Shown piece after piece: positions 1-64,000 of a stretch of 64,000 bases of DNA. The stretch is from Eledone cirrhosa (Eukaryota). How positions within the stretch are numbered: the stretch's first letter is position 1; each line of letters opens with the position of its first letter. The translations under genes were made by a program, and so were the position numbers. The stretch is from positions 14,074,001 to 14,138,000 of the forward strand of contig OZ024761.1 of the NCBI GenBank assembly GCA_964016885.1. The letters run 5' to 3'. The notes beneath the pieces were generated by a model that did not search any database, had not been told where the DNA came from, and saw nothing but the letters and a program-made list of their open reading frames with translations.

Positions 1-102
1 CTTACGGGGTTGATAAATTAAAGTACCAGTCACGCACTGGGGTCGATTTAATTGACTTTCCCCTCCCCTTCAAATTACTGGCCTTGTGCCCAAAGTAGAA
101 AT
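1..102 (+). mobile_element. 3' part of the abundant tRNA-derived SINE (cut by the window edge)
   Basis: cttacggggttgataaattaaagtaccagt...ggccttgtgcccaaagtagaa followed by an (att)n tail, as in other copies. Confidence 0.85.
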
Positions 103-844
103 TATTATTATTATCATTATTATTATTTGTATCATTATTATAATTGTTTCAGTAACTTCAGTAATGAAAAAATAAATTTCTAATAAAAAGAAAAAAATTA
201 AATTTCTACTAATTTTTATTAAAAGAAAAAAAGAAAAAGAACCTCATTTTTAAAGCACTAATTTTTTTTTTTTTTATGTTTGAAATTATTAAATTACTTT
301 TGTTGATGTTTGTCGCCATTCACAAATTATTGTTTTTTTTTTTTAATTAAGAAAATTCTTTATTTTCTCTTAATATTTCTTTATTCATAATTAAAATTTT
401 GTTAGGTTTTTTTTTTTTTCAACTTCAATCAATTTACAAAACATAATTTCACATTTCGTCTCTTTCTCTTTCCTTCTTTCTCTCACTCACTCACTCTCTC
501 TCTCTCTCACTCCCTCTTTCTCTATCCCATTCTTTCTCTCACTCACTCTCTCTTTATCTCACTTACTCCCTCTTTATCTGTCTCTCTCACTCAGCCCCTC
601 TTTATCTCTCTCTCTCTTGCTCTCTTTATCTCTCACTCACCCCCTCTTTATCTATCTCTGCCCCCTTCTCTACCATACACCATATCAACATAGTCATCAT
701 GTTTTTACTAACACTAGTTTCTTATTCATCACCACCACCACCACCACCACCACCACCATCCACCTTCATCATCACCACCACCACCACCACCATCCACCTT
801 CATCATCACCACCACCTCCACCACCATCATCATCACCATCATCC

Positions 845-1010
845 ACACCATCATCATCATCATCATCCTCGTTTAACGTCCATCTTCCACGCTAGCATGG
901 GTTAGATGGGAGTTGTCCCACTTGAGGTAAGATTGGTCGGGTGACCATGTCTCGCTCGTATAGGACCGTCTGGCAGGTTTTTTACGGCTGGAAGCCCTTC
1001 CTAACACCAA
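845..1010 (-). mobile_element. RTE-related non-autonomous retroposon 3' end with (GAT)n tail
   Basis: Reverse complement of the 7456-7694 family. Confidence 0.75.
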
Positions 1011-1189
1011 TTATCATTATTATCATCATCACCTTTGTCATCATCATTTTTATGACTTTCATTATCTCTACCATTCCTCCGTCCCTCTCCCATCTCTCCA
1101 TGTACCCCTCCAACACATCCCTCCACTCACTAGAGGTGAGTGTTTCAGGAGATGTTTATATATATATCCTTACATGACATGTCCATCCA

Positions 1190-2225
1190 TCTCTACATAT
1201 ATGTGGGTGGGTCTTTAGTTAAAGACCCTCCCCCTTCTTGTCCTACATGCATGTGGGAGGGTCTTTAGTTAGGAACCCTCCCCCTCTTCTACATATGTGG
1301 GAGTGCTTTAGTTAAGAACCCTCCCCCCTCTTGTCCTGCATGTTATGTGGGAGGGTTTTAGTTATGGACCCTCCCCCTCGTATCCTACATATATGTGGGA
1401 CGCTCTTTAGTTAAGGTCCTTCCCTTCTTCCTTTTGTCCTACATGCATGTGGGAGGGTCTTTAGTTATGGACCCTCCCCCTCGTATTCTACATATATGTG
1501 GGACGGTCTTTAGTTAAGGTCCTTCCCTTCCTCCTTTTGTCCTACATGCATGTAGGAGGGTCTTTAGTTATGGACCCTGCCCCTCGTATTCTACATATAT
1601 GTGGGACGGTCTTTAGTTAAGGTCCTTCCCTTCCTCCTTTTGTCCTACATGCATGTAGGAGGGTCTTTAGTTATGGACCCTGCCCCTCGTATCCTACATA
1701 TATGTGGGACGGTCTTTAGTTAAGGTCCTTCCCTTCCTCCTTTTGTCCTACATGCATGTGGGAGGGTCTTTAGTTAAGGACCCTCCCCCTCGTATTCTAC
1801 ATATATGTGGGACGCTCTTTAGTTAAGAACCCTTCCTCTTCTACATGTATGTGGGAGGGTTTTTTGTTAAGAACCCTCCCTTTCCCCTTTTATCCTACAT
1901 GTATGTGGGAGGGTCTTTAGTTAAGAACCCTCCCCCCTCTTCTACATATGTGGGAGGGTCTTTTGTTAAGAACCCTCCTCCCTCTTCTACATATGTGGGA
2001 GGGTCTTTTGTTAAGAACCCTCCTCCCTCTTCTACATATGTGGGAGGGTCTTTTGTTAAGAACCCTCCTCCCTCTTCTACATATGTGGGAGGGTCTTTTG
2101 TTAAGAACCCTCCCTTCCCCCTCTTCTACATGTTATGTGGGAGGGTCTTCTGTTAAGAACCTTCCCTTCCTTCTCTTCTACATGGATGTGGGAGGGTCTT
2201 TAGTTAAGGACCCTCCCTTTCCCCT
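1190..2225. repeat. Minisatellite, ~42-48 bp unit tacatatgtgggagggtcttttgttaagaaccctcctccctcttc with an internal hairpin
   Basis: About 20 visible tandem units; ggagggtctt/aagaaccctcc are near-complementary within each unit. Confidence 0.92.
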
Positions 2226-2423
2226 CCCTCCAGCTTTTATTATCACTGGTCAGTTTCTAGTGACCGATACACACACACCGATATTAATACTCTCTACAAT
2301 CATTACCCCCCCCCCCCCCCCCCCGTCTCTTTCTCACCCTCTCATCTTCATCACCCAAAATATTCTCCTCAGCTTTCTATAACATATATAGTATATATAT
2401 TCTTTTACATGACATAAATATGC

Positions 2424-3850
<1,427 letters not shown>

Positions 3851-4202
3851 TGTTCCAAAGAAAAAAAGGTATCAGTGACTCTGAAATGTTGGTAACAGCA
3901 TCTCTTCAAACGTCCACGTCATTTCCACCTTTTATATGTTCTTTTTTAAAACAAAATCTATCTTGGTTTCCCTCCCATCATTTTTTTCCTTGTATGCATA
4001 TGTGCATGTGTATATATTTGTGCATGTATGTATTTGTGTATATATATATATATATATATATTAAAGAGTTAAACAAGATTCAATGAGTACATCAAAGAAT
4101 GAGTTTTACAATAGATTGGAAGCACTCTACAGTAAATATTTTCCAGAGTTATCAATATTTAATTCAAATATTAACAAAATAGATATTCTTTTGATCAATT
4201 AA

Positions 4203-4268
4203 ATTTCATTATACATATTTCAGAGGTACTTGAATCAGGTTCAACAGTACGTCCTCATCAGATAAAAT
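4203..4268 (-). ncRNA. Type I hammerhead ribozyme (family A), in the left inverted pLTR
   Basis: Minus strand: attttat CTGATGA [ggacgtac..ttgaa/ttcaa gtacctct] GAAA tatgta TA atgaaat. Confidence 0.75.
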
Positions 4269-4504
4269 AAAATGATACATGACGTACTCTGACATGTTAG
4301 ATGGTTAAGATGTAATCAAGGTAGTGATTTACTTAAGAGAAAACTCAATATTTATACCCTAATAATGAGAACATGCGAAAACGTAATAGAATCAATAGAG
4401 AGGGTGTGAGTAAGAGAAACATTGCTTTAATGTAACAGTTATAGAGTTTTTAAAGTCTGGAATACTACTGTAGGACTAATCTAGCATTCTGTAGCAGTAA
4501 GAAC

Positions 4505-5160
4505 ACCAATAGCAAACCTATTCTTTAAAGCTTTGGACAGCTCTTTCCCTAGTCAACATAAATACCATTCTATTTTTAATAGACACTATTAAATTATCTT
4601 ATTCTACAACTATGAATATGGCCCAAAACATTGCTAAAATAAACAGTAAAATTCTAAAGCAGAATCAGCATAATGATTTTAATAATAGTGTTAATATAAA
4701 TAATAATAAATTAAAATGTAATTGTAGAAATAAACCTGATTGCCCTCTGCAAAATAATTGTTTGGACAGTAATTTGGTGTATAAATGCACCGTAAAAACT
4801 GATAACAACACATACAACTACATAGGAGCGACTTCCTCTACATTTAAGGCTAGATTTGCGAATCATAAATGCTCATTTTCGAATTCTAATAGGAAATCAT
4901 CGATTTCTTTATCACAGCTTATATGGTCATTAAAAGACAAAAATTTAAAATACTCGATCTTTTGGACAAAACTTTGTAATAGTGGAGTTTATCTCAACTC
5001 AAGTATATCAAGTAACTGCGCTCTCTGTAAAATGGAGACCCTATTGATAATTAATAATTATGAAAACTTAATTAACAAAAAAAGTGAATTATTCTCAAAC
5101 CGCCTTCATAAAGCTTTGTCTACATTCCAAGCTTCCCATAAGGTCAGGAAAAAACAGTAA
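4505..5160 (+). pseudogene. PLE RT-thumb/linker plus GIY-YIG endonuclease, frameshifted near 4585
   Basis: FPSQHKYHSIFNRH/IKLSYS..., CNCRNKPDCPLQNNCL, LVYKC...NYIGATSSTFKARFANHKCSF, LSQLIWSLK and CALCKME are typical of the PLE endonuclease region. Confidence 0.88.
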
Positions 5161-5554
5161 GCAACCAAGCCTGGTTTTTAGACATACATCATCAACTGTT
5201 GAAAATATAAATCATAATGGCTTATAAAACTTTAATAATGCTTTATCTTCTAATCATTTATAATGGAAATAATGTTTGAATGAATGACACTTGTTTAATA
5301 ACATGTTGGCAGGTTGATATACATAACCTATGGCTCTTTGGATATTATTAACTTTGATCGAGACCTCTATTTTTCTATCTCTGTTTTAAATATAGTTTAG
5401 ATATCTAACCTGTAAATTTTTATGGACCTTAATTTGAACTGTGGATCATTCAAGTGTTTACATTTTTATATATATGTATGTATTTTATAGTTATGCATGT
5501 ATGAATCTATTATCAAAGATTATAATCGTTATCCTTTACTAAATGTATACTGTC

Positions 5555-5780
5555 TCATTAATACTTAGTATATCTCTCTATATGTAGTTTGTGCAAATAT
5601 GTTTATATTATATAATAACATAATCATAACTATAGTTCGGTATATCTCTGTATAAAGTTTTGTGCAAATATGTTTATAATGTATAATAACATAATCATAA
5701 TTATAGTTCGGTATAACTCTATATATAGTTTGTGCAAATATATTTATATTGTATAATAACATAATCATAATTAGAGTTCG
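5555..5780. repeat. ~70-bp tandem repeat (3 copies) inside the PLE 3' region
   Basis: gtttgtgcaaatatgtttata...taacataatcataa..tagttcgg repeated. Confidence 0.85.
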
Positions 5781-6609
5781 GTCTTCCCTAGAAGGTAGAA
5801 CTAATGTAGTGATTTAATATAATATATGAACAAATAATAAAAAATAATAATTTATAGTCCTCTTATTATGATCAATGCACACATATATATATATAGTTGA
5901 AAACTCTGGTTTAATTATTATACTTTAGACACTATAACTATTTAACAATAAATTCCTTGATAGTTATAACAGTAAATACTTCATAAACTATACATACGGA
6001 AAATGTTGACACTGTTACAATTAATTTTGTTAAAGATTACCTTTGTGCGAATATTGAACAGTATATATTCTTCTTTCGTGGGCCTAGTAAATCCTTTAAA
6101 TTTGTTTTCATAAAACTTTGAATTTTAGAAATTTAACACGTTTATAAAATTCATAAAATTTATAAAATTAATACAAATAACCATCAACTTTTAAACCTAA
6201 AATTTTGATTCTTTACCCTAAAATAACAAATTAAATATTTTGAAATTTAACTGCCAAGGCTATACATGTTTATATGTGTCTGAAGAAAATTTGTGCATAA
6301 ATTACTCCCCTTTATCTCTCCCTCTCTTTAATTATCTATGAGTTGCATTCTCAAGCTAAAAACTAAAAAAAATTATAACTCCAGATACGTCTTCCTCTAT
6401 AGTCCTACAGTGGTATCCCAGACTTTAAAAACTCTATAACTGTTACATTAAAGCAATGTTTCTCTTACTCACATCCTCTCTATTGATTCTATTACGTTTT
6501 CGCATGTTCTCATTATTAGGATATAAATATTGAGTTTTCTCTTAAGTAAATCACTACCTTGATTACATCTTAACCATCTAACATGTCAGAGTATGTCATG
6601 TATAATTTT

Positions 6610-6675
6610 ATTTTATCTGATGAGGACGTACTGTTGAACCTGATTCAAGTACCTCTGAAATATGTATAATAAAAT
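6610..6675 (+). ncRNA. Type I hammerhead ribozyme (family A), in the right pLTR; predicted cleavage after 6668
   Basis: attttat CTGATGA (6617-6623), stem II, GAAA (6657-6660), tatgta TA, ataaaat; 7-bp stem I. Confidence 0.8.
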
Positions 6676-6717
6676 TTAATTGATCAAAAGAATATCTATT
6701 TTGTTAATATTTGAATT

Positions 6718-6771
<54 letters not shown>

Positions 6772-6884
6772 TATATATATATAAATAAATGAAGTATTTC
6801 CGTCAGAAAGGTACAGGAAAAAAGAGTGCGCTATGTAGGCTACAGTGCTTATTAGTTAAGTAATAAACAACATAAGATAATTAT

Positions 6885-6945
6885 TTCATTTACCAGTGGT
6901 TTCTTGAAGACAGATGTTGTGTCTGTCTTCAGTCGTCAGATTTAA
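6885..6945 (-). ncRNA. Hammerhead core (family B), left arm of fold-back; stem I degenerate
   Basis: Minus strand: CTGACGA c tgaagacaga/tctgtcttca a GAAA ccactgg TA aatgaa. Confidence 0.55.
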
Positions 6946-6965
6946 TAAAAATACCATGTTTTTTA

Positions 6966-7020
6966 TTCATTCTGACGACTGAAGACACACAATATCTTCA
7001 AGAAACCACTGGTAAATGAA
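6966..7020 (+). ncRNA. Type I hammerhead ribozyme (family B); predicted GUA cleavage after 7014
   Basis: ttcatt CTGACGA c tgaaga-loop-tcttca a GAAA ccactgg TA aatgaa; stems I and II pair, stem III is near-palindromic. Confidence 0.8.
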
Positions 7021-7411
7021 ATAATTATCTTATGTTGTTTATTACTTAACTATATATATATATATATATATATGTGGTTGTGCATGTGTATGTGCATATA
7101 TATATATGCATATATATGGATTGCCTAGTTTCACACTTCCTTGCTGAAAGACATCCCGATCCCATTTAACAACACTTAGATGCACCTGCTCATCCAACAT
7201 ACCAATTCTTTCGTTAGTCGTAGAATATAAGAAGGAATCGGGATAATATTCAACCACTCTCAGACGTGAATCCACATGTTAAAACATATATCTGAGCAGC
7301 TTCCGATTCCAGAGTCAGATTCGATCATTAATAGACCGTACCTCGAGCTGATAGACAGTGAAACATATGTAATATGATGCAACACTGATTCCTTGTTCCC
7401 TTATATATTAA

Positions 7412-7455
<44 letters not shown>

Positions 7456-7458
<3 letters not shown>

Positions 7459-7694
7459 ACGACAAAAAACACAGTCCACGCTGTAATGTGGCCATGTAGG
7501 CAACACGGTAAAAACCTCCCAGTCCACACTGTAAACGTGGTTGGTGTTAGGAAGGGCATCCAGCCGTAGAAAACCCACCAGACAGTCCTATGCGAGCAAG
7601 ACAACCACTCTTGCCTCAAGTGGGAAAATTCCCGTCCAAACCCATGCAAGCGTGAAAGATGGACGTTAAACGATGATGATGATGATGATGATGA
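7456..7694 (+). mobile_element. RTE-related non-autonomous retroposon/SINE tail ending in (GAT)n; unedited reference for 50521-50696
   Basis: ggttggtgttaggaagggcatccagccgtagaaa...cccatgcaagcgtgaaagatggacgttaaacgatgatgat. Further copies at ~845, 18580, 18795, 22315, 27113, 28067 and 50521. Confidence 0.8.
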
Positions 7695-7908
7695 TATATA
7701 TATATGTAGAAATGAGTTGTGACGTCAGTGGTGCCAAGCTGTATCGGCCATTGCCTTCCCCCTGGACAACATCGGTGGCATGGAGAGGGGAGACTGGTAT
7801 GCATGAATGACTGCTGGTCTTCCAAAAATAACCTTGCCCGGACTTGTGCCTCAGAGGGGAATTTTCTAGGCGAAAATCCCATGGTCATTTGTGACAGAAG
7901 GGGGTCCT

Positions 7909-7961
<53 letters not shown>

Positions 7962-8084
7962 GTATATATATATCAACATCATCATCCTTTAACATCTATC
8001 TTCCATGCTAGCATGGGTTTAGACGGATATATATATATATATCATCATCATTTCATTTTACGTCCGCTTTACCCTACTTGCATA

Positions 8085-8706
8085 TATGGTGGCTGCCAAC
8101 TCGTTTTCGAGTACGGCCACTACTTTATATCCATGTAGGAGAACCCCTACCGAAGCGCTGAACGAGTGTGACTTTTTAGTCCAGCCAGCGACTTGAAAAC
8201 TCTGGTACAAACACTACACTTGTGACCATTATTGACACATAGTGCTGGGCCCATGGCACCATGTGAGGACAAGTGCAGAGAGATCTCCAGATATAAAGCA
8301 ATGCCTGTGCCGTGAAGCTTTTATAGTGAGCAAAGGCACTGCACAAAGCCAGTCCCACTCTCTTAACCAAGATGATATTTACCAAAAAGAAGAACAAGTC
8401 AACATCATTGGATACCATCAGGGTTGCAGGTGTTATATCAGAGTTTTCCTTCTCCTAGAATTCTGCCTTGACAAAGGCTAAGTGGGTCATCTCTCCCGGT
8501 GATTTTGGATGGCCATTGACTCTTAAGAGCTCCTTTGCCCTTTGACAGGTTTTGTTTTTAGTCCTGCAGGATGTCCAAAGTCACCCTCCTCACCAAGAAA
8601 CCTTGGTGGGGTTGCCAGTTTAGTCGTCAACGACCCGACCATGAGACAGGTTGTACTGGGATACATGTTACCAGTAGCACCAACTGGTGACCTGACATAA
8701 ACTTGC
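8085..8706 (-). mobile_element. Non-autonomous bipartite RTE-like element (~620 bp), longest copy
   Basis: Near-identical to + strand copies at 37845, 48186, 51164 and 55767. Has a C-terminal C2H2 remnant ([20 protein letters not shown]) and a 3' stem-loop ctcgaaaacgag. Confidence 0.8.
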
Positions 8707-8841
8707 ATATATATATATATATATATATATATGAGTGTGTGTGTGTTAGGTAATTCCGAAGGAAAAGCAAAGGAAAAAAGAGTGCTCTATGTATAGGACA
8801 GAGCTATTTAATTAGAAAGTGAACAACACAAAATATAACTA

Positions 8842-8909
8842 CTCCATTACCAAAGGTTTCTGGATCACAGACAATAATAATATACGTCTGGGTCGGTCGT
8901 CAGACAGAG
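8842..8909 (-). ncRNA. Diverged type I hammerhead (family B)
   Basis: Minus strand: ctctgt CTGACGA ...cagac/gtctg... GAAA cctttgg TA atggag. The flank 8750-8840 resembles 6790-6880. Confidence 0.55.
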
Positions 8910-9588
8910 ATGTTACCACTTGGAACAGCATTAATGCCCTCATATTCATTCAAGATGAGGCCCCTAATTTTGCATGTACTGTCTGCATGTGGCTTGATGT
9001 CCAGTTCCCAGGAGGTTATCGAGGTCCACATGAATGGCCAGCAAGAAGCTCTGACTTAATGCCATGTGATTCTTTTCCTGTGGGGGTGGGCGAAGGAAAT
9101 AGTTTATAGCTCAAAACCCAAAACTCTGACTCAACTGGAGGAACCCATTCCTTATGTACTGACCAACATACTGACCAACATACTGCCTGAGTTCCTGATG
9201 AAGTCAGTCAAGGATATACCCAGACAATTACAAACACTGGTAGACAACACTGGGGGCCTATATAGCATTTTAACATTGTACAATACTTCTACCATTATAC
9301 TGTTCAAATGGCGGTGGATTGGCAGTATCGGTAGAGGGTCGAACGCCATGCTTTGACGCATAGAATTACGGCCCTTGCCATTCTGAGTTCAAATCCCACC
9401 GAGGTTAACTTTGCCTTTCCTCCTTACGGCGTCGATAAAATAAAGTACCAGTAATACACTGGGTAATTGCTAGCCTTGTGTCTAAAGTAGAAACAATTAC
9501 ACTGTTCAAAATAAAACGTTTTATGAAAATCGACCATTACTAAATAAAGATAATTTTAAATAAGGAGTTTCCTTACATCCACCCTGTA
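8910..9588 (+). pseudogene. Tc1/mariner-superfamily transposase C-terminal relic (rosa/DD41D-like), interrupted by a SINE
   Basis: LIFIQDEAP..WLDVQFPG..WPARSSDLMPCD/FLWGWAKEIVYSSKPKTLTQLEE, frameshifted; TIR-like end ccaccctgTA. Confidence 0.75.
9309..9497 (+). mobile_element. tRNA-derived SINE with target-site duplication actgttcaaa (9299-9308 and 9501-9510)
   Basis: A box tggcagtatcgg, B box gagttcaaatcc, body ctttgcctttc..gtcgataaaataaagtaccagt. Confidence 0.9.
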
Positions 9589-10373
9589 TGTATGCATATA
9601 TATATGAGAAGATAATGGAGTTTTCACTTTATGTTGGTAAAATTGTATTTGTGTGGAATGATTATGTAAAGAACAGTTTACCAGATATTTTTTCTCAACA
9701 TGGTTAATGCTGTTATGTAATATAAATTTCCAGATGTTAAATCTTCGAGTATGGTACAAGGTTCCAAAAATTCAGAGTAAATTAGTATAAAATATTGTAT
9801 TAAGAAAAACAAGCAAGGAGGGAGGAGAAATTTGAAGAGACATTTATTTCATTAAATAATCTAACGTGTTTCATTACTGATTACATAATCATCTACGGGA
9901 TATTTACCTACATACACATACCATTATATATATATGTTGTTGTTGCTATTTTATGAATAATCTCTTTGTTTTTACTTGTATTTTATTGTGTTTTTTTGTG
10001 GGGGACGGGGATTTTCTTTTCTTTTTTAATTCTGCTTCATTTAATCTCCCTCTCTCTGTCTTGACCCTCCCTTTTTGTCCAGTGGTGACCGCTAGATATG
10101 TGAAGAAGTACCAAAAATTACATGCCACACTATACCCTACCTTTCTTTCACAGTCTCCCAAACCCCACCCCACCACCTTTTATTATTATTTTTTTTTATT
10201 AGTCAGTCCTCGAAAAACATAAAACAAATTTCTTCTCTTTCCCAATTGATATCTTCTTTATCCATTTGTCTATCTTTCTATCTGTCTATCTATTTATCTT
10301 TCTGTCTCAGTATCGCCACCCCCTCTCTCTCTCTATTATATATAAATATATATATATACATATATAATACATA

Positions 10374-10427
<54 letters not shown>

Positions 10428-10433
10428 CATACA

Positions 10434-10483
<50 letters not shown>

Positions 10484-10532
10484 CATACATGTACATATAT
10501 ATATATACATATATAATATATAAAGTGATATA

Positions 10533-11429
10533 TGCGGTGTGTCAGAAAAGTTCCAGGACTGATGTCACAAAAGATTTATTTCAAACCCAAACTTCACACT
10601 AAGAGTTTTCTCCTTCAAAGTAATCCCCCTGGAGTCTAATGCACTTTTCCATCCTTTTCTGCCATGCTTGCATGCACTTCTGGAAGGATTCTTCCAGGAT
10701 CCTCTGCAGTTCCGTCGTCACGGCCTTTTTGATGTCGTCCATGTCTTCAAAACGAGTCCCTCCAGGTCTTACTCGAAGATCCATGACTCATCATCGGTGA
10801 TGACTGTCCCTAGCAAGTCTGGTTTGGTTTCAAGACACTGGAGGATGTCCTGGCACACTTGCATGCGTCGACCCTTCTGGTCATCGTTCAACAGTTTTGG
10901 CACCATCTTCGCGCAGATTCTCCGCATGTCCAAATCTTCAGTGAGAATCTTCCAGAAGCTGTCTCGATTCTTGCCCAGCTCATTTGCCATCAGTCGAACA
11001 GTCAGCCGATGATCGCTACGCACCATCTGCCTGACACGCTCAACGTTAACCTCAGTCCTGGTTGTTGAGGGCCTTCCGCTCGTGGGGTCATCTTCCATGT
11101 CCTCGCATCCTTCTTTAAACCTCTTGCACCACTCAAAAACACGTGAGCGTGACATCGTCTAATCTCCATACACTTGCTGCAGCAATCCCAGTGCTTCTGA
11201 CGGAGTTTTCAAGTTTGTTCGTTGCTCTGTGCTCATTGTTTGACGACCTGAAACAGAGGACATGTATATAAAATTATGAAGAAAAAAGTTTGATTGCTGC
11301 AGAGAGCTAAGATTACAGTTACATACTCCAGGGGGATTACTTTGAAGGAGAAAACTCTTAGTGTGAAGTTTGGGTTTGAAATAAATCTTTTTGTGACATC
11401 AGTCCTGTAACCTTTCTGACACACCTTCA
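10533..11429 (-). mobile_element. Internally deleted mariner element with ~100-bp inverted ends
   Basis: Transposase pieces MSRSRVFEWCKRFKEG..DDPTSGRPST..MVPKLL..VITDDESWIFE (11155-10769) and GTRFEDMDDIK..QGDYFEG (10760-10599). 10537-10635 is the reverse complement of ~11325-11425; TA on the left. Confidence 0.9.
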
Positions 11430-12856
11430 GTCTCACAGACTCTCTTGCTAACATACTCTCTGTCTCTTTCTCTTTCTGACACACACATACACACACAAGG
11501 AAAACAAACATTTCCCTTAAGCCCTCCCCTTCTCCCCTCTCCTCTCCACTGCCATCATACACCACACATTGGCTTCTGATCACACACAGACACACACCAA
11601 CTCGTATCTTCATCATATATATTGCTGCTGTTGTTGTTGTATGATATATAATATACTCTTCCCTTTTGACAGCTTATGTGTTGTAAGTATAACAATTGCT
11701 CGCACTGTGGCCATCTGGTTTCTAGTTTTGCTTCCAAACTTCATCAGTCACTCACCATTCTAAACATACACACACATGCAGACCGACACACACATGCAGA
11801 CCGACACACACACACACACAAATACATACATACACATACTCATGTTATATACACACTTGTTTTATTCATTCTTTGTAGTGTTTGTGTTTAGATAACTTGT
11901 TTCCTTTCATGTGTATGTATGTATGTATGTGTGTGTGTGTGTGTGTGTATGTACATTTATGTGTGAGTGTTTGTGTGTGTATGTATATATATATGTATGT
12001 GCATATATGTATATATGCATATGTATGTAGATATATGTATATATACATATATATGTATATATGAATATATATGCATATATATGTAAATATGCATATATAT
12101 GTATATATGCATATATATGTATATATGTATATATATATGTATATATATATATATGTATATATATGTATATATATATATGTATATATATAATTATATATAT
12201 GTATATATATATGTATATATATATATAAATAAATATGTTTTGTTTGTATCAAAGTTTGTGTGTGTTTATGCGTGTACTGTATATGTGAGTTGAAGTTTAT
12301 TTTGTGTGTTTGTAAAGAATCTGGCAGTGTTTGAGTATGTCCGTGAGATGTGTGGATTTGTATGTATGAGTGTATGGTTAAATGTTAAATGTGTATGTAT
12401 GTTGAAGTTTCTATTATACCAGGGTGAGCATAAAGTCTTTCCACACTAAGCTTTTTGTTTTAAAGATGTCATTTTCTTACTGAAAATTTCAACTACTTCC
12501 TGTAGAAGAGAAAATTTCAACTACTTCCTGTAGAGAAAATGCAAAACATGATCAGAAAAACCTTAAGCTTGAAATTTATAAATTAAAACAAATAGTATTT
12601 GAGATATGATATTTTGTAATCAGAGAAAGATCTTATGTTCACCCTGTATGTATATATACATACATATATATTTATATATATATATATATATATGTATGGC
12701 AGCGATAATGAGGGACAGAGACCACTGGAGAGAACTCGTCCATGGATCTCGGGGAATTTTACCTGCCCTAGATATAGAGATGTATATATGTATATATGTG
12801 TATATTTAAATATATATATATGTGTATATATATATATATATGTGTATATATATATA

Positions 12857-12920
<64 letters not shown>

Positions 12921-13044
12921 TATATGTGTGTATATATATATATATGTGTATATATATATATATATGTGTATATATATGTATATATATATATATATATATG
13001 TGTATATATATATGTATATATATGTATATATATATATATATGTG

Positions 13045-13095
<51 letters not shown>

Positions 13096-13193
13096 ATATA
13101 TATATATATATATGTGTGTATATATATATATATGTGTGTGTGTGTGTTTTGCGAAGTTTTTGATAGGAAATCGTGTGTTGAAAAAAATATTGT

Positions 13194-13381
13194 TATACTT
13201 GGGGAGGGTCATATTGTTATAATATTGCCAGAAATAATAATAAAAGACACTCACTGTTTGGTTTGGATTGGTTTTGAAGATATAAAAGATACAGAAGCAA
13301 AAACCAATCCAAACCAAACAGTGAGTGTGTTTTATTATTATTTCTGGCAATATTATGACAATATGACCCTCCCCAAATATA
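13194..13381. repeat. Fold-back element, ~80-bp arms; same family as 19721-19892 and 36267-36564
   Basis: ggggagggtcatattg...ggattggtttt and its reverse complement. Confidence 0.85.
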
Positions 13382-13383
13382 CA

Positions 13384-13443
<60 letters not shown>

Positions 13444-13468
13444 TGTATGCATGTGTGTGTGTTTGTGT

Positions 13469-13504
<36 letters not shown>

Positions 13505-13545
13505 GTGTGCGTGTGTGTGTGTGTGTATGTATGTGTGTGTATGCA

Positions 13546-13589
<44 letters not shown>

Positions 13590-13682
13590 TGTATGTGTGT
13601 GCATGTGTGTGTGTGTGTGTGTGTATATATACAAATGTTATTGTGTTTCGACTGTTTCCTAATTTTTCCTCTGTTGTTACAG

Positions 13683-13756
13683 CTGGCCGTACTACAACTA
13701 ATGAAGAACTAGAAGACATGTTAGAATCTGGAAATCCAGCCATTTTCACACAAGGG
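13683..13756 (+). CDS. STX1A: Syntaxin-1 internal exon (linker: [T][24 protein letters not shown]), 74 nt, starts in phase 1
   Basis: Translation matches the syntaxin-1 linker. Acceptor is tttttcctctgttgttacAG; the only in-frame donor is GGG|GCAAGT (GC donor). Confidence 0.93.
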
Positions 13757-13779
13757 GCAAGTATTATTATGACTATCAA

Positions 13780-14180
13780 GGGCAGTGGATTGGCAGTATC
13801 ACTAGAGGGTCGGACACCATGCTTTGCAGCAAAAGAGTTACGGCCCTTTATGATCTGAGTTCAAATCCCGCCGAGTTTAACTTTGCCTTTCATTCTTACG
13901 GGGTTGATAAAATAAAGTACCAGTAATACACTGGGGTAATTGCTGGCCTTGTGCTAAAAGTAGAAACAATTATTATTAGAGGTCAACTTTGCCATTCATC
14001 CTTAAGGGGTCGATAAAAGAAAGTACCAGTAATACACTGGGGGTAATTGCTGGCCTTGTGCTAAAAGTAGAAACAAATATTATTAGAGGTCAACTTTGCC
14101 TTTCATCCTTACAGGGTCGATAAAATAAAGTACCAGTAATACACTGGGGTAATTGCTGGCCTTGTACCAAATGTAGAAAC
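13780..14180 (+). mobile_element. tRNA-derived SINE plus two tandem 3' halves, just downstream of the GC donor
   Basis: Same family motifs as 9309-9497. Confidence 0.88.
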
Positions 14181-14193
14181 ATTTATTATGACT

Positions 14194-14195
<2 letters not shown>

Positions 14196-14229
<34 letters not shown>

Positions 14230-15695
14230 TTTCTGATTATGCAAGACACAATTAATCTCTGAATAGTGGTGGGTCCTGCCTGACAGCACTCCTTAGCTTC
14301 CCGCTCCATGTGTTTCTGTCCATTGGTCTGACTTGGGCTTGGCCAAGCCTAGCTTGATCTCAACGGACTTCCTCTATCCAAACCCTTTTTGGTCTTCCTG
14401 GGCCTCTGTTGCTTCCTGGATCAACATTCATCATTTTTGTTGATCCTGTTCTCACTGTGGTCAACATGGCTGTACCAGTGTCCTCCTGGGTCTCTGCTGA
14501 CCCCTAGATTGACACCACTTAGTTGATCCAGCCCTCACTGTGGTCAACATGGCCATACCAGTGTCTTCCTGGGTCTATACTGACCCCTAGATTGACACCA
14601 CTTTGTTGATCCAACCCTCACTACACTCAACATGGCCCTACCAGTGTTTTCCTGGCCCTCTACTGCCCCCTAGATTGACACCACTTTGTTGATCCTGGCC
14701 CTACCAGTGTCTTCCTGGGCCTCTACTGACCCCTAGATTGACACCACTTTGTTGATCCAACCCTCACTACACTCAACATGGCCCTACCAGTGTTTTCCTG
14801 GCCCTCTACTGCCCCCTAGATTGACACCACTTTGTTGATCCTGGCCCTACCAGTGTCTTCCTGGGCCTCTACTGACCCCTAGATTGACACCACTTTGTTG
14901 ATCCAACCCTCACTACACTCAACATGGCCCTACCAGTGTTTTCCTGGCCCTCTACTGCCCCCTAGATTGACACCACTTTGTTGATCCTGGCCCTACCAGT
15001 GTCTTCCTGGCCCTCTACTGCCCCCTAGATTGACACCACTTTGTTGATCCTGGCCCTACCAGTGTCTTCCTGGGCCTCTACTGACCCCTAGATTGACACC
15101 ACTTTGTTGATCCAACCCTCACTACACTCAACATGGCCCTACCAGTGTTTTCCTGGCCCTCTACTGCCCCCTAGATTGACACCACTTTGTTGATCCTGGC
15201 CCTACCAGTGTCTTCCTGGGCCTCTACTGACCCCTAGATTGACACCACTTTGTTGATCCTGGCCCTACCAGTGTCTTCCTGGGCCTCTACCGACCCCTAG
15301 ATTGACACCACTTTGTTGATCCTGGCCCTACCAGTGTCTTCCTGGGCCTCTACTGACCCCTAGATTGACACCACTTTGTTGATCCTGGCCCTACCAGTGT
15401 CTTCCTGGGCCTCTACTGACCCCTAGATTGACACCACTTTGTTGATCCTGCCCTCGCTACACTCAATATGACCATACCAACGCATGCTTCTTGTGTGAAG
15501 CCCATCCTCGAGGTCATCAATCAGCAGTCTTTTCGGGTGTCCAGTTGAGCCGACTCGAACCTTACTGGCCACACTGCTACATCCAGTGGATCATAGCTCT
15601 GTCATTTCTTCCGAGCTGATTCAGCCAGTCAGAGGACATAGCCCAGATGTTGCTGGGGTGGAGTAACATGCTTCTCACACAGGCATTCATTGTAA
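14196..15695 (-). mobile_element. Degenerate RTE-clade LINE 3' fragment with (GAT)n tail, containing a minisatellite
   Basis: Minus strand reads NACVRSMLLH..RNDRAMIHWM..RWYGHIE..RGPGRPKRVWIEEV..DRNTW. Confidence 0.75.
14440..15480. repeat. Minisatellite with 56/72-bp unit variants (ccctagattgacaccactttgttgatcc...)
   Basis: About 15 tandem units. Confidence 0.93.
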
Positions 15696-15710
15696 GTTTC
15701 TTATTATTAG

Positions 15711-16505
15711 TGGCAGTGGATTGACAGTATTGGTAGAGCATTGGACATGCTTTGTGGCATATAGCTGCATCCCTTTATGCTCAGAGTTCAGTGCCCCGCC
15801 GGGGTTGATAAAATATAAAGTATCCCTAATGCACTGCAGTCAATTTGATCGACTTTCCCCTCCCCACGAAAAATTGTTGGCCTTGTGTCTAAATTAGAAA
15901 GCATTTGGCAGTATCAGTAGAGGGTTGGACGCCATGCTTTCCAGCATAGTTACGTCCCTTTATGATCTGAGTTCAAATCCCGCCGAGGTTGACTTTGCCT
16001 TTCATCCTTACGGGGTCGATAAAATAAAGTACCAGTAATGCACTGGATAATTGCTGGCCTTGTGCCTAAAGTAGAAACAATTATTATTATTATTATTATA
16101 TAAATAATGGATAAATAAAGAAATCATTATTATTATTATTATTTACCTCCCTTTATGATCCATAAAGTTACCTCCCTTTATGATCTGAGTTCAAATCCCG
16201 CCAAGGTTAACTTTGCCTTTCATCCTTATGGAGTCGATAAAATAAAGTACCAGTCACGCACTGGGCTGATTTAATCGACTTTCCCCTCCACCCAAATTAC
16301 TGGTCTTGTGCATATATAAGAAACCATGAATTGGCAGTATCGGTAGAGGGTTGGCTTATGCTTTCCAGCATAGTTACGTCCCTTTACGATCTGAGTTCAA
16401 TTCCCGCTGAGGTTAACTTTGCCTTTCATCCTTACGGGGCCGATAAAATAAAGTACCAGTAATGCACTGGGGTAATTGCTGGCCTTGTGCCAAAAAGTAA
16501 AAACA
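15711..16505 (+). mobile_element. Cluster of about four tRNA-derived SINE copies
   Basis: Repeated gagttcaaatcccgc..ctttgcctttcatcc..gataaaataaagtaccagt. Confidence 0.88.
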
Positions 16506-16649
16506 TTATCATTGTTGTTTTTTGATAATTACCGGATCTTCTGCTGCCTGTCAATTACTCAATAATGATCTTAGAGTATTTTTCAGGAGTGTTTGTGCCA
16601 TGCTCAACAGGTTAAATTTTTGTAGGGGAGTAATTTGTGATTAGAGATC

Positions 16650-16940
16650 AATTAGTTCAAGACATCCTCTTAGTTTAAGTGGTATTGAGCCCAAATATCT
16701 GATGACAACTGGATTTGAGCTCAATTTGTTCAAGACATCTCAGTTTAAATGGTATTGAGCCCAAATCTCTGATGACAACTGGATTTGAGCTCAATTTGTT
16801 CAAGACATTTCAGTTTAAATGGTATTGAGCCCAAATCTGTGATGACAACTGGAGTTAGAGCTCCTTCTCAGTTTAAATGGTATTGAGCCCAAATCTGTGA
16901 TGACAACTGGAGTTAGAGCTCAATTTGTTCAAGACATCTT
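16650..16940. repeat. ~70-bp tandem repeat (4 copies)
   Basis: agtttaaatggtattgagcccaaatct.tgatgacaactgga repeated. Confidence 0.88.
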
Positions 16941-17088
16941 GAAAATCATAAGCAATGTTATTTCATAAGAAATATGGTAACAAAACGAGTGAATAAGCGA
17001 AATAATGAGCAACTTTATCTGTGAGTTACCTTAATGTTTGGATATGATCCTCGTCTTATGTGTTTCTCTCATTGTATATTTCTTGCAG

Positions 17089-17226
17089 ATAATAATGGAA
17101 ACCCAGCAAGCTAGGCAGACATTAGCAGATATCGAGGCCCGACATGAAGATATTATCAAATTAGAAAATAGTATAAGGGAACTACATGATATGTTTATGG
17201 ACATGGCTATGTTAGTAGAGAGCCAG
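17089..17226 (+). CDS. STX1A: Syntaxin-1 exon, N-terminal part of the Qa SNARE (H3) helix: [46 protein letters not shown]
   Basis: Near-identical to the syntaxin-1 H3 domain. Acceptor tttcttgcAG, donor CAG|GTATGG, 138 nt, phase 0/0. Confidence 0.97.
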
Positions 17227-17379
17227 GTATGGACAAGTTTAAATATCATCTCTATATATGTGTGAGTATATATATGTATATATATATATATAAATATTTA
17301 CACATATTCTTATATATATATGTGTATGTGTGTGTGTATATATATATATAAATATTTACACATATTCTTATATATATAT

Positions 17380-17424
<45 letters not shown>

Positions 17425-17536
17425 AATATTTACACATATTCTTGTATATGTGTGTGTGTATGTAAATCTAAGTGCATGTGTGTGTTTGTATGTATTTGAT
17501 ACAACCATATAGTTAACCACTTCCTACTTGTGTTGG

Positions 17537-17582
<46 letters not shown>

Positions 17583-17677
17583 TGTATAGAAGGAGCTTCT
17601 ACAGGACTAGTACTGTTTCATTCATGTATTGAGTACCTTACTTACTGTGGTTATCCCCGACTCAACCCGGGACCTAC

Positions 17678-17737
<60 letters not shown>

Positions 17738-18351
17738 TGATGAGCAGAACAAACAAACATTAAACAATCCTTTAAAAAAATTAAAAAATGATTTAAATAT
17801 CTACCTAATGGAAACCGCTGGTAATAACATTATGAACAGGTAGATATTTAAATCATTTTTTAATTTATTTAAAGGATTGTTTAATGTTTGTTTGTTCTGC
17901 TCATCAATTTTTATAGTTCTGGTATCTCGAATTAGTACCATAGAACAACAATTATATTATAGACACCCTATATATCTCTATGGGTACTTAGTACTCAGTG
18001 AGATATTTACCTCATTTTTATATATATATATATATACTCATGATAATCACCAACAGGTCCTTCCTGTTCCTGTAACCATGCCCATTCCGAGCTGAGGATC
18101 CGCTAAGGTGAAACAATTGTTCTTGGTATGGTGAACTAACCATTGTGTAACCACTTCGATATATATATATAAACCGCAGAGCAAGTATTTATTAAACAGA
18201 TTAAAGTTTAAGCAAAGAATTGCTGCTTTCATCCTTCACGGGATCTTCTGAAACTCAGTCTCAGAAGATCCCGTTGAGGGTGAAAGCAGCAATTCTTTGC
18301 TTAAAGTTTAATCTGTTATTTTAATATATATATATATATATGGAGGCACAT

Positions 18352-18692
18352 GGAGGCACATGGCTTAGTGGTTAGAGCATTGGGCTTGCAATCGAAAGGT
18401 TGTGAGTTCAATTCCCAGACCGGGTGATGTGTTGTTCCTTGAGCAAGACACTTTATTTCACATTGCTCCAGTTTACTCAGCTGTAGAAATGAGATGATAG
18501 GGACTGGGGTCCATATCATTCCACTGCAAAGTGGTCGTGGAGGTGCCACTGCACAAAGCACCCAGCACTCACTGTAAATGAGGTTGGTGTTAGGAAGGGC
18601 ATCCAGCTGTAGAAATCAAGCCAGAATCAGTTCCCGTCCCACCCTTGCAAGCAGGGAAAAGTGGACATAAAGTGAAATGATGATGATGATGA
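18352..18692 (+). mobile_element. tRNA-headed CORE-like SINE with an RTE-type tail
   Basis: A box tggcttagtgg, B box gagttcaattcc, core ccttgagcaagacacttt..ccagtttactcagctgtagaaatg. Related copies at 23480-23700 (+), 26465-26630 (+) and 29030-29320 (-). Confidence 0.8.
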
Positions 18693-18746
18693 TATATCAT
18701 CATCATCATCGTTTAACGTCCATCTTCTATGCTAACATGGGTTAGA

Positions 18747-18792
<46 letters not shown>

Positions 18793-19300
18793 TCATCATC
18801 ATCGTTTAACGTCTAATCTTCCACGCTAGTATGGGTTAGACGGGAGTTGTCCCACTGTAGGCAAGGTTGGTCGGGTGACAGTATCTCGCTCATATAGGAC
18901 TATCTGGCAGGTTTTCTACGGCTGGATGCCCGTCCCAACACCAACCACGTTTACAGTGTGGACTGGGAACTTTTTACCGTGTTACCTACACGGCCACATT
19001 ACAGCGTGGACTGTGTGTGTTTTTTTTGTCGTGACACCTACACGACCTCATTTATTTAGGACTGGATGTTGTGGTTCCGACATAACTTTATAGAGAAAAG
19101 GGGTGGTGTTGGCAGGAGTGGGAGCATGGAGTGGAGTAGTGGGTTGGGGTGTATGTTTGGTTTGGAGGGACCTACTGACTGTAGGTTAATTTTGCACGGA
19201 GGGAAGGCGGGTATGATATAACATAATTTCTGTCACCACCACCACCACCACCACCACCACCTTCTCTCTCTCTTCTCTTTCATGTCTGTGATGATCTCAG

Positions 19301-19411
19301 GGTGAAATGATTGATAGGATAGAATATAATGTTGAAGCAGCAGTCGACTATATAGAGACAGCAAAAATGGATACAAGGAAAGCTGTGAAATACCAAAGCA
19401 AAGCCAGACAA
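19301..19411 (+). CDS. STX1A: Syntaxin-1 exon, C-terminal SNARE helix and juxtamembrane: [37 protein letters not shown]
   Basis: Hallmark [12 protein letters not shown] and [10 protein letters not shown] motifs. Acceptor tctcAG, donor CAA|GTAAGA, 111 nt, phase 0/0. Confidence 0.97.
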
Positions 19412-19563
19412 GTAAGATCACTTTTATTTTCCTTCTTTCTTTCCTCCTTTCTTTCTTTCTTTCTTCATCAGACTAATGGATCTCTTCTTTTAGCTGTTTT
19501 CTTTCCATTTCTCTTTTCTGGATCATTTTTCTATATAATTCTATATAATATAAGTAATGCAAT

Positions 19564-19663
<100 letters not shown>

Positions 19664-20057
19664 CATCATCATACGTCCGCTTTTCCCTGCTTTCAAGGGT
19701 GGGACGATATATATATATATATGACCCTCCCAAAGTATAACACTATATCATCATCATCATCATCATCATCATCACCGTTTTACGTCCGTTCTTCCACGCT
19801 AGCACCCGTCTAACCCATGCTAGCGTGGAAGAACGGACGTAAAACGGTGATGATGATGATGATGATATATTGTTATACTTTGGGAGGGTCATGTTGCCAA
19901 TAACAAACAGTAATGCACTGGGTAATTGCTGGCCTTGTGCCTAAAGTAGAAACAATTATTTGTGGTATATAAATGTTGAGTGTTGGTGAAATAACTTACT
20001 GCCACTACAGGGATTGAAGATTCAAGACGTTAGCGGTATGTCGTATAACCAATCGCT

Positions 20058-20128
20058 TATATATTTTATCTGATGAAAACGTACTGAAACACCATTGTAC
20101 CTTTGAAATATGTATAATAAAATATATA
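20058..20128 (+). ncRNA. Type I hammerhead ribozyme (family A) in the last syntaxin intron; predicted cleavage after 20116
   Basis: tatatattttat CTGATGA aaa c gtac-loop-gtac c ttt GAAA tatgta TA ataaaatatata; perfect 12-bp stem I. Confidence 0.85.
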
Positions 20129-20253
20129 CTTTGGTTATGAGAATATTTCTCATTTATTAATATTTTGAATAATATTATACATACTCCGGATAAATCCTGT
20201 TGAGTGCTTCTAACCTATTGTAAAATAATCAACGGACCATATAAACTTTTAGT

Positions 20254-20269
20254 TATATATGTATATATA

Positions 20270-20330
<61 letters not shown>

Positions 20331-21098
20331 ATATATATGTATGTGTATATATATATATATATGTATGTGTATGTATATATATATATATATGTGTGTGTGT
20401 ATATATATATATGTGTGTATGTATATATATATATATGTGTATGTATATATATATATATATATATATGTGTATGTATATATGTATGTGTATGTATATATAT
20501 ATATATATATATGTGTATGTATATATATATATATATATATGTGTATATATATATATATATGTGTATGTATATATATATATATATGTGTGTGTATGTATAT
20601 ATATATATATGTGTATATATATATATGTGTGTATGTATATATATATATATGTGTATATATATATGTATGTATATATATATATGTATGTATATATATATAT
20701 ATGTGTGTGTATGTATATATATATATATGTGTATATATGTATGTATATATATATATATCTATGTATATATATATATATGTGTATGTATATATGTATGTAT
20801 GTGTATGTATATATATATATATGTATGTATATATATATATATGTGTGTATGTATATATATATGTATGTGTATGTATATATATATGTATGTGTATGTATAT
20901 ATATATATGTGTATGTATATATGTATATATATGTGTATATATATATATATATATGTGTATGTATATATATATATGTGTATGTATATATATATATGTATGT
21001 GTATGTATATATGTATATATGTATGTACATATATATATGTATATAGATATATATATTTATATATGTATATAGATATATATATTTATATATGTATATAT
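20254..21098. repeat. (TA)n/(TATG)n compound microsatellite
   Basis: Directly visible. Confidence 0.95.
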
Positions 21099-21357
21099 AG
21101 TTTGGCAGCAAATATTGAACAGAATTTATGATGACGTAAGAAAAACAAGAGCCAATAGCAAGACAAGAGAGGAAGATGTTTTTTGAAACTAACACCCCAT
21201 TGAGAAAGTTTGTTCTGAAAGTATTGCATGTGTCCGAAGAACCCACAGTTCTAGAATCAGACAGATCCACACAATGACCATGTCTCGAGCTATCTGACAG
21301 CGAAACAATTGTAACCCACAATAAACTGAGTCCAGATGCATCACTGATTTTTCGTTT

Positions 21358-21402
<45 letters not shown>

Positions 21403-21423
21403 CTAAATAATGAGTCTTGTTTC

Positions 21424-21537
<114 letters not shown>

Positions 21538-21549
21538 TTAATATAGAAG

Positions 21550-21600
21550 AGATTCTACAGGACTAGAACTGTTTCATTTGTGAGAAATCATCAGGAATCT
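21550..21600 (-). ncRNA. Type I hammerhead ribozyme (family C)
   Basis: Minus strand: agattc CTGATGA tttctcacaaat GAAA cag-ttctagtc-ctg TA gaatct. Stems I and III are perfect, stem II is weak. Confidence 0.7.
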
Positions 21601-22959
21601 GACTTTCCAAGTAAATATGGTGGTATTTATATCTTTTCTGGTGGTAGGAGAGGGTGGGGAGTGGGATGGGTGGAGGTCATTGGTTGAAAGAAAAGGGAAT
21701 TCATTAAAAGCTAATTCTTTAAAGCTATAATTTATATTTAGAGTGACAAAGGCAGAAAGAATTCTATAAACAAGTTCGAATTGGAGTGCCACTCCTTATA
21801 TATATATATATAAATAAATATATATATATATATATATCCAAATTTTAAACATTTGACTTATTTATTTTATTTTATTTTATATATATATACATATATATAA
21901 TGAAGGCTTAACCATTCGTCCTTGTATCAATATAATACACTCCGTATAGCTCCACACCTCGCTACTGAAGTGAACCTACACATCAAGTGCTCACCTGGGT
22001 GAACCTACAGTAACTTCATGTTACACTCCCTGATTATATATATATATTTGAAAAGGGAAGTAAGGTTCTATATAAAACAGTAGTTATAGAGAAAACAGAC
22101 CCTTAAATATATTTTCAATGCTATTTCCAATCTCACCTTTTCTTTCTCTCTCTCTCTCTCTATATATATATACAATATATATATATAATAGTAGATCACT
22201 GGTGGGATATATCTGTAGTAGTAGAGCACTCAGTCCATGGGATGAGTTTGGTAGAAGTAGTTCCACAACAGTTAGTTCACCATTTCCGTACCTTGTTCAA
22301 ACAGAACTGTAATTTGGCCGGGATTTTTACAGTTGGATGCCCTTCTTAGCACCAACCACGTTACAGTGCAGAACTGGATGGCACCGTTATGAGGAGGGTC
22401 TGGCCAGTTGACTGTGCTGTACCCTGTTCACATTGGTACGGTAGTTTGGGAGACGGGTGGTCCCACTATGAGAGAAAGGTCAGTATTGGTAAAGTGTTGG
22501 ATAACATGCTTTGCAGCATATAGTTACGGCCCCTTACATTCCGAGTTCAAATCCCGCCAAGGTTAGCTTTGCCTTTCATCCATACAGAATTGATAAAATA
22601 CACTACCAGTAACACACTGGGGCCAATTTAATCAACTTTTCTCTTCTCCACAATTTTTGGCCTTGTGCCTAAATCAGAAACAATTATGTAATACTATTAT
22701 CTATTTACCTTCAGAATCTCTAATTCTCAGTCGAAATTCTAGAAAATTCTCTTTTGGAATTTCTTACAACTGAATAAAATAGTTGTTCTCTTTTCTTTTC
22801 TTTCTATTTTTATCCTATTTATTGTATTTTATTCTTCCTCCTTTTTCGTCATTAATCATCATTTTTTAATGACTGTCCTTAAATCTTCAGCTTTTAGCCA
22901 TCATTTTTATAAACCTCCTCTTTAACTATCATCTTTTAATTACTAGCTTTGAATTGTGA

Positions 22960-23460
22960 TCTTTTAACCATCATGTTCTTTAACCATCATCTTTCATCAA
23001 CATGCTGTTTAACCATCATCTTTTAATCATCATGTTTAACCATCATTTGTTAATCCTCTTTGATCTTCAGCTTTTGCTTTCATGTTTAATCACGTTGTTT
23101 AACCATCATATTTAGTCATCATCTTTTATCTTCAGCTTTGTTAACCTTTGTGTTTAAACTTCATTTTAAACCATCATCTTTAATCCTTGTCTTTAACCAT
23201 CATGTTTAACCATCATCTTTAATCCTTGTCTTTAACCATCATGTTTAACCATCATCTTTAATCCTTGTCTGCCATCTTTTATCTTCAGCTTTGATAACTT
23301 TCGTTTAATCCATGCCTTTAATCATTAATTTTTACCTTTAACCATCCTATTAAACTATCATACTTAATAACCTTTGTGTTTAAACCTTGCCTTTAACCAT
23401 TAATGTTTGCCTTTAACCATCATAGTTACTCTCCTTGTTTAAATCACATCTTTAATCCTG
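22960..23460. repeat. Degenerate tttaaccatcatc tandem repeat
   Basis: Directly visible. Confidence 0.8.
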
Positions 23461-24810
23461 TTTTATTAAAGTATATATGTAAGTCGTGTGGCTGAGTGGT
23501 AAGAGAATTGGATTCACAATCGTGAGGTTGTGATTTCGATTCTCGGACTGGGTGATGCGTTATGTCCTTCAGCAAGACACTTTATTTCACATTGGTACTT
23601 CTACCTGGGGTTGCAACCGATAGATAATATTAGCAAATGTAAAGACCCATGGAAACATTGTTTCCTCGGTCCGATTTGACGAATGTCGATCGACTGACAG
23701 TATGTGTGTGTGACAGTGTGCCTGTCTATACCTAACAGTGCTCAGTTCCATCTATCAACTCTTTAGCATTTACATTACTCTATATTTACTATTGTTTTCA
23801 TGGTAAAGGCTTTACCTCACATAATATCTCACATAGTATTTACATTACTCTATATATACTATTGTATTTTCACGGTAAAGGCTTTACCTCACATAATATC
23901 AAATCTACAAGATTTTGATATTATTTATTTTGAGAACAATTCTTTAACATAAGTATAAGCAGTTGGTTATGGCCGGTTTGAATAGAAAGAGGTGAGGGAA
24001 TGCTGGTCGGATATGGCTGGTTTAAATGCTAAAGGGTTAAGTTGGCATTTTGAACATAACTTAACAAAGTTTTTTACATATAATTATGATGCAAGGTTTT
24101 TTAGGTAAACATAAACAGTTTAACTCTTTCGTTAGCATATTTCTAATAAAAGACTGCTGTATAATTTTCAAATTCTTTTGAAAATAGTCAAGAATTTGGA
24201 GGGATTTAGTAATATAAATTTCTTGTTATTAAGCTGATATTTGGTGCATAACTTAACATTAATTCTTACATAAAATTATGGTGGAATGTTTTTAGATAAA
24301 TATAAATACTTTAAAATAAACATTGTATTGTAAAGCCAAGAGCAGTCACAGGAAGCCTAGAATCAAAAGCATGAAATTCACTTGTATAAACACTGAGTAC
24401 CACGTTACTTTGAAATACTTCTTTAATCAAATCTCTCAATTAAATTGTGCGAAACCCTTTTGCTGGTTTGAGAGCTGATGAGGGTGAAGATGTGTGTGTG
24501 AAAACTTGTCTTGTACATCGCCTTTCTTTATTTCCTTTTTCCAGTCACTTCTGTGTGTCAACACACTCCTCCTGGGCCTCCTCTTCTTTCAGTCATTTCT
24601 ATATTTCATCTGCCTGTCACCTATCTTATGGATTGTCTTTCTGTGGTCTACCGGCTGCTGATCTCTGTCCTCTGAGGCAATCTTACACATCACTGTCTTT
24701 GACAGCATTTAGCTGTTTTAACGGCTGTTCTAGTAATGAGGTTTCTCATTTTTATATGCATTCAAATACACTCTCGCTTCATCTCAGTCAGAGACAACAT
24801 TGTTTATTCA

Positions 24811-24991
24811 CGGTGGATTGGCAGTATCGGTAGAGGGTCGGACGCCATGCTTTCCAGCATAGTTACGTCCCTTTACGATCTGAGTTCAAATTCCGCCGAG
24901 GTTGACTTTGCCTTTCATCCTTACGGGGTCGATAAAATAAAGTACCAGTAATGCACTGGGTAATTGCTGGCCTTGTGCCTAAAGTAGAAAC

Positions 24992-24995
<4 letters not shown>
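24811..24995 (+). mobile_element. Full-length tRNA-derived SINE
   Basis: Nearly identical to 15905-16080 and 57571-57748. Confidence 0.9.
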
Positions 24996-25025
<30 letters not shown>

Positions 25026-25510
25026 AGAAAATTATGATGGACGATCAAAAGGTAAAGTTAATCTTTATCCCTTTTGTAATATCATTATAAGTACCAGTAA
25101 TGCTCTGGGTAATTGCTGGCCTTGTGCCAAACGTAGAAACAATTATAAACATTTTAATTTCTTCTGATGATTCTAGATCGAGATGTATCTATAGATGATT
25201 TCAGATCGAATTTAATTATAATCTGTAAACCCACCTTGGATTTCTTTATCTATCATAGTTGAAACATTATGTAAGAGCATGTCCCCCTATGAATTCATGA
25301 TATAATACTTATATTTTTGATATATATATATATATTAAGGGAGACCTGACTGTAACCCTGTCCCTCACTCTAACTCAAACTCTAGCCCTAACAAACTCTA
25401 ACGCTAAACCTAACACAATTAATCCAGCAAATCAGACAAGATATTTTCATTTTTTTTTATAACCTACATTACCATGCACTCAAGAAATTACCTATTTGTA
25501 TATAATTATA

Positions 25511-25590
25511 TAGGGTGTCCTCAAAAAAATGTATACATATATTTATTAGAATGCTGTTAAAGTATGTATAAATCTTTTTCAGACACCCTG
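25511..25590. mobile_element. 80-bp Tc1-type MITE
   Basis: TA|tagggtgtc...gacaccctg|TA terminal inverted repeats. Confidence 0.65.
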
Positions 25591-25700
25591 TATAAACATG
25601 TCCTAATAATTGTGGCTTTTGCATGTTTCCCCAGCATAGCTACATTCTTCTCATTTTTATTTTATTTCTCTCTCTTAATATTTAATTGATGTTGCTTTAT

Positions 25701-26266
25701 TTAACCCTTTAGCCTTTAAACCGACCATATCCGGCCAGAATTCTCTCAACTCTTTCTGTTCAAACCGGCTGTAACTGGCCACTCATACTGATGTTAAGGT
25801 ATTGTTCTCAAAATAAATAACATTGAAATCTCATAGATTTGATATTATGCAAGATAATTATGCGAGGTAAAGCCTTTACCGCGAAAATACAATGGTATAT
25901 ATAGAGTAATGTAAATGCTAAAGGCTTAACCCATCCATATCTTCTCATTCAGTTATTCACTCTATAGCTATTTGTTAAAATTATTATTATATTTTTTTCA
26001 CTCAATAATATAATTTTGCATGCGTTAACCCTCCCCTTTAACCCTTTAACATTTACATTACTCTATATATACTATCGTATTTTTGTGGTAAAGGCTTTAC
26101 CTTACATAATTATCTCACATAATATTGAATATACAAGATTTTGATATTATTTATTTTGAGAACAATACCTTAACATCAGTATAAGTGGCTAGTTACAGCC
26201 TGTTTGAACAGAAAGAGGTGAGAGAATTCTGGCCGGATACAGCTAGTTTAAATGTTAAAGGGTTAA
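25701..26266. mobile_element. Two oppositely oriented piggyBac-type MITEs (25701-25929 and 26038-26266)
   Basis: TTAA|CCCTTTAG..CTAAAGG(G)|TTAA ends. Further copies at ~23757-24040 and 34734-34948. Confidence 0.75.
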
Positions 26267-27479
26267 TATAATCTAGGGTCCCAAATAATAGGGGGGGTAG
26301 GAATAAGAGGGGTGGGATCATTTACTTAAATTCTTATTAGCGGGGGTGTTGGGAAATTGGTCATTGGAATAAGTGTTGGATGGAGTGGACATTTGCTTAA
26401 ATCCTTATAAGTAGGAGTGGGGGGGGGGGGGGGTCGGTAATTGAAATAAGTGGGGGGAGGGGGTAATCGGGTGATGTGTTATGTCCTTGAGCAAGACACT
26501 TTATTTCACATTGCTCCTTCTGCCTGGAGTTGCGACAGATAGATAGTATTAGCAATGGGAAAGACCAATGGAAACATTGTTTCCTCAGTCCGATTTGACC
26601 AAAGTCAATCGACTGTTGATAGTGTACGTTTGTAAATATGTGATTTCTTGTAATGTTCTTTTTTTTTTGGGTCACATATAATGTTATTTTTTTTAATGTA
26701 GTATAAGATTATTATTATTAGATATGCCAGCTGCTGTATCAATAGTCAATATGAATCACTTACAATAAGATATATTGGATTGGCAGTATTGGTCGGACGC
26801 CATGCTTTGCAGCATAGAGTTACGCCCCTTTACGGTCTGAGTTCAAATTCCGCCGAGGTTAACTTTGCCTTTCATCCTTAAGGAGTCAATAAAATAAAGT
26901 ACCAGTAATGCACTGGGGAAAGACCACCTTTCTGCTAGTAATTGACAATATACACAGAAATTGAAGAGAAACTGTTACAATGTCTTCTGTAATCTGTAAA
27001 GTAATCCAGGATACATTTAAAAAAGACAATATTTTATATAAACTGCATCATGGAAAAATTTAATGAAAACGAAAAAGGACAAAATTAGCTACGGAAATAT
27101 AAATGTTATGATATCATCATCATCATCATCACTGTTTTACGTCCGTTCTTCCACACTAGCATGGGTTAGACGGGTTGTCCTGTTGTGGGCAGTGTCTGGT
27201 CGGCTGACCTTGTCTTGCTCATACAGGAACTGATTTTGGCTTGATTTCTACAGCTGGATGCCCTTCCTAACACCAACCTCATTTACAGTGAGTGCTGGGT
27301 GCTTTTTCGTGGCGCCTAAACGTCCACTTTACAGTGTGGGCTGGGTGCTTTTTTGCCGTGGCACCTCCACAACCACCTTGCAGTGGGGGGTGTGGGGGCA
27401 TATTGTCTATATGCTTCAGCTTGTACCCATGGGAGGTCGGGTACTCTGTATTACTGTGTGACGCCAGAGGTCACGGTCG

Positions 27480-27862
27480 TGTGTCATCATCGCCTTTGAG
27501 AGATATAACGATGCAAGTATATGAATGTTTATATAAGCGATGTGATATAGCGTCCATTATATCATAACCGGAAGTATTGAAATTTTAAAAGAAGTGAATC
27601 TTGAAATAAGCAATAAAATTATTTATATTTAATCAAGAGTTATAAAATTGAGTACACAAATTATGTAATATTCATTCATTATTTATTCAAAGTAATCCAA
27701 CTTATTTTACAAACGGGGTAAAAAAATATATTCGGAAATCAGTCCCGCACTCCTTACTTTATTGTATTATGATATTTTTTATTTTATATTACGTGCACGC
27801 TGGAAAAACCTTTGTGCGGGCTGCATGTGTGCTTATAAAGGGCTGCATGTTTGACATGCCTG
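27480..27862 (-). mobile_element. hAT-type non-autonomous fragment (left boundary uncertain)
   Basis: End reads caggcatgtcaaacatgcagccc on the minus strand, a typical hAT terminus. Confidence 0.45.
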
Positions 27863-28413
27863 ATTTACAGTATTCAAATCAACACTACACTTCATCAGCT
27901 TGTAACATATAGACACTCTAACGGGCTGGGGTTAATTAATTGTTTTTAATTATCATCTAATTAGCAGTGTTTTCTTGTACTTGCTCAATGTTGTACTTCT
28001 AGTTTAATATTTGTTGTTCTCACTATTGTTGTTGTTTATTGAACACCTTTTTTTTGTTATTTTTCTATCATCATCATCACTTAATGTCCATTTTCCACAC
28101 TAGCATGGGTTAGACGGGTTGTCACATTGGAGGCAAGTTAAGTCAGGTGACCATGTCTTGCTCATACAGAACTGTTTCTGGCTTAGTTTCTAAGCTGGAT
28201 ACCCTTTCTAACGCCAACCACTTAACAATGTGTACTGGGTGCTTTTGTCATGACACCTACACAACCCCTTAACAATGTGTACTGGGTGCCTTTTGTCGTG
28301 ACACCTACACAACCACTTTACAGTGTGGACTGGGTGCTTTTTGTCATGACTCATACACGACCACTTTAAATGAAATGCATGTATATATTTATATATATAT
28401 ATACATATATGCA

Positions 28414-28449
<36 letters not shown>

Positions 28450-28787
28450 GGCTGCTCCCTCGTTATCGAGTATGGACATTACACGATATACCATTATTAA
28501 TTAATTCTATCGTGCAATGCCTGTGCGTGAAGATAGTTTTTAAAGTGAGGAAAGACTGTGCACTGAGCCAATCCCACTCTCTGAGCAACAGTAGCTATGA
28601 ACCGAAAAGAAGAAAAGATCAACATCATCGGTAACTACTGAGCTACAGGTTTTATATTGGAGTTATCCCAGTTTCCTGAGTTGCCTTCTCCTAGAAGAAT
28701 GCCCTGCAATATATAGAAGAATGCATTGCAATATATATATATATGTAAGAATATTTTCGAAACAGCGAGTGGGTTTGAAATTATTAG

Positions 28788-29007
28788 AAATGTAAGTTAT
28801 CGCCGTATTTTGACTAAAGAAATTAAAGAAATTATTTAGCCTGATCGTGGGGTTACGAACCCTCGGAGAAATGGAAAAAGATGAGTATTGACGTACATGG
28901 GAGTCAATACTCATCTTTTTCCATTTCTCCGAGGGTTCTTAACCCCACTATCAGGCTAAATAATTTCTTTAATTTCTTTAGTCAAAATATGGCGATAACT
29001 TACATTT
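28788..29007. repeat. Fold-back element, ~105-bp arms; same family as 36097-36252
   Basis: Arms 28788-28892 and 28903-29007 are reverse complements; shared tail gaaacagcgagtg. Confidence 0.88.
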
Positions 29008-30049
29008 ATATATATATATATATATTTCTAAAAAGTCTAAAGTCTGTCTTAAGCCAGAAGGCTCATTTGGCCGGTGCTTATCCCAGTTTCATGGCGTGAA
29101 GCGACTGAGAGTACAAGACTCCCCCCTGGACAGGACGCCAATCCATCGCAGGGTTAAACCTCCAGCTATTGCTGGTACTCATTTTCAGCTGAGTAAATTG
29201 GAGCAACGTGAAATAAAGTGTCTTGCTCAAGGAAACAAGACATCACCCTGTCCGAGAATTGAACTCACAACCTTTCAATTGTAAGCCTAATGCTCTAACC
29301 ACTAAACCATGCGCCTTCACTATATATATGTGTGTGTGCGTGTGTGTGTGTGCACATACATTGCACCGACAAGTAAAATCTTATTGAGGGGGGGGGGATC
29401 CTTTATTTGTTTCTAAGACATGACAACCTCCTATATATATATGTGTGTGTGTGTGTGAGTGAGACTCGGGTTCAATCTGGGGCAACCACAGTAAGTAAGA
29501 TACTCAATATATTAGTAGAGTGTAAACATCATGTTTAATATAGAAATGGCTTCTACAAGACTAGAACTGTTTCATTCAAAAGAAATCATCCTTCTTGATG
29601 ATTTATTTTGAATGAAACATATATATATATATGTGTGATGATGTGTATGTATAACTATTTCATTTACATTTTTATATATTTTCATTTTTATTCACTCACT
29701 TTCAATGTTGTTGCATGTATATATTTTTTATTATCGATGTTGTATGCTTATATATATACACACACAATATATACACCCACAATATATACTCACACAGCAC
29801 ACTCATCTACACATACACCTACATGCACACACACACACACATATACACAGTCTCTCTCTCTCTCATGCACACACACACACACATATATTATACAGTCTCT
29901 CTCTCACACACACACACACACACACGTCACACCATCTACTGACACATACATACAGATTTCCCCTCACACAAACACACGTATAATGCACACAGACCTCCAC
30001 TCATGCACACAGGCACATACACATATACAGATCCCCCCACTCACACACG

Positions 30050-31370
30050 CATCCACACACCTCTACTCACACACACATCCACACACCTCTACTCACATAA
30101 ACACACAAACACTCATTCACACACACCTCCACACTGTAACACACACACACACACACATCTTCATTCACACATACATCCACACACCTCTACTCACATAAAC
30201 GCACAAACACAAACACTCATTCACACACACCTCCACACTGTAACACACACACACACACACACCTTCACACACACACATCCACACACCTCTACTCACATAA
30301 ACACACAAACACAAACACTCATTCACACACACCTCCACACTGTAACACACACACACACACACACCTTCACTCACACACACACACCTTCACTCACACACAC
30401 ACACACACCTTCACACACATACATCCACACAACTCTACTCACATAAACGCACAAACACAAACACTCATTCACACACACCTCCACACTGTAACACACACAC
30501 ACACCTTCACTCACACACACACACACACACACACACCTTCACACACACACATCCACACACCTCTACTCACATAAACACACAAACACAAACACTCATTCAC
30601 ACACACACACACACACACCTTCACTCACACACACACACACACACACCTTCACTCACACACACACACACACACACCTTCACACACATACATCCACACACCT
30701 CTACTCACAAACACAAACACTCATTCACACACACCTCCACACTGTAACACACACACACACACATCCACTACTCACATAAACACACAAACACTCATTCACA
30801 CACACCTCCACACTGTAACACACACACACACACCTTCACTCACACACACACACACACACCTTCACACACACACATCCACACACCTCTACTCACATAAACA
30901 CACAAACACTCATTCACACACACCTCCACACTGTAACACACACACACACACCTTCACTCACACACACACACACACACCTTCACACACACACATCCACACA
31001 CCTCTACTCACATAAACACACAAACACTCATTCACACACACCTCCACACTGTAACACACACACACACACCTTCACACACACACACACACACACACCTTCA
31101 CACACACACATCCACACACCTCTACTCACATAAACACACAAACACTCATTCACACACACCTCCACACTGTAACACACACACACACACCTTCACACACACA
31201 CACACACACACACCTTCACACACACACATCCACACACCTCTACTCACATAAACACACAAACACTCATTCACACACACCTCCACACTGTAACACACACACA
31301 CACACCTTCACACACACACACACACACACACCTTCACACACACACACACACACCTTCACACACACACACA
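30050..31370. repeat. CA-rich minisatellite (~120-bp unit) just upstream of the terminal exon
   Basis: cacacctctactcacataaacacacaaacactcattcacacacacctccacactgtaac repeated. Confidence 0.92.
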
Positions 31371-31444
31371 ATATATTTTCTTTTCAATGTTATTTGCTTG
31401 TGTAGTTTATATCATTTTATTTTTATTTTTATTTTTATTTTCAG

Positions 31445-31519
31445 AAAAAAATTTGCATATTCGTCGTTGTTGTATTGCTGATAGCTATTGTAATTGGTAT
31501 AATCGTTGGTACCACCTAG
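31445..31519 (+). CDS. STX1A: Syntaxin-1 terminal coding exon, tail anchor: KKICIFVVVVLLIAIVIGIIVGTT*
   Basis: Long T-rich tract plus ttttcAG acceptor. Phase 0 gives KK, about 20 hydrophobic residues and TAG, completing KARQKK-TMD as expected for syntaxin-1. Confidence 0.88.
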   Translation, partial: KKICIFVVVVLLIAIVIGIIVGTT

Positions 31520-31714
31520 ATTGTCTGTCTGTTTGTCCCCTTTTCACCACCACCACCATCTGCTGCAAGAGGACATCCAACCCCTTCACACACCAATGAT
31601 AGTTTTTACCTGCTGCTGCTGCTGCTGCTGCCACGACCACCACTTACCTGCACACTGATTACTTTCTAATGTCTGTCTGTCTGTTTGTCTGACTGTGTCA
31701 GACAGGTAACAGGC

Positions 31715-32310
31715 AACCCTACTTGGCTACCTGGTCATTCAGTTACCTGGTCACTTAGCTACCTGATTGCTCAGTTACCTGGTTGCTCAGGTCACCCAGT
31801 TACCTGGTCAACCAGTTACCTGGTCAACCAATTACCTGGTCAACCAGTTACCTGGTCAACCAATTACCTGGTCAACCAGTTACCTGGTCTGTCAGTTACC
31901 TGGTCAACCAATTACCTGGTCTATCAGTTACCTGGTCACTCTGTTACTAGGTCACTTAGCTACCTGGTAGCCATACCAACTGTTTTTGTTTGTCTCATTT
32001 TTTAAACATTGTTAGACTATTGAGTTCGACCATCTGTCTGACCACAGTTTGTCCAAAAGTCTCCCTGTCTGTCTGACCACAGTTTGTCCAAAAGTCTCCC
32101 TGTCTGTCTGACCACAGATGGTCCAAATGTCTCCCTGTCTGTCTGACCACAGTTTGTCCCAAAGTCTCCCTGTCTGTCTGACCACAGTTTGTCCCAAAGT
32201 CTCCCTGTCTGTCTGACCACAGTTTGTCCAAAAGTCTCCCTGTCTGTCTGACCACAATTTGTCCAAAAGTCTCCCTGTCTGTCTGACCACAGTTTGTCCA
32301 AATGTCTGTC
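31715..32310. repeat. Two minisatellites in the presumed 3' UTR: 16-bp gttacctggtcaacca (31715-31970) and 35/36-bp ctgtctgtctgaccacagtttgtccaaaagtctcc (32030-32310)
   Basis: Directly visible tandem units. Confidence 0.92.
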
Positions 32311-32546
32311 CATTTCACTATCTGTCTGTGCAAATATTTTGCATGATTGTGTGGCTACATATAATTATCATTGTTGTCCAGAAGTCCAGAATGATTTGCA
32401 GTATTTATATTAAGCTTTGAATTCAAGTATTTGCCTTTTACCCTTCCAGAGATGATGGGGTGGGGTGGGGGGGGGGGGGGGGTATGAGGCAATAAGATAA
32501 AATAATGAATAAATAATAATCATTATTATTATTATGCCTTTACATT

Positions 32547-34362
32547 GGGTGGTGGATTGGCAGAATAGGTAGAGCATCAGACAGCATGCTTGGTGACATA
32601 TAATTAGTGCCCTTTACATTCTGAGTTCAAATCCTGCTGAAGTTAGATTTGCCTTTCATCCCTTCGAGGTCGATAAAATAAAGTACCAGTAATACACTGG
32701 GGTCGATTTAGTTGACTTTCCCCTTCCATTCAAATTGATAGCTTTGGGCCAAAACTAGAAACAATTATTATTATTTCAGACTGGCTCGGTAGAGGGTCGG
32801 ATGCCGTGCTTTGTAGCAAAGAGTTACACTCCTTTACGTTCTGAGTTCAAATCTCGCCGAGGTTAATTTTGCCTTTCATCCCTTCGAGGTCGATAAAATA
32901 AAGTACCAGTAATGCACTGGGGTCCCCCAAATTACTGGCCTTGTGCCTATATAGAAATCATTATTTCAGACTGGCTCGGTAGAGGGTCGGATGCCGTGCT
33001 TTGCATCATAGTTACGGCCCTTTATGATCTGAGTTCAAATCCCGCCGAGGGTAACTTTGCCTTTTATCCTTATGGGGTCGATAAAATAAAGTACCAGTCA
33101 CGTACTGGCGGTTGATTTAGTTGACTTTCCCCTTCCCTTCAAATTGATATCTTTGGGCCTAAATTAGAAACAATTTTTATTATTGGTTCTTTAATTTTCA
33201 TCCTTACGGGGTCGATAAAATAAAGTACCAGTAATGTACTGGGTATTTGCTGGCCTTGTGCCTAACGTAGTAACAATTATTATTATTGGTTCTTTAATTT
33301 TCATCCTTACGGGGTCGATAAAATAAAGTACCAGTAATACACTGGGTAATTGCTGGCCTTGTGCCAAAAGTAGAAACTTTATATGGCAGTGGATTGGCAG
33401 TATTGGTAGAGGGTCGGACGCCATGCTTTGTGGCCCTTTATGATCTGAGTTAAAATCCCGCTGGGGTTAACTTTGCCTTTCATTCTTACGGTGTTGATAA
33501 AATAAAGTACCAGTAATGTACTGGGTAATTGCTGGCCTTGTGCCTAACGTAGTAACAATTATTATTATTTCAGACTGGTGGATTGGAAAAATCATTAGAG
33601 CATTGGATTAAATACCTTGTGGTATTTGTTCTGGCTCTTTACTTTTTGAGTTCAAATCCTGCCAAGGTCATCTTAGCCTTTCATGTTTTCTAGGGTTGAT
33701 AAAATAAAGTACCAGTCACGCACTGAGGTCCATTTAATCAACTTTCTCCTTTCTCTAAATTGCTGGACTTGTACCTAAATCATAAATTATTAATTTAAGG
33801 CAGTGGATTGGTACAGCAATGGACACCATGCTTTGTGGCATAGAGCTATGGCCTTTTACGATCTGAGTTGAAATCCTGCTATGGTCAATAAAATAAAGTA
33901 CCATTAATGCACTGGGCTCGATTTAATCGACTTTCCACTCCCCTTCAAATTGCTGGCCTCGTGCCTAATGTAGAAATCATTATTATTATTATTATTATTG
34001 GGTGGTGGATTGGCAGTATAATCAGTAGAGCGTCAGACACCATGCTTTGCAGCAGAGAGTTATGGCCCTTTATGATCTGAGTTCAAATCCTGCCGCGGTT
34101 AACTTTGCCTTTCATCCTTACGGGGTCGATAAAATAAAGTACCAGTAATACACTGGGATAATTGCTGGCCTTGTGCCAAAAGTAGAAACAATTATTGTTA
34201 AAGTATTAAAGGTGGTAGACTAGCAAAATTGCTGGAGCATTGGACAGATGTCCTGGCAGTGTTTGTTCTTCTTTATCTGAGTTCAAATCCCGCCGAGGTT
34301 GACTTTGCCTTTCATCCTTACGGGGTCGATAAAATAAAGTACCAGTAATGTACTGGGGTCAA
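32547..34362 (+). mobile_element. Head-to-tail cluster of about 10 full or partial tRNA-derived SINE copies
   Basis: gataaaataaagtaccagt recurs throughout, all in one orientation, separated by (att)n tails. Confidence 0.9.
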
Positions 34363-34661
34363 TTAAATCAAAGTGCTGGACAATATGTCTTTGATGGTAT
34401 TTAGTAATTTCAAGAGGTCAAATTTAGCTTTAATCCTTCCTAGGTGGAGGATGTTGGTGAGAACACACAGCCTAATGGTTAGAATGTTTTGCTCAGAACC
34501 ATGTGTGGATGTGCGAATGTTTTTATGTGTGAATATACAAATATTTTTATATATGTATATTGTGGATATGTAAATATATTTGTATGTCGATATGTGAATA
34601 TGTTTATATGGTGGTGTGGATGTGTAAATAAGTTTATATATGTATATGTGAATATATTTAT

Positions 34662-34702
<41 letters not shown>

Positions 34703-35329
34703 TGTATCTGTTTATGTAGAAGTGTGAACATGTTTAACTCTTTAGCATTTAAACTGGCCATATCCAGCTAGAATTCTCTCACCTCTTTCTGTTCAAACTG
34801 GCCATAACTGGCCCCTCATACCAATGTTAAGGTATTGTTCTCAAAATAAATAATATCAAAATCTCATAGATTCGATATTATGTGAGATAGAGCCTTTACT
34901 GTGAAAATACAATATTAAATATAGAGTAATGTAAATGCTAAAGGGTTAAATATGCATATGAAGATATGTGGATACTTTTATTTATGTAAATATGTTCGTT
35001 TATATATGTAGATGTTCGTTTATATATGTAGATGTTTGTTAATATATGAATATGTTTATGTATATATGTATATATCTAAATGCATCTTTATACATTATGT
35101 ATGCATATATGGTTATTGCATATTGTGTGTGTTTAAGTCTATATATGTATGTATCTAGCCGTGTATGTATATTGCACACTTTTTTCTATATGTGTAGTTT
35201 ATAACACAACACCCACACCCTTATTGAAGTGAGTGGGTGTGGTGGAACTATGTATTGCATGAAATTTCCAAAATGCATAAAAATCTTAAATTTAAAAGAA
35301 ATAAGGAATTATATTACAATAATGAGTCT

Positions 35330-35700
35330 TAAAAAATGCCAACACTCCTACAACACTAAATGGACTCTCTTTCCCTAATTATGATAATGACATTAAAAAA
35401 AAAAGCCACTACCCCTTCAAAACTAAATGAATTCTCCCTCCTTACTTATGATAATGATGTTGTTTAAAAAATGCCACTACCTCTCCAATGCTAAATAAAC
35501 TCTCCCTCCATATTTATATTATAATAATGATATTCTTTAAAAAAAGCTTCTACCCCTGCCCCCTTACACTAAATGAACTCTCCCTCCCTACTTATAATAA
35601 TGTTATTCTTTAAAAAAGCCACTACCCCATCTACACTAAATGAACTCTCCCTCCCTACTTATAATAATATTGTTTAAAAAAAGCCACCACCCCTCCAATG
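35330..35700. repeat. ~60-bp diverged tandem repeat
   Basis: aaaaagccactacccc..ctaaatgaactctccctcc.tacttataataat repeated about six times. Confidence 0.85.
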
Positions 35701-36876
35701 AGATATAAATTTTAACAAAAGAAATCATTTTTTAAAAGACCTTTGACATGCTGTCGATGACGTAATGCACCACAGTAATCTCCCCTTAATAAATAATGCA
35801 GTGACAAGAGAAACAACTCATACAAATTACTAGCTCGCTAAAGATTAAGTATAAGAAAGTTCTCTCCCTTGCTCACCTCCCTAAAACAAAAGAAATATAC
35901 TAGCACCATTGGAATGTATGCAGGTAAATATATATATATATATAGAGAGAGAGAGAAAGAGGTGAAAGGATTATGTATAACACTTAAAATGTTTTAAAAT
36001 CATTGAAATTAATATAACATATAAACATGTGTATATAGCTATATGTGTACATGTATAAATATAAATTTGTTTTGAAACAGCGAGTGAGTTTGAAAATAGA
36101 AATAGAAGCTTTCGCCGTATTTTTTGCTAAAGAAATTTTAGTCTGATAGTGGGGTGTCATTACTCATATTTTTCCATTTCTTAGAGGGTTATAAGCCCCT
36201 CTATCAGCTAAAATTTCTTTAGTAAAAAATATGGTGAAAGCTTCTATTTCTAAATATATATATTTTTTGTTATACTTTGGGAGGGTCATGCTGCCAATAA
36301 ACAACACATGCACCTGTTGGTTTTCACTTCCATTTATTACAAATTTCAAGTTGTTTGGTTTAATAACCAGATGGTTGTTTATTTATTGTCAAAGTTCTTT
36401 CGTCACACATTCTGTGACCTACTTAGTGACTAATTTCTTATTTTGCATCTCTCTTTTGTTCTGTCCTACTCCATATTGTTCTCTGGAAATGTGTAATAAA
36501 TTGAAGTGAAATCCAACAGGTGTGTGTGTTTTTATTGGCAGCATGATCCTACCAAAATATAACAATATATGTTTCAACACATGTTTTCACATAATAAATC
36601 TTTCAAACCAAATTGAAAAAGGAAGTATATATATATATAAACGAAGTGTGTGTGTATATATATATATATAAATATATATATGTATAAACGAAGTGTGTGT
36701 GTGTATATATATATATAAATATATATATGTATAAACGAAGTGTGTGTGCACGTACATATATATATTAAAAAAAATACATATATGTGTATATATATATAAA
36801 TATATATATATGTGTATGTATATATAAATATATGTATATATATGTGTATGTATATATATATATATGTATATATATG

Positions 36877-36915
<39 letters not shown>

Positions 36916-37844
36916 ATATATATGTATGTGTATATATATGTAAATATATATATATATGTGTATATATATGTATGTGTATATATGTATATATTATATATGT
37001 GTATATATGTATGTGTATATATGTATGTGTATATATATATGTATGTGAATATATATATATGTGTATATATGTATGTGTGTATAAATATGTGTGTATAAAT
37101 ATATATATGTGTATATATATATAAATGTATATGTGTATATATATATGTGTATATATATGTATATATGTGTATATATATGTGTGTATATATATATGTGTGT
37201 ATATATATGTATTTATGTGTATATATATATGTATTTATGTGTATATATGTATATGTGTATATATATATGTATATATGTGTATATATGTATATATGTGTAT
37301 ATATTTATGTGTATATATGTGTATATATATATATATGTGTATATATATGTGTATATGTGTATATATATATATATGTGTATATATATATATATATATATGT
37401 GTATATATATATATATATATATGTGTATATATATATGTGTATATATATATGTGTATGTATATATGTGTATGTATATATGTGTATATATATATGTGTGTAT
37501 ATATATGTGTGTATATATATGTGTGTATATATATGTGTGTAGATACATATGTGTATATATATATATATATGTGTATATATATATATATGTGTATATATAT
37601 ATATATGTGTGTGTATATATATATGTATATATATATATATGTGTATATATATATATGTGTATATATATATATGTGTATATATATGTGTATATATATATAT
37701 ATATGTATATATATATGTGTGTATATATATATATGTGTATATATGTGTATATATATATATATGTGTGTATATATATGTGTGTGTATATATATATATGTGT
37801 GTGGATATATATGTGTGTGTATATATGTATATATATATATATGT

Positions 37845-38303
37845 GTCAAAGGGCAAAGGAGCTCTTAAGAGTCAATGGCCATCCAAAATCACTGGGAGAG
37901 ATGACCCCTTAGCCTTTGTCAAGGCAGAATTCTAGGAGAAGGAAAACTCTGATATAACACCTGCAACCCTGATGGTATCCAATGATGTTGACTTGTTCTT
38001 ATGTTTGGTAAATATCATCTTGATTAAGAGAGTGGGACTGGCTTTGTGCAGTGCCTTTGCTCACTATAAAAGTTTCATGGCACAGGCATTGCTTTATATC
38101 TGGAGATCTCTCTGCACTTGTCATCACATGGTACCATGGGCCCAGCACTATGTGTCAGTAATTGTCACAAGTGTAGTGTTTGTACCAGAGTTTTCAAGTC
38201 GCTGGCTGGACTAAAAAGTCACACTTGTTCAGCGCATCGGTAGGAGTCCTCGTACATGGATATAAAGTTGTGGCCGTACTCGAAAACGAGTTGGCAGCCA
38301 CCA
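37845..38303 (+). mobile_element. Bipartite RTE-like non-autonomous element, 5'-truncated
   Basis: Same family as 8085-8706. Confidence 0.85.
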
Positions 38304-38371
38304 TATATATATATATATATATACGTGTATGTATATATATATACGTGTATGTATATATATACATATACATG

Positions 38372-38406
<35 letters not shown>

Positions 38407-38814
38407 CGTGTATATATATATATACGTGTATATATATATATATATATATATACGTGTATATATATATATATACGTGTATATATATACGTGTATATATATA
38501 CGTGTGTATATATATATACGTGTATATATATATATATATACGTGTATATATATATATATACGTGTATATATATATATATACGTGTATATATATATATATA
38601 TACGTGTATATATATATATATACACGTGTATATATATATACGTGTATATATATACGTGTATATATATATATATATACGTGTCTATATATATACATGTGTG
38701 TATGTATATATGTGTGTATATATATATATATATGTGTATATTTATATAAATGTGTATATATATATATATATATGTGTATATATATATATATGTGTATATA
38801 TACATATGTGTATA

Positions 38815-39459
38815 TAACGAAGGAAATGTGGTAAGGAACCAGGTGGACCATAACGCACCAAAGTGCTCAATACTTAGAGTAGTAAAGTGGCTAGTAGGAA
38901 CGAGTAGGACCCCGACGGCTGAGCTGAAGTCGTTTCGACGGCTAATTCTGGACTAAATGAATTTTGTGTCTCGTTTGTCCACCATATTGCTGAACCATGA
39001 GATTACTTCCTGGGTGTTGACCCATAGGCTAAGTCTGGCGTGTTGCTTAACTTTTGGTATAACACGGTCTAGGATTTTTTTACTGATTCTACCTATGTCG
39101 GACTTCATTGGGTTTATAAGCCTGATAGAAGGTTTACTGTCGAAATCGGATTTGTGGTCCTTCAGTGTGAAGTAGGGTGTCCGAGGGTCTAAGGGTTCCG
39201 TGCGGTCGGCGACCCCGAGGCTGGAGGGAATATGTTATCCATCTCAATTTAGGTCCTCGATGCATGAGTGGTTAGCCTTTTTATAGGTGGAGTTTAGGCT
39301 GCTCCTGATCAGTGTGTGGTATCTGCCGGGGCTGACGAAGTAGAGGTTACCAGTTTTATCCGAGTGCACCATGATGTCATTGGTGTTATCATACTCCATT
39401 TAATCCAGAATTAGCCGTCGAAACGGCTTGAGCTCAGCCGTCGGGGTCCTACTCGTTCC

Positions 39460-39461
<2 letters not shown>
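38815..39461 (-). mobile_element. Penelope-like element fragment: RT N-terminal pseudogene (39400-38955) between inverted repeats (38895-38959 and 39397-39461)
   Basis: Minus strand: SDKTGNLY..TYKKAN..YFTLKDHKSDFDSKPSIRLINPMKSDIGRISKKILDR..WVNTQEVISWF. Arms carry a hammerhead 3' half, GAAA cggc..gccg TC. Same family as 57862-58057. Confidence 0.85.
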
Positions 39462-39496
<35 letters not shown>

Positions 39497-39561
39497 ATAT
39501 ATATCTATGTGTGTATATATATATATATATGTATGTATGTATATATGTATATATATATATG

Positions 39562-39608
<47 letters not shown>

Positions 39609-39669
39609 GTATATATGTATATATATATATGTATGTATGTATGTATATATGTATATATATATATGTATG

Positions 39670-39729
<60 letters not shown>

Positions 39730-39753
39730 TATATGTATATATATATATGTATG

Positions 39754-39813
<60 letters not shown>

Positions 39814-39881
39814 TATATATATATATTTGTATATATATATATATTTGTATATATATATATATTTGTATATATATATATATT

Positions 39882-39930
<49 letters not shown>

Positions 39931-40234
39931 ATATTTATGTATATATATATATTTATATATATATATATATGTATGTATATATATATATATATTGTATATA
40001 TATATATTATATGTATATATATATATGTGTGTGTATATATATATACATATATATATATGGGTGTATATATATATGTATATATGTATATATATGTATATAT
40101 ATATATGTATATATATATATGTATATATATATATGTTATATATATATGTATATATATATATATGTATATATATGTATATATATATATTGTATATATATAT
40201 ATTTGTATATATATGTGTATATATATGTGTATAT

Positions 40235-40274
<40 letters not shown>

Positions 40275-40482
40275 GTATATATATATATGTGTATATATAT
40301 ATATGTGTATATATATGTGTATATATATATATATATATGTGTATATATATGTGTATATATATATACATATATATATATATATGTGTGTATATATATGTGT
40401 ATATATATGTGTATATATATATATATATGTATGTATATATATATATGTATGTATATATATATATGTATGTATTATATGTATG

Positions 40483-40535
<53 letters not shown>

Positions 40536-40618
40536 GTATATATATATGTATATATATATATATGTATATATATATGTATATATATATATATGTATATATA
40601 TATATGTATATATATATG

Positions 40619-40725
<107 letters not shown>

Positions 40726-41030
40726 GTATATAATGTATATATATATGTATATATATATATATGTATATGTATATAATGTATATATATATGTATATATATA
40801 TATGTATATATGTATATATATATGTATATATATATATGTATATATATATATGTATATATATATATGTATATATATATATATGTATATATATATATGTATA
40901 TATATATATATGTATATATATATATGTATATATATATATATGTATATATATATATGTATATATATATATATGTATATATATATATGTATATATAGTATAT
41001 ATATATGTATATATATATATATATAGTATT

Positions 41031-41081
<51 letters not shown>

Positions 41082-41217
41082 GTATATATGTAATATATAT
41101 ATATATGTATATATATGTATATATATGTATATATGTATATATGTATATATATATATGTATATATGTATGTATATATATGTATATATATATATATGTATAT
41201 ATATATATGTATATATG

Positions 41218-41250
<33 letters not shown>

Positions 41251-41279
41251 GTATATATATATATGTATATATATATATG

Positions 41280-41310
<31 letters not shown>

Positions 41311-41408
41311 GTATATATGTATATATATATGTATATATATATATGTATATATATATATATTTATATGTATATATATATGTATATATATATATCTATATAT
41401 ATATATTG

Positions 41409-41439
<31 letters not shown>

Positions 41440-41660
41440 TATATATATATGTATATATATATATGTATATATGTATATATATGTATATGTATGTATATAT
41501 ATGTATATATATATGTATATATATGTATATATTTATATATGTATATATATGTATATATATATATGTATATATATGTATATATATATATGTATATATATGT
41601 ATATATATGTATATATATATATATGTATATATATGTATATATATGTATATATATATATAG

Positions 41661-41755
<95 letters not shown>

Positions 41756-41848
41756 GTATATGTATATATATTATATTATATATATATGTATATATATATA
41801 TATGTATATATATGTATATATATATGTATATATATATGTATATATATG

Positions 41849-41879
<31 letters not shown>

Positions 41880-41908
41880 TGTATATATATGTATATGATA
41901 TATATATG

Positions 41909-41984
<76 letters not shown>

Positions 41985-42010
41985 GTATATATGTATATAT
42001 ATATATATAG

Positions 42011-42050
<40 letters not shown>

Positions 42051-42131
42051 TGTATATATATTATATATATATGTATATATGTATATATATATATGGTGTA
42101 TATGTGTGTATATATATATATATATGTATTT

Positions 42132-42165
<34 letters not shown>

Positions 42166-42249
42166 ATGTGTATATATATATATATGTATATATATGTGTA
42201 TATATATATATATATGTATATATATGTGGTATATATATATATATGTATA

Positions 42250-42290
<41 letters not shown>

Positions 42291-42509
42291 GTGTATATAG
42301 ATATATATATATATATGTATATATATGTGTATATATATATATATGTATATATATGTGTATATTTATATATATATGTATAATATATGTATATGTGTATATA
42401 TTATGTATATATGTATATATATGTGTATATATATATGTATATATATATATATGTGTATATGTGTATATATATATGTATATATTTATATGTATATATGTGT
42501 ATATATATA

Positions 42510-42540
<31 letters not shown>

Positions 42541-43253
42541 GTATATATATATATGTATATATATATAAATATGTATATTATATGTATATATATATATGTG
42601 TATTTATGTATATATGATATGTTATATATATATGTGTATATATGGTATATATATATATATATTGTAATATATGTATATATATATATAATATATATATTGT
42701 GTATATATGTATATATATATGTGTATATATGTATATATATATATATGATGTATATATGTATATATATATATATGTGTATATATGTATATATATATATGTG
42801 TATATATGTATATATATATATGTGTATATATGTATATAAATATATATATGTTTATATATGTATATATATATATATATATGTGTATATATGTATATGTATA
42901 TATATATATACATAATATATACATATATATACATATACATACATATATATATAAATATATATATATTACATATATATATATATATTACATATATATATAT
43001 ATTATATATTTACATATATATATATATATATATACATTTACATATATATATATACATATATAATATATATGTATATATAGTATATATATACTATATGTAT
43101 ATATATGTATATATATATATGTATATATATATATATGATTATATATATATATGTATATATATATATGTATATATATATATATGTATATATATATGTATAT
43201 ATATATATATGTATATATATATATGTATATATATATATGTGTATATATATATG

Positions 43254-43302
<49 letters not shown>

Positions 43303-43504
43303 GTATATATATAAGTATATATATATGTATATATATTATATGTATATATATATATGTATATATATATATAATGTATATATATATATGTATATATATAAAT
43401 ATGTATATATATATATATATATGTCATATATATATATACGTATGTATATATATATATATATGTATATATATATGTATATATATATATATATGTATATGTA
43501 TAGG

Positions 43505-43580
<76 letters not shown>

Positions 43581-43679
43581 ATATATATATGTATTACATA
43601 TGTATATACATTATATATATATATATTATATATATAGTATATATATATATGTTATATTATATATATATATATATATGTG

Positions 43680-43745
<66 letters not shown>

Positions 43746-43763
43746 TATATGTACATATATATG

Positions 43764-43816
<53 letters not shown>

Positions 43817-44195
43817 GTATATAATATATGTATATATGTATATATGTATATATATATATACGTATATATATATATATGTATATATATATGTAATTATATA
43901 TATATATGTATATATACTATATATATGTTATATATATATATATATGTATATATATATGTATATATATATATATATGTATATATATAATGTATATTATATA
44001 TATATATATGTATATATATGTATATATAAGTATATATATATAAGTATATATATATATATGTATATATATATGTATATATATATATATGTATATATATATA
44101 TGTATATGTATATATAATATGTATATGTATATATATATATGTATTATATAAGATATATATATATGTATATATATATATATATGTATATATATATG

Positions 44196-44231
<36 letters not shown>

Positions 44232-44283
44232 TGTATATATATAATATATGTATACTATATATATATGTATATATATATATATG

Positions 44284-44332
<49 letters not shown>

Positions 44333-44341
44333 GTATATATG

Positions 44342-44376
<35 letters not shown>

Positions 44377-44405
44377 CTATATATATATATATATATGTAT
44401 ATGTG

Positions 44406-44438
<33 letters not shown>

Positions 44439-44451
44439 TATATGTATGTAA

Positions 44452-44483
<32 letters not shown>

Positions 44484-44510
44484 GTATATATTATATATAT
44501 ATAGTATATG

Positions 44511-44567
<57 letters not shown>

Positions 44568-44731
44568 GTTATAAATATAATGATAATGTATATATATATA
44601 TATATGTATATATATAATATGTATATATATATATATATGTATATATTATATATGTGTATCTATATATATATATGTATATATATATGTGTATATATATATG
44701 TATATATATATATGTATATATTATATATATG

Positions 44732-44832
<101 letters not shown>

Positions 44833-44834
44833 GT

Positions 44835-44865
<31 letters not shown>

Positions 44866-45023
44866 GTATATATATAATATATGTATATATATGTATGTAT
44901 GTATATATATATGTATATATATATGTATATATATGTATGTATATGTATATATAATATATGTATATATATTATTGTATATATATATATATGTAGATATATA
45001 TATATATGTAATATATATATTTG

Positions 45024-45105
<82 letters not shown>

Positions 45106-45122
45106 TGTATATATTATAAATG

Positions 45123-45154
<32 letters not shown>

Positions 45155-45296
45155 GTATATATATATGTATATGTATATATATATATGTATATATATATAT
45201 ATTTGTATATATATATATATATATAATATATGTATATATATATATACATATATATATACATATATATATATATGTATATATATGTATATATGTATA

Positions 45297-45496
45297 NNNN
45301 NNNNNNNNNNNNNNNNNNNNNNNNNNNNNNNNNNNNNNNNNNNNNNNNNNNNNNNNNNNNNNNNNNNNNNNNNNNNNNNNNNNNNNNNNNNNNNNNNNNN
45401 NNNNNNNNNNNNNNNNNNNNNNNNNNNNNNNNNNNNNNNNNNNNNNNNNNNNNNNNNNNNNNNNNNNNNNNNNNNNNNNNNNNNNNNNNNNNNNNN
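45297..45496. other. Assembly gap (200 N)
   Basis: Run of n. Confidence 1.
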
Positions 45497-45528
45497 TATA
45501 TATATATATATATATGTATATGTATATG

Positions 45529-45564
<36 letters not shown>

Positions 45565-45575
45565 TGTATATGTAT

Positions 45576-45743
<168 letters not shown>

Positions 45744-45772
45744 GTATATATATATATGTATATATATATATG

Positions 45773-45855
<83 letters not shown>

Positions 45856-45996
45856 GTATATATGTATATATATATATGTATATATATATATGTATATATA
45901 TATATATGTATATATATATATGTATATATATATATGTATATATATATATATGTATATATATATATGTATATATATATATATGTATATATATATATG

Positions 45997-46041
<45 letters not shown>

Positions 46042-46523
46042 GTATATATATATATGTATGTATATATATGTATATATATATATGTATATATATGTATATA
46101 TATGTATGTATATATATATATGTATATATATATATGTATATATATGTATATATATATATGTATATATATATGTATATATATATATGTATATATATATATG
46201 TATATATATATATGTATATATATATATGTATATATATATATGTATATATATATATGTATATATATATATGTATATATATATGTATATATATATATGTATA
46301 TATATATATGTATATATATATATGTATATATATATATGTATATGTATATATGTATATGTATATGTATATATGTATATGTATATATGTATATGTATATATG
46401 TATATATATATATGTATATATATATATGTATATATGTATATATGTATATGTATATATGTATATATATAATGTATATATATATATATGTATATATATATAT
46501 GTATATATGTATATATATATATG

Positions 46524-46766
<243 letters not shown>

Positions 46767-46768
46767 GT

Positions 46769-47750
46769 ACACTAAGGTAGCACAGGCAATCAAAAACCCG
46801 GCTGACGCTGCCCTCTTACAGCAGGATCTGGATGCCATATACAGATGGGCGGAAGAAAACAACATGCAGTTTAATGCTGGCAAATTCCAAGCCCTACAAT
46901 ACAAACCTGCAAACACAAACACAAATATAGCGGAACACAGCTACACAGGACCAGGAGGGACCGATATCCCCGTGTCAAAATCGATACGAGACCTGGGCAT
47001 AGACATGAGCGATGATGCATCTTTTTCTTCACACATCATGAAGGTGGCGACAGCATGTAGACGATTCGCTGGCTGGATCTTGAGGACTTTCCTTACAAGA
47101 GATCGAGACACCATGTTGACACTGTGGAGGACTTTTGTCCTAAGCCGCCTGGACTACTGCTCCCAGCTGTGGTCACCCCATAGTGTCAAACTAACCACAG
47201 AGCTTGAGGCAATCCAGCGAAGCTACACCAAGAGGATTGCCAAGATGAGGGAGACAAGCTACTGGGAGAGGCTGAAGGAACTGAACCTCTACTCCTTGGA
47301 GCGAAGACGGGAGAGATACGCAGTGATCTACATGTGGAAAATCCTGGAGGGACTAGCACCAAACTTTGGCATTGGGAGCTGGACCAACCGTCGAACAGGA
47401 CGTCACTGTGTGGTGCCAAAGGTCCCGTCTTCCACATCTAGAATAAGGAGCAGGTATTGCAATAGCCTGGGATTCAAGGGCCCTCAACTCTTCAACAGGC
47501 TGCCGAGGCATCTGCGAGACTTGCATGACGTGGAGGTGGATGTCTTTAAGAAACATCTCGACACCTTGTTATCCAGGATCCCGGATGAGCCCACAGCAAG
47601 ACACGAGGGAAACCTAAGGGCAGCAGCAACAAACTCCCTCCTACACCAGTGGCCAACCGATACAGGCTGGAGATAAAATGTGTAGCAACAAGGGCGGTGC
47701 CCCAGCATGGCCTCAGCCGGATGGCTGAAACAGGTAAAAGAGTAAAAGAG
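46769..47750 (+). mobile_element. 5'-truncated CR1/L2-group LINE; RT thumb and C-terminus open 46771-47676, plus 3' UTR
   Basis: [78 protein letters not shown]; ~300 codons with no stop. Confidence 0.92.
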
Positions 47751-47804
47751 TATATGTATATATATGTATGTATATATATATATGTATATATATGTATGTA
47801 TATG

Positions 47805-47885
<81 letters not shown>

Positions 47886-47946
47886 GTATGTATATATATA
47901 TATATATGTATGTATATATATGTATATATATGTATGTATATATATG

Positions 47947-48005
<59 letters not shown>

Positions 48006-48013
48006 GTATGTAT

Positions 48014-48054
<41 letters not shown>

Positions 48055-48067
48055 TATATGTATGTAT

Positions 48068-48108
<41 letters not shown>

Positions 48109-48118
48109 TATATGTATG

Positions 48119-48151
<33 letters not shown>

Positions 48152-48185
48152 ATATATATATATATGTATGTATATATATATATAT

Positions 48186-48640
48186 CAAAGCAGCTCTTAA
48201 GAGTCAATGGCTATCCAAAATCACCGGGAGAGATGACCCCTTAGCCTTTGTCAAGGCAGAATTCTAGGAGAAGGAAAACTCTGATATAACACCCGCAACC
48301 CTGATGGTATCCAATGATGTTGACTTGTTCTTCTTTTTGGTAAATATCATCTTGGTTAAGAGAGTGGGACTGGCTTTGTGCAGTGCCTTTGCTCACTATA
48401 AAAGCTTCACGGCACAGGCATTGCTTTATATCTGGAGATCTCTCTCTCTGCACTTGTCGTCACATGGTACCATGGGCCCAGCACTATGTGTCAGTAATTG
48501 TCACAAGTGTAGTGTTTGTACCAGAGTTTTCAAGTCGCTGGCTGGACTAAAAAGTCACACTCGTTCAGCGCATCGGTAGGGGTTCTCCTACATGGATATA
48601 AAGTAGTGGCCGTACTCGAAAACGAGTTGGCAGCCACCAT
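48186..48640 (+). mobile_element. Bipartite RTE-like non-autonomous element, 5'-truncated
   Basis: Same family as 8085-8706. Confidence 0.85.
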
Positions 48641-49051
48641 GTATGTATATGTATATGTATATATATATGTATATGTGTGTATGTATATGTATATATATAT
48701 GTATATATATATTTGTATATATATATATGTGTATATATATGTGTGCGTATATATATGTATATATATGTATACATATGTATATATATGTATATGTGTGTAT
48801 ATGTGTATATATATGTATGTGTATGTATATATGTGTGTGTGTGTATATATGTGTATAAATATATATGTATATATATGTATATGTATATATATATATATGT
48901 ATGTGTATATATATGTATATATATATATATATGTGTATGTATATGTGTATATATATATATATATGTATATATATATGTATGTATATATATGTGTATATAT
49001 ATATATGTATGTATATATATATGTATATATATATATATATGTATATATATG

Positions 49052-49090
<39 letters not shown>

Positions 49091-49230
49091 GTATATATAT
49101 ATATGTGTATATATATATGTATGTATATATATGTGTATGTGTATGTGTATATATGTATGTATGTATGTGTATATGTATATATATGTGTATATGTATATGT
49201 ATATATATATGTATGTATATATATATATAT

Positions 49231-49432
49231 ATATAGATGAGATTCTGCAGGACTGGGGCTGTTTCATTCATTGGAAATCATCGGAAATCATCAGGGATTC
49301 CTGATGATTTCTGGTGGGTGGAACAGTTCTGGTCCTGTGGAGTCTCATCTATATTAAAACTTTTATACTCTGCTATGTATTGAGTACCTTACTTACTGTG
49401 GTTACCTCCGATTCAACCCGGAATAACTTACC
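49231..49432 (+). mobile_element. Family C hammerhead fold-back element with A-to-G hypermutated arms
   Basis: Homologous to 21541-21600, 17585-17680 and 29461-29620. Core reads CTGATGA...GGAA cag..ctg TG. Confidence 0.85.
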
Positions 49433-49471
<39 letters not shown>

Positions 49472-49482
49472 GTATGTATATG

Positions 49483-49516
<34 letters not shown>

Positions 49517-49882
49517 TGTATATATATATGTGTATATATATGTATGTATATGTATATATGTATATATATATATGTATAAATTGAAACAAAATGAAAACGA
49601 AATTTCATTTCTCACTCTTAGTATGGCACTTACTTAAATGTAAGTATGCATGTATACGTACATACATATATGTATACAGACGTACAGTAGCATGCACATA
49701 TATATATATATATATATACATATATACATACATATGCATACAGGTACACATACATATATGCACGTATCAGTTTAGCGGCGCTAACGTCGCTTTGTTCGTT
49801 TGTAAACAAACTGAACAGCCTGAATTTATGCCATACGGTGTTAAGGCAACCACGTCACCTTTTTGTTCAACACTGACACAGG

Positions 49883-49927
49883 AACGATGTACTAGTTTCA
49901 AGCTTGTTAGCTATCATCAGCACCGTT
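49883..49927 (-). ncRNA. Minimal type I hammerhead ribozyme (family D)
   Basis: Minus strand: aacggtg CTGATGA t agct aaca agct t GAAA ctag TA catcgtt. Confidence 0.85.
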
Positions 49928-50391
49928 TACCCATCTGCCAGATAGTTGAACGTTCGAAAGTATATACTTTCCTTATGAAAATTAACGGCTGAGCAGCCTA
50001 ATTTGCATATTGAGTGAGTTAAATCGGTCAGGCATACCGAAAACGATAAATTGAAACAAAATGAAAACGAAATTTCATTTCTCACTCTTAGTATGGCACT
50101 TACTTAAATGTAAGTATGCATGTATACGTACATACATATATGTATACAGACGTACAGTAGCATGCACATATATATATATATATATACATATATACATACA
50201 TATGCATACAGGTACACATACATATATGCACATATCAGTTTAGCGGCGCTAACGTCGCTTTGTTCGTTTGTAAACAAACTGAACAGCCTGAATTTATGCC
50301 ATACGGTGTTAAGGCAACCACGTCACCTTTTTGTTCAACACTGACACAGGAACGATGTACTAGTTTCAAGCTTGTTAGCTATCATATAGTA

Positions 50392-50436
50392 AACGGTGCT
50401 GATGATAGCTAACAAGCTTGAAACTAGTACATCGTT
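50392..50436 (+). ncRNA. Minimal type I hammerhead ribozyme (family D); predicted GUA cleavage after 50429
   Basis: aacggtg CTGATGA tagctaacaagctt GAAA ctag TA catcgtt; palindromic stem III ACTAGT. Confidence 0.85.
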
Positions 50437-50520
50437 CCTGTGTCAGTGTTGAACAAAAAGGTGACGTGGTTGCCTTAACACCGTATGGCATAAATTCAGG
50501 CTGTTCAGTTTGTTTACAAA

Positions 50521-50700
50521 CGGTAGGGGCCTCCTAGCCCCACACTGTGGGTGTGGTTGGTGTTGGGAGGGGCATCCAGCTGTGGGAGGCCTGCCGGGGG
50601 GTCCTGTGCGAGCGGGACAGTCACTCTTGCCTCGGGTGGGACTGCCCCCGTCCGGGCCCATGCGGGCGTGGAGCGCGGACGTTGAACGTTGATGATGATG
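50521..50700 (+). mobile_element. RTE-related retroposon tail, A-to-G hypermutated copy
   Basis: Colinear with 7506-7680 but with about 30 A replaced by G. Confidence 0.9.
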
Positions 50701-50876
50701 TATATATATATGTGTGTGTATGTGTGTGTGTATGTGTGTATATGTGTGTATGTATGTATATGTATATATGTATGTGTATGTGTATGTGTGTGTATATGTA
50801 TATGTATGTATATATGTATATATATGTATGTATATGTATATATGTATATATATATGTATGTATATATGTATATATG

Positions 50877-50917
<41 letters not shown>

Positions 50918-50974
50918 GTATGTATATGTATGTATATATATATATATATATATGTATGTATATGTATATATATG

Positions 50975-51008
<34 letters not shown>

Positions 51009-51163
51009 TATGTATGTGTATATATACGTCTGTGTATATATATATATATATATGTATGTGTATATATATGTCTGTATGTATATATATATATATATGTATG
51101 TGTATGTATATGTCTGTATGTATATGTATATGTATGTGTATATATGTGTCTGTATATATATAT

Positions 51164-51716
51164 ATGGTCGGGTCGTTGGCGACTAAACTGGCAACCCCAC
51201 CAAGGTTTCTTGGTGAGGAGGGTGACTTTGGACATCCTGCAGGACTAAAAACAAAACCTGTCAAAGGGCAAAGGAGCTCTTAAGAGTCAATGGCCATCCA
51301 AAATCACCGGGAGAGATGACCCCTTAGCCTTTGTCAAGGCAGAATTCTAGGAGAAGGAAAACTCTGATATAACACCTGCAACCCTGATGGTATCCAATGA
51401 TGTTGACTTGTTCTTCTTTTTGGTAAATATCATCTTGGTTAAGAGAGTGGGACTGGCTTTGTGCAGTGCCTTTGCTCACTATAAAAGCTTCACGGCACAG
51501 GCATTGCTTTATATCTGGAGATCTCTGCACTTGTCGTCACATGGTACCATGGGCCCAGCACTATGTGTCAATAATTGTCACAGGTGTAGTGTTTGTACCA
51601 GAGTTTTCAGGTGGCTGGCTGGACTAAAAAGTCACACTCGTTCAGCGCATCGGTGGGGGTTCTCCTACATGGATATAAAGTAGTGGCCGTACTCGAAAAC
51701 GAGTTGGCAGCCACCA
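51164..51716 (+). mobile_element. Bipartite RTE-like non-autonomous element
   Basis: Same family as 8085-8706. Confidence 0.88.
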
Positions 51717-51932
51717 TATATATATATATGTATGTATATATATATATGTATATATGTATATATATATGTATATATGTATGTATATATATGTATATATATA
51801 TATGTATATATATATATGTATATATATATATGTATATATATATATATGTATATATGTATATATATATGTATATATGTATGTATATATATGTATATATATA
51901 TATGTATATATATATATGTATATATATATATG

Positions 51933-51979
<47 letters not shown>

Positions 51980-53134
51980 GTATATATATATATGTATATA
52001 TATGTATATATATATGTATATATATATATGTATATATATATATGTATATATATATATGTATATATATATGTATATATATATGTATATATATATATGTATA
52101 TATATATATGTATATATATATATGTATATATGTATATATATATATGTATATATATATATGTATATATATATATGTGTATATGTATATATGTATATGTATA
52201 TATGTATATGTATATATGTATATATATATATGTATATATATATATGTATATATATATATGTATATATATATATGTATATGTATATATGTATATGTATATA
52301 TGTATGTGTATATATGTATATATATATATGTATATGTATATATGTATATGTATATATGTATATGTATATATGTGTATATGTATATATGTATATATATATG
52401 TATATATATATGTATATATATATATATGTATATATGTATATGTATATATGTATATATGTATATGTATATATGTATATATGTATATGTATATATGTATATA
52501 TATATATGTATATATGTATATGTATATATGTATATGTATATATATATATGTATATATATATATGTATATATGTATATGTATATATGTATATGTATATGTA
52601 TATATGTATATGTATATATGTATATGTATATGTATATATGTATATATGTATATGTGTATATGTATATATGTATATGTATATATGTATATATGTATATATA
52701 TATATGTATATATATATATGTATATATATATATGTATATGTATATATGTATATGTATATATATATATGTATATGTATATATGTATATATATATATGTATA
52801 TATATATATGTATATGTATATATATATATGTATATATATATATGTATATATATATATGTATATATGTATATGTATATATGTATATATGTATATGTATATA
52901 TGTATATATGTATATATGTATATGTATATATATATATATGTATATGTATATATGTATATATATATATGTATATATATATATATGTATATATGTATATGTA
53001 TATATGTATATATATATATGTATATATATATATGTATATGTATATATGTATATGTATATATATATGTATATATATATATGTTTATATATATATGTATATA
53101 TATATGTATATATATATATGTATATATATATATG

Positions 53135-53181
<47 letters not shown>

Positions 53182-53554
53182 GTATATATATATGTATGTA
53201 TATATATATGTATATATATATGTATATATATATATATGTATATATATATGTATATATATATATATGTATATATATATGTATATATATATATGTATATATA
53301 TATATGTATATATATATGTATATATATATATGTATATATATATGTATATATATATATGTATATATATATATGTATATATATATATGTATATATATATATG
53401 TATATATGTATATATATATATATGTATATATATATATGTATATATATATATGTATATATATATATGTATATATATATATGTATATATATATGTATATATA
53501 TATGTATATATATATGTATATATATATGTATATATATATGTATATATATATATG

Positions 53555-53585
<31 letters not shown>

Positions 53586-53699
53586 GTATATATGTATATG
53601 TATATATATATATGTATATATATATATGTATATATATATATGTATATATATATATGTATATATATATATGTATATATATATATGTATATATATATATGT

Positions 53700-53737
<38 letters not shown>

Positions 53738-53854
53738 GTATGTATATATGTATATATATATGTATATATATATGTATATATATGTGTATATATATATATG
53801 TATATATATATATGTATATATATATATGTATATATATATATGTATATATATATG

Positions 53855-53899
<45 letters not shown>

Positions 53900-55766
53900 G
53901 TATATATATATATGTATATATGTATATATATATATGTATATATATATATGTATATATATATGTATATATATATGTATATATATGTGTATGTATATGTGTA
54001 TGTATATGTGTATGTATATATATATGTATATGTGTATGTATATATATATGTGTATGTATATATGTATGTATATATATATGTATGTATATATGTATGTATA
54101 TATGTATGTATATATGTATGTATGTAAGTATGTATATATGTATGTATATATGTATGTATATATGTATGTATATATGTATGTATATATGTATATATATGTA
54201 TATATGTGTATATATGTATATATGTATATATATGTATATATATGTGTATATGTGTATATATATGTATATATATATATATATGTGTATATATGTGTATATA
54301 TGTATATATATGTGTATATATGTGTATATATATGTGTATATATGTATATATATGTGTCTATATATATATGTATAATGAAAAATTGAACAGGGACAGAACA
54401 GAGAGGCAGTACGATAAATGTTTATTAAATTCACGCTCAGGAGAGTGGGGTGTATATATATATGTATATATGTATATATATGTGTATATATATGTATATA
54501 TATGTGTATATATATGTATATATGTGTATATATATGTATATATATATATGTGTATATATATATGTGTATATATATGTATATATATATATATGTATATATA
54601 TATATGTGTATATATATGTATATATATATATGTGTATATATATGTATATATATATGTGTATATATATGTCTATATGTCTATATGTCTATATATCTATATG
54701 TATCTATATGTATCTATATATATATGTGTGTATATATGTATATATATGTGTATATATGTGTATATATATGTGTATATATATGTGTATATATGTGTATATA
54801 TGTATATATATGTATATATATGTGTATATATGTGTATATATGTGTATATATGTGTATATATGTGTATATATGTATATATATGTATATATATGTGTATATA
54901 TGTGTATATATGTGTATATATGTGTATATATGTGTATATATGTGTATATATGTGTATATATGTGTATATATGTGTATATATGTGTATATATGTGTATATA
55001 TGTGTATATATGTATATATATGTATATATATGTGTATATATGTGTATATATGTATATATATGTGTATATATGTGTATATATGTGTATATATGTGTATATA
55101 TGTATATATATATGTATATATATATGTATATATATATGTATATATATGTGTATATATGTGTATATATATGTATATATATGTATATATATGTATATATATA
55201 TGTATATATATGTATATATATATATATCTGTATGTATATATATATATATATCTGTATGTATATATGTATATATATCTATCTCTATATATATTCATATATA
55301 TAGATATATACACATACATATACACGCACATATATACGTATATATATATATATTCATACGTACACCTGTACACATACACACACACACACACATACATATA
55401 ATAGAATGAATGTGAAGATTACAATTTTCAAATAATAATAATTACTATAATTTATATAAGTGGGTAAAATGTTTTATTTGAATAAAATCAAGAACATGAA
55501 TAAAAAGAATCCCAAATAAATTGTCTTCGGTTCGGTTTAAACCAGTTTTTCTTTGAAACCAGTTTGATATTTCTATTTTTTTGCTTTATTTGTATTTTCA
55601 TTTCATTAAACTTAATGATATTAATAATTATTTCTTCAACAGTAACAATTTCTCCTTGTTTTATGCCAGAAAAGAACTGATAACAGTTTGATGGCTTTTA
55701 CTAAGACTAGCAAATTAGCCTAATAAAAAGTAAAATATGTATGTATGTATATATATATATATATAC

Positions 55767-56311
55767 ATGGTCGGGTCGTTGGCGACTAAACTGGCAACCC
55801 CACCAAGGTTTCTTGGTGAGGAGGGTGACTTTGGACATCCTGCAGGACTAAAAACAAAACCTGTCAAAGGGCAAAGGAGCTCTTAACAGTCAATGGCCAT
55901 CCAAAATCACTGGGAGAGATGACCCCTTAACCTTTGTCAAGGCAGAATTCTAGGAGAAGGAAAACTCTGATATAACACCTGCAACCCTGATGGTATCCAA
56001 TGATGTTGACTTCTTTTTGGTAAATATCATCTTGGTTAAGAGAGTGGGACTGGCTTTGTGCAGTGCCTTTGCTCACTATAAAAGCTTCACGGCACAGGCA
56101 TTGCTTTGTATCTGGAGATCTCTCTGCACTTGTCATCACATGGTACCATGGGCCCAGCACTATGTGTCAGTAATTGTCACAAGTGTAGTGTTTGTACCAG
56201 AGTTTTCAAGTCGCTGGCTGGACTAAAAATTCCCACTCGTTCATCGCATCAGTAGGGGTTCTCCTACATATAAAGTAGTGGCCGTACTCGAAAACGAGTT
56301 GGCAGCCACCA
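55767..56311 (+). mobile_element. Bipartite RTE-like non-autonomous element
   Basis: Same family and same 5' start (atggtcgggtcg) as 51164. Confidence 0.88.
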
Positions 56312-56449
56312 TATATATAGATATATACACATACATATTTTACTATATACACACACACATATATATACTCACATTTTACTATGTATATATATATATACAC
56401 ACACATTTTACTATGTATATATATATATATATATATACACACATTTTAC

Positions 56450-56488
<39 letters not shown>

Positions 56489-56497
56489 TTTACTATG

Positions 56498-56528
<31 letters not shown>

Positions 56529-57570
56529 TTTACTATGTATATATATATGTGTATATATATATTTATATATACACACATATTAAACTATATATATTTTACT
56601 GTGTATGTATGTATATATATATATTAGTATATACATGTGTATATAACCCATGCTCGTGTGGAAGATGGACGTTAAATGATGATATATATGTGTGTGTGTG
56701 TATGGTTACGCATGTGTATATATATTGGCTGGACCTTTCATCAACCAGTCTACTCTTGTACCTATCTAACTCCTCCCATGCCTCTTTTCCTAAAATTACA
56801 CATACCTGCCCTCTCCCTATCTGAACTTTCTTGATGAAGGTCATCTACCCGAAATATTAAACCCTGCTCCACTTCCTTCAAGTGTGAACTTAATATAACC
56901 ATGTTTTTACTTGAGCAAATCTGGTCTCAGAAGCCACAGTCGCAGCCATGTTCAAAGACAACCAGTGAACTATGATCTCCACGGTATTGTGAAGTTTTAC
57001 AGGCCACCTGATGCAAGACCTGAGGCCAGGGAGATCCATAGTTGTCATCAATGTGTGAAGGAGTGCAAGTCCTAAGCAGGCTTGAAAAGCCATATCCGAG
57101 TGTCACATATCTGAATCTGACAAGCGATTCATATTTGTCGGTCTGTAGGTGGCCGTGTGGGTAGTTCTGTTGTAATTATGCATGCATTATGTATGTATAG
57201 ATTGTGTATATATCTATATATACAACTCTTAGAGTTTTCAGCCATCATATATATGTGTATGTGTAATATATATATATATCAATAACTCGGTCCAGCTAAG
57301 CTTTGTCCAGCTCAACTTGGTTTGGCTCAATTTAGTCCATACAGAAAATAGCACTACTAGGTATGGTACAAATAGAGTACTGCCGGATCTACATGCACAG
57401 TGTCGCGACACTGCATCCTTTAAAACCTCCATGCTTCCTGAGATTCACCAACACTACACCTGATGTCCCCCCTCCATACACACGCACACATGTATTTCAT
57501 GTACACTGTTCATTTTCCTGACATTTGATGAGTTGTAGTGCACCTGAGCACTATACACAATAATTTCAAG

Positions 57571-57748
57571 TGGATTGGTAGTGTCGGACGCCATGCTTTC
57601 CAGCATAGTTACGTCCCTTTACGATCTGAGTTCAAATCCCGCCGAGGTTGACTTTGCCTTTCATCCTTACGGGGTCGATAAAATAAAGTACCAGTAATGC
57701 ACTGGGTAATTGCTGGCCTTGTGCCTAAAGTAGAAACAATTATTATTA
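57571..57748 (+). mobile_element. tRNA-derived SINE
   Basis: Family motifs; another copy at 58771-58955. Confidence 0.88.
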
Positions 57749-57861
57749 TATATACAGTTACACACACACAACATACAGAAAATAGCACTACTAGGTATGT
57801 TACATATACTATATAGAGTACCGCAGGATTTACACTCACACACACACATATATATATATAT

Positions 57862-58057
57862 ATAACAAAGGAATTGTGGCAAGGAACCAGATGGACCATA
57901 ACGCACCAGAGTACTCAATACTTAGGGTAGTAGAGTGGGAAATCGGAAAAAGTATGACACCGACGGCAGAGCTCAAGCTGTTTCGACGGCTAATTCTGGA
58001 CTCCAGAAATAGCCGTCGAAACGGCTTGAGCTCTGCCGTCGGGGTCATACTTTTTCC
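57862..58057 (-). mobile_element. PLE-derived fold-back, arms 57945-58000 and 58002-58057
   Basis: Homologous to the termini of 38815-39461. Confidence 0.8.
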
Positions 58058-58206
58058 CATATATATATATATATATATATATAACACACATACAATATAC
58101 AGAAAATATCACTACTAGGTATGGTATACATGTTTCATAGAGTACTAGAAGATTTACAAATATACACACATATATAACATACCGAAAATAACACTACTAG
58201 GAACTG

Positions 58207-58237
<31 letters not shown>

Positions 58238-58370
58238 GTAGAGGTTATATTTAATTTGTTGGGATACAACAAGCAAATATTTTTATATCTGATATAAAGC
58301 ACTCAACAAATTTTTGAAGTAAAAATACAATATATTAACAAGTGGAAACTATATTTATAAAACCATATTT

Positions 58371-58433
58371 ATTTCATTATACATATTTCAAGGACACCAA
58401 AGCAAATTATGGTGCGCTTTCATCAGATAAAAT
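58371..58433 (-). ncRNA. Type I hammerhead ribozyme (family A)
   Basis: Minus strand: attttat CTGATGA aag c gcacc-loop-ggtgt c ctt GAAA tatgta TA atgaaat. Stem II differs in sequence from the 6610 and 20058 copies but still pairs. Confidence 0.82.
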
Positions 58434-58655
58434 ATAATATAGATCAGTTTTATAAACAAATATTGACATACCCTTAAAGAATGCGACCATGTCGGTTGGA
58501 AGCTCCTGGATAGTGGAGTTACTAATTTTATTATTGCTCTATTATGCAAATTAGTGTCGGAAAGGTTTAAATCCCATACATTTAGATTAAGCCGTTGGAA
58601 TAGGGAAAAAAGAAAAGGAAAAAGAAAACGAAAGAAAACCCTAAGTGAGAGAGTA

Positions 58656-58691
<36 letters not shown>

Positions 58692-61600
58692 ATACATTTA
58701 TGGGTTCATACACACACATATATATATATATATTATGAGGCTGTTTACTGTAAACAAATAGAATATTAATCGGTGGATTGGCAGCATCGGTAGAGGGTCA
58801 GACGCCATGCTTTCGAGCATAGTTACGTCCCTTTACGGTCTGAGTTCAAATCTCGCCGAGGTTAACTTTGCTTTTCATCCTTACGGGGTCGATAAAATAA
58901 AGTACCAGTAATGCACTGGGGATATTTGCTGGCCTTGTGCTAAAAGTAGAAAGTTATTATTTACTCAAGAAAAAAATATATATAAGACTTAACATTTGCC
59001 AAGGTGTTGTTCTCCTGGGTGGCAGAATGAGAGATTTGGCTGCTATTTCTAGCAGATTTATAGTATATCGCCTCTGCAAACGTATTTTTCCCCCTTATTC
59101 CCGATACTCCTCAATACAATTTGAAATTACCAGCGAGTGAGTTAAAACAAATGTAAACTAAAATATTTACACCGGTAACGTAATGAGCGTTACACCGGTT
59201 TTACTGTGACAATCTGTTTGCTATTCCTTTGTGTTAGTATTTAAATACAGTTTGGCTTGTTACTTTCGTAGTACTCGTTAAAATGCTTATAGTATATACA
59301 TTCATATATATACGCCGTATATATACACATACCTTTATTATTAAGCTTTTATTCTTTCTAATGAGACGAAATATGAAAGTGTAAAACTAAAGTATGAAGA
59401 TATAACAACAGTATATAATAGTTTACTTCGTATTCTTCAAATATTTTTAGGGAAAACTGATAGCAACAGAAATATATTTAATATTATACCATGTAATATT
59501 TCAGATAGGATTGTCGTTTCTGTTGTCTTCCACCACAGTAGTAATAATAATAATAGGATGGTCCTTTCTGTTGTCTTCCACCCGGTGATAATTATGTTGT
59601 CGACGTAAAGATAAGTTTAATTTCTTAAGTGAAGTGCAAATCCTTAGGTCGCCCTCTTGGTGGTACATTTATTAGCTTTCATTTTTACACTCCTTGTAAT
59701 AATTCGTACGTTTTTTTAACTTTAGTTGAGACATATATAGAAAAACATTTGTGGCTTTAGTATACCTAGCAGTTTAATTTCGATAGAAAAATACTTACTG
59801 AATATGTGTAACACAATTCTAACCGGAGCTGCTAAGTTTTTAGCCACTAGAAAATATATTTAATAGAAGTTATTTCCAAGTTCTATACACTATGTGAATA
59901 TCCCTTCTACTTTTAATAAGCTTATCGTTGTAGTAATTCTTGTTAAATGTATGTTTTGTCTGGTCTAGTGTCAATAAGTGGCCTTGTTTTGTGATTATTA
60001 ATAAACAAAGTTGTTAAGTGGTCTACTGAATTGACAGGTGCAAATATGGAAGTAAGACTTGTCTAATATGGTCATAATTGTCTTCATTATTCCTTATTTT
60101 TAGTTGAGACATATAGAGAAACACATTTTTAGTTTTAGTATACCTTTAAATTTAATTTCAATAGAAAAATATTTACTGAATATGTGTAACACACTTATAA
60201 CTGGAGCTACTAAGTTCTTAGCCACTTTATACCATTTTATAGTGGTACATTTATTAGCTTTAATTTATTGGATTTTATTACTCTCAATAATGTGAAAACT
60301 GGAGATACCGGTTGAAGCAGAGGTAAACTTAAATAGCTACAGCGGTAACTTAGCTAGTATTACACCGGTATTTCTAAATAGCTACAGCGGTAACTTAGTT
60401 AGTATTACACCGGTATTTCTCAATGATAAACTGTTTAAAATTTGTTCATAAGCAGTAATGATATGTTTTTTGTAGACTGTCTGTTAGAGTATACATACAT
60501 GCATATACATAAATTAATTGTTTATGAGCTTCATTAATCTGTTTATACTCCTCGCAATAATTCCAGCTGTTTGTCCTTCAAGCGAGACGTAGATAGAAAA
60601 ACGTTTGTGGCTTTAGTATTGCTTATTTTAAAGTTTAGTCTAATTGCCGATAACATTGAAATCTGTTTGTTAGGTTGCTTAGACGTACAAACTTTATATC
60701 TGTGTCCCTTCTTTTGGCATTTTCTATGGATTGAATACTTATCTAGACACCCCCAGCCACACATAACAGCTTGAAGCAGAAGTAGGAAAAACAGGTCCTT
60801 GCCTGTAAAAACTAAGATGAGTTATGGACTTGGAAATAGTGAAATATACATTTTCTAACATTTAAAATTACTGTTCAAATGAATAATAAAGAGATATACA
60901 CACACACACCTCTAGTGGAGATATTTCCGAGACAAGAAACCCTATCGATGTATTTTGTCACTGAAAAATTATAGAAAATAATCATGATATATATATAGCA
61001 GGTGGTGCTATTAAGTTAGACATGGCCGAGGCCAATACTGGCCGAAACCTATTAAAGTTATGTTTTTGACGTAAGTAAAATTAAAAGGAATCTATATAAG
61101 CGGTTTCTATACCTACCAGAGCTTATGAAATTGTGAAATAATATTTTATTTTCAATCATGTCAAACATCGTATGTGATTCTTTATTAAAGAAATGCTATA
61201 ATATATTAAATTTGCACAGTAGAATTGCGGCCGCTTGGTGGTCGTGTGGTAAAGCAGTGGTATCTTAGGTAGTGGTTGTGTAGCTAGGTAGTGAAGGTTC
61301 GAGTGGAGGGGGAACTAAAAAGGTGGCTTCGGGATGAACGTGGTCCCGGGTAGCCCAGAAGGTAGAGACCGCTCTTTTAAATTAAAAAAATATATTTTTC
61401 TTAAATTTAAGATAAAGGAGATTGAAACCATATCTCCAATCTATACATACCTAATGCATGCATAGATACAACAGAACTACCCACACGGCCACCTACAGAA
61501 CGACAAATATGAAGTGAAAAATAACATATTTAAAGTTATTTTATTGTTAGACTGAAAATAAGTTCATATATATATATTTTGATCAAAAAATTGGTTAAGT

Positions 61601-62099
61601 CTTTGTGGTGTAGTGGTAAGACATCGAAGTAAGGAGTGCCGTGGTTGGCTTTCGAATCAACTTATAACTTTATTTTTTTAATTCTAAGTTCGAACTTACT
61701 TCATTTCAACACGTAGTCATACCATCTAAAACTTTATTTTTCTCCACCAAGACCTAAGACAGGCAGGAAATAAACTTGTTTCATTTGAACACGTCTTCAT
61801 ACCATTTAAAACTTTATATAGGGATAAGACGAAGACACTGGGTGGTAAACCCCTGATTTTAGTTACCATGAGGTGGAAGTGTGTCAGTTAATTCTAGGGG
61901 TTATTTTTTTTATTATTTTTAATCTGCAGATACACCTTATTATAATACAATGTACACAAGTACACGATACAACAATACAAAAAATACTTTACCAGGACGT
62001 TGTTAGTACACGTCGTTCTGGGATCGATAAAATAATCACCCACCACCAGATTTCCACACTGGAGTTATATGCCATTTTGCCATGATTTATATATATATA

Positions 62100-62173
62100 T
62101 TCCTAAGCCGAAATTCGATTCTCACTAATTTATATATATATAAATTAGCGAGAATCGAATTTCGGCTTAGGAA
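62100..62173. repeat. Near-perfect palindrome centred on (TA)n
   Basis: ttcctaagccgaaattcgattctc.ctaattta / taaattag.gagaatcgaatttcggcttaggaa. Confidence 0.88.
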
Positions 62174-62614
62174 TTAACGAAAAGCAACTTCCGAGATGTG
62201 TGGCAAGCGCTCGATGATTCAGATGAATCAGAACTACAACATACGTTAAGGCCAAACACACTGAGATATATGGTTAAACCAATATATATATATATAGGGA
62301 GGTGGGGCTGATCCATCTCATGTGTACAGGTGCCAATGTCAGAAAGAATTATTTTTATTTTTTTGTTCCATGAAACCGTGCGTTTACTGTACACACACAT
62401 ATGTATGGTTGAAACACTTGCTTAAGGATGGAGGAGGGGTCCTATTTCTAGCAGAGTGATTGACAGACGACAAACATTCAAACACATACATGTGTGTGTG
62501 TGTATATATATATATAGATATATAGATATACATACACACACACCCCAACCCAAACATGTATGTGTGTATATATATATATATCTATATCTATATATATATA
62601 TATAAACACATGTA

Positions 62615-62647
<33 letters not shown>

Positions 62648-64000
62648 GTGTGATATATATTTATATATATATATACATAGGTACATATATAAACACACAT
62701 GTACGTGTGAGTATATATTTCTATATATATATTATACATACGTACATATATAAACACACACATGTACGTGTGCGTATATATACGAGTGTGATATATATTT
62801 ATATATATATGTATGTGTGTGTATATATTTATATATATATATATACACGTGTGTGTGTGTTTGGTTTGGGGGTGAAGGAACAGTGCCCATGGCCTTCACA
62901 GATCTTCCGAAGCTAGAGAGATCGATGATATTAATGTTGTATTGTTGGAAGCCTGCTTTTTATAGAAAGACATAAACAGAGAGTACCATGGAGTCGACAT
63001 TGTCGGCAGAAAGGACTGGACATCATAGTGATAAGTGTGGGGTCTGTAGAGTTAGACAGACTGTTGGGTGATAAGAGAAACGAGTGTTATAGAGGAGGGG
63101 CTGTCATGAGAGCAGTAAGCTCCAAACAGATGAAATCAGTAATGGAGATGCAAGCCTAGCTATGTTGATATATATAACAAACATGTTCTATAAATCTAAC
63201 AAGTCAAACTACAGTTATACTCAAACTCAGTAGACAGATAAAACTTTACCTCTATCATGCACGTCGTATCCAGTGTGTTGTTATAAGAAAACCGGTGTCA
63301 CACTAAATATGCCACCTGTATAGCGATTTTTTATTCGCTCTGCTTTATTGTTCAGATTTTGGGGAGGTAGGATTAAGTCACTATAAATTCCACTGGGGGT
63401 CAGTTTAAATATTGATTACATGTGAAAAATACACACACACACACATATATATATATGTAGATATATATATATATCACGTATATGTATGTTAAAATAAATA
63501 ATGAATATTTGTGTCTAAAAGAGCGTGTATATGTTAAATTCAATGCATGTATAACAACACAAACTATTGTAATAAAAACGTAAACAATGAAAAGAAAGCC
63601 GTTAATCTCTTTGTACATAGAAAACCATTAAATTATGTATATGTATGTACTGCGTGTACATCGTCTAACAAAGCCGGGACCTAAAAGAACCCATTACCGC
63701 TAGGAGCTAATGTTAAACAGTTTCTGCTTGAGAAATTCAGGTGTAATACTAGCTAACTTACCGGTGTAGCTATTTATATTTACCCGTTCCTAAGATCACT
63801 TCCTGGTAATCTTAAACCGTGTTCAGATTTTTGGTATTAATAAAAACGTGGTAGTCTTTAAACCTGCTAGAAATAGCAGCCGAACACCTCCCCTCTCGTC
63901 ATGATTCAATTTAAAGAACAACACAAACGATATATTCTTAGATAAGAAACATAAACTCATTGGTTAGAAATAGCAGGCCAAATTTCCCTCGGGTTATGAG

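What the first reader, a model, noticed from the sequence alone, without database searches (positions are those of the whole stretch)
49231..49364. Hairpin with A-to-G changes in both arms on the same strand, knocking out its hammerhead ribozyme
Seen: the left arm (49231-49289) and right arm (49296-49364) differ at 15 positions, and 14 of these place G opposite T (6 Gs in the left arm, 8 in the right). Unmutated relatives (21541-21600, 17590-17622, 29550-29590: ttctacaggactagaactgtttcatt) show A was ancestral, so A:U pairs became G:U on one RNA strand. The hammerhead GAAA became GGAA and the GUA triplet became GUG. Established: hammerheads need the GAAA core and an NUH triplet where H is not G. 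Inference: the fold-back already existed in the RNA, was edited as dsRNA and was then retroposed. Editing may disable self-cleavage of these RNAs. This is a second case only ~1.2 kb from the first.
Basis: partly seen in the sequence, partly recalled or inferred. Interest (0 to 1): 0.88.

Follow-up and report, generated by a model that had tools for sequence, protein, structure and literature searches.

The report
RNA-editing scars written into genome
This hairpin is a piece of transposon RNA that was heavily A-to-I edited and then copied back into the chromosome of a probable cephalopod; other copies in the genome show the same thing, so RNA edits can become DNA mutations, while the loss of the ribozyme looks like a side effect.

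Summary
Observation confirmed. The 59-bp fold-back (49231-49354) has 14 G:T pairs, 6 Gs left and 8 right. Against an unedited sister copy all 14 are A>G; the unpaired tail has 0 of 21. Background is 6 of 712. The hairpin is a Penelope-like pLTR fold-back with a minimal type I hammerhead. It rode inside a larger RNA (X'-TA-hairpin-TA-Y-TA-X) that was retroposed at least three times with different edits (window, C403, C13). Edits avoid a 5' G (p=4e-5), hit the (UA)n spacer, and spare a later-inserted perfect hairpin next door (0 of 72 As). Elsewhere, edited hammerheads sit in new, perfectly mirrored fold-backs, so edited RNA was reverse-transcribed by two routes. Best reading: ADAR hyper-editing fixed in DNA by retroposition (0.88). 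The hammerhead knockout is real in sequence but incidental: the ribozyme is already locked in the duplex, 7 of 16 edited loci keep the core, and about 18,000 family matches exist, nearly all unedited. The exact allele was not found in 4 public runs, so read-level proof is open. I found no prior report in 10 literature searches.

The parts
48186..48640 (+). X', 5'-truncated copy of a ~580-nt non-autonomous element with a LINE-type zinc-finger 3' end; probable 5' end of the retroposed unit
   Evidence: Rare variant with 22 matches genome-wide; the same sub-variant lies upstream of the hairpin in C403, and a more truncated X lies at that place in C13; C2H2-like reading frame seen by eye
48641..49230 (+). 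(TA)n array with G only on the + strand
   Evidence: 598 nt, 85 G and 3 C; editing here not separable from slippage
49231..49289 (+). Left arm of the fold-back (antisense to the hammerhead), 6 A>G
49290..49295 (+). Loop of the fold-back
   Evidence: the same loop type also occurs in unedited copies with unrelated flanks
49296..49354 (+). Right arm, 8 A>G; holds a minimal type I hammerhead at 49296-49344 (stem I 49296-49300 with 49340-49344, core 49301-49307, GAAA>GGAA 49320-49323, loop III palindrome broken at 49331, GUA>GUG 49337-49339)
   Evidence: no Rfam hammerhead match
49355..49432 (+). Unpaired pLTR tail, 0 of 21 As changed; internal negative control
   Evidence: in copy L036 this tail runs on into a long ORF
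49433..49575 (+). (TA)n array
49576..50522 (-). Later insertion with Penelope-type layout (partial tandem plus perfect 121-bp fold-back at 50265-50385/50402-50522, 0 of 72 As changed); stands where the sisters have a second hairpin
   Evidence: orientation and element class inferred from layout
50524..50697 (+). Y, 3' end of a LINE (RTE-type by recall), hyper-edited on the same strand: 28 of 48 As in 50530-50697, plus 4 at 50525-50528
50698..51166 (+). (TA)n spacer between Y and X, also carrying A>G changes
   Evidence: C403 and C13 spacers align without gaps over 461 nt and all 49 differences are A/G; window vs C3 19 A>G, 5 G>A in an ambiguous gapped alignment
51167..51714 (+). X, whose 3' end is the inferred priming site for reverse transcription of the whole unit
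   Evidence: 100% identical to C403 and 99.6% to C3 over 548 nt; sequence after its end differs among copies
51715..54376 (+). Long G-skewed (TA)n tail or target array

Best explanation
1) A Penelope-like element left a short pLTR fold-back (hammerhead plus tail) in a (TA)n array. Such fold-backs form as perfect DNA hairpins at insertion (shown: many unedited perfect copies). 2) Neighbouring TA-targeting elements piled up to give a composite X'-TA-hairpin1-TA-hairpin2-Y-TA-X (shown). 3) The composite was transcribed on the + strand (inferred). 4) ADAR deaminated As in every duplex: both arms of the hairpins, self-pairing (UA)n, and Y paired with an inverted Y in cis or in trans (enzyme inferred from the signature). 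5) A LINE reverse transcriptase primed at the 3' end of X, read I as G and inserted 5'-truncated copies in the germline: window, C403 and C13, each with its own edits (pattern shown, enzyme inferred). 6) A further element later inserted into the window copy (inferred from its unedited hairpin). The hammerhead lost its core as a bystander. Elsewhere, edited fold-back RNAs were re-copied by the Penelope machinery, giving new fold-backs whose second arm mirrors the edits as T>C.
For: Only A>G against an unedited sister: 14 of 14 changes in the hairpin, 28 of 29 in Y. Confined to duplex: tail 0 of 21 As in both window and C403, and no tail A>G in any of 16 edited loci (several have little or no tail). 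Neighbour bias with sites as units, 7 edited Y copies: 5' G 0.17 (11 sites) vs U 0.70, A 0.68, C 0.38, p=4e-5. 5' G depletion is the published ADAR mark (PMC2873906 passages). Sisters are edited differently (hairpin: 7 shared, 7 and 4 private), and unrelated lineages share sites just as much, so these are hot spots on separate molecules. The C403/C13 spacer has 49 of 49 A/G differences. The adjacent later hairpin has 0 of 72. Double A>G pattern 14 matches, double G>A control 1, family 17,976. 7 of 16 edited loci have mirrored T>C arms, 3 have G:T in both arms, 6 have no second arm. In 6 of 6 lineages with an X or Penelope 3' end downstream, it lies on the A>G strand. An ADAR2-like gene is present (E 3e-102).
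Against: The exact window allele was not seen in 4 public runs (3 samples, none shown to be the assembled individual); no piece spanned the stretch. The direct donor with X' upstream and no edits was not found; C3 lacks X' and has private changes, so it is a sister or another allele. The pairing partner of Y is only suggested: inverted Y copies lie 4 and 9 kb upstream at C3 (94% and 97% identical), but Y is common everywhere. 3 of the 14 hairpin edits follow a G, and within the hairpin alone the 5' bias is weak (3 of 13 after G vs 6 of 10 after T). The 3' G preference is not significant (p=0.10). No target-site duplication can be read in the TA arrays. Edited copies were found by patterns that select for edits, so their counts are lower bounds, not rates.
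Confidence: 0.88

Rival explanations
1. Sequencing or assembly artefact: errors in a strong hairpin, or edited cDNA reads built into the assembly.
For: The exact allele is absent from 4 public runs; the region is full of long TA arrays, and one sister lies on a 74-kb unplaced contig.
Against: A perfect 121-bp hairpin 900 nt away has no changes. Mirrored copies carry the edits as Watson-Crick pairs in both arms, which needs a DNA step after editing. A later insertion interrupts the edited unit. An old, diverged Y copy also carries the cluster (L103: 32 A>G, 19 other changes). Run X1 holds a 100-nt contig at depth 22.7 with 6 of the 8 right-arm Gs, read from the tables.
Confidence: 0.04
2. Adenine deamination on DNA (cruciform DNA, the cDNA or second strand, or the DNA strand of an RNA:DNA hybrid) during or after integration.
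For: ADAR can act on DNA in hybrids in model substrates (review passage, PMC12925331). A DNA-deaminating ADAT is reported in amphioxus (PMC10354150, search listing only).
Against: Deamination of the cDNA strand would give T>C on the sense strand. The changes stop at the duplex edge. The neighbouring DNA hairpin and nearly all family copies are untouched. Y has no close inverted partner in the window (the inverted relatives are about 72-80% alike and over 20 kb away), so the duplex must have existed before truncation.
Confidence: 0.04
3. Context-dependent misincorporation by an error-prone retroelement reverse transcriptase while it copies structured RNA, with no inosine involved.
For: The changes are linked to retroposition; 3 of 14 hairpin edits sit after G, which ADAR disfavours.
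Against: The spectrum is pure A>G at up to 58% of As. The same scars come through two apparently unrelated routes (X-ended units and Penelope fold-backs). 5' G is depleted overall, and nearly all copies made by the same enzymes are clean.
Confidence: 0.03
4. Add-on to the best explanation: editing is used to switch off hammerhead self-cleavage, which favours retroposition of the RNA.
For: Four ribozyme features are hit in this copy (stem II, GAAA, loop III palindrome, GUA); C403 also has GGAA and GUG.
Against: The hammerhead cannot fold inside the 59-bp duplex (-4.7 vs -104.8 kcal/mol). In a pattern blind to the core, 7 of 16 loci keep GAAA and GUA, and 10 of 16 keep GUA. Such PLE hammerheads cleave poorly as monomers (PMC4209133 abstract). 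Unedited copies dominate.
Confidence: 0.08

Closest known systems
A-to-G hypermutated avian retroviruses (Rous-associated virus, avian leukosis virus; Felder 1994, Hajjar and Linial 1995; seen only as described in review PMC12925331)
   Same: ADAR-type A>G at up to about half of the As, in an inverted repeat, carried through reverse transcription
   Different: Here the substrates are endogenous non-LTR and Penelope-like RNAs plus co-transcribed flanks, the products are genomic copies in an invertebrate assembly, and the event recurs at many loci
APOBEC 'DNA-edited' retroelements in vertebrate genomes (Knisbacher and Levanon, PMC4866542 passages; Carmi 2011, citation only)
   Same: Strand-biased clusters of one substitution fixed in retrocopies and polarised by a consensus
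   Different: Those are G>A from C-to-U on cDNA of LTR elements and were absent from 19 invertebrates; these are A>G from RNA duplexes, limited to paired regions
Penelope-like pLTR hammerheads (Cervera and de la Pena, PMC4209133; Craig et al., PMC8557442)
   Same: Type I minimal hammerhead in the pLTR, inverted 5'-truncated copy, tail, microsatellite targeting
   Different: This copy was moved as cargo in an X-ended transcript and carries editing scars; I saw no mention of editing in the parts of these papers I read
LINE-mediated transduction of flanking sequence (own knowledge)
   Same: Variable 5' truncation, common 3' end at a LINE-type tail, different sequence beyond it
   Different: The cargo is a stack of other retroelements and microsatellites, and each transduced molecule is labelled by its own edit pattern
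Non-LTR retrozymes (bioRxiv 10.64898/2026.07.22.740005, part 1 of 5 read)
   Same: Non-coding, PLE-derived, type I hammerhead
   Different: No tandem array of hammerhead units; the hammerhead is sequestered and mutated

Membership tests
Type I minimal hammerhead (ancestral state) | CUGANGA and GAAA core, NUH triplet | tested here: met
   Unedited sister and many family copies match a structural descriptor
Type I minimal hammerhead (ancestral state) | Stems I-III can pair; palindrome in loop III | tested here: met
   Stem I 5-7 bp, with a two-sided change in 2 related-family copies (L037, L017); stem II 3 bp; stem III 4 bp; loop III holds CUAG
Type I minimal hammerhead (ancestral state) | Match to an Rfam hammerhead model | tested here: not met
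   No hammerhead family at E<=10 for the sister or the window copy, nor at gathering score in the window
Type I minimal hammerhead (ancestral state) | Self-cleavage | not testable with these tools
   Needs in vitro transcription
Type I minimal hammerhead (window copy) | Intact GAAA and H not G | tested here: not met
   GGAA at 49320-49323, GUG at 49337-49339
Penelope-like element pLTR fragment | Hammerhead in the repeat, inverted truncated copy, tail, microsatellite target | tested here: met
   features from PMC8557442 passages
Penelope-like element pLTR fragment | Linked ORF with PLE reverse transcriptase and GIY-YIG endonuclease | tested here: inconclusive
   The tail runs into an ORF in L036. 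Pfam gives no RT hit. Atlas neighbours are unnamed eukaryotic clusters, two with RVT_1 in 14-15% of members (a lead only). The N-terminal motif looks PLE-like by recall. Endonuclease and clade were not tested
ADAR A-to-I hyper-editing signature | Clustered A>G only, on one strand | tested here: met
ADAR A-to-I hyper-editing signature | Restricted to double-stranded RNA | tested here: met
   Hairpin 14 of 43 vs tail 0 of 21, Fisher p=0.003; for Y the partner is inferred only
ADAR A-to-I hyper-editing signature | 5' G depletion | tested here: met
   p=4e-5 with sites as units in Y; pooled 8 of 59 vs 62 of 132 after T or A
ADAR A-to-I hyper-editing signature | 3' G enrichment | tested here: inconclusive
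   0.61 vs 0.40-0.57, p=0.10
ADAR A-to-I hyper-editing signature | ADAR gene in the genome | tested here: met
   PF02137 at 4 loci; the C6 exon matches the ADAR2 deaminase domain, E 3e-102; dsRBDs not checked
ADAR A-to-I hyper-editing signature | Inosine in the RNA, germline expression | not testable with these tools
   No run on record as RNA was listed
LINE-mediated transduction | Common 3' end at a LINE-type tail, variable 5' truncation, different sites | tested here: met
   Window, C403, C13
LINE-mediated transduction | Target-site duplication | tested here: inconclusive
   Both ends lie in TA arrays
LINE-mediated transduction | Autonomous partner LINE identified | not tested
   A LINE-like 3' end resembling X was seen by eye at C1:71.33 Mb
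Non-LTR retrozyme | Tandem units each with a hammerhead | tested here: not met
   Single fold-back in a mixed composite
APOBEC DNA-edited retroelement | G>A on the sense strand | tested here: not met
   0 G>A vs 14 A>G against the sister

The most novel reading that the evidence does not exclude
In this probable coleoid cephalopod, germline ADAR editing plus retroposition is a recurrent, heritable mutational process. It writes A-to-I edits into DNA through both LINE and Penelope machinery, converts (TA)n arrays towards (TG)n and so helps create the strongly G-skewed microsatellites, seeds edited sub-lineages of retroelements, and could carry edits of host transcripts back to the genome. Edited retrocopies would then be a fossil record of germline editing.
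Probability: 0.55. Interest if true: 0.88.

Novelty: new variant of a known kind. Interest (0 to 1): 0.74.

Why it matters
RNA edits are normally taken to be non-heritable. A 2016 review says the role of ADAR editing in the evolution and mutational suppression of Alu elements had not been determined (PMC4982230 passage), and ADAR1 was reported not to edit L1 RNA in culture (PMC5224506 passage). Here single genomic copies appear to record the edit pattern of single RNA molecules, with an unedited sister as control and two reverse-transcription routes. That makes germline ADAR activity, its site preferences, and its share in retroelement and microsatellite evolution measurable from one assembly. 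If the host is a cephalopod, it bears on whether A>G substitutions at edited sites can arise directly from edited RNA. The process looks rare: 14 and 21 pattern matches among about 18,000 for this family.

Tried and rejected
Rfam: no match at gathering score in the window; the E-value scan was swamped by miRNA models on TA repeats; no hammerhead on the isolated arms. The 3' junction motif is not specific to the composite (973 matches). The loop sequence is not either: of 19 matches most are unedited copies with unrelated flanks. Nested editing over successive generations: shared sites exceed a uniform model (p=0.016 and 3e-4), but unrelated lineages share as many, so hot spots suffice. C403 as a haplotype duplicate of the window: rejected, no shared unique flanks. 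Edited syntaxin pre-mRNA copied back onto its own locus: rejected, the other hairpins in the window show no one-strand G:T excess and the unit recurs at other sites. Sequencing runs: no RNA holder listed; laying 4 of 20 listed runs did not recover the exact allele. Pfam found nothing for the LINE fragment, the 4513-5157 frame or the L036 frames. Control Y copies were picked by likeness to the edited query, so their 27 of 1317 A>G is inflated; the unbiased background is. The upstream-arm counts include misaligned flank and were replaced. Three look-ups of earlier findings gave nothing that bears on this. Carmi 2011 and Hajjar and Linial 1995 were not held. No supplements were read.

Full report
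Observation. The + strand of 49231-49354 folds into a 59-bp hairpin (z -13.3; the - strand folds much less well). Arm against arm there are 15 non-Watson-Crick positions: 14 G:T (6 Gs left, 8 right) and one A:C near the loop. A search of the own genome (3.0 Gb; the window is C22:14074001-14138000) returned close relatives. In the 30 loci fetched, all 14 Gs are A in the consensus. In 30 copies picked by a tail motif and not by editing, A>G stands at 6 of 712 As, lower than G>A (11 of 350) or C>T (20 of 517); 14 of 42 has P about 4e-19.

What the hairpin is. The right arm holds a type I hammerhead: in unedited copies a 5-7 bp stem I, CUGAUGA, a 3-bp stem II, GAAA, a 4-bp stem III with a CUAG palindrome in the loop, and GUA. 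Rfam does not score it. The arm is followed by a tail that, in copy L036, runs into a long ORF. Pfam is silent on that ORF and the Atlas gives only a weak RT lead, so the Penelope-like label rests on layout: hammerhead in the repeat, inverted truncated copy, tail and (TA)n target, as described in PMC8557442 (passages) and PMC4209133 (part 1 of 4). A 25-nt core pattern has 17,976 matches, and 99 of the first 100 listed are unedited. Fold-backs vary in loop and arm length and have unrelated flanks, so each forms at insertion as a near-perfect DNA hairpin.

The larger unit. The window copy shares loop, tail junction and flanks with C3:374.565 Mb (unedited) and C403 (edited differently). The unit is X'-TA-hairpin1-TA-hairpin2-Y-TA-X. 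Y is a LINE 3' end and X a ~580-nt non-autonomous element with a zinc-finger LINE-type 3' end; both class labels are from recall and inspection. A fourth member at C13:12.862 Mb lacks both hairpins. Against C3 the window has 14 A>G and nothing else in the hairpin, and 28 A>G plus one transversion in Y; C403 has 11 in hairpin 1, 16 in hairpin 2 and 16 in Y; C13 has 40 in Y against the consensus. X is identical in window and C403 over 548 nt, and the sequence beyond its 3' end differs. X' is a rare variant (22 matches) shared by window and C403 and cut at different 5' points. This is the pattern of repeated reverse transcription from the 3' end of X. C3 lacks X' and has private changes, so it is a sister or another allele of the donor, which I did not find.

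Why ADAR on RNA. (a) The changes stop at the duplex edge: 14 of 43 As in the hairpin, 0 of 21 in the tail (p=0.003). (b) With 60 A sites of Y as units over 7 edited copies, sites after G are edited at 0.17, after U 0.70, A 0.68, C 0.38 (p=4e-5); the 3' G excess is not significant (p=0.10). 5' G depletion is the published ADAR mark (PMC2873906 passages). In the hairpin alone the bias is weaker, with 3 of 14 edits after G. (c) The self-complementary TA spacer is hit too: C403 and C13 align without gaps over 461 nt and all 49 differences are A/G. (d) A later insertion in the window (49576-50522) ends in a perfect 121-bp hairpin that abuts edited Y and has 0 of 72 As changed, which argues against a local DNA mutator and against hairpin-specific read errors. 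(e) Y has no close inverted partner in the window; at C3 inverted Y copies lie 4 and 9 kb upstream (94% and 97% identical), which is suggestive only because Y is abundant. (f) The genome has an ADAR2-like gene. The syntaxin exon in the window is closest to PDB 1L4A S-syntaxin (36 of 38 identical), which I recall as squid, so the host is probably a coleoid cephalopod.

It recurs. A search with edited Y found 8 hyper-edited copies among 30 loci, 5 of them outside this lineage, for example C23 with 33 A>G and no other change and C1:71.3 Mb with 46 and none. Two patterns requiring two A>G in the hammerhead gave 14 and 21 matches; a double G>A control gave 1. Of the 16 loci, 3 have G:T in both arms like the window (window, C403, C3:162 Mb), 7 have the edits mirrored as T>C in a perfectly complementary second arm, and 6 have no second arm. 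A further pair (C1:278 Mb, C4:360 Mb) shares flanks and differs in its edits. The mirrored class means edited RNA was reverse-transcribed by the Penelope machinery and folded back afterwards, which cDNA contamination or read error cannot produce. In 6 of 6 lineages with an X or Penelope 3' end downstream, it lies on the A>G strand. These counts come from patterns that select for edits and are lower bounds.

The hammerhead knockout. GAAA>GGAA and GUA>GUG are real, and stem II and the loop III palindrome are also hit. But inside the fold-back the hammerhead fold is worth -4.7 kcal/mol against -104.8 for the duplex; 7 of 16 edited loci keep both GAAA and GUA; and unedited copies dominate the family. 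I read the loss as collateral damage.

Against, and open. No run on record as RNA was listed, and the best holder had 0.44 of the sampled words, about what the tail alone gives. Laying 4 of 20 runs did not recover the exact allele and no piece spanned the stretch. None is shown to be the assembled individual, and the near-absence of other differences among the sisters suggests young, possibly polymorphic insertions (inference). Run X1, of unrecorded kind, holds a 100-nt contig at depth 22.7 with 6 of the 8 right-arm Gs, and contigs that run across the left-arm G cluster at 93% likeness or more; I read this from the tables and cannot say whether it is RNA or DNA. No target-site duplication can be read, and inosine was not observed.

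Known or new. ADAR-type A>G hypermutation in an inverted repeat is known for two avian retroviruses (review passage, PMC12925331). G>A-edited LTR copies are known in vertebrate genomes and were absent from 19 invertebrates (PMC4866542 passages). A review calls ADAR's role in Alu evolution undetermined (PMC4982230), and L1 RNA was found unedited in culture (PMC5224506). A 2026 octopus repeat annotation has no occurrence of 'editing', 'ADAR' or 'hammerhead' (PMC13282606). Ten searches listed no paper whose title or abstract start reports genomic ADAR-edited non-LTR or Penelope retrocopies; the library lacks most subscription papers, including Carmi 2011. Verdict: new variant of a known kind; mechanism confidence 0.88; interest 0.74.

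Noticed in passing
window 19295-19411, 31445-31520, and about 9 kb beyond the window (L178, near 73089 in window numbering): A syntaxin SNARE exon and two candidate alternative transmembrane last exons on the + strand; the edited unit lies between the two, in sense orientation.
   Followed up: partly
window 39456-46773 and 51715-54376: Giant (TA)n arrays with GC skew near +1. They may reflect LINE tail units, slippage, or accumulated editing of (UA)n RNA; not separated here.
   Followed up: no
window 49576-50522: Element with partial tandem plus perfect 121-bp fold-back, joined to Y at a 5-nt shared sequence, standing where the sisters have hairpin 2; relatives in L009 and L131; family not identified.
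   Followed up: partly
L176-L177 (C1:71.322-71.330 Mb): A Y copy with 46 A>G sits between two near-identical inverted, partly tandem Y copies and is followed by two X elements; possibly a local re-insertion next to its own pairing partner.
   Followed up: partly
L173-L174 (C3:162.260-162.263 Mb): Independent X...X unit with a fold-back edited in both arms (11 A>G right, at least 9 left) and, by eye, an edited SINE-like tail and its inverted partner.
   Followed up: partly
L179 (C4:274.331-274.336 Mb): A 705-bp inverted pair, 99.7% identical and 5 kb apart, both copies carrying the same 8 A>G in the hammerhead region only.
   Followed up: partly
L186 (C2:198.18 Mb): Penelope-like 3' UTR with many apparent A>G changes upstream of the hammerhead, seen by eye.
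   Followed up: no
window 6865-7040, 13201-13374, 17741-17903, 18197-18315, 19756-19866, 28800-28995, 57953-58049: At least seven more near-perfect short fold-backs beside TA arrays, without one-strand G:T excess; some look like other Penelope-type families.
   Followed up: no
window 4513-5160: Reading frame with a Cys-rich linker and a motif recalled as GIY-YIG-like, as in Penelope endonucleases; no Pfam hit.
   Followed up: partly
L037 and L004 (flanks), L017: Related hammerhead families with a two-sided change in stem I; one has a different core N and loop III palindrome.
   Followed up: partly

What the first reader, a model, noticed from the sequence alone, without database searches (positions are those of the whole stretch)
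50521..50696. Genome-fixed A-to-G hypermutated retroposon: apparent ADAR hyper-edited RNA written back into DNA
Seen: a by-eye alignment to the sister copy at 7506-7680 gives about 33 A->G changes, about 15 other differences and no G->A over ~175 nt. Examples: taaaaac->taggggc, gtaaac->gtgggt, gtagaaaac->gtgggaggc, gcaaga->gcggga, tcaagt->tcgggt, ccaaac->ccgggc. A few of these Gs also occur in other copies, leaving roughly 30. Copies at 845-1010 and 18795-19050 support A as ancestral at most sites. Changes cluster in A-runs and after T, and most surviving As follow G or C. Established: ADAR deaminates A to I in dsRNA with 5'-neighbour preference U>A>C>G, reverse transcriptase reads I as G, and coleoid cephalopods edit RNA extensively. 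Inference: a hyper-edited transcript was the retrotransposition template in the germ line, so editing here acted as a heritable mutagen.
Basis: partly seen in the sequence, partly recalled or inferred. Interest (0 to 1): 0.92.

Follow-up and report, generated by a model that had tools for sequence, protein, structure and literature searches.

The report
RNA-edited retroposon copies written into genome
A jumping-gene insert here, and at least a dozen elsewhere in this genome, carries dense one-strand A-to-G changes confined to double-stranded RNA regions, the mark of the RNA-editing enzyme ADAR acting on the RNA before it was copied back into DNA, so RNA edits can become genome sequence.

Summary
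Confirmed and extended. 50521-50690 is the 3' UTR end of a young RTE-like LINE. Against its closest unedited sibling it differs by 32 A>G and 1 other change. It lies in a ~3.5-kb composite insert (48186-51716) found at two more loci; the three share the 3' end, differ in 5' truncation and have overlapping but non-identical A>G sets. Edits sit in duplex-forming parts only: 14 of 39 As in a hairpin stem, 0 of 22 beside it, 1 of 145 in the 3' retroposon. Twelve edited LINE loci show the ADAR context (5' T 0.57, A 0.60, C 0.36, G 0.16). Genome-wide triple-change probes: A>G 5, C>T 0, T>C 1 (an antisense arm of a fold-back insert), among 17,740 copies. A second retroposon family is also hit. Best reading: ADAR-hyper-edited read-through RNA was reverse-transcribed and inserted (0.88). 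Not shown: raw DNA reads for this copy, population fixation, the LINE fragment's duplex partner. Rare (about 0.03-0.07% of copies, lower bound). Precedent exists for retroviral proviruses; ten literature searches found none for non-LTR copies. The scan noted a similar L1 case in another genome (e1-8045548).

The parts
50521..50690 (+). Hyper-edited 3' UTR end of a young RTE-like LINE (ORF2 with RT and PHD finger lies upstream in longer copies); 32 of 51 As read G
50691..50699 (+). Short (GAT)n tail of the LINE fragment
   Evidence: same tail in family copies
50699..51166 (+). (TA)n tract with TA>TG changes; in the alignable last 140 nt each of the three daughters has 4-5 own A>G and no other change
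51167..51716 (+). 3' retroposon of the composite (E550 copy B; ~607-nt high-copy family ending in a C2H2-finger remnant, RTE-derived by inference). Common 3' end of all daughters; essentially unedited (1 shared A>G of 145 As); 100% identical to the C403 copy
48186..48639 (+). 5'-truncated E550 copy A, 5' end of the composite here; longer at C403, shorter at C13
48640..49235 (+). (TA)n/(TG) tract between E550 A and hairpin 1, with landmarks shared by the daughters
49236..49432 (+). Hairpin-1 element: 117-nt near-perfect stem-loop (14 of 39 As edited, both arms, same strand) followed by 80 unpaired nt (0 of 22 As edited)
49433..49577 (+). Remnant of the (TA)n tract that in siblings leads to hairpin 2
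49576..50522 (.). Unedited patch of a 470-bp tandem repeat family (49576-50045, 50046-50385, inverted arm 50389-50522, perfect 121-bp fold-back 50265-50385/50402-50522) that replaces hairpin 2 and the first ~30 nt of the LINE fragment; 3-nt microhomology at the LINE junction
7455..7672 (+).

Best explanation
A source locus holding [E550 A]-(TA)n-[hairpin 1]-(TA)n-[hairpin 2]-[LINE 3' UTR]-(TA)n-[E550 B] was transcribed as one read-through RNA (inferred). ADAR deaminated A to I wherever that RNA was double-stranded: both arms of the hairpins, the self-complementary (UA)n tracts and the LINE 3' UTR fragment, whose partner is an inverted or antisense copy of this 17,000-copy family lying outside the copied part (pattern shown; enzyme and partner inferred). 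An RTE-type reverse transcriptase primed at the 3' end of E550 B and inserted the cDNA into (TA)n targets by target-primed reverse transcription, reading I as G (common 3' end and variable 5' end shown; TPRT inferred). This happened at least three times from separately edited molecules (window, C13, C403), very recently, and the same route hit at least nine other LINE loci and a second family. Presence in the assembly consensus implies a germ-line or early-embryo event (inferred).
For: Only A>G, always on the retroposon sense strand: 585 A>G against 15 G>A, 12 T>C, 33 C>T in the edited spans of 12 loci (loci chosen for A>G, so only the purity and context, not the excess, are informative). 5' neighbour T 147/256, A 267/443, C 134/376, G 37/232 (chi-square p 2e-32), 3' G highest at 154/284, matching the ADAR motif of G depleted upstream and enriched downstream (PMC4365171, passages). 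Duplex confinement: window 14/39 in stem vs 0/22 outside (p 0.001), C403 10/39 vs 0/22 (p 0.01), hairpin-2 edits at C403 all in its stem, E550 B 1/145. Three daughters with no flank homology beyond the composite, differing in the core only by A/G (13, 18, 21 sites), with non-nested sets in hairpin 1 and the tail tract. Genome-wide probes: triple A>G 5 of 17,740 motif-bearing copies, triple C>T 0, triple T>C 1; that one is an antisense arm (37 T>C, ADAR context when read on its own strand) joined head-to-head to a sense copy with a 17-site A>G patch, so both arms are A>G on one strand. Second family: E550 copies with 20 and 10 clustered A>G. The genome encodes A_deamin domains at four places, one frame with the ADAR catalytic motifs. 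A perfect 121-bp DNA fold-back beside the finding is unedited and 100% identical to other genomic copies, against a hairpin-induced sequencing error.
Against: No raw genomic read of this copy was seen: none of the listed contigs in four runs spans or matches it. No target-site duplication can be resolved because inserts lie in (TA)n. The unedited source locus was not found (the C3 sibling lacks E550 A and has private changes). No inverted LINE partner lies inside the composite. In the fold-back locus the sense arm is edited over only part of the stretch that could pair. In human cells ADAR1 restricted L1 without detectable editing of L1 RNA (PMC5224506, passages). In the core, the C403 edits are wholly contained in C13's and 15 of 16 in the window's, which alone could mean descent; they are equally contained in unrelated edited copies (14-15 of 16).
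Confidence: 0.88

Rival explanations
1. Sequencing, polishing or assembly artefact turns A into G in these low-complexity, hairpin-rich regions.
For: All copies sit among long (TA)n tracts; systematic clustered miscalls have entered reference genomes before (G-to-A type, PMC2873906, passages); this copy is not confirmed in raw reads.
Against: Changes follow retroposon sense at 12 of 12 loci regardless of contig strand, stop at stem ends, spare an adjacent perfect DNA hairpin and 548 nt of neighbouring repeat, and show the ADAR context. In run X1 three short contigs carry G at most edited sites, one with all seven letters that set the C13 copy apart within 50590-50640; depth is 2.5-7 and the run type is not on record, so this is weak.
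Confidence: 0.03
2. A DNA-level adenine deaminase (ADAR on a DNA:RNA hybrid or R-loop, or an unknown enzyme on single-stranded DNA hairpins) made the changes during or after insertion.
For: ADAR can act on DNA in hybrids (cited in PMC12925331, passages). Strand-specific clusters would also result.
Against: Deamination of the cDNA strand in the TPRT hybrid would read T>C on the sense strand, not A>G; a hybrid covers paired and unpaired template alike, yet edits are stem-confined; the DNA fold-back next door is untouched.
Confidence: 0.04
3. Polymerase infidelity: dATP shortage in second-strand synthesis (G opposite T) or an adenine-specific error-prone RT, as in diversity-generating retroelements (recalled).
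For: Would give sense-strand A>G in retroposed DNA and favour A-runs (5' A 0.60).
Against: No reason to spare 145 As of E550 B and the 22 unpaired As while hitting both arms of a stem; 5' T is as favoured as 5' A and 5' G is avoided; A>C and A>T are 12 and 6 against 585 A>G.
Confidence: 0.03
4. An old G-rich subfamily, or ordinary decay.
For: Edited copies share many G sites (26-28 of the window's 32 with three other heavily edited copies).
Against: Copies on two different subfamily backbones share the sites, each has its own set, non-A/G divergence among the three daughters is nil in the core; 30 position-ordered copies show 34 A>G, 95 T>C, 85 G>A, 122 C>T in 18,421 nt and no cluster.
Confidence: 0.01

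Closest known systems
ADAR hyper-editing of repeat-derived dsRNA (Porath et al. 2014, PMC4365171; squid repeats, PMC9068888)
   Same: Dense A>G clusters, G depleted 5' and enriched 3', confined to long duplexes, in repeats.
   Different: There the changes are RNA-versus-DNA mismatches; here they are in the genome assembly itself, in retroposed copies.
ADAR-type A-to-G hypermutated retroviral proviruses (RAV and ALV as reviewed in PMC12925331; three BLV proviruses in PMC8025556)
   Same: Edited RNA is reverse-transcribed and integrated; edits cluster in inverted-repeat regions; a minor fraction of insertions.
   Different: Exogenous retroviruses in infected somatic cells or culture; here non-LTR retroposons and transduced flanking repeats in a host genome assembly, with several independent daughters of one source.
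APOBEC DNA editing of LTR retroelements in vertebrate genomes (Knisbacher and Levanon, PMC4866542)
   Same: Strand-biased deaminase clusters preserved in genomic retroelement copies and read against a family consensus.
   Different: G>A from C deamination of cDNA, LTR elements, vertebrates; that screen filtered for G>A and used invertebrates as a negative control. Here A>G, RNA-level, non-LTR, structure-dependent.
LINE 3' transduction / bipartite non-autonomous RTE elements (PMC5786205)
   Same: Read-through RNA copied from a retroposon 3' end with variable 5' truncation; E550 looks like a 5'+3' RTE derivative.
   Different: The cargo arrives hyper-edited; E550's parent LINE was not identified here.

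Membership tests
ADAR hyper-editing signature | Only A>G on the transcribed strand | tested here: met
   32 A>G, 1 other vs sibling; 585 vs 15 G>A and 12 T>C over 12 selected loci; probes 5:0:1
ADAR hyper-editing signature | 5' neighbour U/A > C > G, 3' G favoured | tested here: met
   reference motif PMC4365171
ADAR hyper-editing signature | Confined to long double-stranded RNA | tested here: met
   hairpin 1: 14/39 vs 0/22 and 10/39 vs 0/22; hairpin 2 stem only; E550 B 1/145; both arms of fold-back locus
ADAR hyper-editing signature | A duplex partner for the LINE fragment at 50521-50690 | tested here: inconclusive
   none inside the composite; inverted copies 3.9 and 8.7 kb upstream of the C3 sibling only; own fold weak (-63.5 kcal/mol over 205 nt)
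ADAR hyper-editing signature | Host encodes ADAR | tested here: met
   12 A_deamin matches at four places; one frame read, with catalytic motifs; dsRNA-binding domains not checked
ADAR hyper-editing signature | Inosine in the RNA / dependence on ADAR | not testable with these tools
   no RNA holder listed
Non-LTR (RTE-like) LINE 3' end | Upstream ORF with non-LTR RT, microsatellite tail, 5' truncation | tested here: met
   388-aa frame with RVT_1 and PHD; (GAT)n tails and variable 5' ends. Clade name RTE is by recalled resemblance; no tree built
TPRT insertion / 3' transduction | Shared 3' end, variable 5' end at unrelated loci | tested here: met
TPRT insertion / 3' transduction | Target-site duplication | tested here: inconclusive
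   both ends lie in (TA)n tracts
TPRT insertion / 3' transduction | Unedited source locus in the genome | tested here: inconclusive
   only the C3 sibling, lacking E550 A, was found among the 40 candidates scored
APOBEC DNA editing of retroelements | G>A on the sense strand | tested here: not met
   0 G>A
Germ-line fixed insertion | Present in DNA reads and in other individuals | tested here: inconclusive
   this copy not among listed contigs; C13-like pattern seen at low depth in a run of unrecorded type

The most novel reading that the evidence does not exclude
In this genome ADAR and RTE reverse transcriptases form a standing route from edited RNA to germ-line DNA that reaches beyond retroposon bodies: transduced passengers are rewritten too, and the long one-stranded TA/TG tracts that flank these elements are in part fossil (UA)n editing products; if host mRNAs are retroposed the same way, recoding edits could be hard-wired into retrocopies.
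Probability: 0.25. Interest if true: 0.92.

Novelty: new variant of a known kind. Interest (0 to 1): 0.78.

Why it matters
It is direct sequence evidence that ADAR edits retroposon RNA in cells that contribute to the genome and that the edits survive reverse transcription. A 2016 review said a role for ADAR editing in Alu subfamily evolution and mutational suppression had not been determined (PMC4982230), and a cell-culture study saw no editing of L1 RNA (PMC5224506). Each edited insert is a single-molecule fossil of germ-line ADAR activity, with site preferences and RNA structure readable from DNA alone. It makes the question 'can RNA editing write to the genome?' testable by a screen of existing assemblies, and warns that some genomic A/G 'variants' in repeats are edited retrocopies. 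The load seen is small (at least 12 loci against 17,740 motif-bearing copies), so a large evolutionary effect is not shown.

Tried and rejected
Rfam scan of the window: 0 matches. Plasmid search with the 470-bp patch, to test for vector or contaminant DNA: no match; it is a host repeat with 237 genome matches among 40 scored candidates. Sequencing-run search: no RNA holder listed; most holders share only the 470-bp repeat arm, single 151-nt contigs in X3 and X14 say nothing about the finding. The first self-BLAST was swamped by microsatellites and the first multiple alignment had two copies on the wrong strand; both were redone. Two-round editing (C403 as parent of the others) rejected: hairpin-1 and tail edits are not nested. 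C3 as the direct source: not supported, it lacks E550 A and has private changes. Cis partners near other edited copies: an older inverted copy lies 60 nt from the C1 copy but is itself unedited and of another subfamily; partners near the C24 copy do not cover its edited span. TA-tract strand test: downstream of E550 13 G-type, 2 C-type, 1 mixed of 26 copies, but upstream also 12:0:3; downstream of the LINE 16:10:8 of 97 copies (the rest had no qualifying tract): suggestive only, since primer-target matching or RT slippage could give the same. Left out of the pooled count: L193 (19 A>G among 64 changes) and L060 (6 A>G), the second segment of the C2 locus; L007 was dropped from the ungapped matrix and used later as L057. 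In E550, 3 of 5 probe hits (L197-L199) were not clearly hyper-edited. Two SINE papers listed for 'ADAR' held it only in references; PMC5974252 and PMC8208052 passages did not describe edited genomic copies. No earlier notes on this genome; a second word look-up found nothing.

Full report
Observation. The stretch 50521-50696 aligned to the copy at 7500-7690 shows 33 A>G, no G>A, 14 other substitutions and one gap in 176 columns.

What the element is. The window lies at C22:14,074,001-14,138,000 of a 2.996-Gb assembly. Longer copies extend 5' into a 388-aa open frame with RVT_1 and PHD domains; nearest Atlas clusters are animal RT-PHD proteins. Copies end in (GAT)n, are 5'-truncated and sit in (TA)n. 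So the finding is the last 170 nt of the 3' UTR of a non-LTR LINE; the clade name RTE is by recalled resemblance, no tree was built. A 27-nt motif with R at each A matches 17,740 places; the first 100 listed are all unedited, and 30 position-ordered copies show 34 A>G, 95 T>C, 85 G>A and 122 C>T in 18,421 nt, with no cluster. Against the majority of 32 near copies the finding has 32 of 51 As changed to G and 3 other differences.

It is part of a larger insert. The finding, a copy on C13, one on C403 and an unedited sibling on C3 share flanking sequence. In the window the unit runs: truncated E550 copy A (48186-48639), TA tract, hairpin-1 element (49236-49432), TA tract, a patch of a 470-bp repeat (49576-50522) where the siblings have hairpin 2, the LINE fragment, TA tract, E550 copy B (51167-51716). 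All four end at the 3' end of E550 B; window, C13 and C403 begin at different points in E550 A; outside the unit they share only scattered high-copy repeats. E550 is a ~607-nt high-copy element with a C2H2-finger remnant near its 3' end, like the bipartite non-autonomous RTE elements described in PMC5786205 (passages); this assignment is inference. A common 3' end with variable 5' ends at unrelated loci is the mark of target-primed reverse transcription of a read-through RNA. In the LINE core the three daughters differ from each other only by A/G (13, 18 and 21 sites) and from C3 by 32, 37 and 16 A/G plus one shared A/C; E550 B is 100% identical between window and C403. The events are very recent.

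The edits follow RNA structure. Hairpin 1 folds into a 117-nt near-perfect stem-loop; the window copy has 14 of 39 stem As edited, on both arms, and 0 of 22 in the unpaired remainder; C403 has 10 of 39 and 0 of 22, with a different set (Fisher p 0.001 and 0.01). C403's hairpin-2 edits all lie in the stem. E550 B has one A>G, shared by all three, among 145 As. In the alignable 140 nt of the TA tract each daughter has 4-5 own A>G and nothing else. The LINE fragment itself has no inverted partner inside the unit and folds weakly alone; its partner must lie outside the copied part or be an antisense transcript. This step is not shown.

The phenomenon is genome-wide and rare. Similarity and motif searches gave 12 distinct hyper-edited LINE loci; within their edited spans there are 585 A>G, 33 C>T, 15 G>A and 12 T>C. 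These loci were picked for A>G, three share a source, and L193 and L060 were left out as weak, so the informative part is the context: edited fraction by 5' base T 147/256, A 267/443, C 134/376, G 37/232 (p 2e-32), by 3' base G 154/284, A 218/446, T 75/182, C 138/395. That is the ADAR motif, G depleted upstream and enriched downstream (PMC4365171, passages). Probes forcing three changes found 5 copies for A>G, 0 for C>T in the same motif and 1 for T>C in a neighbouring motif. The T>C case is an antisense arm with 37 T>C joined head-to-head to a sense copy with a 17-site A>G patch; read on the one strand both arms are A>G, and the arm has the ADAR context (15/19, 7/9, 11/24, 4/18). In E550, 2 of 5 probe hits carry clusters of 20 and 10 A>G against a symmetric background in 26 copies. 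Frequency: 5 of 17,740 by one probe, at least 12 loci by all; a lower bound. The genome has A_deamin matches at four places, one read with ADAR catalytic motifs.

Artefact check. A perfect 121-bp DNA fold-back directly beside the finding is 100% identical to many other genomic copies, so hairpins as such are not miscalled; it was either inserted later or captured by a template switch from an unedited molecule. Contigs of public run X1 include three short ones that carry G at most edited sites; one shows all seven letters that distinguish the C13 copy within 50590-50640, though its total of differences is 11 against 12 expected, and another resembles the C1 copy with 8 against 13. Depth is 2.5-7, the run type is not on record, and this copy itself and its junction are not among the listed pieces. 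Raw-read confirmation is therefore still open, and 'fixed' is untested.

Mechanism, shown versus inferred. Shown: strand- and structure-specific A>G with ADAR context, in several independent inserts with TPRT-like ends. Inferred: read-through transcription (possibly from E550 A), deamination by ADAR, priming at E550 B by an RTE-type enzyme, germ-line timing. Confidence 0.88; rivals are a DNA-level deaminase (0.04), artefact (0.03), polymerase error (0.03), old subfamily (0.01).

Comparison with what is known. Hyper-editing of repeat RNA is well known, also in squid, where untranslated-region edits overlap repeats across tissues (PMC9068888, passages); active RTE LINEs are reported in octopus (PMC9115989, passages). 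ADAR-type A>G clusters copied into DNA are known for retroviruses: RAV and ALV (review PMC12925331, passages) and three BLV proviruses (PMC8025556, passages). Germ-line deaminase scars in retroelements are known for APOBEC G>A in vertebrate LTR elements; that screen selected G>A and does not mention ADAR in its main text (PMC4866542, passages). For non-LTR elements a 2016 review called the role of ADAR mutation undetermined (PMC4982230, passages) and ADAR1 restricted L1 without detected editing (PMC5224506, passages). Ten full-text searches (listings and abstract starts seen) showed no report of ADAR-edited non-LTR copies in a genome assembly, but the library lacks most subscription papers, three relevant ones were not held, and no supplements were read.

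Verdict. Real; most likely ADAR-edited RNA retroposed into the genome; a new variant of a known kind (retroviral precedent, new for non-LTR elements and their transduced cargo as far as searched). Interest 0.78.

Noticed in passing
   Followed up: yes
L132:4947-6479 (G000:C6, 31.46 Mb): Head-to-head fold-back of two LINE subfamily copies; antisense arm edited throughout, sense arm only over part of the pairable stretch. The asymmetry is unexplained (template switch between two RNAs?).
   Followed up: partly
window 49576-50522: 470-bp tandem repeat family, 97-99% identical at many loci, in tandem and head-to-head arrays; rolling-circle-like by impression only. Here it replaces hairpin 2.
   Followed up: partly
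window 49433-50520 and C13 copy (L053): Two of three daughters have lost hairpin 2 (C13 also hairpin 1), as if reverse transcription jumped strong or hyper-edited hairpins.
   Followed up: no
window 45497-54700 and tracts next to E550 copies: Very long aperiodic TA/TG tracts with G almost only on one strand (over 1 kb after E550 B); E550 flanks are G-type 13:2 downstream and 12:0 upstream. Could be edited (UA)n tails or RT slippage.
   Followed up: partly
L194:1339-2101 (G000:C3, 27.99 Mb): Edited copy whose 67 A>G run through the ORF2 coding part, so editing is not limited to the UTR.
   Followed up: no
L056:1307-1938 (G000:C2, 377.09 Mb): Edited copy with an internal tandem duplication; both segments edited, with different patterns.
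   Followed up: no
runs X3, X14 on window 50389-50522: Single 151-nt contigs of the 470-bp repeat, identical to the window, in unrelated runs including a wastewater metagenome; looks like cross-run contamination.
   Followed up: no
window 45297-45496: 200-base N gap 2.7 kb upstream of the composite's 5' end.
   Followed up: no
L202:1246-2067 (G000:C6, 13.64 Mb): ADAR-type deaminase domain encoded in only two long exons, unlike the many-exon copies on C1 and C25.
   Followed up: no
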